DNA from: Adineta vaga
Lineage: Eukaryota; Animalia; Rotifera
Length of the DNA stretch: 64,000 bases
NCBI GenBank assembly: GCA_021613535.1
Contig: CP075497.1
Location: forward strand, 2,480,001-2,544,000
Direction: 5' to 3'
Shown: in pieces, positions 1 to 64,000 of the stretch
How positions within the stretch are numbered: the stretch's first letter is position 1
Layout: every line of letters starts with the position of its first letter
Notes under the pieces: generated by a model
Seen by the model: the letters and a program-made list of their open reading frames with translations, nothing else
What the model was told of the DNA's origin: nothing
Databases searched by the model: none
Translations under genes and position numbers: made by a program

Positions 1-1519
1 TTACTAAATCAGGTTTCATTCGACCATATCCAGCGGGAAGCTAAATAGAAACAAAATAACATGTAGGAATATGACAAAATGAATTGAATATCTTACCTCC
101 CACGTCGTCATTCCTCGAGATGAAAAGCGTGATATGGCATCATCAACTGTTATACTTCCAACTCCAATTACATCCATTTGATCAGCAGGATTGTTCAATG
201 TACTATCAAAGGAAAGATAAAAATGAACTCATATACATAATAGATACGTCATAAGATGTCATACCCATATAGAGGTCCATCATTACCAATAGCTGAGACA
301 AGAATAATACTGTTCGAGGTTAAATCCCATACCTACAGAAATAGTAAACATCTCAACTAACAGTAAAAAGAAAACATACTTTATCGATAAATGGTTGATC
401 CATAAAATCTGGTCCACCAATACTTAAATTCAAAATATGTACTTTCTTCACAATAGCATAATTGAACGCGTCAAGAAACCAAGATGTATAAGAAATCTAA
501 ATAATCTTCAATTTTTATAATAAATCAATATCTATACAAAATAAATCATACCTGATTATTTGTAAATACTTTAAAGATATGTAATTGTGCTTCAGGAGCA
601 ATTCCTAAACATTCTTTATTACTACCGATAACACCGGCGACAAACAATCCATGGCCAATTGCTAAAAATGTGAATAATCTATTTTAAGAACGTTATAGAA
701 AATACTGTATTCTTACTATCATGATCATTCTTTTCATCAGTCCAATTCGTCACTTCAGCAATATTCGGAAAATGTGGATGACCATCTTGAATACCTGTAT
801 CAAATATTGCTACATGAATACCAGCACCTCGATGACCCATTTTCCATAATTTTGGTGCTTGTAAACTTTCCGCTATCCGTATATGATTCGGTGGACTACG
901 ATGTAATTTTCTTTTATTTCCATTAATATCATTCTCATTTTCAACTGAATATATCGAATAGTAATTTGTTTGTTTTTTTCTAGAATAATAGACGAGACTT
1001 ACCCTTGGAATAATGTATATAACGAGTAATCTGTCGATGAGGATTAACTGCTCGAATAAGTGGATGTTTTCTTAAAGCATCGATTATTTGTTCATCATCA
1101 TTAAACTATAATAAAAAAATTAAATATTCGTTTCTAAGAAGAAAAAAGGGAAAATCTTACTCGAACAATATCAAAATCGGACGGATAACGTTGCATTAAA
1201 TTGTTTCGTTTGACTATTTCATAATCAGATATCTGATTACGTTCGAAAACTCGTATTATATAATTTGATCGTGTTAATTCGTTGTAATAACCAGTAAATT
1301 GAACAATAAATTCTTTCATAGAAACCAAAAAATAGTAAAGACAATTTTTGCAAATCTATCTATCTTACCATCTTGTATCGTTTTCGCTTCATATTGTACG
1401 CTAAGGTTTTGTTCATCGGTATTTGTTGTTATATTACAAGAAAAGACTTCATTAGTATTGAGTGTTATTATAAAGGTGAGAAGATAAAAAAATAAACTCT
1501 TGTATAGAACATTGACCAT
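1..1519 (-). CDS. MBTPS1: Membrane-bound transcription factor site-1 protease (subtilisin S8); 5' part only, runs off the window start
   Basis: Signal peptide [14 protein letters not shown]. Spliced exons give [14 protein letters not shown] (catalytic Asp), [12 protein letters not shown] (catalytic His), [55 protein letters not shown] and SRGMTTWE. Confidence 0.95.
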
Positions 1520-1670
1520 CGTAGTCCATGCTGAATCGAAAAATGTTAATTGCAGAAGAATTTTTATTTCATTATCTAAAAATTCAACTTAATTAGACAA
1601 GTAATTATACAATAGAAATAAACATGAAAAAAGAAAAGAGAAAAAAATCATTATTCATTTTGTACACATG

Positions 1671-2195
1671 TTAAGCAGATCGATGAATCATTATTCCTAA
1701 AGATAAAAATAACTTCATCCAATACGGTTTTATTTGAAAATGAACGTACATGTTTATTGAACAAAAAGGACAATATGTCTTATTACATTGTGAACATAAA
1801 ATCAGATGATTTGAACAATATTGTTTTTCACAATAATCACAAATAGATACAATTGGTATTGTACAATGCATTGATGAACAACAGGACAACATTGAATTTG
1901 TTTTGCTTTCTATAATTTTGATAGAAAACTATATCTTTTGAATTCTATGAAATAGATGAATTTACCATTAGTTAATGTTGCATCTTTCAATTTACGAAAG
2001 AAATTCTTCGAACCATCGTATAACTTTTGTTGTGTTGTTTCTAATTGAAATGAAAATATTTAAGAAATATTTCATAACAAAGAAAAATGATTACATACGA
2101 AAGATATTATTTAAATGATATGTAGTCATTCTTTGTCGTTGTTTATTATCATGTTCATTATGATTACTTTCATCGAGTTTTCTTTTTCTTGACAT
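1671..2195 (-). CDS. SIVA1: SIVA-like apoptosis regulatory protein (Cys-rich zinc-binding C-terminus)
   Basis: ATG at 2195 (MSRKRKL). Middle exon ETTQQKLYDGSK resembles the Siva EKTxxLLFxGA motif. C-terminus C..CDYCEKQYC..CSQCNKTYCPFC..C. Confidence 0.65.
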
Positions 2196-2348
2196 GATCT
2201 AGAATTTATATCAAATTGAACTAAGCATTAGTTTACAATATATAAGATTAGTAGACGAAAACACAATAAAAAATATATATGCAAATACAGATTAGTACGA
2301 AAAATTAGAAGCAAAAACAAATGTTTATCACAGAAGATTCATATAATC

Positions 2349-3729
2349 TTAAAGTTCGTATTTAATTTGTGCTGGAGATTTCATATTGATATAAACATCA
2401 CTTTTTGATGAACCGAGTACACGAATTGCCTAAATATTGAAAGAATTATATACAAAAAGAATCTTATACAATCTTACCATATAATTCAAAAGTGCTTCGA
2501 CATTGAGTCGCATTTTATTCTTTAATTCAACATACGTATCTAAATATATATTCGAAATTTTCTATTGATTTATAAAAGAATGTCTTTGCTCATCTTACCA
2601 GCTTCGCTTGTATATCGTGCACGAACAGCTTCAGCTTCAGCATCGGCTCTAGAATTTAGATTATTCGATAGAAATACAAATCGAAATGAGAGAACTTACT
2701 GATTTAAAATAATGTTACTATCAGTATCAGCTCGTTCTTTAATAATCTGAGCTTGTTTTATGGCTTTTTGATATTCGGTACGGGCTTGTGTTAATAATTT
2801 TGGTCGTTCATTTTCTGCAATCTATTGAAAAAACGTTTTGCATTTATTGAAAAAAGAATCAATTTACTTTGATATTTTCCTTTGCTGCTTCTTTATCTTT
2901 AACCGCTGTTTCAAAATCCGATGGTCGACGAACATTATTTACCTAAATTGATATTCTTAAAAATGAAAAGCTCATCTTCTTCAATCGAAATGTATTACTT
3001 GTAAATCACGAAGAATGGCATAGAATGGACTGAAAGTTTGTTTCATTTCCTAGAAATATTCGACAATCGATCTACTTTTCTATGCATCAATTTACTTTAC
3101 TTCGAGTAATTTCACTTGAAAATAACCTCGCATACTTTGAAATGCTGTTGTATTAAAACTAAACTCAAAAACAAACTTTATTTTCATAATAAATTTCATC
3201 TAAACTTACTGTGCACATGTATCATGAACAGCAGCTCGACCAGTCGCATAAAGAATCTTCTTATATCCTTCAAAATCTTTGAATTGTAAAACAATATCAT
3301 ATAAATATTTCGGATCGGCTTGAAATTGTAATGTCACATCCAAACTAATCGATACACCATCATGATTCAAACACTAAATTTCCAAGGAAATTTTATTAAA
3401 ACAAAGAAAACTCAACAGAATTCAATTCATACTGAGATATCATCGAATTCCATTGATGTAAATACACTTGGAAATATAATAAATTGAAAACCTGGTGCAT
3501 TTAAATGTAAACCAGACGCTTGAACATCTCGACTAAGTTTTTTCGAAATCGTATTGTATGAAATAGCAACTACAAGGAAAGATCTTTCTATCATTGTCAA
3601 ACAAAATCCATTGAAATACAAACTTTGATCGGTATTTAATCGACCCATACTAGCAATTAAAAGTGAAATAATGGTAATAAGTGATAAAGCAACTCCAACA
3701 CCAATTAAAATGAATTGAACCCCTGCCAT
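2349..3729 (-). CDS. SPFH/band-7 domain membrane protein
   Basis: N-terminal TM helix, then SGLHLNAPGF and CLNHDGVSISLDVTLQFQ, with a coiled-coil AE/EA-rich C-terminus. About 10 exons with GT-AG introns; ends SPAQIKYEL*. Confidence 0.8.
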
Positions 3730-4017
3730 AATTGATATTTATCTAAAAAGAAACATGAAGATTATTCAGGAGAACGAAAATTCTTGCAAATTGTATATTG
3801 ACGACTAGCAAGTAAATAGATACGAAAAAAAAACACCTGACAAATGAATTATTTGAAGATAAAGAGATTATATAAATGAGCATTGGAGTGTCTATGTAAA
3901 TTACACAAAGAGAAGAAAGAAGAAAAAAAACATCTGACAAACAAAGTCATCTGATTTGATTTTCGTAATTCGTCGAATTGATATCTGACGGATATTATGT
4001 ACATTATCAGATCATTT

Positions 4018-7000
4018 TTAAGGCTTTGGACAACTCTAAAATAGAATAGAAAGTATTGAGAAAAGAAGATGCATTTCTAATTAAACATACTTGATCGCGT
4101 AAAACTTCCCATTCATTATAAGCACGTTGATAATTTTCAAATTCTTTACACCAATCATTGTATTTTTCAATATATTTTTCAGCTGTTAAACAGTTACATT
4201 CTCCATTGCCTAAAAACAATCCAATTTGAACTTCTTAAAAAACACGACATGAGACATTTCATGTGAAATTTTAATTATATTCAACTCCCATGATCATGTA
4301 TTGAACATGACACTCTTTGATCTTTCCGCTTAGTCATTGACAGGTCATAATTATCTCGAAATGATACAAATTTTCAATCAAAGATGATCTGACTCGTATG
4401 AGAATTGCAATAGGTTATTCTAACTTACGTCGTGATAGATTTGTAATTGTTGTTGATACATCTCCATATACAAATGCGTCTAATTAAAAGAACAGAGAAA
4501 AAAAGGCGTCAGTTGATAAGAGTTTTAATTATCTTACCACGATCTGTTTCAAGTGAATATGAAACAATAGGTTGATGACCAACAAAACAAGTATATTGAC
4601 CATTGAGGGAGTTGTTCATATTAATAATAATTAAATCTAAATAGTTTTCAATAGATATATTTGATGAAGAAAATCAATTATTTACTGTGTTCTTTGGTTA
4701 GAAGATAATTGTTAAATAGAGTTTCTTGAATATTTCGACCATTCCAACGCCATTCAATTGAGGTACGTAAATGTTCACTTACATCACATTGTAACCAAAC
4801 AGTTTCACCTTTCTTTCTTGTCAATTGAAGTATTTTACCTATAAACAAAAGAAATTTCCTCACCCATATCCTTAATTTTCAATAACATACTTGGACGTTG
4901 AACAGATTTCTTACACCAAGATTCCGGTTGTAAACGTGCAATGGCTAATTTTACATTACTAAAAGCAAACATATATCAATAACTACTGTGAAAACTTCAT
5001 CTGAACTTACTTTTCATCAACATTCAAGCATCGATTTTGTTGAACATCATAATGACATAATGGATCTCGTTCACATTCCATACACAACATATATCGACTA
5101 CATTGATTGATTGGAAATTGATAAACAGCTGCATCGGTTGATACATACAATTGTTTTGTATCCTAAGACAAAAGAGATTCATAAAAAAAAGTATTGATGA
5201 ATTTATATATTTTCTATTTACTTGAGCAAGAACCATATTTCTAATAGGAGATTTTTCACTGATATTTTCCTCCAATATCCACGAAGTTAATAAGGTAAAT
5301 TTCTCTCCGGTTTTCTTTTGTACTAATTTAAAAATTTGTCCATCTTGTGTACCAGCATAGACTACTGTCATTTGATGATCAGTATTTGAATTAATTGAAT
5401 CAGTCACAAGTCGAGTTATAATTGTATCTGACATTTGAAAAGCAATTTCCATCGGTGGCGATGAAAAGATATTTCCATTCATAAGAACATGTGAACGAAG
5501 AAAACTTAATGCCGTATCTGATAGTGTTCCATTTGATTCACACTATACAAGAAGATCAATATCGAATAAGGATCAAATGAAATCTGTTATTCTTACATTT
5601 TTTGATACACCTTCTGGAACATGATCACGAGGTAATTCTCTCCAGAAACTAGTCGAATCAGCTTCTTTGAAATTTCCATCGAGTGCTGCATCAATATCTC
5701 GTCGAGAGTATTCGCAAATAATTGATGTTGTTAGATCACCACTATTTCAAAATCAAGGATCAAGTAAATTTTATCTCACTAAACACTTACGGTGTACTAA
5801 TAAATGAAACAATAAATCGATCATCTTCGACTTTTGCCACAGCACCTAGAAGAAAATCCTTATTCTCTTCAATAAATCGACTTATTTAACTTACTGATAT
5901 CATTGAATACAAACGGCGATTCATTTGTACCACTTAAACAACTAATTCGTGCTTTACGGAATGTTGTCCATGTATTTGCCATGATTGTTGCGGTATCTAC
6001 ATCATTCTAAAATCAGACATTGAAAATCATTTATGTATTTGAATTCAAAATGAAGTTACTTTGCATAAACGACCAACACGAGAGTACATTTTTGGAAAGA
6101 TATCACGTTGTTCTTCAGCTTTTTCACGAAAGAAAAAATAGATATTGGAACCTATTTCAAACGATGCAATAAATTCCGGTGCTAAATGAAGAGAAGATAT
6201 AACACATAATTTATCGTCATTTCGAATTTACCACTCAGCCAATCTGTATCATATTGAGGTGTTCGTAAGAATTTAATAGTTCCATCATCAGATGGTGGAC
6301 GATAAATAATGGGCTCAGTTTTTGTATAATCAATTACAGCACCCGTATAAAAAAATCCATAATTTTGTGGATTTCCTTCATCTAAATAACGAAAACTATT
6401 TCATTTCAACTGTAATAATATCTTCTTACCTGACCAAAGCGCTGTATTATTATGTCGAGGATCACGTGAACAATAACCAAAACCTTCTTTACTTCCTTGT
6501 TTTTCCGTTAAATCAGGCTAAATAGATTTTCATCATGTTAAAGAAAACAAAAAACATTCATCGAATTTCTTACATTAAAATAATAGATTTTAGGTGAAAA
6601 TGCATTGGTTGAACATACAAATATATCATTATATTTACTTTTACGACGTAATAATACTCGGACATGATTTTCACAATCAAAAGCCTTGATTTCAAAATAA
6701 AAATATAATTAATACAAACATTCCTATCGTATGAAATGCTACACACCTGATTTAATGAATGTGATAAACATTTTTGTACTTCATCTCGTTTCGATGGAAT
6801 ATCAATGGATTTATAGATCTAATTTAATAAAAATTTATTATATGATTTATAATATCAAGACACTTACCGAACTGGTTCGATCTTCGATATTAACTCGATT
6901 TAATCGAACAATCAAATTTCTATTGAAAAAAACAAAACAAACATTAACAGGTCAGATAACAACTAAATATAATTTCACTTACTGTCCACCAACATAAAGA

Positions 7001-7209
7001 CTATCATCATCGAGTAAGAGATTCCAATAATAATTCAAACCTGATGTATATTTATGAATAGCTAGATTGCAACAAACAAATCAAGATTTCAATTCCGATA
7101 AACACATGTTTAACTTACAGTTTGGAACATATTTTGAATGAGGAATAGTTGATGAAGAAATACTATCAAGGAATATAATACCAAATAGAAGAACAACTAA
7201 ACTAGTCAT
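4018..7209 (-). CDS. Sema2a: Secreted semaphorin with Sema, PSI and Ig domains (Sema-2a type)
   Basis: Signal peptide; CSTNAFSPK, SRVGRLCKND, WTTFRKARISC; Ig motif VWLQC..IEWRWNG; C-terminal YNDWCKEFENYQRAYNEWE typical of class 2; no TM helix. Confidence 0.9.
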
Positions 7210-8380
7210 GATATCTAAAGAAAAAAGTAAGAAATTCACATCCATCGTTTTCTTATTGATTTCGTTTAATGAACTGTCGATATGCAATTGACAGAATAAG
7301 ATAGCGTACGATAATGTGCTGTCATCAAAAGGATATATGATTAAGTCAATGATATTACGCAACGTTCATCTTAGAACAGGATACTATCAATAATAGATTT
7401 TAAGATTCAATGCATTTTTCATTGTCGGAAAAGAAATCCTTTTTTTTCTTGAAGAACAAACAACACTTGAAGTGATCTATACTTTTGATAAAATTTTGTA
7501 AAGAATATAATAGGGCACGGAACAAGTGTAATAAATGATAAAAGTCTACTTAACAAACGAACGTCATATCTACCTTTTTTACAAAATGTTTAAAAAGAAA
7601 AAAAGTTAAACGAGCATGTCGTTTCGATGGTAGGTTTTGTCAAAGTAAGTTGTCAATATGAAACGAGCGACTTGTGTGAAAAAGGTAAAAACACAACAGA
7701 CGTTGTCGCTAGGTCAATAAAGACAATTAACGAGAGAAAAAAAGTCGAAGTTATGAATAAAGTTTCTTTCGAAGAAAAGATTAAACGAAAAAACACGATA
7801 GATTTGTCAAAATAGAATATTTTCCTTTCTAAACAAGTCACAATGACCGTCTCGTTCTCTATTTTTACTAATAATGTATTTTGAAGGACTAATGATAACA
7901 TATAATTATTCAGAAGACTACTAGCGACATCAGGTCAAGTGATTTAAATACAAAAGAAACTTCTCATCATAGATTTTTCTCAATGAATTTTATAAAACAA
8001 TATTTATTATTTATTGAAATAAAGATTTGAAAAGATTTCGTCAACTAAATACTAACGCCCTCTGTCTAAGAACCTTGACATTCGGATTGTACATCGAAGT
8101 AGACCAACACTGTAGAAACAGGAAGAAGATGTTCGATTCAATAAATACATTTATTTATTTTTTGTTTTGTATTTTAAGATTTCCATTAGAATTTCTAATC
8201 ATGAGAAAATGTTTATTCGTCATGATTACATTCTTTCATTCAAGTTTTTTTTTCCACATGACATTCTTCTATTGACTCATGTGATGTGATCTATTTGAAT
8301 GATATATTTTAGAATTATCTTGATCAATTTTTATTTCCTCATCGTTTTGGTTACTTATTATCTTAAACGGATCATCAATT

Positions 8381-10337
8381 ATGATGACCGTTTTGTCGAT
8401 AATTATTTTTTTATCTCTTCTCCCAAATGTTTTATCTGATGTATACGTGGTAAGATAAATTAGAATGATTTGACGGGTTTTTTTTTGAATTAAAATCTTT
8501 TTCTCTCTTAGTATAATGATGCAGGTAAAGTTGTAGAAGATTATGATGATCAAGCAGCAAATTTCGGTCCAGCATTTACATCGGAAGGAATAAAAGTAGA
8601 TCTTGTTCTTCTCGTTGATTGATCATATTTTTACTTTATAATTTTCAAAGGGTTATGTGGCGTTAACTAATCCAAAAAATGCATGTACAAAAGTCGAACC
8701 GGCACCGAATATATCAATCGCTGGATATCGTTGGATTGCATTGATTCCTCGAACAAATTCAGTTGATGTTTGTGACTTTGATCTTAAAGTAAAGTTTTCA
8801 TAATCAAAAATTGCTCGGATATATCTAGAAGTTATTTGTAGGTCTTAAATGCTCAAAATGCTAATTTTAGTGCAGTTATTATTTACAATTATCAAGATGC
8901 ACTTGTTTCCATGGGTCCACATGGTCGAAGTAAGTCAAAAGATTATATCGATAAATTTATTTGAATTTTTTTTTCTTTTATTAGATATTCAGATTCCATC
9001 AACATTAATAACTCATTCCGATGGATTGTCAATTATTTCAAATTATCTTTATAATAGAACTTCATCTAAGTCAACTCCACAGTAAGTAGATACGATATAT
9101 ATGTATATATATTTCTGTGTCATTTATCAATTTTTGTTTGTTTTTATTTATTAAATAATAGATTTCATATCAGAGTGACCGGTGAACAGTTATTCAATTT
9201 TCGTCCTTATTTAGTACCATTCCTTTGTATTGTTGGTATAATACTTCTTGCTCTCATTAGTTTCATGGTAAAATTACATTTCTAATTGAGAATTCTTTTT
9301 TCTTATGATTTACTATAGATGGTGAAATGTTATTTACAACATCGTCGTACACGACGTCATCGTCTGCCACGTTCAGCTTTGAAACAGTTGAAAGTTAAAA
9401 AATTCGTTAAAGGTGATCGATGGGAAGTTTGTGCTATATGTCTCGATGATTATGAAGAGGGTGCAAAACTACGTATATTACCTTGTGATCATGGTTCGTT
9501 TATTTACTACACTAACAACATAGCCTTCTTCATGATAATCAATTTCTTTTTCTTTTATAGCTTACCATATGAAATGTATTGATCCTTGGTTACTGAATAA
9601 TCGACGTCAATGTCCTGTATGTAAGCGCTATGTATTTCCAGATCATGATAATTCAGACGAAGAAAGTAATGATCATGCAGCAACTGAACAGACGCCTTTG
9701 ATACGACCATCGAATGATGATTCAATTCCTGATCCTTCGATCACTGGTCAAACAGGTAACGAAAATAAATTCTGTATAAGTCGAATAAATATGTAAATTT
9801 ATTGTAGAACGTCGAATAATTCGATCATTACATTCTGGTATTTCGATTAATAATAATCATCGTAATGAATTATCTGATTCTGATGAGAATAATGTTGATG
9901 ATACTGAAGATATTTCCGTACTACCAAGACAGTCAATAATCAATCGTATAACTACGACTGATCTTGTATTCGATCAGCCACAGTCAAACTTTCAACGTTA
10001 TTCTCATCCACAGCTACCGCGTATTGTTTTACGTCAATCAAGTGCTGATGAACAAAATAATAATACGAATACAACAACAACAACATCATATGGAAGTTTT
10101 CATGAATCTCCATCGGGATCCTTTACAACACCACGTGCTGCAAACTTTTTCGTTGGTTCACTAGGTGGTACAACTGATAATACTAATATATCAGCACGTT
10201 CAGTCATAGAAGATATGAGCGACGCTGAAACAGATGATAATGATGAACGAATGCATTCAGTATTAACTGACGTTGAAGTAAATGAAGCATACGTTCCTGA
10301 TGAAGAAAATACAGATGTACTTCGAATGAATGTATAG
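8381..10337 (+). CDS. RNF13: PA-TM-RING E3 ubiquitin ligase (RNF13/RNF167/godzilla family)
   Basis: Signal peptide MMTVLSIIIFLSLL; PA domain (AANFGP, CDFDLKVLNAQ); TM helix; RING-H2 [32 protein letters not shown]..CPVCK. Confidence 0.92.
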
Positions 10338-11461
10338 ATTTTTCTTTTATGTTCATTTTCTTGGCTTGTCTTTCGAAGTATTCAACAGTGGTTATCATTT
10401 TTCTTCTCTCTCTCTCTCTTATCTCTCCAATCGAGTTAATCGACGTCTCAATTTATCTGCATACAACAAAATACACAATAGACCTTGAAATTAACAATAA
10501 AGCTATGTTTCATTGTAATATTCGTTTTCTTTTTTTCTGTACTTTTTTTGTAATTTTTTTGTGTGATTATATGCTAATGAGAGAAAATTTAAGTGAAAAA
10601 TATTCATGAACAATATTGAGTCAATCACTCCAATGGTATAAAGTTGTGTATCAACGATGTATTGGAGTTGATCAAGAATGGGTACGAAGATTAAAACAAA
10701 CGGTGAAAGAAGAGGTTCCTAACAGTTCTACGATTTCAAAATGCATAATTTCTCAACCAATAGTTTTAATTGTGTTTTTGTAAACAGAAATAAAATACGT
10801 AAAAGAAAGAAACAACGATCATCCTTGTTATTTTCTTGTCACGGGAATAGCCGATATAGATATGTATACGTGTTGGACGACAGAAAGTATCATCGAGGCA
10901 CATTCACACATATATTCTTTGTTCGCGTGGTCGACGCATCACTCTCTTATTCTCGATGATATCAATTTAATTTTTTTTTCTTCGATGGCTAGTTCGCTCG
11001 TCCGTCTGTCACGAACTATAAAAAGACGAAGTTATTCATCTATTATTATTCTACATATTTTGTTAACATCTATTCAATTTCAAACCAACAAGAAACTTTT
11101 TCAGACGCCATCACCGGTTATCAGGAACGCTTTGATACATGACTCGGCGTGTCTGTTCACCGGTGAAAACTGTTTGAAAGTCGTTTGTCATATACAATCT
11201 CTTCTTATGTACATTATCACTGTTCGATGTGCCTCCCTTGAGTGATAGGAAAGACTAGGGAGATGCAGGAATAGTGCAAATGCGCAGAAGAATTTCCTAT
11301 TTTCTTTTTCTTTTGTCAAACGTGTATGAATGTGTGTCAAATACTGTTCTGCTTGTGCCGCGCTACGCAAATTGAAAGTGAGCGAAGTACAACAGACAGT
11401 AAATGACGCCATCAGTATCAACACTTATTTTAGTATAAATGAATTTTTATTTTGTGTAAGT

Positions 11462-11650
11462 TAGGCAACTGTTCAGTTATACCTCGCTCGGATATTAGTA
11501 GGAGCGAAGTACCACTGAACGGTAGTCGAATGAACAATCAATCTTCGATATTTACCTATATCAATAAGTGACTCTGATATTCATGTCACTGTATTTCCTA
11601 CCTCGCTTTTGGCTCTTGTATCAGCGAGTGTAGTTAATAGCAGTGACCTG
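11462..11650. repeat. Two tandem imperfect palindromes (TACCTCGCT...AGCGAG core); probable degenerate mobile-element remnant
   Basis: gttcagttatacctcgctc pairs with gagcgaagtaccactgaac; a second related unit is gtcactgt..tacctcgct / agcgagtgtag..cagtgac. Confidence 0.45.
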
Positions 11651-12334
11651 AAATGATCTGAGAATTCGAACACACACTCCTATGCTAACATATAACTAGT
11701 ATTTCTCTATTCTAGCATGTGTTTGAACATATTTATACTTGAAAAGAACTTTGAAGCTGGATAATAAATTCTATGAATATATGATTGGCATACAACGTGA
11801 CTAGATACATAGCATTTTTCATTGTTCCATCAACCATATTATAATCTAGTAATTGTTTCCTCAGTACGTGATTGCGATACTTTTGAAAATCAAAACAACT
11901 ATTAGATGAAATTGCGTGCATAACTGATTTAAATGTGAAGACAAATATCTCGAGATTATGTATATCGTAGCTGTTTCTTAGTAAACATGACAATAAAGAT
12001 TCTTCATTTTGGGAATACAACTGAATTGTATTTTCTTGACAGTTTATTGTTGTTCATTTGATGAGTTCAATAATGATGTATGAACCAAAAAATAGATTTG
12101 TACTATCGAAAAATAGTTACAGACATCGAATGATATTTAATCAAACAAGTACACAAGGAATGTACGAAAATGTCGAGAGTTGGCCTGATCTTACAAGTTG
12201 TTCCAGAGATCAGCTACTCAGAGTATGTAAACAGATAGCCAGGATCACTGCTGATTTGAAAAAGAAGGAAAAACGAATAATAGATATAAATTTGTAAAAA
12301 ATAAGTACAAGACAACAACAATTGAAAAACAAAA

Positions 12335-14922
12335 TCAATAATATACATCGAGCATAGTATTACTATTCGGATTTATATGAATCGGTTGTAGTCTATACTC
12401 TTGGGATGGACTTGTTGCAGGTCGATTGGAATATTGAGAATGGTTAATTAAGTTTCCATTCGATGCACGTAAAATAAATTCATTCGTATTAAAATATTTG
12501 TAGGGTGGTGTTTGTTTTTTATTGATATTTGCTGATGTTGGTAATTGTTCGGGTCGTCTCTGTGGATTTTCTATTTTATGATTAGTTATTGACGATCTGT
12601 TTGTTGGATGTATCGCATAGAGAGGATGTTGTAATGGCATAGAAGTCATTCGACGTTCTATGGGTGGACTTAACATCCGATGAAGAGGAGCTTGAAGTGT
12701 CGGACTATGATTTGTTAACAGGTTAGGTTGTGAACCGATCATCGCTGGTGGTGTTGCTGCCCATAGGGGATTTGTTGGAATAGGTGCACCACTCCCATTT
12801 GCTAGACGACTTTCATAACGTGGACTGAGATGCATTCCATGTTGAGGTTCGATATGTAAGTGTGTTTCAGAACGAGTTCGATTGTCATTTGGCTTTTGAT
12901 GTTGTTGATAATGACGATGTTTATGATAATGAGTATCATTATAGTAACTGTTTAAATCATTTTTCAAAGACGAATTCTGGTAAGATGAATCATTCTGTAA
13001 TTCATAATTGTTACTACGAGTAAAGATTTTTCTACAAGTATGAACTGTAAGTATGATAAGAAAATGATAAGAAAAAGTACAAACTTGGTAATTGCTGTAA
13101 TTGGTGGTGGTCGAAAACGAAAAACAGCTGGTTTATCTGGTTGTTCGATTTCGAGTGGTTCGATATTACCATCATTATCTGTCATTATTGAACCTGTTTC
13201 ATCTTTTAAAAAGTCAAATGCTAAACTAACAGTTTCAACCTAACATAGAAACAGAAATAAATAACTATAAAATATTCGTATTTGGATTCAATAAATTTCA
13301 TACTGGATCGAGAGTTGTGTCACTTCGCTGGGATGAAAAACGTTTTCTTCCCCGATTTTCAAAATCATCATTGCTATTCGTTGATCTTCGCAGTTCATTT
13401 ATATTGGATTTTTTGTTAGGTGAAACATGATTTGTAAATGTTTGTCGTTGTGGTGTCCGTTGATTATCTGGATCAATTGGTGTATAACCAACAATGGTCG
13501 GCTAAAATATAAAAAAATCAATGAGAATTAATCTAGTCCTTTTTATTGATTCTATTTCTATAAAACTTCAGTCACCTTTGATCTAAAACATAACCCACAA
13601 CTGGCACGTAGTTTTGCAGCTAAACTCGCAGTAAAACTTGACGATATCAACTTGTCATGTTTGAAACGAACCATCGTGTCATCTGATAGAAAGAGTACGT
13701 ATAGAAATGTCCATCAGCTAATTCTCATCGCTCAGACAGAATAGAGAACAAAAAGAAATGTAAATCTTCTTATCGATGAATGATGCGATTATAATATTGT
13801 TGTTGTTGTTGTTGCTGTTGTACTATGCAGAATAAGGTATAGAGAGGGAGAGGAAGGGGAAACTATATATGTTTGTTCAACAGAAAATGTTGATAATGAT
13901 GAAAGAACAATGTCGGTGGTTACCTCAGATCAAGAAAGAGAGAAATAGTAATCATTCACTTAATTGACTTCCTTTCTTTTTTTTCTTCCTATGTCCTATC
14001 GGTGACAAGGCTTTGTTTCCTTAAATAATTCTCTTTGTTCAACACATTTAATGACTTATTGACCGATTAAAGGCAATAAAAATGAACAAAAAGAATATGG
14101 ATATTGCATGAACATTAAAGGTAAATGTTTTATTTACCTCAGTACTTTTCCATGCTTGAGCACGTTGAATATTTCCACGAACAGCATGCACTGTGTCATA
14201 ATCTTTTGGTGGAAATAGAAGAGGTTCCTGTGAATCAATTTTCTTTTGTAATTCTTGTGTAATTGATTTAACAGGATCAAGTTTTTCTGGTCGACTACTA
14301 CTACTTCCCGATGAAGATGAAAGACCAGTATTGGTTCGATTAGAATCTAAAGTTGTTGTATTGGGCGATTGTGAGTTTATTTTAGGAGGATCATCACGAT
14401 CTATAGTAAGTAAATTACAATGAAGCAATTTTTGTTCAAGTTGAACCATTTGTGAACGGTGATCTTCGATAAAGGCATATGCATGAAGACGAAGCAATAG
14501 TTTCTGAGCACTACGTGATGAATAACACCGGTAAACATGTACAAATGCAGGATAATGACGACCAGTCAATGGCGATATATAGACAACACCTAATGAGAAA
14601 AAAAAGATAATTTTTTTCAGAAATTTGTTATTACGATAAACAACCTACCAACTGTATCATGTAAAGATTTACTAATAGAAGAACCAGCAATCATTGATGC
14701 TGGTACAAAAGTCGAATAGTTTTGTTCATCTTCATAAATAATTTTTACGCCATCTCGAGATACTGATAATCTTGATTTTACAAATTCACGTTTGGGTTTC
14801 AATTGTCGAACTAAACTAATTGCTTCTCGTATTGACGATTCATTTAAAAGTAATGTTGCAGCTGTACAACCACAATAATCGACATGAAATATTTTAGGCT
14901 TGGGAAATTTATGCAAAGCCAT
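12335..14922 (-). CDS. PTB/PID-domain protein with long low-complexity C-terminus
   Basis: FHVDYCGC...SRLSVSRDGVKI...HVYRC matches a PTB-like pattern; PLLFPPKDYDTVH motif; exons join in phase. Confidence 0.7.
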
Positions 14923-17073
14923 TGGACAAAACTAGATATACATACATATGTCTATAAATGATAAATGGTGTAAAGATACAAATGAGAGTGAAAGAGTTTG
15001 TTCATATACTACAGTCGAAGTTTATCAAGAAAACAAAAGAAAGAAAAACACAATGAGAGATGAAGCCAATATAAAAGTTGTATTCGAATAGATTGGACCT
15101 TGAGACAACAACCATGTCGACGATTTTGTATTGACTTGAGAGAACGTGACTATTATCTTATTTACGATAAAGAGAAGAGGAAAGATAAATCTGACCTATT
15201 AATTGAGACAAATCAATACACATTTATCTATCGCCTTGGACAATTCCGTTTTCTGAGCTCTCAACACTATTCTAACCTTTCCTTTTGTCTTTCTTTCTAA
15301 ACAAATTTATGTTTCACTCCTTTTAAGATGTCAGTCAGTTGACTTTACCTACTTCTTTCTAATAAAACACGTCTATTCCAATTAATTGGTCACTGTATTG
15401 ATCATATTACGAACGACTGTTACTTATCCATATAGTCTTATTACACTCTTATAATAAGATATTGAAGTGCAAAATAAGACGCAATCGATAGACAAATAAT
15501 TACAATTTAATAAATGATGGCGATGATATATATATATATATGTATATATTTATAAATGTATGAATAATGAAAATGGCAACAACATCGAAAAGAAAAAAAA
15601 TGAATAGTTAATAGGAGTATGTGAATAAAATATTTTTCTCTGTAGTTCGAAATTTCATTCTATAATTACTAATCAGACACTTGAGAAGAAAGAGAAAGGC
15701 GGTACGAAATAATGTCGCCCACTATTTCATTTCTTTTTATATATATATATATACATATATGTGGGTGTTTAAGATTAATAAAAAAACACTGTTATATTTC
15801 ATTTTCATTTCTACTTGATATATCTTCAACTTGAATTTTGACTATTTATTCTTTGTTAAAAAGAAAACAAGATTTCTATTTTGTTGACATTCAATTACAT
15901 ACATGAAATGTCAACTAAATATAGAAGAACAACAAAATATTGATTGTATAAAAATTGCAAGTAATACTATTTCTAAGGTCATTAAATTCTTTTCAATGAA
16001 AACGAAATCAAATACTATATACATACTTCATATAAACACTATTTTATGTATTTGCCAATCATTTGCGAGGAAAAAAAGGCATCTACTATGAAAAATTAAT
16101 ACTAGCAAAAGAAAGGTAATGTATCGAGTCGGTAAATAGATAGTAAGTCTTATCAAGAAAAAGAGGGAAGGACGCCGTTCAAGTACGACAATTACATCAA
16201 ACAATGTTGTTGTTTTTACACTACAATGTTCTCATTTCAATTACATTTTCACATACTCATTGCTTTTTGTTTAACATGCAATAAGATTAAAGTTTCTAAT
16301 GAATCTATTCAATATATAATAAATCTATTTTTTACCTTTTACATCATATTTATTGTCTTGCTTACTGACATAGTAAATGTTTACATGTAACCTATTGCTT
16401 ATTTTAATCGATGTACTTTTATCGTTTCTTTAATAATTCTTTGATAGAATAACGAAGGTTGTTGTGAATGCTTACCATTTCTTTTGTAAGATGACGGCAA
16501 TGTTAGTATGTCCAATATCTTATCGAATAGTTGATGTTGTGCTTTTAGATGATATTCATCTCACGTTTTTATCTTTTAGACATCAACTCATTCTTTTCTA
16601 TTCTTTAAAATCTCAACGTAAAAAAATATTAGTTGGTTGCTCTTTTTCTTCTCATACTTCTACTTAGTATGATCATGATGTAGCGAATCTCTAAGACTGC
16701 TTCTGTCTTTTCTTGAAAGTATTCATTGATTGTAAAACGACAAAGCATGAATGTAAGAGAATGTAGTTTTATTTTATGTCATTGTATCAATATTGATAAA
16801 CATATATGTATAGAATTAATATGAAAAGAAAAGAAAGAAAGAATCCCCGAACTAAATTCTAAGTTTTGGTTTTCTTGATTTGATAAAGAGATATAATGTT
16901 AGAAGCGAAGACTGAACTTAAGAGAGATATGTCTATATACAGAGAGAGAGAGAAAAAAATAAGCCTGAGCAGCATGATGAATTAGTATACAAAACAAGGA
17001 AAATAAGATGAAAGAGAAAACGAAATAAGAAATGAAATTGCACATGAAACATAATTAACAAAATGAACACAAC

Positions 17074-20000
17074 TCATTCTTCTTGATCAGGTGGTTTACG
17101 AAAAAATTTTAATTTATCTCGAAATGACATTGTTTCTGTTGATACACCACTTGAATCTTCATTGTTAACATTTTCTTTATTAATACCATTCATATGACCA
17201 TTTTGTTGTTGAAAACGTTTCGTACGAAAACGTGGATCTAAATAGACTTCTTGCGCACCGATAACAGAAGGTGTATGATGATTTGATGTATCATCGTGCG
17301 TATATAAATCATCACGACGTGTCAGTTCAGCTGTTATACGTTCGACAGCATGAAGTGATGAAACAGGTATTGCAACAATACTTGATGTTGGTGATGTTTC
17401 ATGTCCAAGCGGAGGTGGTGGAGGTAAAGGTGGACTAATTAAGTGATGATCACTGAAAAGAAAGAATTCAATGTTTGAAAAAAAGATGATATTTTTGTTG
17501 GTAGAGAAAATATTACTTTGCAGTCCGCTGCATTAAGGATTGCTTAATATTATTAGCGACAGCAAAAGAAATATCTCTAGTTGGTGGTGGAGGTGGAATA
17601 GGCGGTGAAAATTGATTTTCAAAATTATCTTTCGAAATCGGAATATGACCACTTGATGATGAATGTTTCATTGAATCATTTGATAAAGGTGGTGAATCAG
17701 GTATACGCTAGAAGAAAAAACAACAGAGATTATTTAAAGTTTCTTTTTTTTTGAGTTTTGATTGTCTTACAATATGTTTGGATAATCGAGCTTGTTCTTT
17801 CTTAGCTTCAATTGATCGATCTTCTTCTGACATTCGACGCATTTGTAAATCACGTATATCACGATCAGTACGATCCTTTAAAAATGAAAATTTTCATTCA
17901 CGAATAATTTCATTATGATATCATACTCGATCTTTACGTAAACGTGCATCAAGATCAGCTTCACGTTTTGCTTGTAAACGATTAACATGTGCTCGTTCAA
18001 CTTGTCGATCGTGTTCGTACTGTTCCAAACGACGTTTCAATCTATATAAATACCAAGAAGAGAAATAACTATCAACTGAAAGGTATGTGTTTTCCTTTAC
18101 TTTTCATCAAATTCATTCATATCATCAGTTGAATTTGGTGAGGGTGATATTGTTGAAATCTATAAAGGAAAAACTATGGATAAGAAAGATTTATTTTTGT
18201 TTATGGAATCTTACAGGAATTATATTGATACGTTCTTCTTCATTTTCATTTCCATTTGTGTGAAAATTGAATTCTTCAACACGTCGATCAAATTCATGTT
18301 CCAATTGTAAATTACTAGAAAAAAAAAACTTTAGATAAAAGACAACGTTTAGTTTGGAAAAACATACCTTAATTCTTTCTCTTCGATATCATTACGCTCA
18401 GGACGATTTGATAAATCATTGATACGTTTTAAACGAAATTCACTAATATTATTCTGACGACTATTTGCTAATTTCGGTGCTTCCGGTTGTGGTGTACGTG
18501 GCTTTCTGAAAACAAAGATTTCATAGGTAATGTCGATTTATTTCCTTCAAGGAAAATATATGTGTAACTCACCGCACAGGCGGAGCTAAATGATCTGACG
18601 ATGAGGATAAACTTGCTTTTGATAATCGATGAGTTAGATCATTATCATTTGTCTAAAGAAAATACGATGAAAAATGTTTTAAAGAGAATTCGAAATAAAA
18701 TTTGACTAACTGTATTCGTGTGCTTGATTAATGCAAGAGCACTAATCATTGGTTTAGGTAATGGTTTTGGTGCTATTGTTGGTCCAATAGCTGATTGAGT
18801 ATGATTTATAGGTTTTATATGATGATTACCATTCGTATAACCGTTTTGAGTTGGAGGAATATCTTCTCGAAAGATTAAAGGTGGTGCTGTAGATAAATTT
18901 CGATCACCGAATGATTGTCGTTCACTAGCTGAACGAATGAAATTCGTTGGTTGAAGATCATCTTCATCCTCTTCGATCTCTTCCTCCTCTTCTTCTTCTT
19001 CTTCTCCTCCACCATGACCATTATGATGTTGATGATGATGATGATGATGATGATGATAATGTTCATTTCCATTGACATGATGATTATCATGATCATATGT
19101 TCGTTTAGGAATTTCAAATGTTTGATTTCGGTTATTATTTATGGGTGGATATTGATTTTGATTTGAATGAAAAAGATTTGGATTTGATTGATGTTGTTGA
19201 GTTGAAAGATAATTATGTAATAGATCATGATTATTTTCTTCTTCAGCTAACAATTGTGCTGAACGTGCTGGTTGAATTAAACGAAGGGGATTTTCATTTT
19301 GAACAAGGCGTTGTTGTTGATGAAACGAAGGTGGTTGTTGTTGTTGTGAATTTGTGTTATTAATCGGAACACTTTTCGCATTATAAACGAATTCGTATGA
19401 TGATGAAGTAACAGGTAATTGCGAACGTGAGGCCGGTCGAGGTTGACTTATGATTGTTGGTGGCATTTGAGGAGGAAGAGGATGATGATGTTGTTGTTGT
19501 TGTTGTTGCTGCTGCTGCTGGTGATGATGATGAGGTGGATGAGCTAATGTAGCAAAATGATTTTGATGATGAGGATGATGTTGTTGACCATTGCTATGAG
19601 TTAATAATCGTTCGTGACTACCAGCAGATTTTAAGGGAACTGTTGAAGATGATATTGGAAGATGCGGATGTGATAATAATGATGGATTTGATATTGAAGG
19701 AAAATGAGCAAGTTGTTGTTGTTGTTGCTGATGATGGACATGATGATGATTTTCAGATGGTTTAGTAAGTAAAGCAGAGAGACCTTGAGATTGGCAGCAT
19801 CTTTAAGAACTTGTAATGTAACCATTGGTCCACATTGTTTCAATGCTTCTGCCGCTCTAAATAAAGCAAATTCATCATGAAAAACAATGCGATTTTTTCG
19901 ATTTAAATTCTCTTCTTACTGTTCTTGTGTAATATCAATGAGACTTATTTTATCTACACAAAGTATTTGATCACCAGCTTGAAGACGTCCATCATCTTCC

Positions 20001-23000
20001 GCTGCCCCACCTGGTACAATAGCTTTGATATAAATCCCTTGAAATTGTTGTGATTCACCCTGAAAAGAAATCAAACATTATTCATTCACCCATTATATCC
20101 GTCATCTTACTTTTGCTGCAACAATACTTAAACCAAGACTATTGCCTTTTTTACTCAATGTAACCGTTTCAACGCTATGACTTCCATCACTACTATTACT
20201 AAGTCCATTTTCCATCTAAATCAAATTCATACACATGATTAAAAGAAAAAATCGTAAAATTCTTCAATTACATTTGATGCTTGCATAAATTCCGTCCACA
20301 TTCCTAAACTATGAGGATTGGTAAATAATCGACATAATGACGAACGGCTCATTGGTTCAATAAATTCAAACAATTGTTGTGGTATACTACGTAAATTTTC
20401 ACATGTATAACCATCTTCCGGTAATAGAAATGGTAAATTTAATTCTGGTTCTTCAGCTAATTGAACAAGTACACCTTCACGACGTAAATTTTCATCAACA
20501 TGTTTATAAGTAGCAGCAAGAAGACTAAAGAAAAGAAAAAAAAATCAACAATGATATTCTTCATTAGTATTGATTACATAAAAGAAGAAATGATTGAAAA
20601 CAAGTCATTAACATCATGCTCAAACGAAGATTAAAGAACTATCAGTATCGATGAAAGATATCATCAATCAATCAATATTTCATCATCCATCCTTGATTCT
20701 TTTCTTTGCTTCATATACACAATATTCAATTATAAGTTATGAACGGATTCTCCATGAATGAGAACAATGACATGTGTATTTTTATACAGATGAGAATAAC
20801 GACAAAGAATAGTTTCTAGCCAATCATCTTGGAAAAAGTTACACGCTCATGTTGAAAGCTTTACTCAACAAACAAGAATCTTTTTTCAGATAACAATCTT
20901 CTATCGTTTACTAAATGAATAATCTAAGACTAGATATAGAAGAAAGCTCCTTTACATTCAATACTAATCCTATCGATCATCTTTTTCTTATGAACGAATA
21001 GTCTTCTGCATATTAAACAAGTAACCTAACCCGATATTTTCATCTTATTCAAACAAAGAAAACCTTAGTCGAATTTCATATTTCTTTTGTTATGATAAAT
21101 ATTCTTTCATCATCAATTGACTTACGCTTGACTAAATGTTGATGAAATTGGTGCTTCATTTCGATTCAAAACATAATTATTCAATATTTGTTTGACTTGT
21201 ATTGAATTGAGTTTGAAATTATTTATCGATATCAATTGTTGAACATCATGTGTATCACGTTTATTATTTTGTAATAATAAACAGATTTGATTCACTTTTG
21301 TTAAATGACAATCCGATGCTAATTCTAAACCTTGTCGTTGTGCCCAATCACTGATTGATTTCAAACGTACAGATAATTTTTCACCCCAAAAATGTGAACA
21401 TAATTTCAATTCCGGACAACAAACCATTCGATTAAATAACCATGTATTTATATAATGAAATATTTGAGAAAACATTTGAATAGTTAACGCTGCATTCACA
21501 CGACATTTACGTAATAAATCCATAATTGATGAGAGTGTCGCAAGTATATCACCTAAAGTTGCCTGATGATAATTATCTGTATTCATATCTAATGTTACCC
21601 AACGTGCATCAGATAGTTTAACATTCGTCGAACTATTTTCGTCTAGAGAAAACAAGAAACGGATTTTTATTGAAGAAATTTCAATAATCAACTTTTCTTC
21701 TTACCAAAGGCAATGTAGACATCATGTTCAACATCATCTTGTGGATTGGTAAATGAAATTAAGTATTTGTCTAATTCATTTTGAACAAGATGAGTTAAAT
21801 AACGAAATAATCGTTGGACACATTCAGCTAAACGATCTTGAACATCATGAGAGATTTTTGAAATATCACGATCTTGTTTGATGAAATAAAGTAATTCAGA
21901 TGTATTAGCAATCCAATAAGCTAAGTAACCACCATGTTCATGACATTCCTTTTGTTAATGAAACAAAAACATCAGTTAATTGAAGAGAGAAACATGAAGT
22001 TGTGAAATATTCATACTTCAATTTTTTTACTTATCATATCTTCGATACGATAAAGTAATGAAATTATATTTTCTTGTTTTTGTACTAATGGAAAATTTGG
22101 TTTTCCATATGGCGAAAGACGATGTCGTAATGTCATGTAGATAGCATAGACAGGTGAGAGACGAAATTGAATGTTATTTAATGGATAATTTTCAAAAACT
22201 GCATGAAGAAATCGATTTTCCGCTAGAAAAAGAAAAAAAATTTATTTTGAAAAAACAGAAGTTTTTGTTCGTAATGTTTGACATGTGACCCATTTACATC
22301 AACATGAGTAGGAAGGATATTAATCTCCTGTAATATTATATTCTTATTTTCATTAATCAAAATCTGTTATTTATACAGACAAAATTCTATCCAAATGTTT
22401 TGGCACTTATGATCTCGCGTTAGATATATTGTTCGTTATCTTTCGTTAAAAATTCAATTAATTATGATTTAATTTCATAATAAATCAAGTAGAACTTTCG
22501 TACGATAATTATTAATGTCGATTAAACAACTGTGCTATGTCTCTATCCCTTGAGATGTTGACTTATGTTTTGATTACTCGTCTACATTTGTTCCAGATTG
22601 ACGCATCTGTCCAAAACAAACGATATCTGGAAGTATTTCGCGATTATCTCAACCAGCTGATAACATAGTTAATTGTGTTGACTTTTCGCCTCTAATGATT
22701 ATTTTTAGTTAAAGAAAATCGTCTTACTTTCAGTCGGAACTTCTAGTAAACCCGGAAGAACATCAATCATTGTTCTAAAAAAAGATAAATAGACAAAAAT
22801 CAAGGACAAGGTCAGAAGTGTCGTGGTTTTTTACCCAGGATCAACATTTTGATTGGATTTCTTTGTTTGTAAATCTTTTGGTGGTCGAATTTGTAATGTA
22901 TTTGATTCGACTTGATTCAGTTTTTTTGTTCCAGCCATTGGCAATGTCGATAGAGAACCATGTGTTACTGATTTGTCACCATTTAATTGTACTTTGGGTT

Positions 23001-25549
23001 TGACTGTTGTTTTATTAACAAATTGTGGGTCACAATAACGAAATGTGGAATTTCGTCCAAAACAAACCATTGAACCATGCTGAAGAACGAACGGTGTTGA
23101 AACAAGTTTGCCATTTAACCAAACTTCACCACGAGGTGTTAGAGTAACAATACCATTTTGATTATGAATCGTACAATGATCACGATCAATTCCCACACCA
23201 TCAATCTGAAATAATTCTCTTATATTCATTCATCAGAAAACGAAATGCAATTTATTTACATAGAAATATTGTTTTCCAACACCAGCTTTTGCATCACGAC
23301 CAACATATGTTGTATTTGGATGAATTTTAAAAACACGGGGTGTAGGAAGATCAGTTCCATCTACAAAAAACAATCTTCATTTCCTTACACATAAGCACAA
23401 ATCTTACCATTTTTAACTTCGACAAACATCGACAAATGATCATTTATAGTTCGATCTTGAATTGATGGTGTTGGAACTGAATCCATTGCGGATTCTTGTG
23501 CTCGAAGTCGTTTACGAATTTCAATATATTCCGGTGGACATTTCACAACTTTAAACATAATTGAACCTGCAAAATATCAATTTGCATTAATCACCTGATG
23601 ATTTTTTTTGTTTTCTAATAGACAAACCTTCATTTTTCTGTGCATGATTTAAACAAATACTTAATGGACATTCTTTGTCATGAAGAATAACTTCTTTGAT
23701 GATCTTATTATCCATTTGATCACGTGGTGGAATAACAATCTTTAATAAGAAAAAACAAATACTCAAAACATTTTCAAGAAAAAAAAACTATTTTCATACT
23801 TGAAGAAGACAGTAGTTTTGAGGGTCTTCATGTTTTAATCCATATTTTTCAAGCATTTCTTTTACTACCCATTCAGCTGTATCTTTTATTGATAAAAGAA
23901 ATGTTTTGTATGGAATCGATGGATTTAATGCATCACCAAATACTTTCATTGTGCCACCTTGAAGGAGAAGAAAAAACAGATTTCAAACGATTGATTTGAG
24001 AATAAAATTACCTCCTTCTTTGGTGCTGATTTTAATAAACTTTTGTTTCAAACGATCTTGTTGAATCTTTTTCACCATTTCAGGATTTGATAATGAACGA
24101 GTAAATTTATTTGTTTCAGGAACCGATTTATATAATGATTCACCGATTGCTGTGGGTGTTACTATTGATGATTGATTATCATTTTCATCAATACCATTTT
24201 TCTATAAAGACAAACAATGTAAAAAGTCGTCAAAAAAAGAAAACTTGTTTTTTTTCTTTCATCGTTCTTTTTTTTTTTACTGATTTTGATACCTATTGAA
24301 TTGAATATGTATATATTTATACATCCACTGAAGGTGTCTGCACGTTAAATAAATAGAGAGAGAAAGAGTATCGATATGATTTTTTTTCTTATTCAAGGTG
24401 AAGTATTACACTTTTCTTGATTTAATAAGCTTTAAATTTCTCATTTCGTTCGACGATTGCCTAGGAAGACTTTGAACTAATGTTTAGTCAAGCATTAGAA
24501 AGGTCAATTCCTAACTTCGATCATTAATGGACTACTACACTTGCATATAGTTACTTAGATCATTACGGAGGAAAAAGCCCGTTCATATTTATGTAAATCA
24601 TTCAATATACTTTCGGACTATGGTTTCGTATGGTCATATGTAAAGAGTGATTTCAATAGATTCGATAATACGTGAGTATCTCTACATAGAATAGTTAATT
24701 AAATAGCGAGATGATTTCTAATCAAAATATTAGAACTGAACAATTCACAACACCCAGAAAAAAAAGACGAAATAAGCAATAAGCGTACATTAAAAGCAGA
24801 GCATTATGATTACCGATAAACTCTCGTCGAAAGAAAATCCTATTATGAAAAGAGAGACATGCAATGTACTATGCAAATGAAATATTCTTATCAATTCAAT
24901 TAAAACTAAAAGAGAAAAAATGGATTTTAACATACTTTATCTTGCTTTTTCTTTTTCTTTGATTCCCGTTTTGATGATCGTCGTTCTTTAAAACTTCCAC
25001 CAATTGGTTTTGTTAACTAATAATATCACCAAAAAAAAATTGTTTTAAAATAACCTCTTTTTCTTTTTATCAATACGAACTTTAGGTAATTTCGCATTTT
25101 GTAAAACAAATCGACCTTCTCGCTGATCTTTACCCCAATAAAGTTGAACCCATAATGGTCGTTCATCCATTTCTAGTTTTCTTCCATCTAAATTATTACC
25201 CGTACATTTCTTCGTTTCATCCCCTTTCGAAAAAAAGAACGAACAAACCTCCATTTGGATGAACTTCATAAATACAATAATCTTTTTCATTTGGTAATGT
25301 TTTCATATCCGGTCTTAGTTTTTCCATAAGAACACGGATAACATCTAATGTATTTGCTGTACTTGCTACACGTATACATTTTGTTGTTACTTTATCTTCT
25401 GCATCTTGAAAATAGAATCTCATAACTCCATAGAAATCGAGAACTTCATTAGGTTCGCTGATTTTAAATAAATCCAAACGAGTCGAATTCCATTCATTAA
25501 TAAGATTGAGTATTTCCGAACGATCTTTCGGCAATCCGTTCATGGTCAT
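17074..25549 (-). CDS. AFDN: Afadin/canoe (RA-RA-FHA-DIL-PDZ scaffold)
   Basis: [31 protein letters not shown]; second RA domain ([18 protein letters not shown]); FHA; DIL ([24 protein letters not shown]); PDZ ([36 protein letters not shown]); terminal [10 protein letters not shown]. Confidence 0.97.
18960..19540 (-). repeat. Coding trinucleotide repeats (poly-His, poly-Glu, poly-Gln) inside afadin
   Basis: (gat)n, (tct)n, (tgt)n and (tgc)n runs translate to HHHH, EEEE and QQQQ in the afadin frame. Confidence 0.85.
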
Positions 25550-26139
25550 GTCATATCTAGAAATAGAATATTTGTCTAATGGAAGAGAAAGAAAAGAAGG
25601 GAAGTAATATCCTTGTCCTTCGTCATACCACCGTCAACCGATGATAATAAAGAATGAAAGATCTTTATCGTCGGTTGCTTTTTTCTAGGGATGTTATAAA
25701 CATGTCTATTGGAAAGTTCAACTGACGAGCAATTCTTCCTGTTATGTTCATTCATTTTTTTTTCTCTCTTTATTGTCCATATGCACGAACGAAACAATGA
25801 CCCAGAAAATGAATAAAAAACACGAATCAAATTCAACTTCTAGATGTCGCTAAATCACTTTTATCTGATTGGTTCCATCACGAAAATGATGATTATCCAT
25901 CTATAAATTGAATTGAATTTTCATTTTTTCCAGAAAACTCTTGTATGTGATACTTGCAAGTGTCAGAGAGAATTACTCAAGATTTCAAATATATTTTGCA
26001 ATAACAGTTGTTCTATTTTGTTTATTCCCACTTTCAATGAATCTCAAGTTGACTGCGTATGATTATACATGAGTCAGATGTTTCTTTTTGACAGATTTAT
26101 ATTTATAGAAATTCAAGATATTTTGGGAATTTATCACGA

Positions 26140-27259
26140 ATGTATTCAACCTTTCGTAAGTCGTCATTTGGTATTATTGGTATTGCACAATCATAATACA
26201 ATACCATTTGTTGAATCTACTTTTGATATAAAATGACTATGAAAAGAACACTTGTGTACTTATAGGAATGATTGAATCGCGTATTGCCCAAATGATCAGT
26301 TTATCAAAAAAGAAATATACTGTTAGTTATTTGTTTTGTTGAAAATTTGAAATCATATTTCTTTTGTATAGATTGCCATAGAAGGAAATATAGGTTCAGG
26401 GTAAGTTGAAGATGATTGTAATAAGATCAACGATATTGAAGATTGATATTCAGAAAAAGTACTGTACTCAACTATCTTTCCAAATCATCGTTATTTGATG
26501 TAAGAAGTCTACAAATTTCATTTTTTCCCTACTAATTTTATAATGTGATATATCAGATTGTTGCGGAACCAATTGAAACTTGGACCAATTTCAAAGGCAA
26601 TAATCTTCTTGTAAGGAATTTCAATATATGATGAAATAATTCCATCGATGCATTGATCCTAGGCGATGCTTTATAATGATCCGCATCGATGGGGTTTTAC
26701 ATTCCAAACTAATGTTCAAATGTCACTCTTAAAATTACATTCACAACCATCGAAAGCACCAGTAAAAGTGATGGAAAGATCGATATATAGTGCAAGATAT
26801 TGTTTCGTAGAGAATCTTTATAAAAAGTATGATTTTGATTTTTGTAAAAATCTTTTCATTAAATTTCTTTTTTTAGTAAAATTTTACAAAATGTTGAATA
26901 TGAAATTCTAAACGATTGGTTTCAAGTGTTAACGTCGAATGATTCTTGTCATCTTGATCTAATTGGTATATAAGTTCTATTCATCATTCTGCTCTTATTG
27001 TGTTTTGTTTTGTTTTCGTTTAGTTTATCTTCGTACATCGCCAGAAACATGTCTTGAACGTATTAAAACTCGCAATCGACCCGAAGAACATTCCATTACT
27101 CTTGATTATCTATATCAATTACATGATCGTCATGAAGAATGGCTTTCATCTCAAACTCGAACAATGAAAGCACCTGTTCTTATCGTTGATGCTGAACAAG
27201 CCGAAGAAGATGTGTACAGTGAAACAAACGCACATCTGATGAATCTTGTTTCATGTTAA
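26140..27259 (+). CDS. dnk: Deoxynucleoside kinase (dNK/TK2 family)
   Basis: P-loop IAIEGNIGSGKST split over micro-exons; EPIETW; MERSIYSARYCFVENL; lid region ERIKTRNRPEE. Confidence 0.93.
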
Positions 27260-27310
27260 ATGTTTATTATACATATAGGTTTTGTGTTATTGTATAAAAA
27301 AAAACGATGT

Positions 27311-29514
27311 TTATTCATCATCATCCATGGATGATGGTAAATATTCCCGAGGAAATATACAGGCAATTCGAATAATTGGTTTTGTATAATTTGAACTATT
27401 TTTAATCTGAAATGAATAATGAGGAATACAAATTTCAATGAAAAGGAAATTACTTGAATGCCAAATCGTAGTTTTTCAAGTAAATATGTCCATTTAAGTT
27501 TGGTTTTTTGTTCATCCGTCATCAGAATAAATTCATCGACCTTAGATGATTTCATTTAGTAAATAAGAATGATTAGGATGAAAATTCTTTCTTACTGAAC
27601 ATTTGAGCAGTTTTCTTGCAATATCATCACCTAATTTAACATTTGTGATTGTTCCTGTTTGATCAGTTAGATGAACATTTAAATAAAATGATTCTTTAGT
27701 TGAAAGATTTTCCTGTTCTAATAATTTCATACGACATTCAGCTTCTGAACATTCATTTAATCCATTACTCTCTCGAATTGATCGATTACAAAAAATACTA
27801 AAGAAACGTTCGTAAATAATCAAAATAAATTTTCTTTTACCATTTTTTTGTAATCACTTGATTTAATGGACCATCAAGGTCGAAATGACTTAAAAAACAT
27901 TGAACAATAAATGTATCATTACTGTCCTCATCAAATAGATATTGTTTTAATTCATGAATTGTTACAACTGTTGCTTGAATTGCTAAAAACAGAAAGATAG
28001 TCAGTTAGTCTGTGTTATTTATTCCTCATTTTTCTTACAATTGAAACCGCCATCCATAGCAACATTGAGTAAATCATCGATCGGAATCGATCGCATTGAT
28101 TCGTACAATTGAGCAGATTCATTTGTATCTAAAAAGATTCTATTTATAAAATATTCTCGATAGGATTTATACGGGGGTGAAAAGCAAATGTGATATTAAT
28201 GGATCGATTGATATTTTCACATGTGTTTATACTTACGAATGGTATATATATTCTAGTGACTTTTCCTCAGTAGGAAAGCACGTCTGGAATAGATTAATCG
28301 ATTTCGAGAAAACAAACCTTCCGAAGAATTTGTGTTTTAACGAAAGTAAATCATACCTGGATTAATAGTAAATAAACTTTGACGTGTTGCAGTTAATCCA
28401 TAAACTTTTCGATATTCATCATAACGAACACGTAATCCAACACAAAAGATAATATGTTCTTCGGGTATCCATCGTTGAGCAAACTAACAATCGAATTTGA
28501 AATCATCAAAAAGAAATTGATCGAATTACTTTAATTTGTTCACTATCCCAAAATGTTAACCAAACTCCAGTTGTTTGTCCATCAAACAATAAGACTTCTA
28601 ATAACTGTTTTTCTTCATTATCATAATCTGTTTCACGCTGTCGTCGTGTTCGGATCGTTTTCAATGCACCAATCTATCGCAGCACACTCAAATAAAAAGA
28701 AATTTGTTATTTTATTTCTCTACCTGTTGTACACCAGCTAGAACATTAATTCCATTCGTTTTCTTAACTAATTCTTCACCATGAGTTACAATTTGTGCTA
28801 AGGTATAATAATCATTTCCCGCACGACAAGGTACACAAGCCAGAAATTCATATTGTGTCGCTTTTGGACCTTCGATCTTTTCCATATATGACTTTTCATT
28901 CAATGTAAGTTCAAATGAACTAAAAATAAACCATTCGAAATTTGAAATAAACCTCTGATAGAAACAAAAACATACAATGGTGTCCATGGTGTATAAGTAT
29001 TTGCTCGTTCTTCTGATTTAGGTTTTATAACTGGATAATGAATTGCAACTAATACAAACCAGTTTATAGATATGTCTTTTGAATCAAATTGAAATCTTCT
29101 TACCAACATCACCAATTGTAAATTTACTACTAATAATAATTAAATCCTTTGGTGGAAGCCAATAAGCAACATTAATAAAATCTTTAACTGAATCTCGAAA
29201 TGTAAAATTCAATACACTTCTTTGATGACGATCATCTATTTTCAAACAAGTAAACTAAATCAAAATCAAGAATAATTGTCTCATACTTCCTTCAAATGTT
29301 CGCATTTCTACTTTCCCAATCACAATTCCATACATAATCTTTGAACGATAAGATTCGATTTTTATTTCATCGCAACAACGAACAAAACTTACACCATCGA
29401 TTAGACCTGGATTACTCGATGATAATGTATTTAATTTAATCACTCGTTGATAGATTGTTCATACTCCTATTCGATCATAAATAACAAGAAGAAATTTTGC
29501 AATCAACTTACCAT
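27311..29514 (-). CDS. MEIOB: Meiosis-specific OB-fold protein MEIOB (apparent 1-nt frameshift in exon 2)
   Basis: Spliced product GIVIGK..FTFRDS..FINVAYW..FTIGDVV..P..DYYTLAQIVTHG..INVLAGV..LFD..TFWD..AQRWIP..TINPD..CIFC..C..C..LTDQTG..LKWTYLLEK follows MEIOB motif order throughout. Confidence 0.9.
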
Positions 29515-29964
29515 CGTAATTAATCGTTCTTCATTGAAATCAATATGAAACATTATTCATTGACTAGTCAGATTGAACGATTGTTATCGAGGTCAAAATT
29601 ATACGATTGGATCATTTGATTTCAAACTAATATATCATCGATTCGTTATAATAGAGATATTGAAGTCTTAAAACTTGTATTTTAATCAAAGATCATCTAT
29701 GAAAGCTCTCTATGTTTATTGATCGTCTTTCGTGAAAAAATAATGACAAGAAAAAGAAATAAATCACTACACACTACATCTATTTATACATAATACAGTT
29801 GTTCAAATAAAAAAAGGAGAGAAAAAAAACTTCACTGAAATAATAGAAACTTTAATCGTTAGCATCTGAAAGATTGTGGTTTTTTTTTAAATAAAGACTT
29901 CACTGATTTGTTTGGTTTTTCAAAAACATTACGAAAGAATTGAGAAAAGGGCTTCGATTATATT

Positions 29965-31713
29965 CTAGGCAACTGCTATCATATCTTGTCTTGATCGAGT
30001 TTGACGACGTTCCATAACTTGTTTACCGAATCGTTTCGCAGCGAGAACAGCACGAACAGTTAATCTCATCGGTTGTTTTTGTTCCGGTTGATCATTAAAT
30101 GGTTTTCGAGGTGTATCATTCGATGTACGTGATAAATTATTTGGAATTGGATTCAATAATGGTGTTGTTTGTGTAACAGTAACATGTGAATGTGGTGTAA
30201 AATAAGATTGTTCAATAATACGTCGTTGTTGGGAAACAAGTGATCGCATACCTACTGCTATTTGTCGATTTACCATTGAACCTTGAACAAATTCTCGACA
30301 GAATTTTTTCACATGATTAAGATTGAAATTCATTTCATGATGACATTCATCGTTATATAACTTTGTTGCATACTAAAATTAACAAGAGAAAATTATTTTC
30401 AAGAGTATTGAACATTTATCTTATACGAAATAATGATTGGCTCGATCTGTTGGTTCACTGGGCATGTCAGCAACAATCATTGCAATATAACCAGCAAGAC
30501 CAAGAACTAATTCCACTGGATAAGTACATGTCCATAAGACATAATTTAAATGTGGAATATCAGAACGAATATGACGCATAAATTTAAGTGAAAGAACAAG
30601 TACAGAAGTAGCAAGAAGTGATGCATTGAAACAACTTGCCCATGATTGAATACATGCCACATGAATAAATAAATTGCTCAATGCTCGAATCTGTTCAGAT
30701 CAAAGAAAATCAATTGTAAAGAAAAACTAACGAAGATATTATTTACTTTAGGTTCATTTAATTTACATGTTTCAGTTGAATTTAATTCTAAGAATAATTC
30801 AACGAATTCTTGTGGTAATGCTAATTGAAAATCGAAATTAAGTTCAGCAAATAAATGTCGAACTATATGACCAATATCACGTGGATCAAATGCATTTGCT
30901 GAATATCGAGAATATTCTTCCAACTAAAACTTCATTTTCAAGTGATAATTTGAACAAATCCGTTTTCCTTACTTTCACTTGTATACGATTATGAAATTTG
31001 GCAACAAGAATAAAATAACCCATTGCACGTAATTGATAATCTCGATCATAATGACCACGTAATGTATCTCGTGCATCGAGAAGTCGAACACAATGTTGAG
31101 CAACTTCTTCTTTCATATGATTTTTACGCTAAAGAAAATCTCTTTTCAAAGACAAATTACAATGATAAAAATATACTTGTATTCCAATTAGCCAATTCAC
31201 AATCGATTGACGCCATATAAGACTAACTGCTGAACGTTGTAAGACAGTTCGAAGCCAGAGAACACTAAAATTTAATGTATGTGATTGTCGTGCTTCAAGT
31301 AACTGTTGAGAAGAGAAAAAAAATAGGATTTGAGTAAATTGTTTCTAATTATGAAGACACACCTACGAGAAGAGTATTTGTATGTTCAAATAAATATTGA
31401 TGAAGACCAACGCGTTGAATACGTGATGCATGTGTTTGATAATCAGTTGATGTTGATGAAATTGGTTCCAAAGTATCCGAAAGAACTAGTTGAAAATGGA
31501 TGAAAAGAAATATTTTTGATCGAAATTAAAAAAACAAATTTACAATTGTAACAAAATATCGTTGATTGAAGAGGTCGTTGAATTGCCGACAAGGTATTGT
31601 TATTGTATGGACTCTAAGAAATCGAATTCATTTGAATAAAATTTTAAATTAGAAAGAAAATGATTTACATCCCCAGTTGAACTAGGTACTAATTGATTTC
31701 GGTCGTCTCCCAT
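29965..31713 (-). CDS. Divergent cyclin-fold protein
   Basis: WRQSIVNWLIGIQ..HCVRLLDA..YQLRAMGYFILVAKF..ANAF..LFAELNFDFQLALPQEFVELF aligns by eye to the cyclin N-box; FNASLLATSVL resembles the second cyclin fold. Confidence 0.7.
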
Positions 31714-32589
31714 GCGATGCGAATGATGTGTGATGATTTGTATTTGTCTATCTCAAAAAGAAATCAGATGACAACGAATGAAGAAATAGGAAAACGAATG
31801 GAATATATTCTCTCTATTTTTTTTTGTTTTCCTTGCCTTTCGCCTTCGACTACAGAATATACATATGCACATTTCCACATCGATAGTCGTTGATTTATAC
31901 CTAGATTGTACGAGAGGACAATTCACATTCGTTTGAGAGAAAACATACTGTTTATGTATATATATAGTCATCATCGAAATATATATATATCATTTCGTTT
32001 CTTTGTCGTTTATAGACAGATAACAATAGTGAGCATGTGACTGATATAGATTGTTTTTCAGCAACATAAAATAAATATCTTATATTGTGTACGCTTTAAA
32101 CTGTGTTCAAAATAGCTCTTATCAAAATCTCTAAATTGCAGTTATCTTCATATTGGGAGGATATTTTCAATACAATAACACTTTGAAAGATTTTTCTTCA
32201 TAAATTACTGATACAAAATGTTCATTATATCTGATCACTACTATTTTCTTTTTTCGTGAGTATTTCTTTCGATACAGAACCTACGATAATCTTATTCAAA
32301 TTGATTGTACGAGAAATATGATTGATTGTATTATGATCGGGAAATTATGAACGAAGTTTTGAAACATCCTGAGTCGCCGCTAGCAAGCTGGACAAAATGT
32401 ATACGACATGTTATACAATAGATGTCGTTTTTCTTCTGAGACATGGTTCGACAAGAACCAATAGTATATTTTAACGTTGAAAGAATCAAGTGAATCTTTG
32501 ACCGGTCGTCTCGTCTCGTCAATACTTGTCACTTGTCAGTGAGTAACTGAATCTTCCGATTCCGACAATCAGTTTGAAAATAAATCAAT

Positions 32590-33825
32590 ATGCATCAACG
32601 GAATACTCATCTCCATACACCGACAACATATGTATCATCATCACGTTCGACTAATGTTCAACATCATGATCCAACAAATGCTCGTCTTGTTACTTTTTGT
32701 TCAACATCATCGAGATCTTCATCTATGTCAACAACATCAACAAATGATATCGAACATCTTTATGTTCCTCGTCCACCAATTGAATCTGATTTCATATTTG
32801 AATCCTGTCTTATCATATTCAAAATGATCTCTCTTTTCTTACAACATTTATTAATCTATAAATCTGATAAATGGATAGCTCCTTATGCTTCACCAACAGA
32901 TTCTTTTATACATTGGTTTCGTATAGATTATTATATTATTGGAATATCAATTATATTCTGTATATCTTTTCAAGAAAAGTTCTTTACTCTTCGAATATTA
33001 ATTAATATCATTGCATTTATTTATTCATATTGGTTTTATTCATGGAAATATGTTTTAGTATTTACTTATCCACTTGTTTGTTCTTTATTGGTTTATCATG
33101 ATCAAAATTTGAAACTAAATAAATCACAACAAACATCAATTTCATCGAATACATTACCAGGACATTGGTGTTCATCAAATGCTTATGATCTTCGTTATGA
33201 AACCGATTGTCTTCGTAGTGATTTCAATCAACGTATTCGACATATACTTTTTTCATCGTTTCTCTCCTTCTACTACATTTGTATTGTTCCATTAGCATTT
33301 TGTGATACACATTACATTCGTCTTGATATTGTTCTTCTTCTTCAATTTGATTTAAGTTTATTTCTCAGTTTAATCATGATTTATACAAGTCATTATTTAC
33401 CTCTGGAATTGTTAACTGTTCTTCATCGTAATGGCAAACATCTTGGTTCATGGCAATGTTTACCAACTCATAATCATCCATCGATGATTTCATTATGGGA
33501 TGAAAAAAATCAAACAGCATATGAACCAAATTCTCTTGTGAAATATAAACGACAAATCTATCGTTCATCAAATTCGTCTTCAACTGTTGCCGAACCGGGT
33601 AATACGTATCATACACGTTTTGCAATTCTATTTAGTCGACCATTGATTTTTCCGTTAATTTTATGTTCAATAGAAGTAATACTTTTCATTTCTCAACTTC
33701 TATTTCTTTGTATTGATCAACGTTGGTTTATACTTGTGTCACAGATGGTTTTGTTTCTTATGAATACATATACCATTCGAAATACGACACGTGATATGTA
33801 TCTACTCTATTTAGTGTATTGTTGA
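32590..33825 (+). CDS. TMEM39: Transmembrane protein 39 (single coding exon)
   Basis: Multi-TM protein with HWCSSNAYDLRYE..LRSDFNQR, LHRNGKHLGSW and VAEPGNTYHTRF motifs. Confidence 0.9.
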   Translation: MHQRNTHLHTPTTYVSSSRSTNVQHHDPTNARLVTFCSTSSRSSSMSTTSTNDIEHLYVPRPPIESDFIFESCLIIFKMISLFLQHLLIYKSDKWIAPYASPTDSFIHWFRIDYYIIGISIIFCISFQEKFFTLRILINIIAFIYSYWFYSWKYVLVFTYPLVCSLLVYHDQNLKLNKSQQTSISSNTLPGHWCSSNAYDLRYETDCLRSDFNQRIRHILFSSFLSFYYICIVPLAFCDTHYIRLDIVLLLQFDLSLFLSLIMIYTSHYLPLELLTVLHRNGKHLGSWQCLPTHNHPSMISLWDEKNQTAYEPNSLVKYKRQIYRSSNSSSTVAEPGNTYHTRFAILFSRPLIFPLILCSIEVILFISQLLFLCIDQRWFILVSQMVLFLMNTYTIRNTTRDMYLLYLVYC

Positions 33826-34452
33826 GAATGATTAATGAAAATTATGTTATTTTGTGTTCTTTTTTAGTTTGTGTATTTGACATTATGTCATAGTTCATCT
33901 TTATTCAAACCATGATCGACTAAAATAGTACATTATAGTAAAATATCCTTGTACAGATTGATTAACAGTTTGCTGTCCATAGAATAGAGAATAAATTGCT
34001 ATCTGTATCCGGATTGGTTAACAGGGATAGCTAACCAGATATAAGGAGTGCTTTTCTTTACAATCAATATCTCGAATGATTCGTGGTATTGTGTCGATAG
34101 ATCGAAGATACTCTATAAGATATTTCAAATGAAAGTGTATTCTGTATAGTCAATAGTGAATTAATCAAGTCCTGAATGATCTATTCTTAGTTCTATTAGA
34201 TTTTAGCCGAAATATTAATAAAATGTCCTCGTATTACTATTCGAGTCGATCAGTGCGTTTGAATCATTTTTGAATAACTGACTATAAGCGTATTCTTAGT
34301 ACATTGTTAATGTAACAGTCGTATGTTTCTGTAAAATTGTGTGAAATCAATTTGTTTTATATTGATTCAGATAAACAAAGCAAGAAAGAAAACCCAATAG
34401 GATTTGAAATGAATCTCAAGTCTTCTTTTATTTGTTTTTTCTAGATATCATC

Positions 34453-36204
34453 ATGATGAAAAAACTTGATTACGTTAATCTACCAGGAATTGTAAGATGT
34501 ACAAAAAGAAAAAGTCATTGAATTTTGAATCAAATTTTATAGGCAAATGATCAACCGGATTGTTTCGAAACACCTGATTATCCAATAAACGAACAAAGTA
34601 ATGAAGTTGGTTATGATAATTCCGAAGCTGTGAATCAATTCGATATCAATACAAAAGAAGCTCATGATGCATTTAATGGAAAATATCTTAATGGTAAAGT
34701 TGCAAGTAAGTCGAAACAATTCTATGAATCTTTAATAGATAAATCATTGTTTTTTTTCAGATTTTTCTGACAATGCATCTAAAGCTCGTGGTTATGTTCA
34801 ACATGGAATTTATCAAAATGTAAATATTTTCTTATCAAGACTAAAACAACTTCTTTTATTTATTTCTATAGCACGCTGAACATGAGCCAGAAACACCTAT
34901 CGAACGTTATAAACGTTTAATGTGTGAATTACAAGAATTAGAAGAAGAATTCAATCAAGTGAATCTCCTTACAAAATCTCGTTTTCATTTTTCTTGATCT
35001 ATTCAATATTCTAGACAACAAAAGAAGATTTAAATAAAGAAGAAAGTGAAAATTTAAATGCACTTGTTAAACATATCCAACAATTACAAGAACATACATC
35101 AAAAGTATATAGTGCAAAATTTCTCTTAAATGAACGTGATACAAGGTTTGTACGAATAATTTATACTTTACTTTGAACAGATTTTCTTTTGTAAAAATCA
35201 ATTTTAGTTCATTGTTAACAAAATTAGCTGCATCGAAACAAGAAGCTAAACAAACCAATGGAGGACAGAAGACTTCTGATACATTCAAATTATATATTAA
35301 TCCAGCAACAGCGGCAACTGTTGGAAGTTCATCAACATCGGCTCTTCAAGTATGAATCTTTTCTTTCAAATCGATGGTTAATTAAAGATTGAATATTTAG
35401 CTTTCGGATCTCGAACAAAAAGTATCGAAACTTGAAAATCTAATTGGTCTCAATGACCAACAATCAGTAAGAAAAATCTCTTCTATTTATTCTTTCATAT
35501 TCTATTTCTTTCCTTTTCTTTCTTAGATCGAATCGAAAACTTTATTAGTAAATCGATTGATTTAATATGATTCTTTTATTAAAAGACACCGTTTTCTTCT
35601 TTCAGAATTCACTTGAACAATTAACAACACGTGTTAATTTACTTGATGGAACAAATATTGATCATATTGATATGAAATTAACCAATGTTCTTACTCGTTT
35701 AAATACTATTAATGAAAAAAAAACAACTGTTGATGAACAAGATAAACAGAGCAAAGTAAGAAGCTTGCGAATTTTATTCAACAAAAAAAAAATTTCGAAA
35801 TTTTAGGCTGTTGAACTATTCGATATGATGTCACGTTGGGAAACAATGGCAGCTAATTTACCCATTATTCAACAGCGTTTAATTGCTCTTAATGAACTTC
35901 ATCAACAAGGTAAAAAAATAAATTTCTCAAAGAAAATATGAATCTCTCTGTTTCTTCCAGCTTTTCAATTTAGTACCGCACTTTCGCATTATGAAGCTGA
36001 ACAACAAGCATTAAAAACATCACTTGATACGAATGATCAACTTTTAAAACAAGTAAAGAATCTGGTCATCGTCTTTTTTTTATATCAATTTTGAATTTAA
36101 TTTAGTTAAAAACAACATTTGATTCGAATCTCGACTCGCTTAAAAGTCAACTGAATAATATCGATCAAAAATTAGGAGCAAGTGCAAATTCGAAAAAGAA
36201 ATAA
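34453..36204 (+). CDS. DCTN2: Dynactin subunit 2 (p50/dynamitin)
   Basis: NLPGIANDQPDCFETPD, FNGKYL..DFSD, ETPIERYKRLMCELQELEEE, LPIIQQRLIALNELHQQAFQF; many short exons. Confidence 0.92.
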
Positions 36205-36816
36205 ACGATGCATATATTCATGTGTAAATCATACGAACTTTATTCTCTTCTACTGTTTTTCTTTTTGGTGGTGCATCAGATAGTTCATTCTGGTTCTTTT
36301 ATTTGGCATTTGTAATCACATATATTTTATTATTCATCGGTTGACGTTTTTTCCAATAAAATGTGAAGGGATGTTATTGAGAATAAAATCAATCTTTCCA
36401 TCTCGTATTCGATAGAAATATTTGACTTTACTGATGAGTTTTACAAAGAATTCAGTTCATAATTAAGCTATATGATTTTAACCTTATCTCTATAACTAAA
36501 TCAAGTATTCTATGATGGTTCTTCATAACTGTCAGATACTAAATAAAACGATTCTCTCTCTTTATTTAATTCTGTCAGTCGATTAAGATCGATATATTCT
36601 TCGCCATTTCTATGTAAAGAACTGAAAAATTATATATATCATACTATCTGTGAAACGTTCACATTTCCCTTGATTTGATTTGTTCGTGTCATCCGACGAA
36701 AGATATTTCGTCAAGAAAGAAGCAAAGTAATGATATCTGTTATAATATAATCAGTCATAAATGAACATCATCAAACTATTACCTCGATCTATTTGTTTTT
36801 CTCTTTTCTCTCTCTC

Positions 36817-36824
36817 TATAAATA
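36817..36824 (+). promoter_or_regulatory. TATA box of the small secreted peptide gene
   Basis: TATAAATA lies about 30 nt upstream of a non-coding first exon that ends at the GTAAGT donor (36890). Confidence 0.6.
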
Positions 36825-36961
36825 CCGTCGAATTTCGCTAAAATAAACATACAGCATCATACAATCTTCGCGAATTCATTTCTAACTCTGTAAGTGATGT
36901 TTTTTTATATCCCATGGATTAGATATGGATTTTGTATTTTCAGTCTGCAATAGAACCAATC

Positions 36962-37249
36962 ATGTCATCTATTGTCAACTATCTTTTATTTGTCTTGGTG
37001 TTATTGTGTACCAGTGGCTTCTTACAAGAAGGTTTGTGAACATATCTTTTCGTCCGTAATTTATCTAATGTATTACGAATATTTTCAGTTGTTGGTCAAT
37101 GGGGTTGGAGAGGTTCAAGACGCGAAGTGCGTCATGAATTTCGCGAACACAGATGGCGAGAAAACCGATGGTCTCGTAAGTATTATCTGTCTTATATCAA
37201 TAATAATCCATAATATCTCTCTGATTTAGGCGGTCCACGATGGTGGTAA
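36962..37249 (+). CDS. 58-aa secreted Trp/Arg-rich cationic peptide precursor (candidate antimicrobial peptide)
   Basis: Exons 36962-37031, 37089-37175 and 37230-37249 join in phase to give MSSIVNYLLFVLVLLCTSGFLQEVVG-QWGWRGSRREVRHEFREHRWRENRWSRGPRWW*. TATA box upstream; AATAAA at 37371. Confidence 0.8.
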
Positions 37250-38267
37250 ATCATTTTCTTCTGAAACGAAATATAATATCAATGAAAAATTTTTCTGTGA
37301 TGAAATTAATAATTTTTTCTAATTTTAACTTCAAATGTATGATGTCGTAATATACTGTCTCTTTCAGTTCAATAAATTATTTTCAAATCATAGATTAAAC
37401 TTTTCTTATGCTGTTTGGAATAGAAACTGATAGTGAAATCCTTTACATATTTCTCTTTCGAGTTATAACGCTGCAGGCATAGCTATTCATACGTATACCA
37501 ATTGGAGACCTTTGAACTACTGAAATGCGTGCTTTCAATGCTATATGCTATTTAATTATCGATAGAACGTAGTAGTTTAACTTTGATGAGAATGTTTCAT
37601 GCTGAATTAGAAGTAACGAAAGATATATTTCATATTCATCCATCTGCTTATCATCCGCGATAGAGAATAGTATGATTATGTTCTTAATACACGTTGTTGA
37701 GACTTACATCATCGTAATAATTCTCACTTGATCGGTAATAGAAAATAAATTTGTACAAATTTACTTCCTTTATTTAAGATTACGTGGTTAGTTTCATCGT
37801 ATTTAACGCTTCATGCATCATTACTAAAGAGTTAGGTGCCTATCTATCAATCAATCTAACCAAATCTTTTACGTAAGCAAAGATACACACCTCTATCGTC
37901 GTGTATTTGACATACTTTTCAATATTATCTATGTGATAATCTTTTGCTTACTACAACATAAATTAATTTCAGTTGAATGAACAGATTAAAAGAGAACGAG
38001 CAAGTGAGAGAGAGAGAGAACAACTATAAAAATTCTTTCTCGTTTTTTTTCAAATGATAAATCAAAAACAAAAAGAAAACTAAATCCGAATAGATAATTT
38101 AAAAAATCAAATACATAATACTTCTCTTGGTTATATTCCAACATACACCCACACAAACACGGTTGTTAAACAAAAGAGAAGTGAAGAGTTCAAATGAGAT
38201 TTGTATGACGAGGACAAAAGAAAACCTAATGATCGTCATTATTTTGTCCTAGTTTAAAACAATCGAA

Positions 38268-40020
38268 TTAGCAATGGAAGATCGGAGAATAATTTTCATA
38301 ATGATTGTGACGGGAAAACGTTGGATATTCATGTTTGACCTAAAATTTGATACAATTCAACGAAAATATATTTCAAATTGGTGTTTTAAAAACGTACTTG
38401 AGCTGCACAAGTACTACTCTTGCTATTTAAGATTTGATTCAGTGCCTCATTAGAATACAATGTATTTCCATATTGTCTGATATATTGATTTGGACTAATA
38501 CGTTTGATTTCTTTTCGTTGTTTTATATCACGATCAAGAATAACATTGATATCATCATATTCAACAATAATTTTTTTCGTTGGTTCATGAGCACGACGTT
38601 TGTGTCTTGTAGGCACGGGAGATGCACGTTCATAGATTATTTTACGTTTTTGTTCAGGAGGATATGGTAACCATTTCTCTACAAGGATAGGTGCAGGTTT
38701 TTGAATAATAGTAGAAACATTTTGTCGAAGACGTTCAACAATAACAGTTGGTGGAGATGGTGAGGGTGTGGGAAGGTGATGATACACAATAGTTGGTTTC
38801 GATGAATAATCATGTTTAGGAGGAATGGGCGGGCGTTCACGAAGGATAATCGGTGATGGAGTTTTTGATAATTGAATCTGACCTGTATCTTCTAATTTTT
38901 GACGTATCGTTGAAGACTTATTCGATGACGATGATTTATGTCGAACTTCTCGAATAATAATTGGCGCAGGTGGTGGTGGCGTCGGTGGACGAAGTAATTG
39001 TATATCAACTTTTTGTTTTAATAGAACATCTTTACTTTTTCTTCGTATAATAACTGGTGGTGGTGGTGGAATCGATGCCGACATTTCCTGAGAAAAATCC
39101 ATTGAAGCTGCGAAAGTTGAAACATGTTCAAGATCTTTCAAATAATTAAAATTAATATCTCCAATATTAGTTGTCGCTTCATAACTACTAAAAACATCAG
39201 TTGTTGGTTTATTTAATTCGTTCATTGTATCCGATGAATATCCCCATTCAATTTTCGATCCACCTGTCGTTGATGTCGCTTCTTCGTTTAATTTCTCTTC
39301 ATAAAGATTATTACTATTATTTCTATTTTGATTATTATGATTATTATTTGTTACTGGAGTAGCAAAATAAAATTGAGGATGAGATTCCGATGGTACAAAT
39401 TTTGTATAATTCATTTTTTCTCTCTGTTCATTTCGCCGTATAACAGTCGTTGGTTTACTACTACTTGTAATTGAACATGTAATTGATAAATCATCACAAC
39501 TTTTATGTCGTATTAATGGATTATTTTCCATCATTGATGTTAAATGAGTTGTTGATGATTGCGTTCGTCGACGTGATGGAATTGTTTGCATTGTAGAAAT
39601 CGATGTTGATGTTGTCATTGGTTGAATTTTCGAATTTTGAATAGAATAAACTGTATTGTCTAAATCAAAACTATCAGCATAAGCAACTAATGATTGAAGT
39701 AATTCCGTATCCGGTACGAATTGTTCATGAGTTGTTATATCCGTTCGAATGGTTGTTTGATGTTCAATTGCTGTTTCATAAAAGGAACTTCCTTGTTTTG
39801 TTGATTGTTGATAATTATTATCATATTGTTCATAATTAATAAACGATGGTTGAGTTTGTATAAGTATCGATAGATCAGTATGAGTATTATTTGCATTATT
39901 ATTATTTTGATTTCTCTCGGAAGATGTTGTTGCTTGTTGCATAAACATCGGATCAAATGTTAACTGCACATTATTACATAGCGAGATAATCGATGGTAAT
40001 GATGATGACCACTTATTCAT
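38268..40020 (-). CDS. Uncharacterised proline-rich protein (PPTPPPPAPIIIRE / PIILRERPP / ILVEKWLPY motifs)
   Basis: Long ORF with a Ser/Thr/Asn-rich N-terminus and a patterned Pro / beta-branched / charged C-terminal domain; short last exon ends FHC*. Confidence 0.75.
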
Positions 40021-40525
40021 TTTACACACACGCTCACGTCTCTTATATGTTTGTATGCACACCTTTTCAAATAAGCGACTTCAATCAATTGAACATTGTC
40101 TTCATTTCCTACCTTTATGTATATGTGTGTAGGGTGAAACATGGCACATTTGTCGTGTCGTTTATCGTTGATGCGTGACGCTATTGAACATTTACACGCA
40201 TCTCGACACATTCACATTGTAAAGAACAATCGACAACCTTATCAGATCAAACAAATGTAATTATTAAAATGCTTAAAAAACAGATAATTACACAGGCCTA
40301 CAAAGACAAGGATTTTTTTCTTCTCATTCTTCTCTATTAAATAAGAAAAAACTCATTTCGTGGACGTTTGACATTGAAATGAAGTTTTTTTTTCCTTCCT
40401 AGATTGAAAATGAACAAATGTACAAGAATATTTCATTTAATATTAATTGAACATTGAAGTTATTTATTTCATCAACTTTTTCTTTCTAGAAAAAAAAATC
40501 ATTCATTTAGAAAAAGAAACAATTT

Positions 40526-42394
40526 TCATTCATGATCATCCGTAACAAGTGATGCATAATAATCTAAAATAACGATCGATTTGTTTCGTTTATATAAATC
40601 TAATAAAAGATCATCTTTTATTTGATTGCATTGCGTGAAATTTAATTGTTCAATATGTTGAAGATGTTTCTCCGGAACATCTTTTAACACATGACCAAAG
40701 ATTTGATGACAACCTAATAATGATAAACGTCGAAGATGATGACATCGCATGACGATTTCATTGAAACCTTCATCAGTAAGATTATATGCCCATGAACAGG
40801 TGAAATCAATTAGACAAGGACACCTAGAAGAATCCGTTTGTTAATCGAAGAAAAGAGAAATCAGAATAACTTACATTGTCATTATTGCTCGAAGACAATT
40901 ATCATCAATAAAATGACATTCATCTAATTTTAAAAGAATTAAATGCGCAAAACTATGTTTATCATTGAATAATATTTGGAATGATTCGAGTGGAATATTC
41001 GGCATTTTTGTTAAAGATAATTCTTTCAAATGAGAAAAATTCTAAAGATAAAAATCTTTCAAAATAAATCTATGAAAGAAAAAGAAAAACCTTTTTTCTT
41101 ACGTGAAATATATGAAAATTTGAACCGGTTAAATTAATACAGAATTCAATTGTGATGATTTCTAATTTCCGACATTGATCTAAATAATCTACTGATATAT
41201 CTGTCAATTCTGTACCATTAATTTCAAGTTTTTCCAAATACATTTGATGTTTATCACATAATACTTTCATTGTTCTAAATTGAAAATCAAATGTGTCTTT
41301 CAAAACTATGAAATACCAAAGAAGATATCTTACTCGTCATTAATAATGTCAATATATAACAATTTTAATTCAACAATTGTATTTAAATTATTCATCAATT
41401 GTAAAAGTCCGAAATTGGTAATTCCATCTTGATACGATGCAGTGATATTTCTCAATTTCATTTGATTATCAGCAAGTAAGGATAAGACTAAATCAAATTT
41501 TTCATAATTTTTGTTTCGTTGCGGATCGAAGATGATTGTTTGTAAACAATGAGGAAAATATTCCACAATTAAACATATTAATATTGGAGATATAAGAATA
41601 TTATGAAAACGTATCGTATGAAGATTTGGATTTGTTCGAGCAAGACGATGAAACCAAATGGCCCAAGTTAAAATGCTCACATCATTCTCCCAGTCAGTAA
41701 ATGTGATTGAACGAACAGATGTGACATATGAAAATAAATGCGTAATATCGAAAACAGAGATTATTTTGGTGAGATCAAGTTCAATTGGAACATGAGATAA
41801 TATTAAATTAGCAATATAATGACATGTAGGTGCGAGATTTGTTAAAAGTTCAAATGGAGAAATAAATGAACAGATATGAAGAAGAAGTTCAGGAGGTAAA
41901 CCGAGAAGATTATATACAGAAGAATTTGGAATGAAAATATCAGTTTTTGTAGATTGTTCAATGATTTGATTCGAATTTTCATTGAATGTAAATAAACTCA
42001 ATTGATTTAGAATATCTAAAGTTAATTTTTGTTGTTGTTGTTGTTCTTCATCATCATCGTCATCATTGTCGTTATCGTTTTCTTCTAATTGTTTGATATC
42101 TTCAAACGTCCAATCATTATCACATAAAGGATAATTTAAAGCATCTCGACATTCATCGGAACTATTTTGTTCTTGTTGAAGATTTTCAATTAATTTTGAA
42201 ATTGTGATGATCGATTGTTCTAATTCTTCAATATCTGAATCATGTGGTCCGTACAATCGATATGATTCATCGTATGTATCATCAAATATCACAGCGGAAT
42301 TTTCATGTAATCGACAAATATTCAAAAGAGTTTCAAGTCGATGTTTAACATTATGAAAATGTAACAGGAGATGATCAATTATTGATGATGACAT
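40526..42394 (-). CDS. F-box/LRR-repeat protein
   Basis: F-box LLGLPPELLLHICSFISPFELL..TC followed by cysteine-containing LRRs (LKLDECHFIDD, FTCSWAYNLTDEG, LSLLGCHQI). Confidence 0.85.
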
Positions 42395-42450
42395 CTGAAA
42401 AGAAAACAAATGTAAAGAAAATCTAGTTGATTGTGAGAAAAACAAGTTTA

Positions 42451-42858
42451 TTATAGTTTGGTTTTATCAACTTTTTCAACAGTTTGAGATTCGCGTTTAC
42501 CAATCATTGGTGCTACTAAATAATCTTCATAAGTTCGTGCAGCATTTTCTAACACTTGTTTTGTTGATAAAGTTTTTTCCTTTGAAACAATATCTTCTTG
42601 TTTTAAAGGACATAATTCTGTTTCAGCAAGTGTATATAATGGTTGAAGATGATCAACATTTGCTTGATGAATAATATCCGATGCATGAATCGTTTTTTCA
42701 ACTTTTTTTATTGTTTGTTCATTTTGAAATGAAAGTAATGAAAGACGTTCGAGTTTCTTTTGCATATCATTATCGATTTTAATTGGATGTGTAACAAATT
42801 TTTCTTTAATTTGTTTTAAAATTGAATATGAACGACGAGATGGAAAATATCGAAACAT
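42451..42858 (-). CDS. GATC: Mitochondrial glutamyl-tRNA(Gln) amidotransferase subunit C
   Basis: Basic presequence MFRYFPSRRSYS; LERLSLLSF, VDHLQPLYT, VLENAARTYEDYLVAP. Confidence 0.85.
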   Translation of the reverse strand: MFRYFPSRRSYSILKQIKEKFVTHPIKIDNDMQKKLERLSLLSFQNEQTIKKVEKTIHASDIIHQANVDHLQPLYTLAETELCPLKQEDIVSKEKTLSTKQVLENAARTYEDYLVAPMIGKRESQTVEKVDKTKL

Positions 42859-43160
42859 CTGCAAACAAATATTTAGTGTTCTCTTCGCTATGTCTTCATT
42901 CTCTTCAGTGATTATTCAATTAATTTATAAAAATAAACTTTTTAAAAGAAAAGAAATTTATTTATTTTTATTGGATTAATGAATTTGTTTTTTTTTGATA
43001 GATGAAGCGCAAGAAAAAGGAATATTGAAGAACGGATGAAAATAATGGATAACAGCGTGAATAGATTGGATAAGCACGAAAGACAACACACAAACATTTA
43101 AAAGATAGGAATAAAAAAAAACAATAATTATGAGAACACTTATTTTCGATTAATTAGATT

Positions 43161-46100
43161 TCACTCTCGATTACCGCCACCGTAACTGCGATTGGGTCCA
43201 CGACGATCATCTCCAAAACCACCAGGACGTCGATTATCGTTTCGTCTTTCGTTTGATGATGGACCACCAGCGGGACGAGGACGTTCATTTTCATCTTCAT
43301 CGTCATCATTAGCACGCCAACTAAAAAAAATGATATAGAAATCAAAAACTATGTTTATGATCGAACCAACCTATTCAAACGAGTTTTCTCGCGTGCACGC
43401 CAATCATTATTGTCATCCGCTCGAGGTCGATTACTGAATGACGATGGACCACCACGACCACTCTCTCGTGGTTCTTCCCGTTGTTCTGTAGACATACGTG
43501 TTCTTGATTGCCAAGCTCCTGCGCTGGCGGATGATTCTTCTGAACGTTGTTGTGTTGGTCGATCATTATTAGTGCGAGGACTATATTCAATACGAAAGAA
43601 AATTTAACCTGTTAGTCAGATATTCTGTATTATTTACGGATTAGGACGTCGTTTTTCAACTGTTTGCCAGCTATTAGCTGATTCTGTATTTCTTTCCGTC
43701 CACCGTTCGGATGTTGACGCAGTTGATGGCTTGTTTTGTTGTGAAGAAAATCCTCGTCGATCATCTCTTCGATCATCTCCTCTATCGTCCCGTCGATTAT
43801 CTCGTCGATCGTCTCTTCGATCATCATATTGTTGATCAGGTTTTGGTCTTGGTCGCCATGCTTCACCCGATGAGCCTTTATTATTGAATGAATCATCAGT
43901 ACGTCGATCACCAATATTACGTGGCCTACAATACATATATATATTGTGAATGAAATAGAGAAAATAAATCATACCGTTGTTCTTCGGTTCGTGTACGCCA
44001 TTTATCCGAAGAATTTCCTTGTGACGGTGGATTATCATCACCTTCATGGGCATTACGACGCCATGGACGGCTATAATAATAAAAAAATTATATCATTAAT
44101 AAAAACAATCAATTGCTTTTAGAATATACAAACTTGTCAGATATGTCTCTATCTTGTTGATAATTACCAGTTGTCAGAGGACCTCGCCGAGTATTACCAG
44201 TCGATGCCACTGTAGTTGATTGTGAAGCATCTTTTTCAGATTGTAAACGTCTTTCAACTTCTGCTAAACGTTCACGTTGTATTCTTGCTTGCTCAGCATA
44301 TTTCTTATCTCGTTCTGCATCAACTGCACGTGCTTCTTTTATACGTTCTGCTTCTTTTCGTTTAATTTCTGCTTGAATCTCTTGCTGATGTGCTTCTAAT
44401 TTTTGTTCTTTTTTTAATTTCTTTTGTCTTCGAAATTCTTGTTTTTTCTTTTCAACATTTTCCAACCGTATTTGTTTCAATCGTTGTTCACGTGCAATTT
44501 TCAAGCGTTGATCAAATTCGTTCATACTTTGAATATAATCTACATGACGTTGTCCACGAATCGATTGTAGAAATGTCTTTTTCTCTTCTTCCATTCGTAT
44601 AAGACGATCACGTTTTTCAATAGCTTGTTCACGTTCAATACGTTGAATTTCTCGTCGACGATTTGCATCTTCTTCAGCTTGTTTTTGTAAGACAGGAATT
44701 TCAGCTTCATGCAACGCTCGAATAAGATAATCAATTTTTTTAAACTGAACTCTCAATTTGTCTTTTTGATCACGACTATGATCAATCACATGTTTAATAT
44801 GTAAAGTATTGAGTTCATTTGGCTCATAGTTATAAAGATTTTCTTCACCAACAACATCGATAATCTTACGACCAATTTCCGATTCACGTAATTTATCGAT
44901 TGCCATTTTCATAGCAAAACGTTGTTCTTCTTTAACTTTTTCAATAGCTGCTTGTTGTGCTTGATTTTTAAGATCACTTTCACGTCGAAGTTTTTCTTCT
45001 TCAATACGTTCCGCTTGTTTTGTTTTGGAAGCCAGTTCTGCATGTTTCATCTAATTAAAGAAACGATTTTAAAAAAATCGATTTTCATTTGTAAGTTTTC
45101 TATTTACTTTATCTTTATGTTCTTTTTCTTTATCTTCTTTATATCTTTCAATTAATTCTCTTCGTTTTAAGATATCTCGACGTTGAACTAGTTCATCACG
45201 AGCATATGTACCTGCTATTTGACGTCTTAATTTATCATTACGTTCTTTATTTGCCTTTTCATTGATTATTTCTATACACGAATACAATGCACGTGATATA
45301 GAAATAAGTTGATTACGAATTTGTTCATTAGGCATTTTTTGTAAGACAGTTGCTTTTGCACCAGCATCAATACCTGCTGATCGTCCAGTTGAAGCATTTA
45401 AATCAGTACCGAAAGTTAATGCTTGTGATTTATGTTCAATATGAACTTGAACATCATTATTTCGTGCAGCATTAACAATAATTTTTTCTAAACGATGCAC
45501 ATCCATAGGCGGTGCAAGACTAATAAAACGTTTTAACGAAATTGTTTGATAAACTTGAGAAACTTGTTGAAGTAAACGAACAACTGTCACATCACGTAGT
45601 GCCAACATATATTGAGAATATTCAGGTTGAGCAAGTTTTTCAACAAATTCAATACCTTCTTCCATTTTCGCTGATAATTTTAATGGATTAAATTCGACTT
45701 CTAACCATTCATACATATCTTTTATTTCAGGATGAACAAAATTTAAAACACCTTGTTTTATCATATCACGTATAAGACTTGCACGTGTTGGAACTTGTTG
45801 TAAGGATAATAAACTTGTCAAACGTTTTTGTTTTTCATGAAGATTTTCTTCGGGATCTAAATGTTCATCGATTTGTGTACGAGGTGCTGGTAAAGGAATT
45901 GATAGAATAGCTAATACTAAAAGAAATAAACAGTAAAATTTCAACTTAATTTTTCTTTTGTTTCTATTAATTTCACTCACAAGCTTTTGTTGCCAGACGA
46001 GTTAATTCAGCATGTGTAATATTCTTTTTTTGTTCTTTATGTAAAACGTATAATTTCAAAACAGTAGTAGCATGGAAGACATAATTTTCAGCTTTCCAAA

Positions 46101-47162
46101 AAACTAATGCTACTTTATTATAATAAGTAGCTAATTGTTGTGGCCGAGGTGTTTTCTTCGAAATAGTTGTAAGATGATTAATATCTTCGATAGCTTTAAA
46201 TGCTTCCTAAAATATTATAAAGGAAGAAATTAGAAAAGAATGGTGATCAATTTCAAAAAGTAAATGACCTGCCATAATTCCATGGCAATAGCTGTATCAA
46301 GTTGTACTAAACGTGTTTCTAAATGAAGTGCTTGTGTTTCCGGTAATTGAAAATTGACACTATAAATTTGTTGTGAATATTTTTGTGATTGAGAAAAATG
46401 TGTTCGAATTGTATCGCATAATTTTCGAAATTCGGGTCGACGATTATATTGTTGACAGAAACGAAAACCCATTTGTGCAACATCTTGATAGATCTTTTCC
46501 ACTCGATTATTGTTTTTCAATAGATCTAAGCATTGTTTATAAGATTCCCAGACAAATTTCAGCCATGGTGCAAGCATATCACGATCTGTACGATCTTGTT
46601 GTGATTCACCACTAACGGCACTTAATAGAAGACTAGAAAACAAACAGAAATTGTGGTTATATTGAAACATCGTCATGAGAATTACCTTTCCGGTGTTTGA
46701 AGATATTCTAAATCATCAATATCAACAATAGCATTTTTGGCTTCTTGGCGCGCGTCTAAACAACGTTGTTCGCCTTGTTTAAGATATTTCATAATTACAT
46801 CTTCAAGTGATTTCACAGAAACCTAAATCGAACAAATTTAAAATGATGGAAAATTAGATTCTGTAAACGAACTGTTTGTGCGATTGTTTTGTACTGATGA
46901 AGACCATCTTTTGCAATTATACTTTTCTTTAATTCAACACATAATTCTAAAAGTTTTTCCATTAATGGTTCGTGAATCTTTGTCCATGTTCGATGACGAC
47001 GTGATTTAACAACTTCAAGAAGAACTTCTAAAGCACGTTGTTTTTTTCCAACTTCAATCAATTCTACGAAAGAATATCAATATTTTATTTCTAATCGGAA
47101 CACAATTTGAAATACGAACCGTCAGCTCGTTTGAGAGCGCTTTCAGGCTTCATGAATACCAT
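43161..47162 (-). CDS. EIF3A: Eukaryotic translation initiation factor 3 subunit A
   Basis: [45 protein letters not shown] domain, coiled coil, C-terminal DDRR/WR repeats. Confidence 0.97.
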
Positions 47163-47207
47163 TTTTATTCAATAAACTAAAGCAAATTTTATCTGAAAAG
47201 AAAGAAC

Positions 47208-47570
47208 TCAACGATGATTCAATGTTTCCATTATAGAAAAGAATAAGGTTCGATCAGGAATTAAATGTGCATGAAGCTATTAACCAATAAAAGATAAATA
47301 TTATCAATATAGATTGAAATTAATGAAAGATATTTTTCTCACTCGAATTGTATTTAATAAATCATCAGATGAAAATGATGTAACGTGATTTTCAGTTGAC
47401 ATATGTTCAAGAATATTTTTAACAAAATCAACTGTTGTTTCCACTATTTTATCGATAGCTGCAATGTCAATATCTGACGTTGAAGATTTTCGAGCTGCAA
47501 GAATAACAGTTGTTCGTAAATGAGAGATGAAATTGTTTGGATCACTATCGATATCGTCTTCGGTACTCAT
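47208..47570 (-). CDS. Small (~98 aa) histone-fold-like protein (TAF13/CENP-S-like pattern)
   Basis: Two exons: ...AAIDKIVETTVDFVKNILEHM..SFSSDDLLNTIR | LHAHLIPDRTLFFSIMETLNHR*. Long amphipathic helix followed by the 'xxDL' alpha-3 motif. Confidence 0.55.
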
Positions 47571-49574
47571 TCAATTTGATAATTGACTAGAAAATTTGAA
47601 TAATATTATGCCGTGTTGCTCGTTCTGTTCTGTTCTACTCTTCTATTATCTATCATTCATAAGAAGCCATTTTGAAAACTTTCTGACAAGTCTCCACTGA
47701 ATTCATTTACAACGAAATTATTTTATTCCAACAAAACCCATGGACAGAAATATTTGATTTCTAATCCTCAGCAATGTTTTCGGAAAAGAATAAAAACGTA
47801 TTTTAAGTGAAATTAAACGGATGTATATTGATAATAAAACTATACACTAGCGCCATCTGATAGGATTCGAAAACGAATGATATATATATATATATATTTA
47901 GAATGTAAGTATTACTAATCATTGATTATATATTTTAGAATTAAACCGAATGGTTGATAATCCAACAATTATAAAACAATAATTTTTCAATTCAAAAAAA
48001 CATTTTCGTAGTATATACATGTGTGAAAATATAAATTTGATGCGTTTCTCAAATGATGTTACTTTAAATATAAATAATGAATTAGATATATCTTTATCTC
48101 ATTTTGAATTTATTCGAAAAAGTATTTATTTATTTAATAGTTTTATGTGAAATAACTCACCAACTCTAAGTTGCTCGTCATTCTCAATATCATGTTGTTC
48201 ATAAATTTTCTGAACAAAAAATTGGAATTGAAAAAGCTGATTGATTTTTAATAAATATTTTATCTGAATATTTACTCAAACCATTGCATCAATTAGATAG
48301 GATATATATTCGAGGAGTCATCCATATGTCAGTACTCTTTTTGTATCACTAGTTAATTATATCATGTTACATACCGATAAAAATATGAATGATGACATTT
48401 TTATGGAGATATTAATATGAGAATTTCAAGAAAAAATCTGTCAAATAGATTTTTATTCAGAGAATTGCTCATTATTTGCAAATGCCATATCTTAACAAAA
48501 ATTTTAATAATTAAAAAGGAAATATCACTAGAAGTAATATGAAATTATTAGTATATCCAGTTGTACTTATCATTTGTTTATGATAAATCAATCTGATTAG
48601 ATATACTAAAACCATTAGTATCAACTTTATTGATCACTTCGAAACTATTCTAACAAAGAATGAGATAATACATGTCACATTTAATATATTTATGTCAGAT
48701 TTGTTTATGTTTTGCGCATAAAAATTGTATTCAAACGAGAAGTAATCTAACGCATTATTTCATTAGGAAACAATAATTTAAAAATCTTTTGTTTTCTTAA
48801 TAATTATCAAGTTTTATTCTTATCATGATACAGTTAGATGAACTGACCTACTCGTGATTTAACATAATCATTTTACAAACAATCTTAATTCTAAACGAAG
48901 AAAAGGTGGATGTGAGTGCGGAGTGAACACTAGCTGATCATCTACACCGACACCGTCATAATTTAGAAGTTGAATAGTTTAAAATTCGAGTACTCGAATC
49001 GAATTAACGATTTCTACACTACTCTAATTTCAATAATCATTTCTATGATATAGGTTGATAAGATATCTATGTGTTACTCATAAGATGTTCGAAAGAAAAT
49101 ACACTAATAATTATTAAACTCGAAAAAAAGTAAATAAATTAAATTATCCGTACGAACTTTGAGTTCGCTATCCACACATTTTTATATTTAAATTAAACTT
49201 CTATCATTAAAATATGATAATATTGAGCTACGATAAAGAAAGATAAACATAAGTGCATATGGATTTTCGTTAACATATGGTGTGTCACACTGTTATTAAA
49301 CAGATAAAACTATTTTTTAATTTGTATTTTAAATTATGTGCAAAAATTCATCTGTTTTGTACATGTACACCATGTCTTAGAAACGAGTCTTTCAAAATCG
49401 AATATTGATAAAAAAAAAAAGAAACGTCTAGTTCAATGATATAAACAAGTCTGTATATGTTATTTGATTAGGTTGACTACTCATGCATTAATTGCTCGAT
49501 ACACATCGAATCGATCATTTGTGAAGGTTGATGATAAGATTTATATACGCATGAATTTATTTCAAAAATAACAT

Positions 49575-50295
49575 TTAAGAAGTTTCACTTATGCTCGTTA
49601 ATGATGTAGTTGAAGGTATACTTTGAAAAGCATGATTGGTTACAGCACCACGTTCCATTGCATCTAAATCATTTTGATGTAGAAAAACTTTCGCTCGAAT
49701 TATTCGAATATAAAAGCCAACAGCAAATACAATAAACGGTATACCAACGAAACAAAGCGTTACAATTGCAGCAATTGCTGCAGCAAATGAAAATCCTGAT
49801 ACTTTGATCCAAAAGACAAGACCAAGTTCAACAATAATTAAAAAAAGACCAAGACCAGTTGAAAGTAACCATGCTATTTCAATATAAATACCAACTGCTG
49901 ATAATGGTTCTTCACTTTTATGTTTAATCCAATGATTTTTTCGATACAAAACACTTTTTATTTCAGGCAAAATACATACTGACATAAGTAAAGCTAATAA
50001 GTGAACACTGACTAATAGACATGAGAGAATGGCATAGGCAGTTAATACTCCATCGCGCGAAGGTACATCTGGATATGAATCAATTGAAAATTCCACAAGA
50101 GCAACCTAAAGAAATTTTCAAAATCAAAACAAGAAAAACCGAAATATGATCAAACTTACAATAGCAAATCCACTAAGGACAGCTGATGTTTCACTTGCAC
50201 TTTCTAATTTTGATTTACGATAGAGTAAAGTTTCGATTCGTTGATCAATTTTACGTGATTTTTTTCCTAAATAATCAAATAAAACCATAAGTCAT
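49575..50295 (-). CDS. ORAI: Orai (CRAC channel pore subunit), divergent
   Basis: TM1 TSAVLSGFAI|VALVE, TM2 LLVSVHLLALLMSVCILP, TM3 YIEIAWLLST..VELGLVFWIK, TM4; one intron. Confidence 0.93.
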
Positions 50296-50811
50296 ACTTC
50301 AAACAAACGAGTTATTTAAAAATTCAATCGAATAAATGTGCCGAATCATGCTAGTTTCGTATTTTGTTGTTTATATTTACCTCCTACGCTTCTTCCACTA
50401 TCTTCGCTTTCTCGTCGGAGTGAATGTCGAGTGAACCACATGTGATTATACGATATATTTCCTCACATTGACTTTTATTGCAGTTATTTTACAGCTGCTA
50501 GTTTCTCATCGATTATGATGAAAATATTGAAGCAATCGATAAGTGAAAATTTTATTTCTTCATTCAAGAAAAAATAGATCTTTTCTATATTCTATCCGAG
50601 AAGCATTTTACATAAAATATTTTTCCAGAAGACGAAATATATAGTAGAAAAAAAAACAGAAGCATAGACTAGATGATCATTCTCGCACAAAAACAAAACA
50701 AAAGTTTCGTCATTAATTGCAATGATGTTGACATCGAAAACGACTTCGAAAGACTAGAAGTAAAAGAAAATAGTAGAAAGAGATTGCATTATTATTATTA
50801 TGTTGTTTTCG

Positions 50812-52906
50812 TTAATTTTCATCATCACTCGGTGTTAATAACGAAGATATTTGTTTGGAGATTTCAAGAAATTCTTCTTGACTAACACCGCGTTTATGTC
50901 CCGATTCAGATGGAACAGTTGGCGTTTGTTTAACTGCACATTTGAAAGATATTGGCGGTGGTGAAGTATCAATTGGTCGATGTCGTTGAGCAGTTAATAA
51001 TGTTAATGATGGAACTGATTCATCATTTGGCGTAGGTGGTGGTTGAGTAGCCATTTGATTAATAATCGTTTTAGCGACAAGTGTTGCTCGTCGTTGACGA
51101 AGTCGATCTAAATTTAATGGTGCTAATGATGATGGTGAAGAACATGTATCATCTTCTTCACAACCAGAACTCGCTTCACCTGGTGATGATGGTGTATTTG
51201 CAATAGCGCAATGTTTTTTTACAGATAATATCGATCCACCTTGTGCAGATGTTGAACCAGCGCAACGACCACATGATCGAATGATTGTATTTACCTGGAC
51301 ACTTTTATCTGTATTTGTGTCATATTCAGAATTTTTATATGATCGAATAATAAGACCGCTTGATAGACGACGAACTGGTTCTGCGATACCAATTGGCCGA
51401 ATAACAGGCGCAAAGGGTGGTTCTGTTGCATTTGATATAGCTCGTGTTAAACGTTGCTGTCGAGAAAGATTAGATTCTGTTGATAATCCCGATACTCCAA
51501 AAGACGTGGAATCTGTTGAAGCTAAGATATCATCTGTACTTAATTCATGAAAACCTAAATAAGAGAGAATAAAATGATTTATCAATTCATTTTATCAAAC
51601 AAACCCATCTGTCGAAGAAATTCAACAAGATCTCGAAGTAGTTTCTTTCCAATATTTTCTAATGTTGTTTGTATTCGTATTTGTACAGCTTTAACACATA
51701 AGAAAACAATAGCTAAACCAAATAAGAAATAAATAGCTAGAATAAACATAGATCTTATTCTCATTTCATGATTAATCATTGCATTCCGATAATAATTTCT
51801 TAAATTAATCGTATAAATAGATGTAAAACATATATAAATACTATCAAAAAATGAATTCGATTGAATTAAACAAGCACCGAGAAGAATATAAATAGCTAGT
51901 GTAATGATAATTTGCGGCATTGTTAACTCAATCTCATCATTTATATCTTTTAATGTTTCAGTAAGAATATTATAAATATTTCGAATACGTTTAATATGTT
52001 GATGTTCAGATAAACGTCTTTGTTTGAGAGATGTTCGATTGATTTCAGTTTCATGTTCATTTAAATATTGATCAAATGTAGATGAGATTTGATTTGGCTT
52101 TGGCGAAAATAAAATATCTTCTTCCACGGAAATTGGAATGGAAATATCCAATTGTTTTTCGATAAAACGAAAAAATAACCATTGACGTATATGAAGGAAA
52201 TAATTCGTCGAATATACACGTAATAATAATAAGGATAAATATTTAATTAAACGTGTTATTAATAAACTTAAATCAGATAGAAACACTAATGTTAATGGAA
52301 TACCAATAGCAGCATAAATAATTAGAAAGAGTTTTCCAATTGTTGTTATTGGTGTAAAATCATTTGTACCTGGAGAGAAAAAGAAAAGGCTTGTAAACAA
52401 TAGAATACTTGATTATATTTACCGATAGTTGTTAATGTTGTTCCGATGAAATATAATGAACCAGCAAAAGTCCAACGAAGATTTCCTTCAGATAAAATAG
52501 TTGATACTGGTGTTGTGACAGTTGTTTTGTAAGTAGTTTTGATTTCTTCTTCATATTCTCGAATATGTTTATTGATAAATTTTGCGTATTGTTGTAGATC
52601 GTTGCTTTGCCTCTTATCAATTATTTTCGATAAGAGACGTTCTCGTTCTCGATCGAAATTTTTTGGTGGTACAATCGAATCTGTTGGCGAAGAAGTTGTT
52701 CGGGAATCATCTGATTCAATTTCTTGAATAATACTAGCACCGACAAGTGTATAAATAAGAAATATCAAACAGATTGATACATGAGGAATGAATAGAAGTG
52801 ACCAGTATCTTAAGAAAAAAGGTAAAATTTTTATTGAAAAGTTAACGAATGAAATTACTTACTTTACAGAAAGAACCCATTCTCGAATATTGAACTTCTT
52901 CGACAT
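50812..52906 (-). CDS. Two-pore-domain (K2P/TWK-like) channel protein with degenerate selectivity filters
   Basis: PH..IYTLVGASI (M1), WTFAGSLYFIGTTLTTIG (P1), GKLFLIIYAAIGIPL (M2), YILLGA (M3), SFFDSIYICFTS (P2), YFLFGLA (M4). Confidence 0.88.
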
Positions 52907-53628
52907 GAATATTGGTTGTCAAGGAACTGAAAAGAATCGAGAAGAGTATATAGACAGAACGATCGACTCATTTTTCTTTTCTTTTCTTCGACATGCTAGG
53001 CGTCTCTTTTTTTTTGAAAGAAAAAGTAAGGCGGAGAGAGAGAGAGCGCGAGCAGGCAAGCGAGACCTACAAGCAACAGTGTTACCGACTTAGTAGTAGT
53101 TGTTGTTCATTAACCTGTATCATTGCATACGTCTCGATTTGTATATGGTTTTATCATAAAAAATCCATGAGTCAAGGAAAAAAATCACGCCATACGAAAA
53201 AAATACTACTTGAAGTACGCACTTTTCTTACTTCATTGAAGTCATTTTATATAAATACATAAATAAGCAGCAAGTCTTTTGCCGTTCGTTTGAAAGTACC
53301 CAACATGTATTTAGATTGAATAAGAAGAAAAAAAACATTTGCAAATTATTAACGAAGAAAAAAAATAGAAATATTTTTGTATTTAATCGAGAAACGGCAA
53401 AATCAGTCAACATTACATGTTGCATAAGTATCATAGTATACTTTTTTCTTTCTTCTGTTTTTTTTATTTTCTTCTCCTTGACAATTCTAACTAAATTTTC
53501 TCTTTTTCTCTCTCTCTTGCTCAACCTTGTCGTATGTTTTTAATGCATATAGTCATCTACCATTTCTCTTCAATCAAAACACAACATTTTCTTTTTCAGA
53601 TTTCGAGATTCTTCCATTGAAAACGAAA

Positions 53629-55339
53629 ATGATAACTGACTATTTACGTCTTACTACAACTAATGTACTTCTTGTTATTTTACCTCTAATCTATTATCTT
53701 TATTATCGGAAATTTCACTATTTTATATTCGATCAACGAAGCAAAGTAACTAAGGGTAAAACTTCAAGAGGAAAATGTCCGCCATTCTTTCCTAATGGTA
53801 AGCGATTTTAATTCAATGAATTGTCACCTACGATTTCGATATGTAAAACTAAATATAGACATTCGATCAGATATCATTCGATTGATACGATGATTGACGT
53901 AAAAGAAATATACAGACAATGTTTTTCTTTTCACGCAGAATTAATAAATGAAGAGGAAAAGAATTGAAAGAACATTTAACAGAGAGACAGTGATTGATAG
54001 ATAAAGAACACGGTAATTATTCAAAGGTTATCATCAAAAGAGAAGAGTCTGATTTCTTTTCAAAATAATTTCTATTCTTCTTTTCAAAAGGCTGGTATTG
54101 GATTATTAATTCCTGTGATCTGAAACCGGGTGATGTTAAACCAATCTCCTACTGTGGACGAAATGTTGTTCTATTTCGTGGTCAAAACGGTAAAGCATAT
54201 GTACTTGATGCATATTGTGCTCATATGGGTGCACATTTGGGTGTTGGCGGGAAAGTACGTTATAATACATGTATAGAATGTCCATTTCATGGTTGGACAT
54301 TTGATGGAGAAACAGGTAATTGTGTTTTATCCAGCGGTGAAAATAAAATAACTCGTAGTGCCGATAAATATGAATATTATGATATTGAAAAATGTACACC
54401 AGTATTTGATAATGATGATAAAACAAGTCGATATTTACAAAAAGTAACAGAACAAGAAGAAGTTAAAATAAAAAAATATCTCGTCAAAGAAATGAATGGA
54501 TCTGTTTTTGTTTGGTATCATTCGGATGAAAAACTTCGCGATAAATCTCTTTTCGAACCATTTGATCTTACAAATGAATTAAAAACATATAAAATGGAAG
54601 GTAAATGATGAGATAAGAAAACAAAAGAGTTTTTTTCTTCTTATTTGTCTCCTTCCTTCTAGCACGAGGTGAATCGATTAATTATGTCAATTGTCACATT
54701 CAAGAAATTCCAGAAAATGGAGCCGATTTTCGACATTTCGATTTCTTACATCAATCTGTACTTGACATTATATTTCCATTTATTCGATTCAATTGGTCAA
54801 TGGCATCTGAACGAGCATCAAACCCACGTTTACATGAAATCATGACTCATCCAAATCCTCAAGTAAATGCATATAAAATGCATCTATTCAATACGTTTAT
54901 CAACGATTCAAATCGTTCATTAATAAATGTTATCTCGTTAAATTGTTATCTTCAATTTTTTGGTAAACATAGTTTTTTTGTTTTCAATGCAACTGGCTTT
55001 CAAGTGGGCCCATCGATTGTCTATTTATTCTTATGGTCACCTTATTTTCAAGTAACATTCTTACAAACAGTGACGCCCTTAGAAAAATTCAATCAACGTA
55101 TTATGCATCGAATCTTTTCCACAAAACCACTTCCCTATTGGCTATCAGCGCTCATGCTCTTAGGTGAAGTTAAACAAATCTTTTCAGATATGGGTGTATG
55201 GAATAATAAAATCTTTGGTTCACAATTAAATTATAATATGAAAAATGACGCAGATAAATCTCTTCATGCATGGAGAAATTGGTATGCTCAATTTTATGAA
55301 GGTTGTCATGAATATGAACAAAAAACGCTTTCATGGTAA
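53629..55339 (+). CDS. nvd: Neverland/DAF-36-type Rieske cholesterol 7-desaturase
   Basis: N-terminal TM, PPFFPNGWY, Rieske DAYCAHMGAHL..CPFHGW, non-heme Fe motif EIPENGADFRHFDFLH, C-terminal WNNK..WYAQFY; three exons. Confidence 0.9.
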
Positions 55340-56464
55340 CAAAAGTATAACTTTTGCGCCCAGTGATAAAGATTTATAGAAAAAAACACAAAAAGAAAGA
55401 AAGAAAGGAAAAGATTTTTATTTTATTATCCACCTTCATTTTCAACTGATAATCCTTAGAACAAAAGTCGACACTGCACTTGGTGATTTTTTTTCTCTTC
55501 TTATCGCACACCATTCTCTATTAACAATCCTTTTGTCTGTGATATTTATTCTAATTTACTTTTTCATTTGATTACGACAGGATTTTCTGCTTCTTCTGTT
55601 TCTCCTAATAATTCTCATCGATTGTGTCGAAAAAAACCTTTTCTTCTATGAAAAATTTTATTCACTAATAAATGAAAATTCCAAGAACTTACGAGAATTT
55701 ATTGCCATTTCTAAACTATTATTTGCCGAGAAAAAACATGTATAAAATCAAAAGATAATAAGAAAAAGACGACTTACAGAAAGACCGTGTATTTATATGC
55801 CTTATGGGAAAGATGCACGGAAGGAGAAAAACAATAAACGGTTATCTTCGTCTTCTTGCTTACAGCTATATTTATATACACCCGTATTCTATTCTGTTAT
55901 TCTCTTATGCTAATTGATTCTTTTCTCTCTTGAGAAAAGCTTGTCTCCCCTCAGTTCTATTTGCTTTTTCATGCTACTTTAATGAGAAAAACTAATGTAT
56001 ATAGATCGGATATCAAACAACTAGATGTTTTTTTCAAAAAGTATATATGGAATTGTAACCTAACGAGAAAAATGACATATATACATATACAAACGTCGGC
56101 TCCAACAGTTATCTGTCAGCCATTTAATGTACTATCAATGGAATATGGTTTTTTTCATTCTTCTATGGTATCACTGTTGTAACTACCTAAGAACAAAGAT
56201 GATAATTTGCTATTTACAAAATTGAATTAAAAGCCATTAGAAAAACATTCTTTTTATATCGATCATATTAATGCTTCTAATTGAAAAACATTACTTAGCT
56301 AAATGATAATATATGTTTCTCGATCGATAAATAGAACAATATGTTAGATTTTCACCTTTTTTTCTTCTTCTTGTTTTTGAAGATGATAATGTAAATGAAA
56401 CAATTAAAACGATCGTTGAATGTATACAAAAGACGACATAATGACTATAAGCAAATAATGATAG

Positions 56465-58720
56465 AACGATATTTTTCTAGCCAATAATAATGATAAACAA
56501 AGGAGAACGGTGATGTCGACAATCGTGTGTCACTAATAAGAATGTCTAAGAAAGAATTATGTCTCATTTTTTTTCTTTTTTTTTGGTCTTTTACTAGTAA
56601 ATACCATCCATCCATCTACATGGCAAATGTCTCTGAAAGTTTGGCCAGACGAAGAAGAAGAAGAAGAAGAAAGATTATCTTTATATACATATATAGATAG
56701 AGATATATAAACATCAAAAAGTACTTTACGACATACAATTTCCGATCATATGTTGATATACTCGTCATGCCGATTGTCGAACATGTTCCTCGATTAGATG
56801 AAAATTATTTTCTATGTTTCTAGAACAAAACTTATGAAATGCTAAACTATCGCGTGACAATAAAGAAAATATTAAAGGACATGCTCATTTATCAGAATAA
56901 TTACTCATGTTATTACTAGTACTATCAATACTCGACATATTTCATTTGGTGAATAATGAAACATTAACCAATAGCGATTATTTGACACTTTATTCTATAG
57001 TAACACTTATTAAATTCTTAATGAAATAGAAGGTCAAATGTTATGATGAAGATTTACTTGAGAAAACAATGTATAATATAACTTACCTTAATCATAAATA
57101 ATCAATGTTTACTTATCGAATGAAAGAAAACAAAACATCTGATATAGCCTTGTAATAATGCATGCAACAGCATGTTTGCATTTTCTTTGCTTCACTAAAT
57201 CATAGACAGATGATTAGTAGAAAATCGGATGGAATGGAAATTTCATTCTGTTACTAATGTACGGAAGTGCTCGAGGGAAATTTTTCTATTTCTAATCCTG
57301 TAGGAATAATATCTTCTAATATATTATTTAAGACTTTATAAAAACGAATATCCGAGGTTTCTTTATGTATTTAAGATTGCTCGTTTTACTTGATATAAAT
57401 CATCCATTTTTGATGATTAAAACAGCACAATATCTAATTTTCATGTCACCTGTTGTGAATGAAGAACTCATAGAATACTTGATGATATTTTTCGAAGGGT
57501 TTCAGTAATACCAAGTATACAGAATTAAGAATAGTCTGATTTATTAAATATTCAACACAAAAACAGGTAGGAGAAATATAAAATGTATTCTTCACGAATG
57601 TCAGATCAGAACGAGTTTTATAACTAACTTCATTCTCACGATGATCGTTAAAGTTCGATCAAGTACATATACAATTGTAAACGACGTCGTAGACGATAGT
57701 ATTCGATGAAAGATCCATGCGGCATGTTGCATACTGTATGGATGTTCAATCATGTACAACCAGATATAATGCAGTCGTAATATTATCTTTATCGCATGGA
57801 CAATTAGCATCCGTATACGACGATTTACATTTATCACGATCGTTTACTGAGGAAGTACAATCAAATGGATTGATATACATTACAAATCAAATAAAAAACA
57901 GACTATCATAAGAATTTGTTTTGATTGTATAGATCAATTTGATGTAAATTCCATAATATTGCAGGTATGTTTTCTTATTCTTTGTCAGACATGATACATT
58001 CTTTAGATAATGAAAAAATATCTTTATTTTAGTATATCTGATCGAACAATGACACAATTGATAGTTTAAACGGCATACAAATATGGAAGTCGATGTTGAT
58101 ATTTCTTAAAAAATATAAATAGTTAATCTTTCTGGGAGAAAATACAAAAAAGAATTATGAATGTGTTTTATTCATTGTAAAAACGAAGAACATCAAGAGA
58201 TTTATGAGGCATTCTACGACAGAAATAGTCAACTATACTCATTTGTTATCAAGAATTTCATTGAAACATTGTCACAATGTAGCTTAAACTAAAGTTTGAA
58301 AATATTTAACATTTCAGTGCTATTATCATTCGTATATATATGCTGATGAATTAATACAACCTAACCGAATAACTGATAAGCATGTCAACCGGTAAAATGA
58401 TGAAAAGGTGATATTTTTCTGATCAATAATAATGATAAACAAAGATGAATAACGATGCGAACAATCGTATGTCATTAGTACGGATATCTACAAAAGACTT
58501 CTGTTTCATATATACATATCAAGTATTTCAAAATAAAACATAGTTTGAGACAACAATTCGTAACATATCTTATAACAATAACAAAATAATCATAGCTTAC
58601 TTATTGAATGAAATGAAAAGAAAAGAAAATATCTGATATAAATTCCTAATAGTACATACAAAAACGTTTTTTACTTTTTAGTTTTATAAATCTAAACACA
58701 TGAGTACAGAAACATTGTAT
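56465..58720 (+). repeat. Diverged local duplication (56465-57250 vs 58405-58720)
   Basis: caataataatgataaacaaag..acaatcgt.tgtca occurs at both 56482 and 58424; ttacttat.gaatgaaa..aa.atctgatata occurs at both ~57109 and ~58597. Confidence 0.65.
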
Positions 58721-59188
58721 AAAAGAAATATTGATTGATCATTATACATATACAATCTTATTTCCTTTATTTGATATTCTGTATAAAAAAAACGAAACAC
58801 AAAACGAATGTACTCAAAGTATTAAAAAAAGGTATGATCGAACGTCTATCAGATAAATTTGGTAAATGAAGGTCTAATTATTATATATATTCTCATGAAA
58901 AAGTCGATATGATTAATACTGAATGTAATCATAAGACAGATGAAGGATTTTGAGTATGTATAAGCCGCTCGTCTTTTCAGTCCATATGTGTGTGTGTTTC
59001 ATTTGTACATAAGAATCGATAGTAGTCTTGCGATCAAATCTCGATCTTATTATTCATATCAAATTGTTATCATTGTCCTTGATTAGAAACTATGGATATG
59101 AAAAAGAAAAATTATGAATGATTATTGTATTTGTCTGAAATCTAATTTGAGGGAATTTATTAAACAACATCGATACAGTACAAATATA

Positions 59189-59680
59189 ACCCCTGTTGCA
59201 AAAGTCTTCGTACAAAATGTGCTATTTTTGTATCTTTTTTGATGTGTTGTAAAGTGTCGATAAATTATTTTTGAGTATACGGTTTTCCAAAAAAACTAAA
59301 TTCCATTTTATGCAGGAATGAGCTTTTCTTAATAGATCTTCAACGTTATACTGCTTCACGATTTCAATTATCATAATAAGTCATTTCGTAGATAATTGAA
59401 TGTTCTACAACATGATTAAGTTAAAACTAATCTACAATTAGAATCAAAGTTGTGAACGATAGTGGAAAATCTCTGTTTTGTGTTGTACAAAGTCACTTTT
59501 GGGTACTTGAGAAAACGGTGCCATATTTTATTATCCTATCAATGGAAGAAAATGTTCGGCATGGATTCTGAAAGAGCATCAAATTCTGATTCTAACTAGC
59601 TTGTTTGAACTTCCACTAGTTGATTCCAAATGCCTGAAAAATAAGCAAACATTTTGTACGAAGCCTTTTGCAACAGGGGT
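59189..59680. mobile_element. Non-autonomous DNA transposon (MITE), ~490 bp
   Basis: Terminal inverted repeats acccctgttgcaaaagtcttcgtacaaaatgt / acattttgtacgaagccttttgcaacaggggt (1 mismatch in 32 nt), flanked by TA on both sides; no transposase ORF inside. Confidence 0.85.
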
Positions 59681-61325
59681 TATGCAGTTTGCACTCACAT
59701 AAGTCGTTACATAGTATTCTTTATTCAAATCATTTTTTACGTTCTTCTTCTTTTTTATTCGATCGATAGCAGTATGACTGTATTCATACATTATATCACC
59801 ATTAATCTATGATTTTTCATCAAAAATGAATATCAAAGTGACAATCATTCTTTTTCCTTGAGTCCTGTAGTTCCCAATGATACCTGACACAATCATAACT
59901 CAAGTTTTGCATCTGTCAAAACAAAGTTTTTGAAATTAGTTGTTTATAAATATTGATCATACGTTGTCTCATTAGTCACGCAATCTGTGATTATATTTTC
60001 TGTACCTGTATGCCTGTATGACGAAATAAAATTGTACTTTCCGTCCTTTGTCGATCAGTCATTCCACCATGATGGCAAATAAAGTTCGACAGGAACATTT
60101 TATTCTCATAAAATAGGTTAGAAATCATTTCAACCGGAAGTTTCGTTATTTATTAAAATTAAATATAAATTCCATATGAATCATCGCCTGTAATTGACTT
60201 GTGTATGGAAGATATAATATTTTAAAACAATGTTTATTACTTCTTTTCAAAACAATTCGTACTAATTTTAAAGAAAAACTTGTAGATTTTTAATTTCCAA
60301 ATTCTTTTCATACAGTTATTGATGATTTGATTTATTTTCTTTTATAAAATTATCTTTGAATAAGCAATTCTATTTATTCATCCGAAATACTATGAGAACA
60401 TTTTAACATTCGTTATTTGTGTGATTGTATTGCATCCTTGTACTTGATTACAGTATTTTTTACGTTTATTTCAATAATGTATACGAAGTGATTGGTATGA
60501 AAGAGATAGAATGGATGCGAGTGAATAAAAAAATATTTTTGGTATATACAGATAATAATGTTTAATAAAACGAAGGTGAAAGTATAAGAAAGAATCCTTC
60601 AGTCACGACGCACTGTAATATCGAACGAACAGAAAAAATTACCTATGCGTAAAGCTCACAGGTAAAAAAAAATTGGTATATATATTCCAGACAAATATAA
60701 GGATCAAAGGCACATTCAATTGATACTTCGTATTTAATCATTTCTCTCGATCATTCAAAGACATTGCTCTTTTAGAATACAGACAACAACTGAACTTCTC
60801 TATTATTATTAACGCAATAGAAAGAATAATACAAACCAAGCAATTAAGGTAACTATTGATACGAATTAATTCATGATTAAAATTGCTCGATATTTGAGAA
60901 CTTCTTCTTCTTCAAGATTCTCCTTCTATATTTCTGCACAAATGTACATTAAATTTTTTATAAACATCAGCATCATTTCATATCATCTTATTCTTGTAAC
61001 AAAGATCTTTAGAACTGATTAACACAACAGATGAACCATCTAAATCCACGATTTTCATAGATTCTACACATTTTCGATTAAGACTTTCAATAAAAATATA
61101 TTTAGTTACATAAAACCTTTTTAACTCTTCCTTTATGTTGATTAGGGTCGCTGGGAACTATATACCAAAAATAGAGTAAACATATAATTAATCATAGTAA
61201 ATATCCTTTCTAAATTGCACTTCGAGTCCTATATAAGTTTCATCATTGACATAACCTGAAAGAGCAAACTTTAAAGTATGAAAAAGATTAGCAAAGAAAA
61301 GAATTTTATTTTGGAAAATTTTAGG

Positions 61326-63772
61326 ATGGATATATCATCTCAGTCAATCGATGTTCCGACATTAAGGATTAATGGTAATGATCTTCAATATCTTGTTTGT
61401 TTTGTTTATAAACATGAACAACTTTTAAAACAATATGGTGCAATAAAAATTCAATTAATGGCCGATTGTAAATTAGCTTTGAAAAAACGACGAAAACCAG
61501 TTTCTGGACATTCAATTTTCAAAGAAATTCGAAAGACAAATGATACGAATCGTATCTATACGATAGGAAACACAACTAATACCGAGAAATCATATAAACC
61601 AATTTCCAAATTCAATAATGAAACTGAATTCTGGTCATCATTAGCTTCTTCCAACAATGAACTACGATTGTTAAATAGTTCAATAACACCATATACAAGT
61701 TTTTTCTATCAGAAAAAATCGAGTGTTTATTTCGATATGCATCGTATACCTAAACAATCATTTTTAAGAGTAGGTGGCGAGAAAGTAACAAGTCAATATC
61801 TTCCATGTGTAAAACGAGCGGATGAACCAGGTGCCATTTTCCCATTAGCATCGACTCGACAACATCTCTTTACAGTTGATTATCATCATGAAGGTGGTGC
61901 CCATCATTGGTATATCATTCCAAATTGTCAACGAGATGCTTTACAAAAAGTACTTGATCAAGAAAATTTATCTACTTGTCTTGATCATGAAAAGATCTTT
62001 CTTGATCCATCGATATTAGATAAGAATAATATTCGTTATCATCGAATCATTCAACATCCAAATGAATTTGTTATTTTATCAGCAGGAACTTTAACACAAA
62101 GTTTTGCTGAAGATGCCAGTTTGAGTGAAACAATTCCATTTGCATTACCTAGCTGGATCGAAGATGGTCATGCAAATAATTCAATAACTGCTTGTCAATG
62201 CGATATATCTCGTCGTTCGTTATTTACAACATTTGATCCAATTCTATTTCGACAAGATCTTATAGCTAAATATATTCATACATATCTTAATCCAATTGCT
62301 GACAGAAAATTACATGTTTTTACAGGTTGGATATGATTCTTGTACCGAATTTTGTTAACTATTATATCGATTTTTAGGAGATAATTATATAAATAATTCA
62401 GTACTGCCAACACCACAAAGTACAGATAACAATGCATTGAATGGTATGTTTTATCTTATTATAATATGAAATGTTTTTGTATTGAATGAATACGAGATAT
62501 CAACATTTAATAGGAAGATAAAACGTATCTATTGTTATTTAGATGATAGTGAACTATCAACTGATGCTATATTCTGTAACACGCGACAGCAAAGTTCGAC
62601 GAATTTTGACACTTCATCAACTTCATCGTTATCACCATCGGATAGTGATATCCATTATGATAATCATTTGAATCTAGTGAATGATAATAATAATCAAATG
62701 GAATGTCATATCGACGAGTAAGTCATATTTGTTTATGTTGATAGGATAATTTCTAGTATAGATTTAGGTTCAATCATTTTCTGAAAACATCGACTGACAC
62801 AATAACTAATGATGAACTTCTCGATTTCATTTCAAATGATTTTTTATCTAATATCGATGAACGACTAAAAGCACTTTGGCAATCAGACTCAATGACAACT
62901 GATCAAAATGATAAATCTAGTTTTACTGTGAACAACCAGACTTTCTCAGACGGAGATTTAATGAATATAGTACCCTTCAATTTCAATCCTATGATATCAA
63001 CTCATACTCAAACCGATATGTCAGATGAAACGGTAAATATATCATTGTCATCATCAGCATCATCACCGTGTTCGTTCACTGATAAAACTGAAAAACATGT
63101 CAGACTAGAGCGAACGAAAAATAATCGCAAAACACTTTTTGTCTCAGGATTGAGACATACTGTAAATGCTATGGATTTGTATACACATTTTATTGGTTGT
63201 ATTAAAGTGATATTAAAGCAAGCACGTAGCACTCCAGATGTCAAGTAAATGACCGGAAATTTTCTTTTCTCTAAAATAATATTCATATTTTTCTCTATTA
63301 GATATGCTATTATAATTCATCATTCAAATCGAACAGCTGCGATTAATCTTCGACGACCCATGGATGTGAATTTATTCGGTTCGAACTGTAGAGTTGAGTA
63401 TGCCGATACCAATGCAACTCGTGATAATAGACATCAGACCTTTGACAATAACAAAATCATCGTTCGTCGGATACCAAACAATGTTAATGAAACGGATTTA
63501 CATAATTTATTTGGTTCTTGTGAAATTGTAAAATATTGTCCAGCCATTAATATACCTTTTGCATCATCGAAGAATAACAGTAAAGATTACAAAAAAATCC
63601 TATTAGGGTAAGAATAATTCTTTTTCTAAGGAAGATTTCTAATAGAAATACTTTTTCTAGGTATGCACATATTCATTTTGATAATGAGAACGATGTTGAA
63701 TATGTAATTAATCATGTTGATCAATATCAAATTGAGGGACAACAATTAACGATTGATTTATTTCGTAATTAG
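61326..63772 (+). CDS. Degenerate JmjN-JmjC (KDM4/KDM5-like, Fe ligands lost) fused to two RRM domains
   Basis: JmjN-like VPTLR..FVYKHE..KQYGAIKI; JmjC-like FTVDYHHEGGAHHWYIIP..IIQHPNEFVI..ETIPFA..W; RRM1 KTLFVSGL..YAII; RRM2 KIIVRRIP..GYAHIHF. Six exons join in phase through GT-AG introns. Confidence 0.85.
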
Positions 63773-64000
63773 TAGAAATTAATATGCAGGGTTGTAAAAT
63801 AATGATTAACCGTTTTTTTTTCGCTTATAATAAAATGTTATGTATTTACAAAGAAATCAATATGAAACGATGTAGCCAGATACTTGAGAAGTATGATTAT
63901 TTATGTAAAACTTTGATTTTCACTGGATACATATTTATAAGAGATTAACAATCAGATGTAAATGTCAATATATCTCATAACATTTTCACTGAAATAAAAG

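What the first reader, a model, noticed from the sequence alone, without database searches (positions are those of the whole stretch)
61326..63772. Pseudo-demethylase JmjN/JmjC fused to tandem RRMs: candidate RNA-guided chromatin reader
Seen: in-phase splicing links a JmjN-JmjC module, an acidic Ser/Thr-rich linker and two RRMs. The Fe(II) triad is lost: IFPLASTRQHLFTVDY replaces FxWHxEDxxLYSINY, and GTLTQSF replaces xYHxGF. Known: KDM4/KDM5 need HxE..H, normally carry PHD/Tudor/ARID readers rather than RRMs, and inactive JmjC proteins (for example JARID2) act as chromatin scaffolds. Inference: an architecture I do not recognise that could couple RNA binding to methyl-histone recognition or silencing, for example in transposon control.
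Basis: partly seen in the sequence, partly recalled or inferred. Interest (0 to 1): 0.8.

Follow-up and report, generated by a model that had tools for sequence, protein, structure and literature searches.

The report
Dead KDM4 demethylase fused to RRMs
This bdelloid rotifer (Adineta vaga) gene encodes a histone-demethylase-like domain that has lost its iron- and cofactor-binding residues, joined by a long acidic linker to two RNA-binding domains; it is one of at least eleven such genes in the genome, an uncharacterised rotifer family whose function is still unknown.

Summary
Window 61326-63772 (+) is a six-exon, all GT-AG gene for a 711-aa protein. It has a KDM4-type JmjN/JmjC/Zn core, a ~200-aa acidic Ser/Thr/Asn-rich linker and two nucleolin-like RRMs.

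- **Dead site:** the Fe(II) triad is A175/T177/T257 and the 2OG contacts are D185/H193. The structural Zn site is kept. About 200 relatives show the same state, and none has a full triad.
- **Transcription:** spliced contigs from two studies confirm four of five introns and a 3' end at 63789.
- **Weak point:** the only piece crossing intron 2 uses an acceptor 29 nt upstream, which gives a stop at codon 358. A JmjC-only isoform is therefore possible, and the in-frame junction is inferred.
- **Family:** at least 11 A. vaga copies, all with RRM exons downstream. Fused gene models exist in Adineta and Rotaria. dN/dS is about 0.4.
- **Function:** untested. A methyl-lysine reader using the ancestral pocket looks unlikely, because the cage tyrosine is a conserved arginine.

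I found no paper on this architecture. The scan had already met paralogues elsewhere in this genome (s1-482577, s1-484915). Verdict: a real, undescribed variant of inactive JmjC proteins, of moderate interest.

The parts
61326..62325 (+). Exon 1: whole KDM4-type core (JmjN-like aa ~10-45, JmjC aa 169-272, C-terminal Zn-binding part)
   Evidence: Pfam JmjC E=1.7e-17. AF2 pLDDT 80.8, pTM 0.85. Foldseek KDM4A/D E~1e-18, TM 0.68. RNA contigs cover 61477-61923 and 61993-62171.
61353..61460 (+). Divergent JmjN-like module
   Evidence: Aligns with the JmjN of paralogue L012 and weakly with JARID2 JmjN. Pfam JmjN in 6 of 21 relatives, best 7e-4. pLDDT 94-95.
61848..61856 (+). Former HxE metal-ligand positions, now A175-S176-T177
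   Evidence: Alignments to KDM4D and canonical KDM4-like proteins. Across ~200 relatives these positions are S/T/A and A/T/S/N.
62094..62096 (+). Former distal His ligand, now T257
   Evidence: A/S/T in 183 of 197 aligned relatives.
61977..62201 (+). Span holding the retained structural Zn ligands C218, H221, C290, C292
   Evidence: Conserved in 182-195 of ~196 relatives. They align with the Cys/His of Rph1 and KDM4D.
62326..62377 (+). Intron 1 (52 nt, GT-AG, phase 1)
   Evidence: Spliced contig X3 record 13.
62378..62443 (+). Exon 2 (start of linker)
   Evidence: Contig X3 record 13; frame check.
62444..62542 (+). Intron 2 (99 nt) as needed for the fused reading frame. An alternative acceptor after 62513 makes a 70-nt intron and a TAA at 62519-62521.
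   Evidence: Frame check. The only piece across it joins 62443 to 62514 (tables 7 and 8). The in-frame acceptor was not covered by any contig.
62543..62717 (+). Exon 3 (linker)
   Evidence: Contigs X1 record 3 and X2 record 8. Open frame for 52 codons before its first ATG, P=0.03.
62718..62767 (+). Intron 3 (50 nt, GT-AG)
   Evidence: Spliced contig X1 record 3.
62768..63244 (+). Exon 4: linker, then first half of RRM1 (from 63129; RNP2 LFVSGL)
   Evidence: hhalign to family RRM profile 98.9%; contigs in three runs.
63245..63301 (+). Intron 4 (57 nt), just before RNP1 of RRM1
   Evidence: Spliced contigs in X1, X2 and X3.
63302..63607 (+). Exon 5: second half of RRM1 (to ~63404), spacer, first half of RRM2 (from 63453)
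   Evidence: hhalign 99.8%, E=3e-29; Pfam RRM_1 0.007.
63608..63660 (+). Intron 5 (53 nt), just before RNP1 of RRM2
   Evidence: Spliced contigs in X1, X2 and X5, from two studies.
63661..63772 (+). Exon 6: second half of RRM2 (RNP1 GYAHIHF) and the stop codon at 63770-63772
   Evidence: Translation; Pfam RRM_1 0.048; BLASTP to P0131 E=1.6e-7.
63773..63789 (+). Very short 3' UTR; transcripts end at 63789
   Evidence: Contigs from two studies (X2 record 11, X5 record 16) both stop at 63789.

Best explanation
SHOWN
- This is a transcribed, spliced, stand-alone gene of Adineta vaga.
- Its in-frame model gives a 711-aa protein in three parts: (i) a KDM4-type JmjN/JmjC/Zn-finger core; (ii) a ~200-aa acidic, Ser/Thr/Asn/Asp-rich, fast-evolving linker that is probably disordered; (iii) two C-terminal nucleolin/PABP-like RRMs.
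- The core keeps its fold and structural zinc site. It has small residues at all three Fe(II) ligands and has lost the Lys/Asn contacts for 2-oxoglutarate, so it cannot be a 2OG oxygenase.
- The gene belongs to a family of at least 11 copies in this genome, all followed by RRM exons. The family also occurs in Adineta and Rotaria species.
- The remodelled former active site is itself strongly conserved (R164, Q179, H187, H188, E189, Q258, S259).

INFERRED
- The protein works as a non-catalytic adaptor. The RRMs hold RNA, and the dead demethylase core docks a protein or chromatin partner through its remodelled cleft, most likely in the nucleus.
- The docking is probably not ancestral-style methyl-lysine capture.
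- An alternative acceptor in intron 2 may also yield a truncated JmjC-only product.
For: - Gene model and frame.
- Spliced RNA-derived contigs for introns 1, 3, 4 and 5, and a common 3' end, in two studies.
- JmjC: Pfam 1.7e-17. KDM4 fold.
- Triad and 2OG contacts lost, Zn site kept, in about 200 relatives.
- RRM exons match the family RRM profile. That profile hits nucleolin at 3.8e-16 and PABP at 1.6e-12.
- All ten full or partial paralogues have RRM exons downstream on the same strand.
- Fused 609-730-aa gene models exist in A. vaga, A. steineri, A. ricciae, Rotaria socialis and R. magnacalcarata, carrying Pfam JmjC plus RRM_1.
- In one relative on a Logan contig (L018), a single canonical 48-nt GTAAGT..ACAG intron joins the JmjC ORF in frame to the RRM ORF.
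- Exons 3-6 have no stop in 356 codons (P~2e-11 at this base composition). The frame is open for 52 codons upstream of the first ATG in exon 3.
- dN/dS is 0.36-0.46 against the four closest paralogues.
- No gene-sized ORF lies within ~1.5 kb upstream.
Against: - The productive exon 2 to exon 3 junction (62443|62543) was not seen. The one piece across it (low depth, in a contig that folds back on itself) uses 62514 and stops translation at codon 358.
- Public annotation of one A. steineri relative is sometimes fused (687 aa) and sometimes split into JmjC (about 346 aa) and RRM (about 352 aa) genes.
- In this copy, RNP1 position 5 is Ile in RRM1 and His in RRM2, where the family usually has Phe. 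Its RNA affinity may be lower.
- No binding, localisation or phenotype data exist. The partner of the dead core is unknown.
Confidence: 0.55

Rival explanations
1. Same fused protein, but it works purely in RNA metabolism (nucleolar, pre-mRNA or mRNP biology, like nucleolin or PABP). The dead JmjC core would be only a protein-interaction or oligomerisation module, with no link to histones or chromatin.
For: - The RRM pair is closest to nucleolin, PABP, Pub1 and Nop4.
- The acidic Ser/Thr-rich linker recalls nucleolin's acidic stretches (the comparison is from general knowledge).
- The methyl-lysine cage tyrosine position is Arg and the pocket is remodelled.
Against: - The whole KDM4 core, including the peptide-groove region and the Zn site, is conserved under selection.
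- All its nearest relatives are chromatin enzymes or scaffolds: KDM4, Rph1, JARID2.
Confidence: 0.25
2. At this locus the JmjC and RRM parts are made as separate products. The 62514 acceptor, or retention of intron 1, ends the JmjC protein at about 336-357 aa, and the RRM part is translated from an internal ATG or a separate mRNA.
For: - The only contig piece across intron 2 uses the out-of-frame acceptor.
- The exon 1 ORF ends 8 nt after its donor.
- Many public models are JmjC-only, and one A. steineri gene is annotated as split.
Against: - Contigs tie exon 1 to 2, 3 to 4, 4 to 5 and 5 to 6. No spliced-leader or other loose end was seen inside the gene.
- The linker frame is open upstream of any ATG.
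- The 62543 acceptor has the same T-rich ..tttag pattern as the four confirmed acceptors.
- The JmjC-RRM linkage is conserved in every paralogue and in Rotaria.
- In L018 one clean intron joins the two ORFs in frame.
- Most short public models come from ORF-style gene calling on genomic contigs.
Confidence: 0.12
3. The core is still an enzyme. It would use a new set of ligands drawn from the conserved His/Glu cluster (YHHEGG.HH) in place of the lost triad.
For: H187, H188, E189 and H194 are conserved in 72-96% of relatives, and the site is under constraint.
Against: - H188 aligns with a His that canonical KDM4 proteins also keep, and which is not a metal ligand there.
- The positions that face the old cofactor site vary in ways a ligand could not: D185 is D55/N20/V15%, and H193 is H52/R45%.
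- No family member keeps even two triad ligands.
Confidence: 0.03
4. A decaying duplicate: the JmjC part, or the whole gene, evolves neutrally.
For: The catalytic residues are lost. The linker variants seen in run X2 are mostly non-synonymous.
Against: - The 711 codons and all splice sites are intact.
- dN/dS is 0.36-0.46.
- The family alignment has 29 invariant columns, and the dead site itself is conserved.
- The gene is transcribed and spliced.
- The exon 1 stretches covered by variant contigs show at most two differences, one of them shown to be synonymous.
Confidence: 0.02

Closest known systems
KDM4/JMJD2 histone demethylases (KDM4A-D, yeast Rph1)
   Same: - JmjN and JmjC lie about 120 aa apart in one compact core, with the C..H..CxC zinc site.
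- They are the best sequence and fold matches.
- Like KDM4D, the protein has no PHD or Tudor domains.
   Different: - All three Fe(II) ligands and the 2OG-binding Lys/Asn are replaced.
- The cage tyrosine position is Arg.
- It carries two RRMs at the C-terminus.
JARID2 (inactive JmjC subunit of PRC2)
   Same: - A JmjN/JmjC protein without a metal triad that acts as a scaffold.
- It is the top profile hit in the PDB, E=5.9e-16.
- JARID2 is reported to bind RNA (from memory, not checked here).
   Different: - JARID2 is KDM5-type, with ARID and a zinc finger between and after the Jmj modules, and it has no RRM.
- This family is KDM4-type and lineage-specific.
Fungal inactive or atypical JmjC proteins (S. 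pombe Epe1, S. cerevisiae Gis1 and Ecm5)
   Same: JmjC proteins that act without detectable demethylase activity, in heterochromatin boundary or transcription control (from general knowledge; the yeast review PMC8329514 was only listed, not read).
   Different: Different partner domains (none, or C2H2 fingers), single-copy genes, no RRMs.
Nucleolin / PABP-type tandem RRM proteins
   Same: The two consecutive RRMs are most similar to nucleolin RRMs (3.8e-16) and PABP. An acidic Ser/Thr-rich region lies next to them.
   Different: - None of these carries a JmjC core.
- RRM2 has a 15-20-aa variable insert before RNP1.
A. vaga paralogue L012 (G000:C4, 560-aa open frame)
   Same: A KDM4-like core that is the nearest non-family relative in the same genome (hhalign 99.5%). 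It is also joined to a nucleic-acid-binding motif.
   Different: It keeps an HxD...H triad. It ends in a CCHC zinc knuckle rather than RRMs (a weak Pfam hit).

Membership tests
KDM4/JMJD2 demethylases | JmjN + JmjC double-stranded beta-helix core | tested here: met
   Pfam JmjC 1.7e-17. AF2 model matches KDM4A/D over ~350 columns, TM 0.68. JmjN is only sub-threshold in Pfam.
KDM4/JMJD2 demethylases | Fe(II) facial triad HxE/D...H | tested here: not met
   A175, T177 and T257 in this copy. No full triad in ~200 relatives.
KDM4/JMJD2 demethylases | 2-oxoglutarate contacts (KDM4A N198 and K206; numbering from memory) | tested here: not met
   D185 and H193 in this copy. The family has D/N/V and H/R at these positions.
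KDM4/JMJD2 demethylases | Structural zinc site (Cys, His, CxC) | tested here: met
   C218, H221, C290 and C292, conserved in 182-195 of ~196 relatives.
KDM4/JMJD2 demethylases | Demethylation of H3K9me3/H3K36me3 | not testable with these tools
   Needs an enzyme assay. Predicted absent from the ligand loss.
Catalytically inactive JmjC scaffolds (functional class, e.g. JARID2) | JmjC fold kept under selection while the metal ligands are lost | tested here: met
   dN/dS 0.36-0.46; conserved remodelled site; triad lost.
Catalytically inactive JmjC scaffolds (functional class, e.g. JARID2) | JARID2-type partner domains (ARID, C5HC2 finger) | tested here: not met
   Pfam finds only JmjC and RRM_1 in this gene's exons and in fused relatives.
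RRM (PF00076) RNA-binding domains | RRM sequence profile with RNP2 and RNP1 motifs, twice | tested here: met
   The exons match the family RRM profile at 99.8% and 98.9%. Homologues pass the Pfam RRM_1 cut-off, e.g. P0131 37.3 bits and P0135 37.6 bits. The single split exons of this copy are below cut-off. RNP1 position 5 is Ile/His in this copy.
RRM (PF00076) RNA-binding domains | Binds RNA | not testable with these tools
   Needs EMSA or CLIP.
Methyl-lysine readers | Aromatic/CH-O cage for the methylammonium group (KDM4A Y177, G170, E190; from memory) | tested here: not met
   The aligned positions are R164 (R in 87% of the family), Q157 and T177. This rests on a sequence alignment, not on a structure with ligand.

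The most novel reading that the evidence does not exclude
The dead-KDM4/RRM family is a bdelloid invention that ties nascent or small-RNA-targeted transcripts to chromatin. For example, it could occupy or shield H3 tails, or hold active KDM4 away from them, at transposons. It would then be a further amplified arm of the bdelloid silencing network, next to the expanded SETDB1, N4CMT, Piwi/Ago and RdRP genes described in PMC8885841.
Probability: 0.18. Interest if true: 0.8.

Novelty: new variant of a known kind. Interest (0 to 1): 0.55.

Why it matters
Inactive JmjC proteins such as JARID2 and Epe1 are key chromatin regulators, and how RNA steers chromatin modifiers is an open field. Here evolution has hard-wired two RRMs onto a demethylase core that was disabled, then conserved, and copied at least 11 times. 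The animal group concerned is known for an unusually elaborate, amplified transposon-silencing machinery.

If the core still docks on histone tails or on active KDM4, the family would be a natural example of an RNA-tethered pseudo-demethylase. If it does not, it shows a demethylase fold re-used as a module of an RNA-binding protein. Either way the proteins are so far only 'unnamed protein product' entries in databases.

Tried and rejected
1. A 12-18-aa deletion in the strand before the HxE motif, suggested by the MAFFT alignment with L012. Rejected: with canonical KDM4-like sequences added, the gap turns out to be L012's own insertion, and the family aligns without a deletion.
2. P0131 (711 aa) as this gene's own annotated product. 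Rejected: it is an A. steineri relative only 41% identical. I found no public protein identical to this gene in either length range searched.
3. Looking for intron-free transcript contigs of relatives among Logan ORFs. L017 ends before the RRM region. L018 is genomic but gave a clean three-exon fused model.
4. In-frame short-intron paths for the four closest paralogues, whose spacers are 1.7-3.8 kb. None was found with up to 8 introns of 40-130 nt. Their structure stays open, although NCBI models fuse two of them, P0123 and P0124.
5. ESM Atlas feature search: scores below 0.8, only plain JmjC clusters, no JmjC+RRM cluster.
6. Five literature searches: no paper on JmjC+RRM or on this family.
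7. Rfam scan of 58000-64000: nothing.
8. Taxon names for metagenome or Logan relatives: none on record. 'Bdelloid-only' therefore rests on the named members alone.
9. A new metal site from the His/Glu cluster: rejected, because the cofactor-facing positions vary.
Full report
**Organism and locus.** The window is G000:C6:2480001-2544000 of a 100.8-Mb assembly in six contigs. Contig lengths 18,146,847 and 20,354,754 equal those of the records that carry NCBI proteins UJR18571 and UJR12825 of Adineta vaga. The genome is therefore the chromosome-level A. vaga assembly. GC content of the window is 30.5%.

**Gene model.**
- Exons are 61326-62325, 62378-62443, 62543-62717, 62768-63244, 63302-63607 and 63661-63772.
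- All five introns are GT-AG and 50-99 nt long. The joined frame is open for 711 codons.
- The joined model was never sent to a search tool. It was assembled only inside scripts, to check frame, length, composition and variant effects, and for one pairwise identity check against P0131.

**Transcription.** Logan contigs from four runs in two studies were laid on 60800-64000. The runs are labelled 'RNA?', but contigs that skip GT..AG introns must come from spliced RNA.
- Introns seen: 62326-62377 (X3), 62718-62767 (X1), 63245-63301 (X1, X2, X3) and 63608-63660 (X1, X2, X5).
- Contigs from both studies end at 63789, 17 nt after the stop codon, which marks the 3' end.
- No loose end that would suggest a spliced leader lies inside the gene. 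The loose ends at 61378 and 63042 come from an unrelated 2.2-kb contig that matches only 18-21 low-complexity bases.

**The weak junction.**
- Intron 2 is covered by one piece only, X3 record 13 (depth 2.5). That contig turns back on the opposite strand and so may be partly artefactual.
- The piece joins 62443 to 62514, an acceptor 29 nt upstream of the in-frame one. This reads GGA AGA TAA and ends translation at codon 358.
- No contig covered 62443|62543, so the productive junction is inferred.

**Indirect support for the productive junction.**
1. Among all AG acceptors between 62497 and 62550, 62543 is the only one that keeps the frame open. I checked this by hand on the sequence.
2. It has the same T-rich '..tttag' context as the four confirmed acceptors.
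3. Exons 3-6 have no stop in 356 codons (P~2e-11 at the window's stop-triplet frequency of 0.067). The frame is open for 52 codons upstream of the first ATG of exon 3 (P~0.03). The other two frames of exons 3-4 have 18 and 32 stops.
4. The family precedent described below.

**The JmjC part.**
- Pfam JmjC scores E=1.7e-17 on aa 169-272.
- By sequence the best solved relatives are Rph1, KDM4D and JARID2.
- An AlphaFold model built on 21 family sequences has pLDDT 80.8 and pTM 0.85. It matches KDM4A/D catalytic cores over about 350 columns, E~1e-18, TM 0.68.
- JmjN is below Pfam threshold here and is detected in 6 of 21 relatives. It aligns with the JmjN of paralogue L012 and of JARID2, and the model is confident there.
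- Alignments to KDM4D and to canonical KDM4-like proteins put A175 and T177 at the HxE ligands and T257 at the distal His. D185 and H193 fall at the positions I recall as KDM4A N198 and K206.
- The Phe that precedes the HxE motif (F172) and the zinc ligands C218, H221, C290 and C292 are kept.
- An apparent deletion in a first alignment was an artefact of an insertion in L012.

**The family-wide state of the site.**
- In about 200 relatives the three ligand positions are S/T/A, A/T/S/N and A/S/T. None has a full triad, and the zinc ligands are over 93% conserved.
- The remodelled site is itself conserved: R164 87%, Q179 82%, H187 and H188 96%, E189 73%, Q258 100%, S259 90%.
- R164 aligns with the tyrosine that I recall as part of the KDM4A methyl-lysine cage (Y177). 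This argues against ancestral-style methyl-lysine reading.
- The positions that face the old cofactor site vary (D/N/V and H/R). This argues against a new catalytic metal site.

**Linker and RRMs.**
- Residues 334-545 are rich in S, N, D and T, with 32 acidic against 13 basic residues.
- Variants seen in one run are nearly all non-synonymous in the linker. The covered parts of exon 1 show at most two differences, one of them shown to be synonymous.
- Each RRM is split by an intron at the same place, immediately before RNP1 (..LK|YA.. and ..LLG|YA..). This explains the weak single-exon Pfam scores.
- The exons match the profile of the family's C-terminal region at 99.8% and 98.9% probability.
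- That profile hits nucleolin (3.8e-16), PABP, SPEN, Pub1 and Nop4. Full-length relatives pass the Pfam RRM_1 cut-off.
- RNP2 of RRM1 (LFVSGL) and RNP1 of RRM2 (GYAHIHF) are near-canonical. RNP1 position 5 is Ile and His in this copy, where the family has Phe.

**Family.**
- The genome holds ten further full or partial copies of exon 1 at 36-55% identity, plus one fragment with stops. Each of the ten has RRM-exon matches downstream on the same strand, 0.4-3.8 kb away. The match is weak for L003/L014.
- For four short-spacer copies, an in-frame path with 2-3 short introns exists into the correct RRM frame but not into the wrong frames, or less easily.
- A profile search of 1.84 billion representatives gave 44 clusters at E<=1e-30. 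It then fell off into ordinary KDM4-like proteins.
- All named members are bdelloids: A. vaga, A. steineri, A. ricciae, Rotaria sordida, R. socialis, R. magnacalcarata and Rotaria sp..
- Fused models of 609-730 aa with JmjC plus RRM_1 exist in both Adineta and Rotaria. The fusion therefore predates the split of those genera.
- Annotation is not decisive, because one A. steineri gene is fused in some assemblies and split in others.
- An unnamed relative on a Logan contig (L018) is cleaner. There a 444-aa ORF carrying JmjC and linker is joined by one 48-nt GTAAGT..ACAG intron, in frame, to the RRM ORF, giving 759 aa.
- dN/dS of exon 1 against the four closest paralogues is 0.36-0.46, with dS 0.8-1.0 and near saturation, so the ratio is if anything overestimated. 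It is 0.68-0.77 in the young L008/L009/L011 group.

**Context.**
- There is no Rfam hit in 58000-64000.
- No ORF of 70 aa or more lies between 59791 and the gene, so it is not packed in an operon-like cluster.
- PMC8885841 reports that H3K9me3 and H3K27me3 mark A. vaga transposons, that SETDB1 is amplified to seven variants, and that KDM4 is present and 'well-conserved'. It does not mention this family.
- Five full-text searches found no description of a JmjC+RRM architecture.

**Earlier notes of this scan.** Notes s1-482577 (with a follow-up) and s1-484915 describe paralogues of the same family elsewhere in this genome. My independent tests agree with them.

**Verdict.**
- The sequence observation is right.
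- The label 'pseudo-demethylase fused to RRMs' is right.
- 'Methyl-histone reader' is not supported by the pocket.
- 'RNA-guided chromatin' function is an open hypothesis.
- The single-protein claim is likely but has one unverified junction, with evidence for an alternative truncating isoform.

Noticed in passing
L012 (G000:C4:8356384-8359827, minus strand; 560-aa open frame): A KDM4-like paralogue that keeps an HxD...H triad (JmjC E=8.6e-27). It ends in a weak CCHC zinc-knuckle match. This would be a possibly active demethylase joined to another nucleic-acid-binding motif, and it is the nearest non-family relative of the dead family.
   Followed up: partly
window 62444-62542: An alternative 3' splice site after 62513 (70-nt intron) is seen in one low-depth contig that folds back on itself. 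It shifts the frame to a TAA at 62519-62521. It could be unproductive splicing, a regulated JmjC-only isoform, or an assembly artefact.
   Followed up: partly
window 63245-63301 and 63608-63660: Both RRMs carry their intron at the same position, directly before RNP1 (YA..). This fits an origin of the pair by duplication of an intron-containing RRM. The relative L018 lacks the intron in RRM2.
   Followed up: partly
P0146 (Bemisia tabaci CAH0389277.1, 1604 aa): A whitefly gene model with 15 consecutive Pfam JmjC matches (E=1.5e-256). It is either a tandem array merged by annotation or a true multi-JmjC protein. It is unrelated to the rotifer family.
   Followed up: partly
G000:C3:19376044-19376537: A fragment of the family with five or six in-frame stops, about 116 kb from paralogue L004. 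Probably a pseudogene.
   Followed up: no
G000, paralogue positions: Eight of eleven copies lie within about 2.6 Mb of a chromosome end, for example C5:0.07, 1.04 and 16.78 of 16.93 Mb, and C1:1.87, 16.92 and 17.86 of 18.15 Mb.
   Followed up: no
L013-L016 (paralogues on C5, C1, C3, C6): The four copies closest to this gene have 1.7-3.8-kb spacers between the JmjC exon and the RRM exons. No short-intron in-frame path was found. Longer introns, insertions or split genes are all possible.
   Followed up: partly
window 62557-63409, run X2 and part of X1: The contigs differ from the assembly at 1-4% of bases, mostly non-synonymously in the linker, and by a 4-nt replacement at the start of exon 4. 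This could be a second haplotype or another strain.
   Followed up: partly
P0156 and P0160: Intermediate KDM4-like proteins. P0156 (A. steineri) keeps HxE but has Asn at the distal His position. P0160 (from a metagenome) has Q..D..R at the triad. Triad loss has therefore happened more than once among rotifer-like KDM4 relatives.
   Followed up: no
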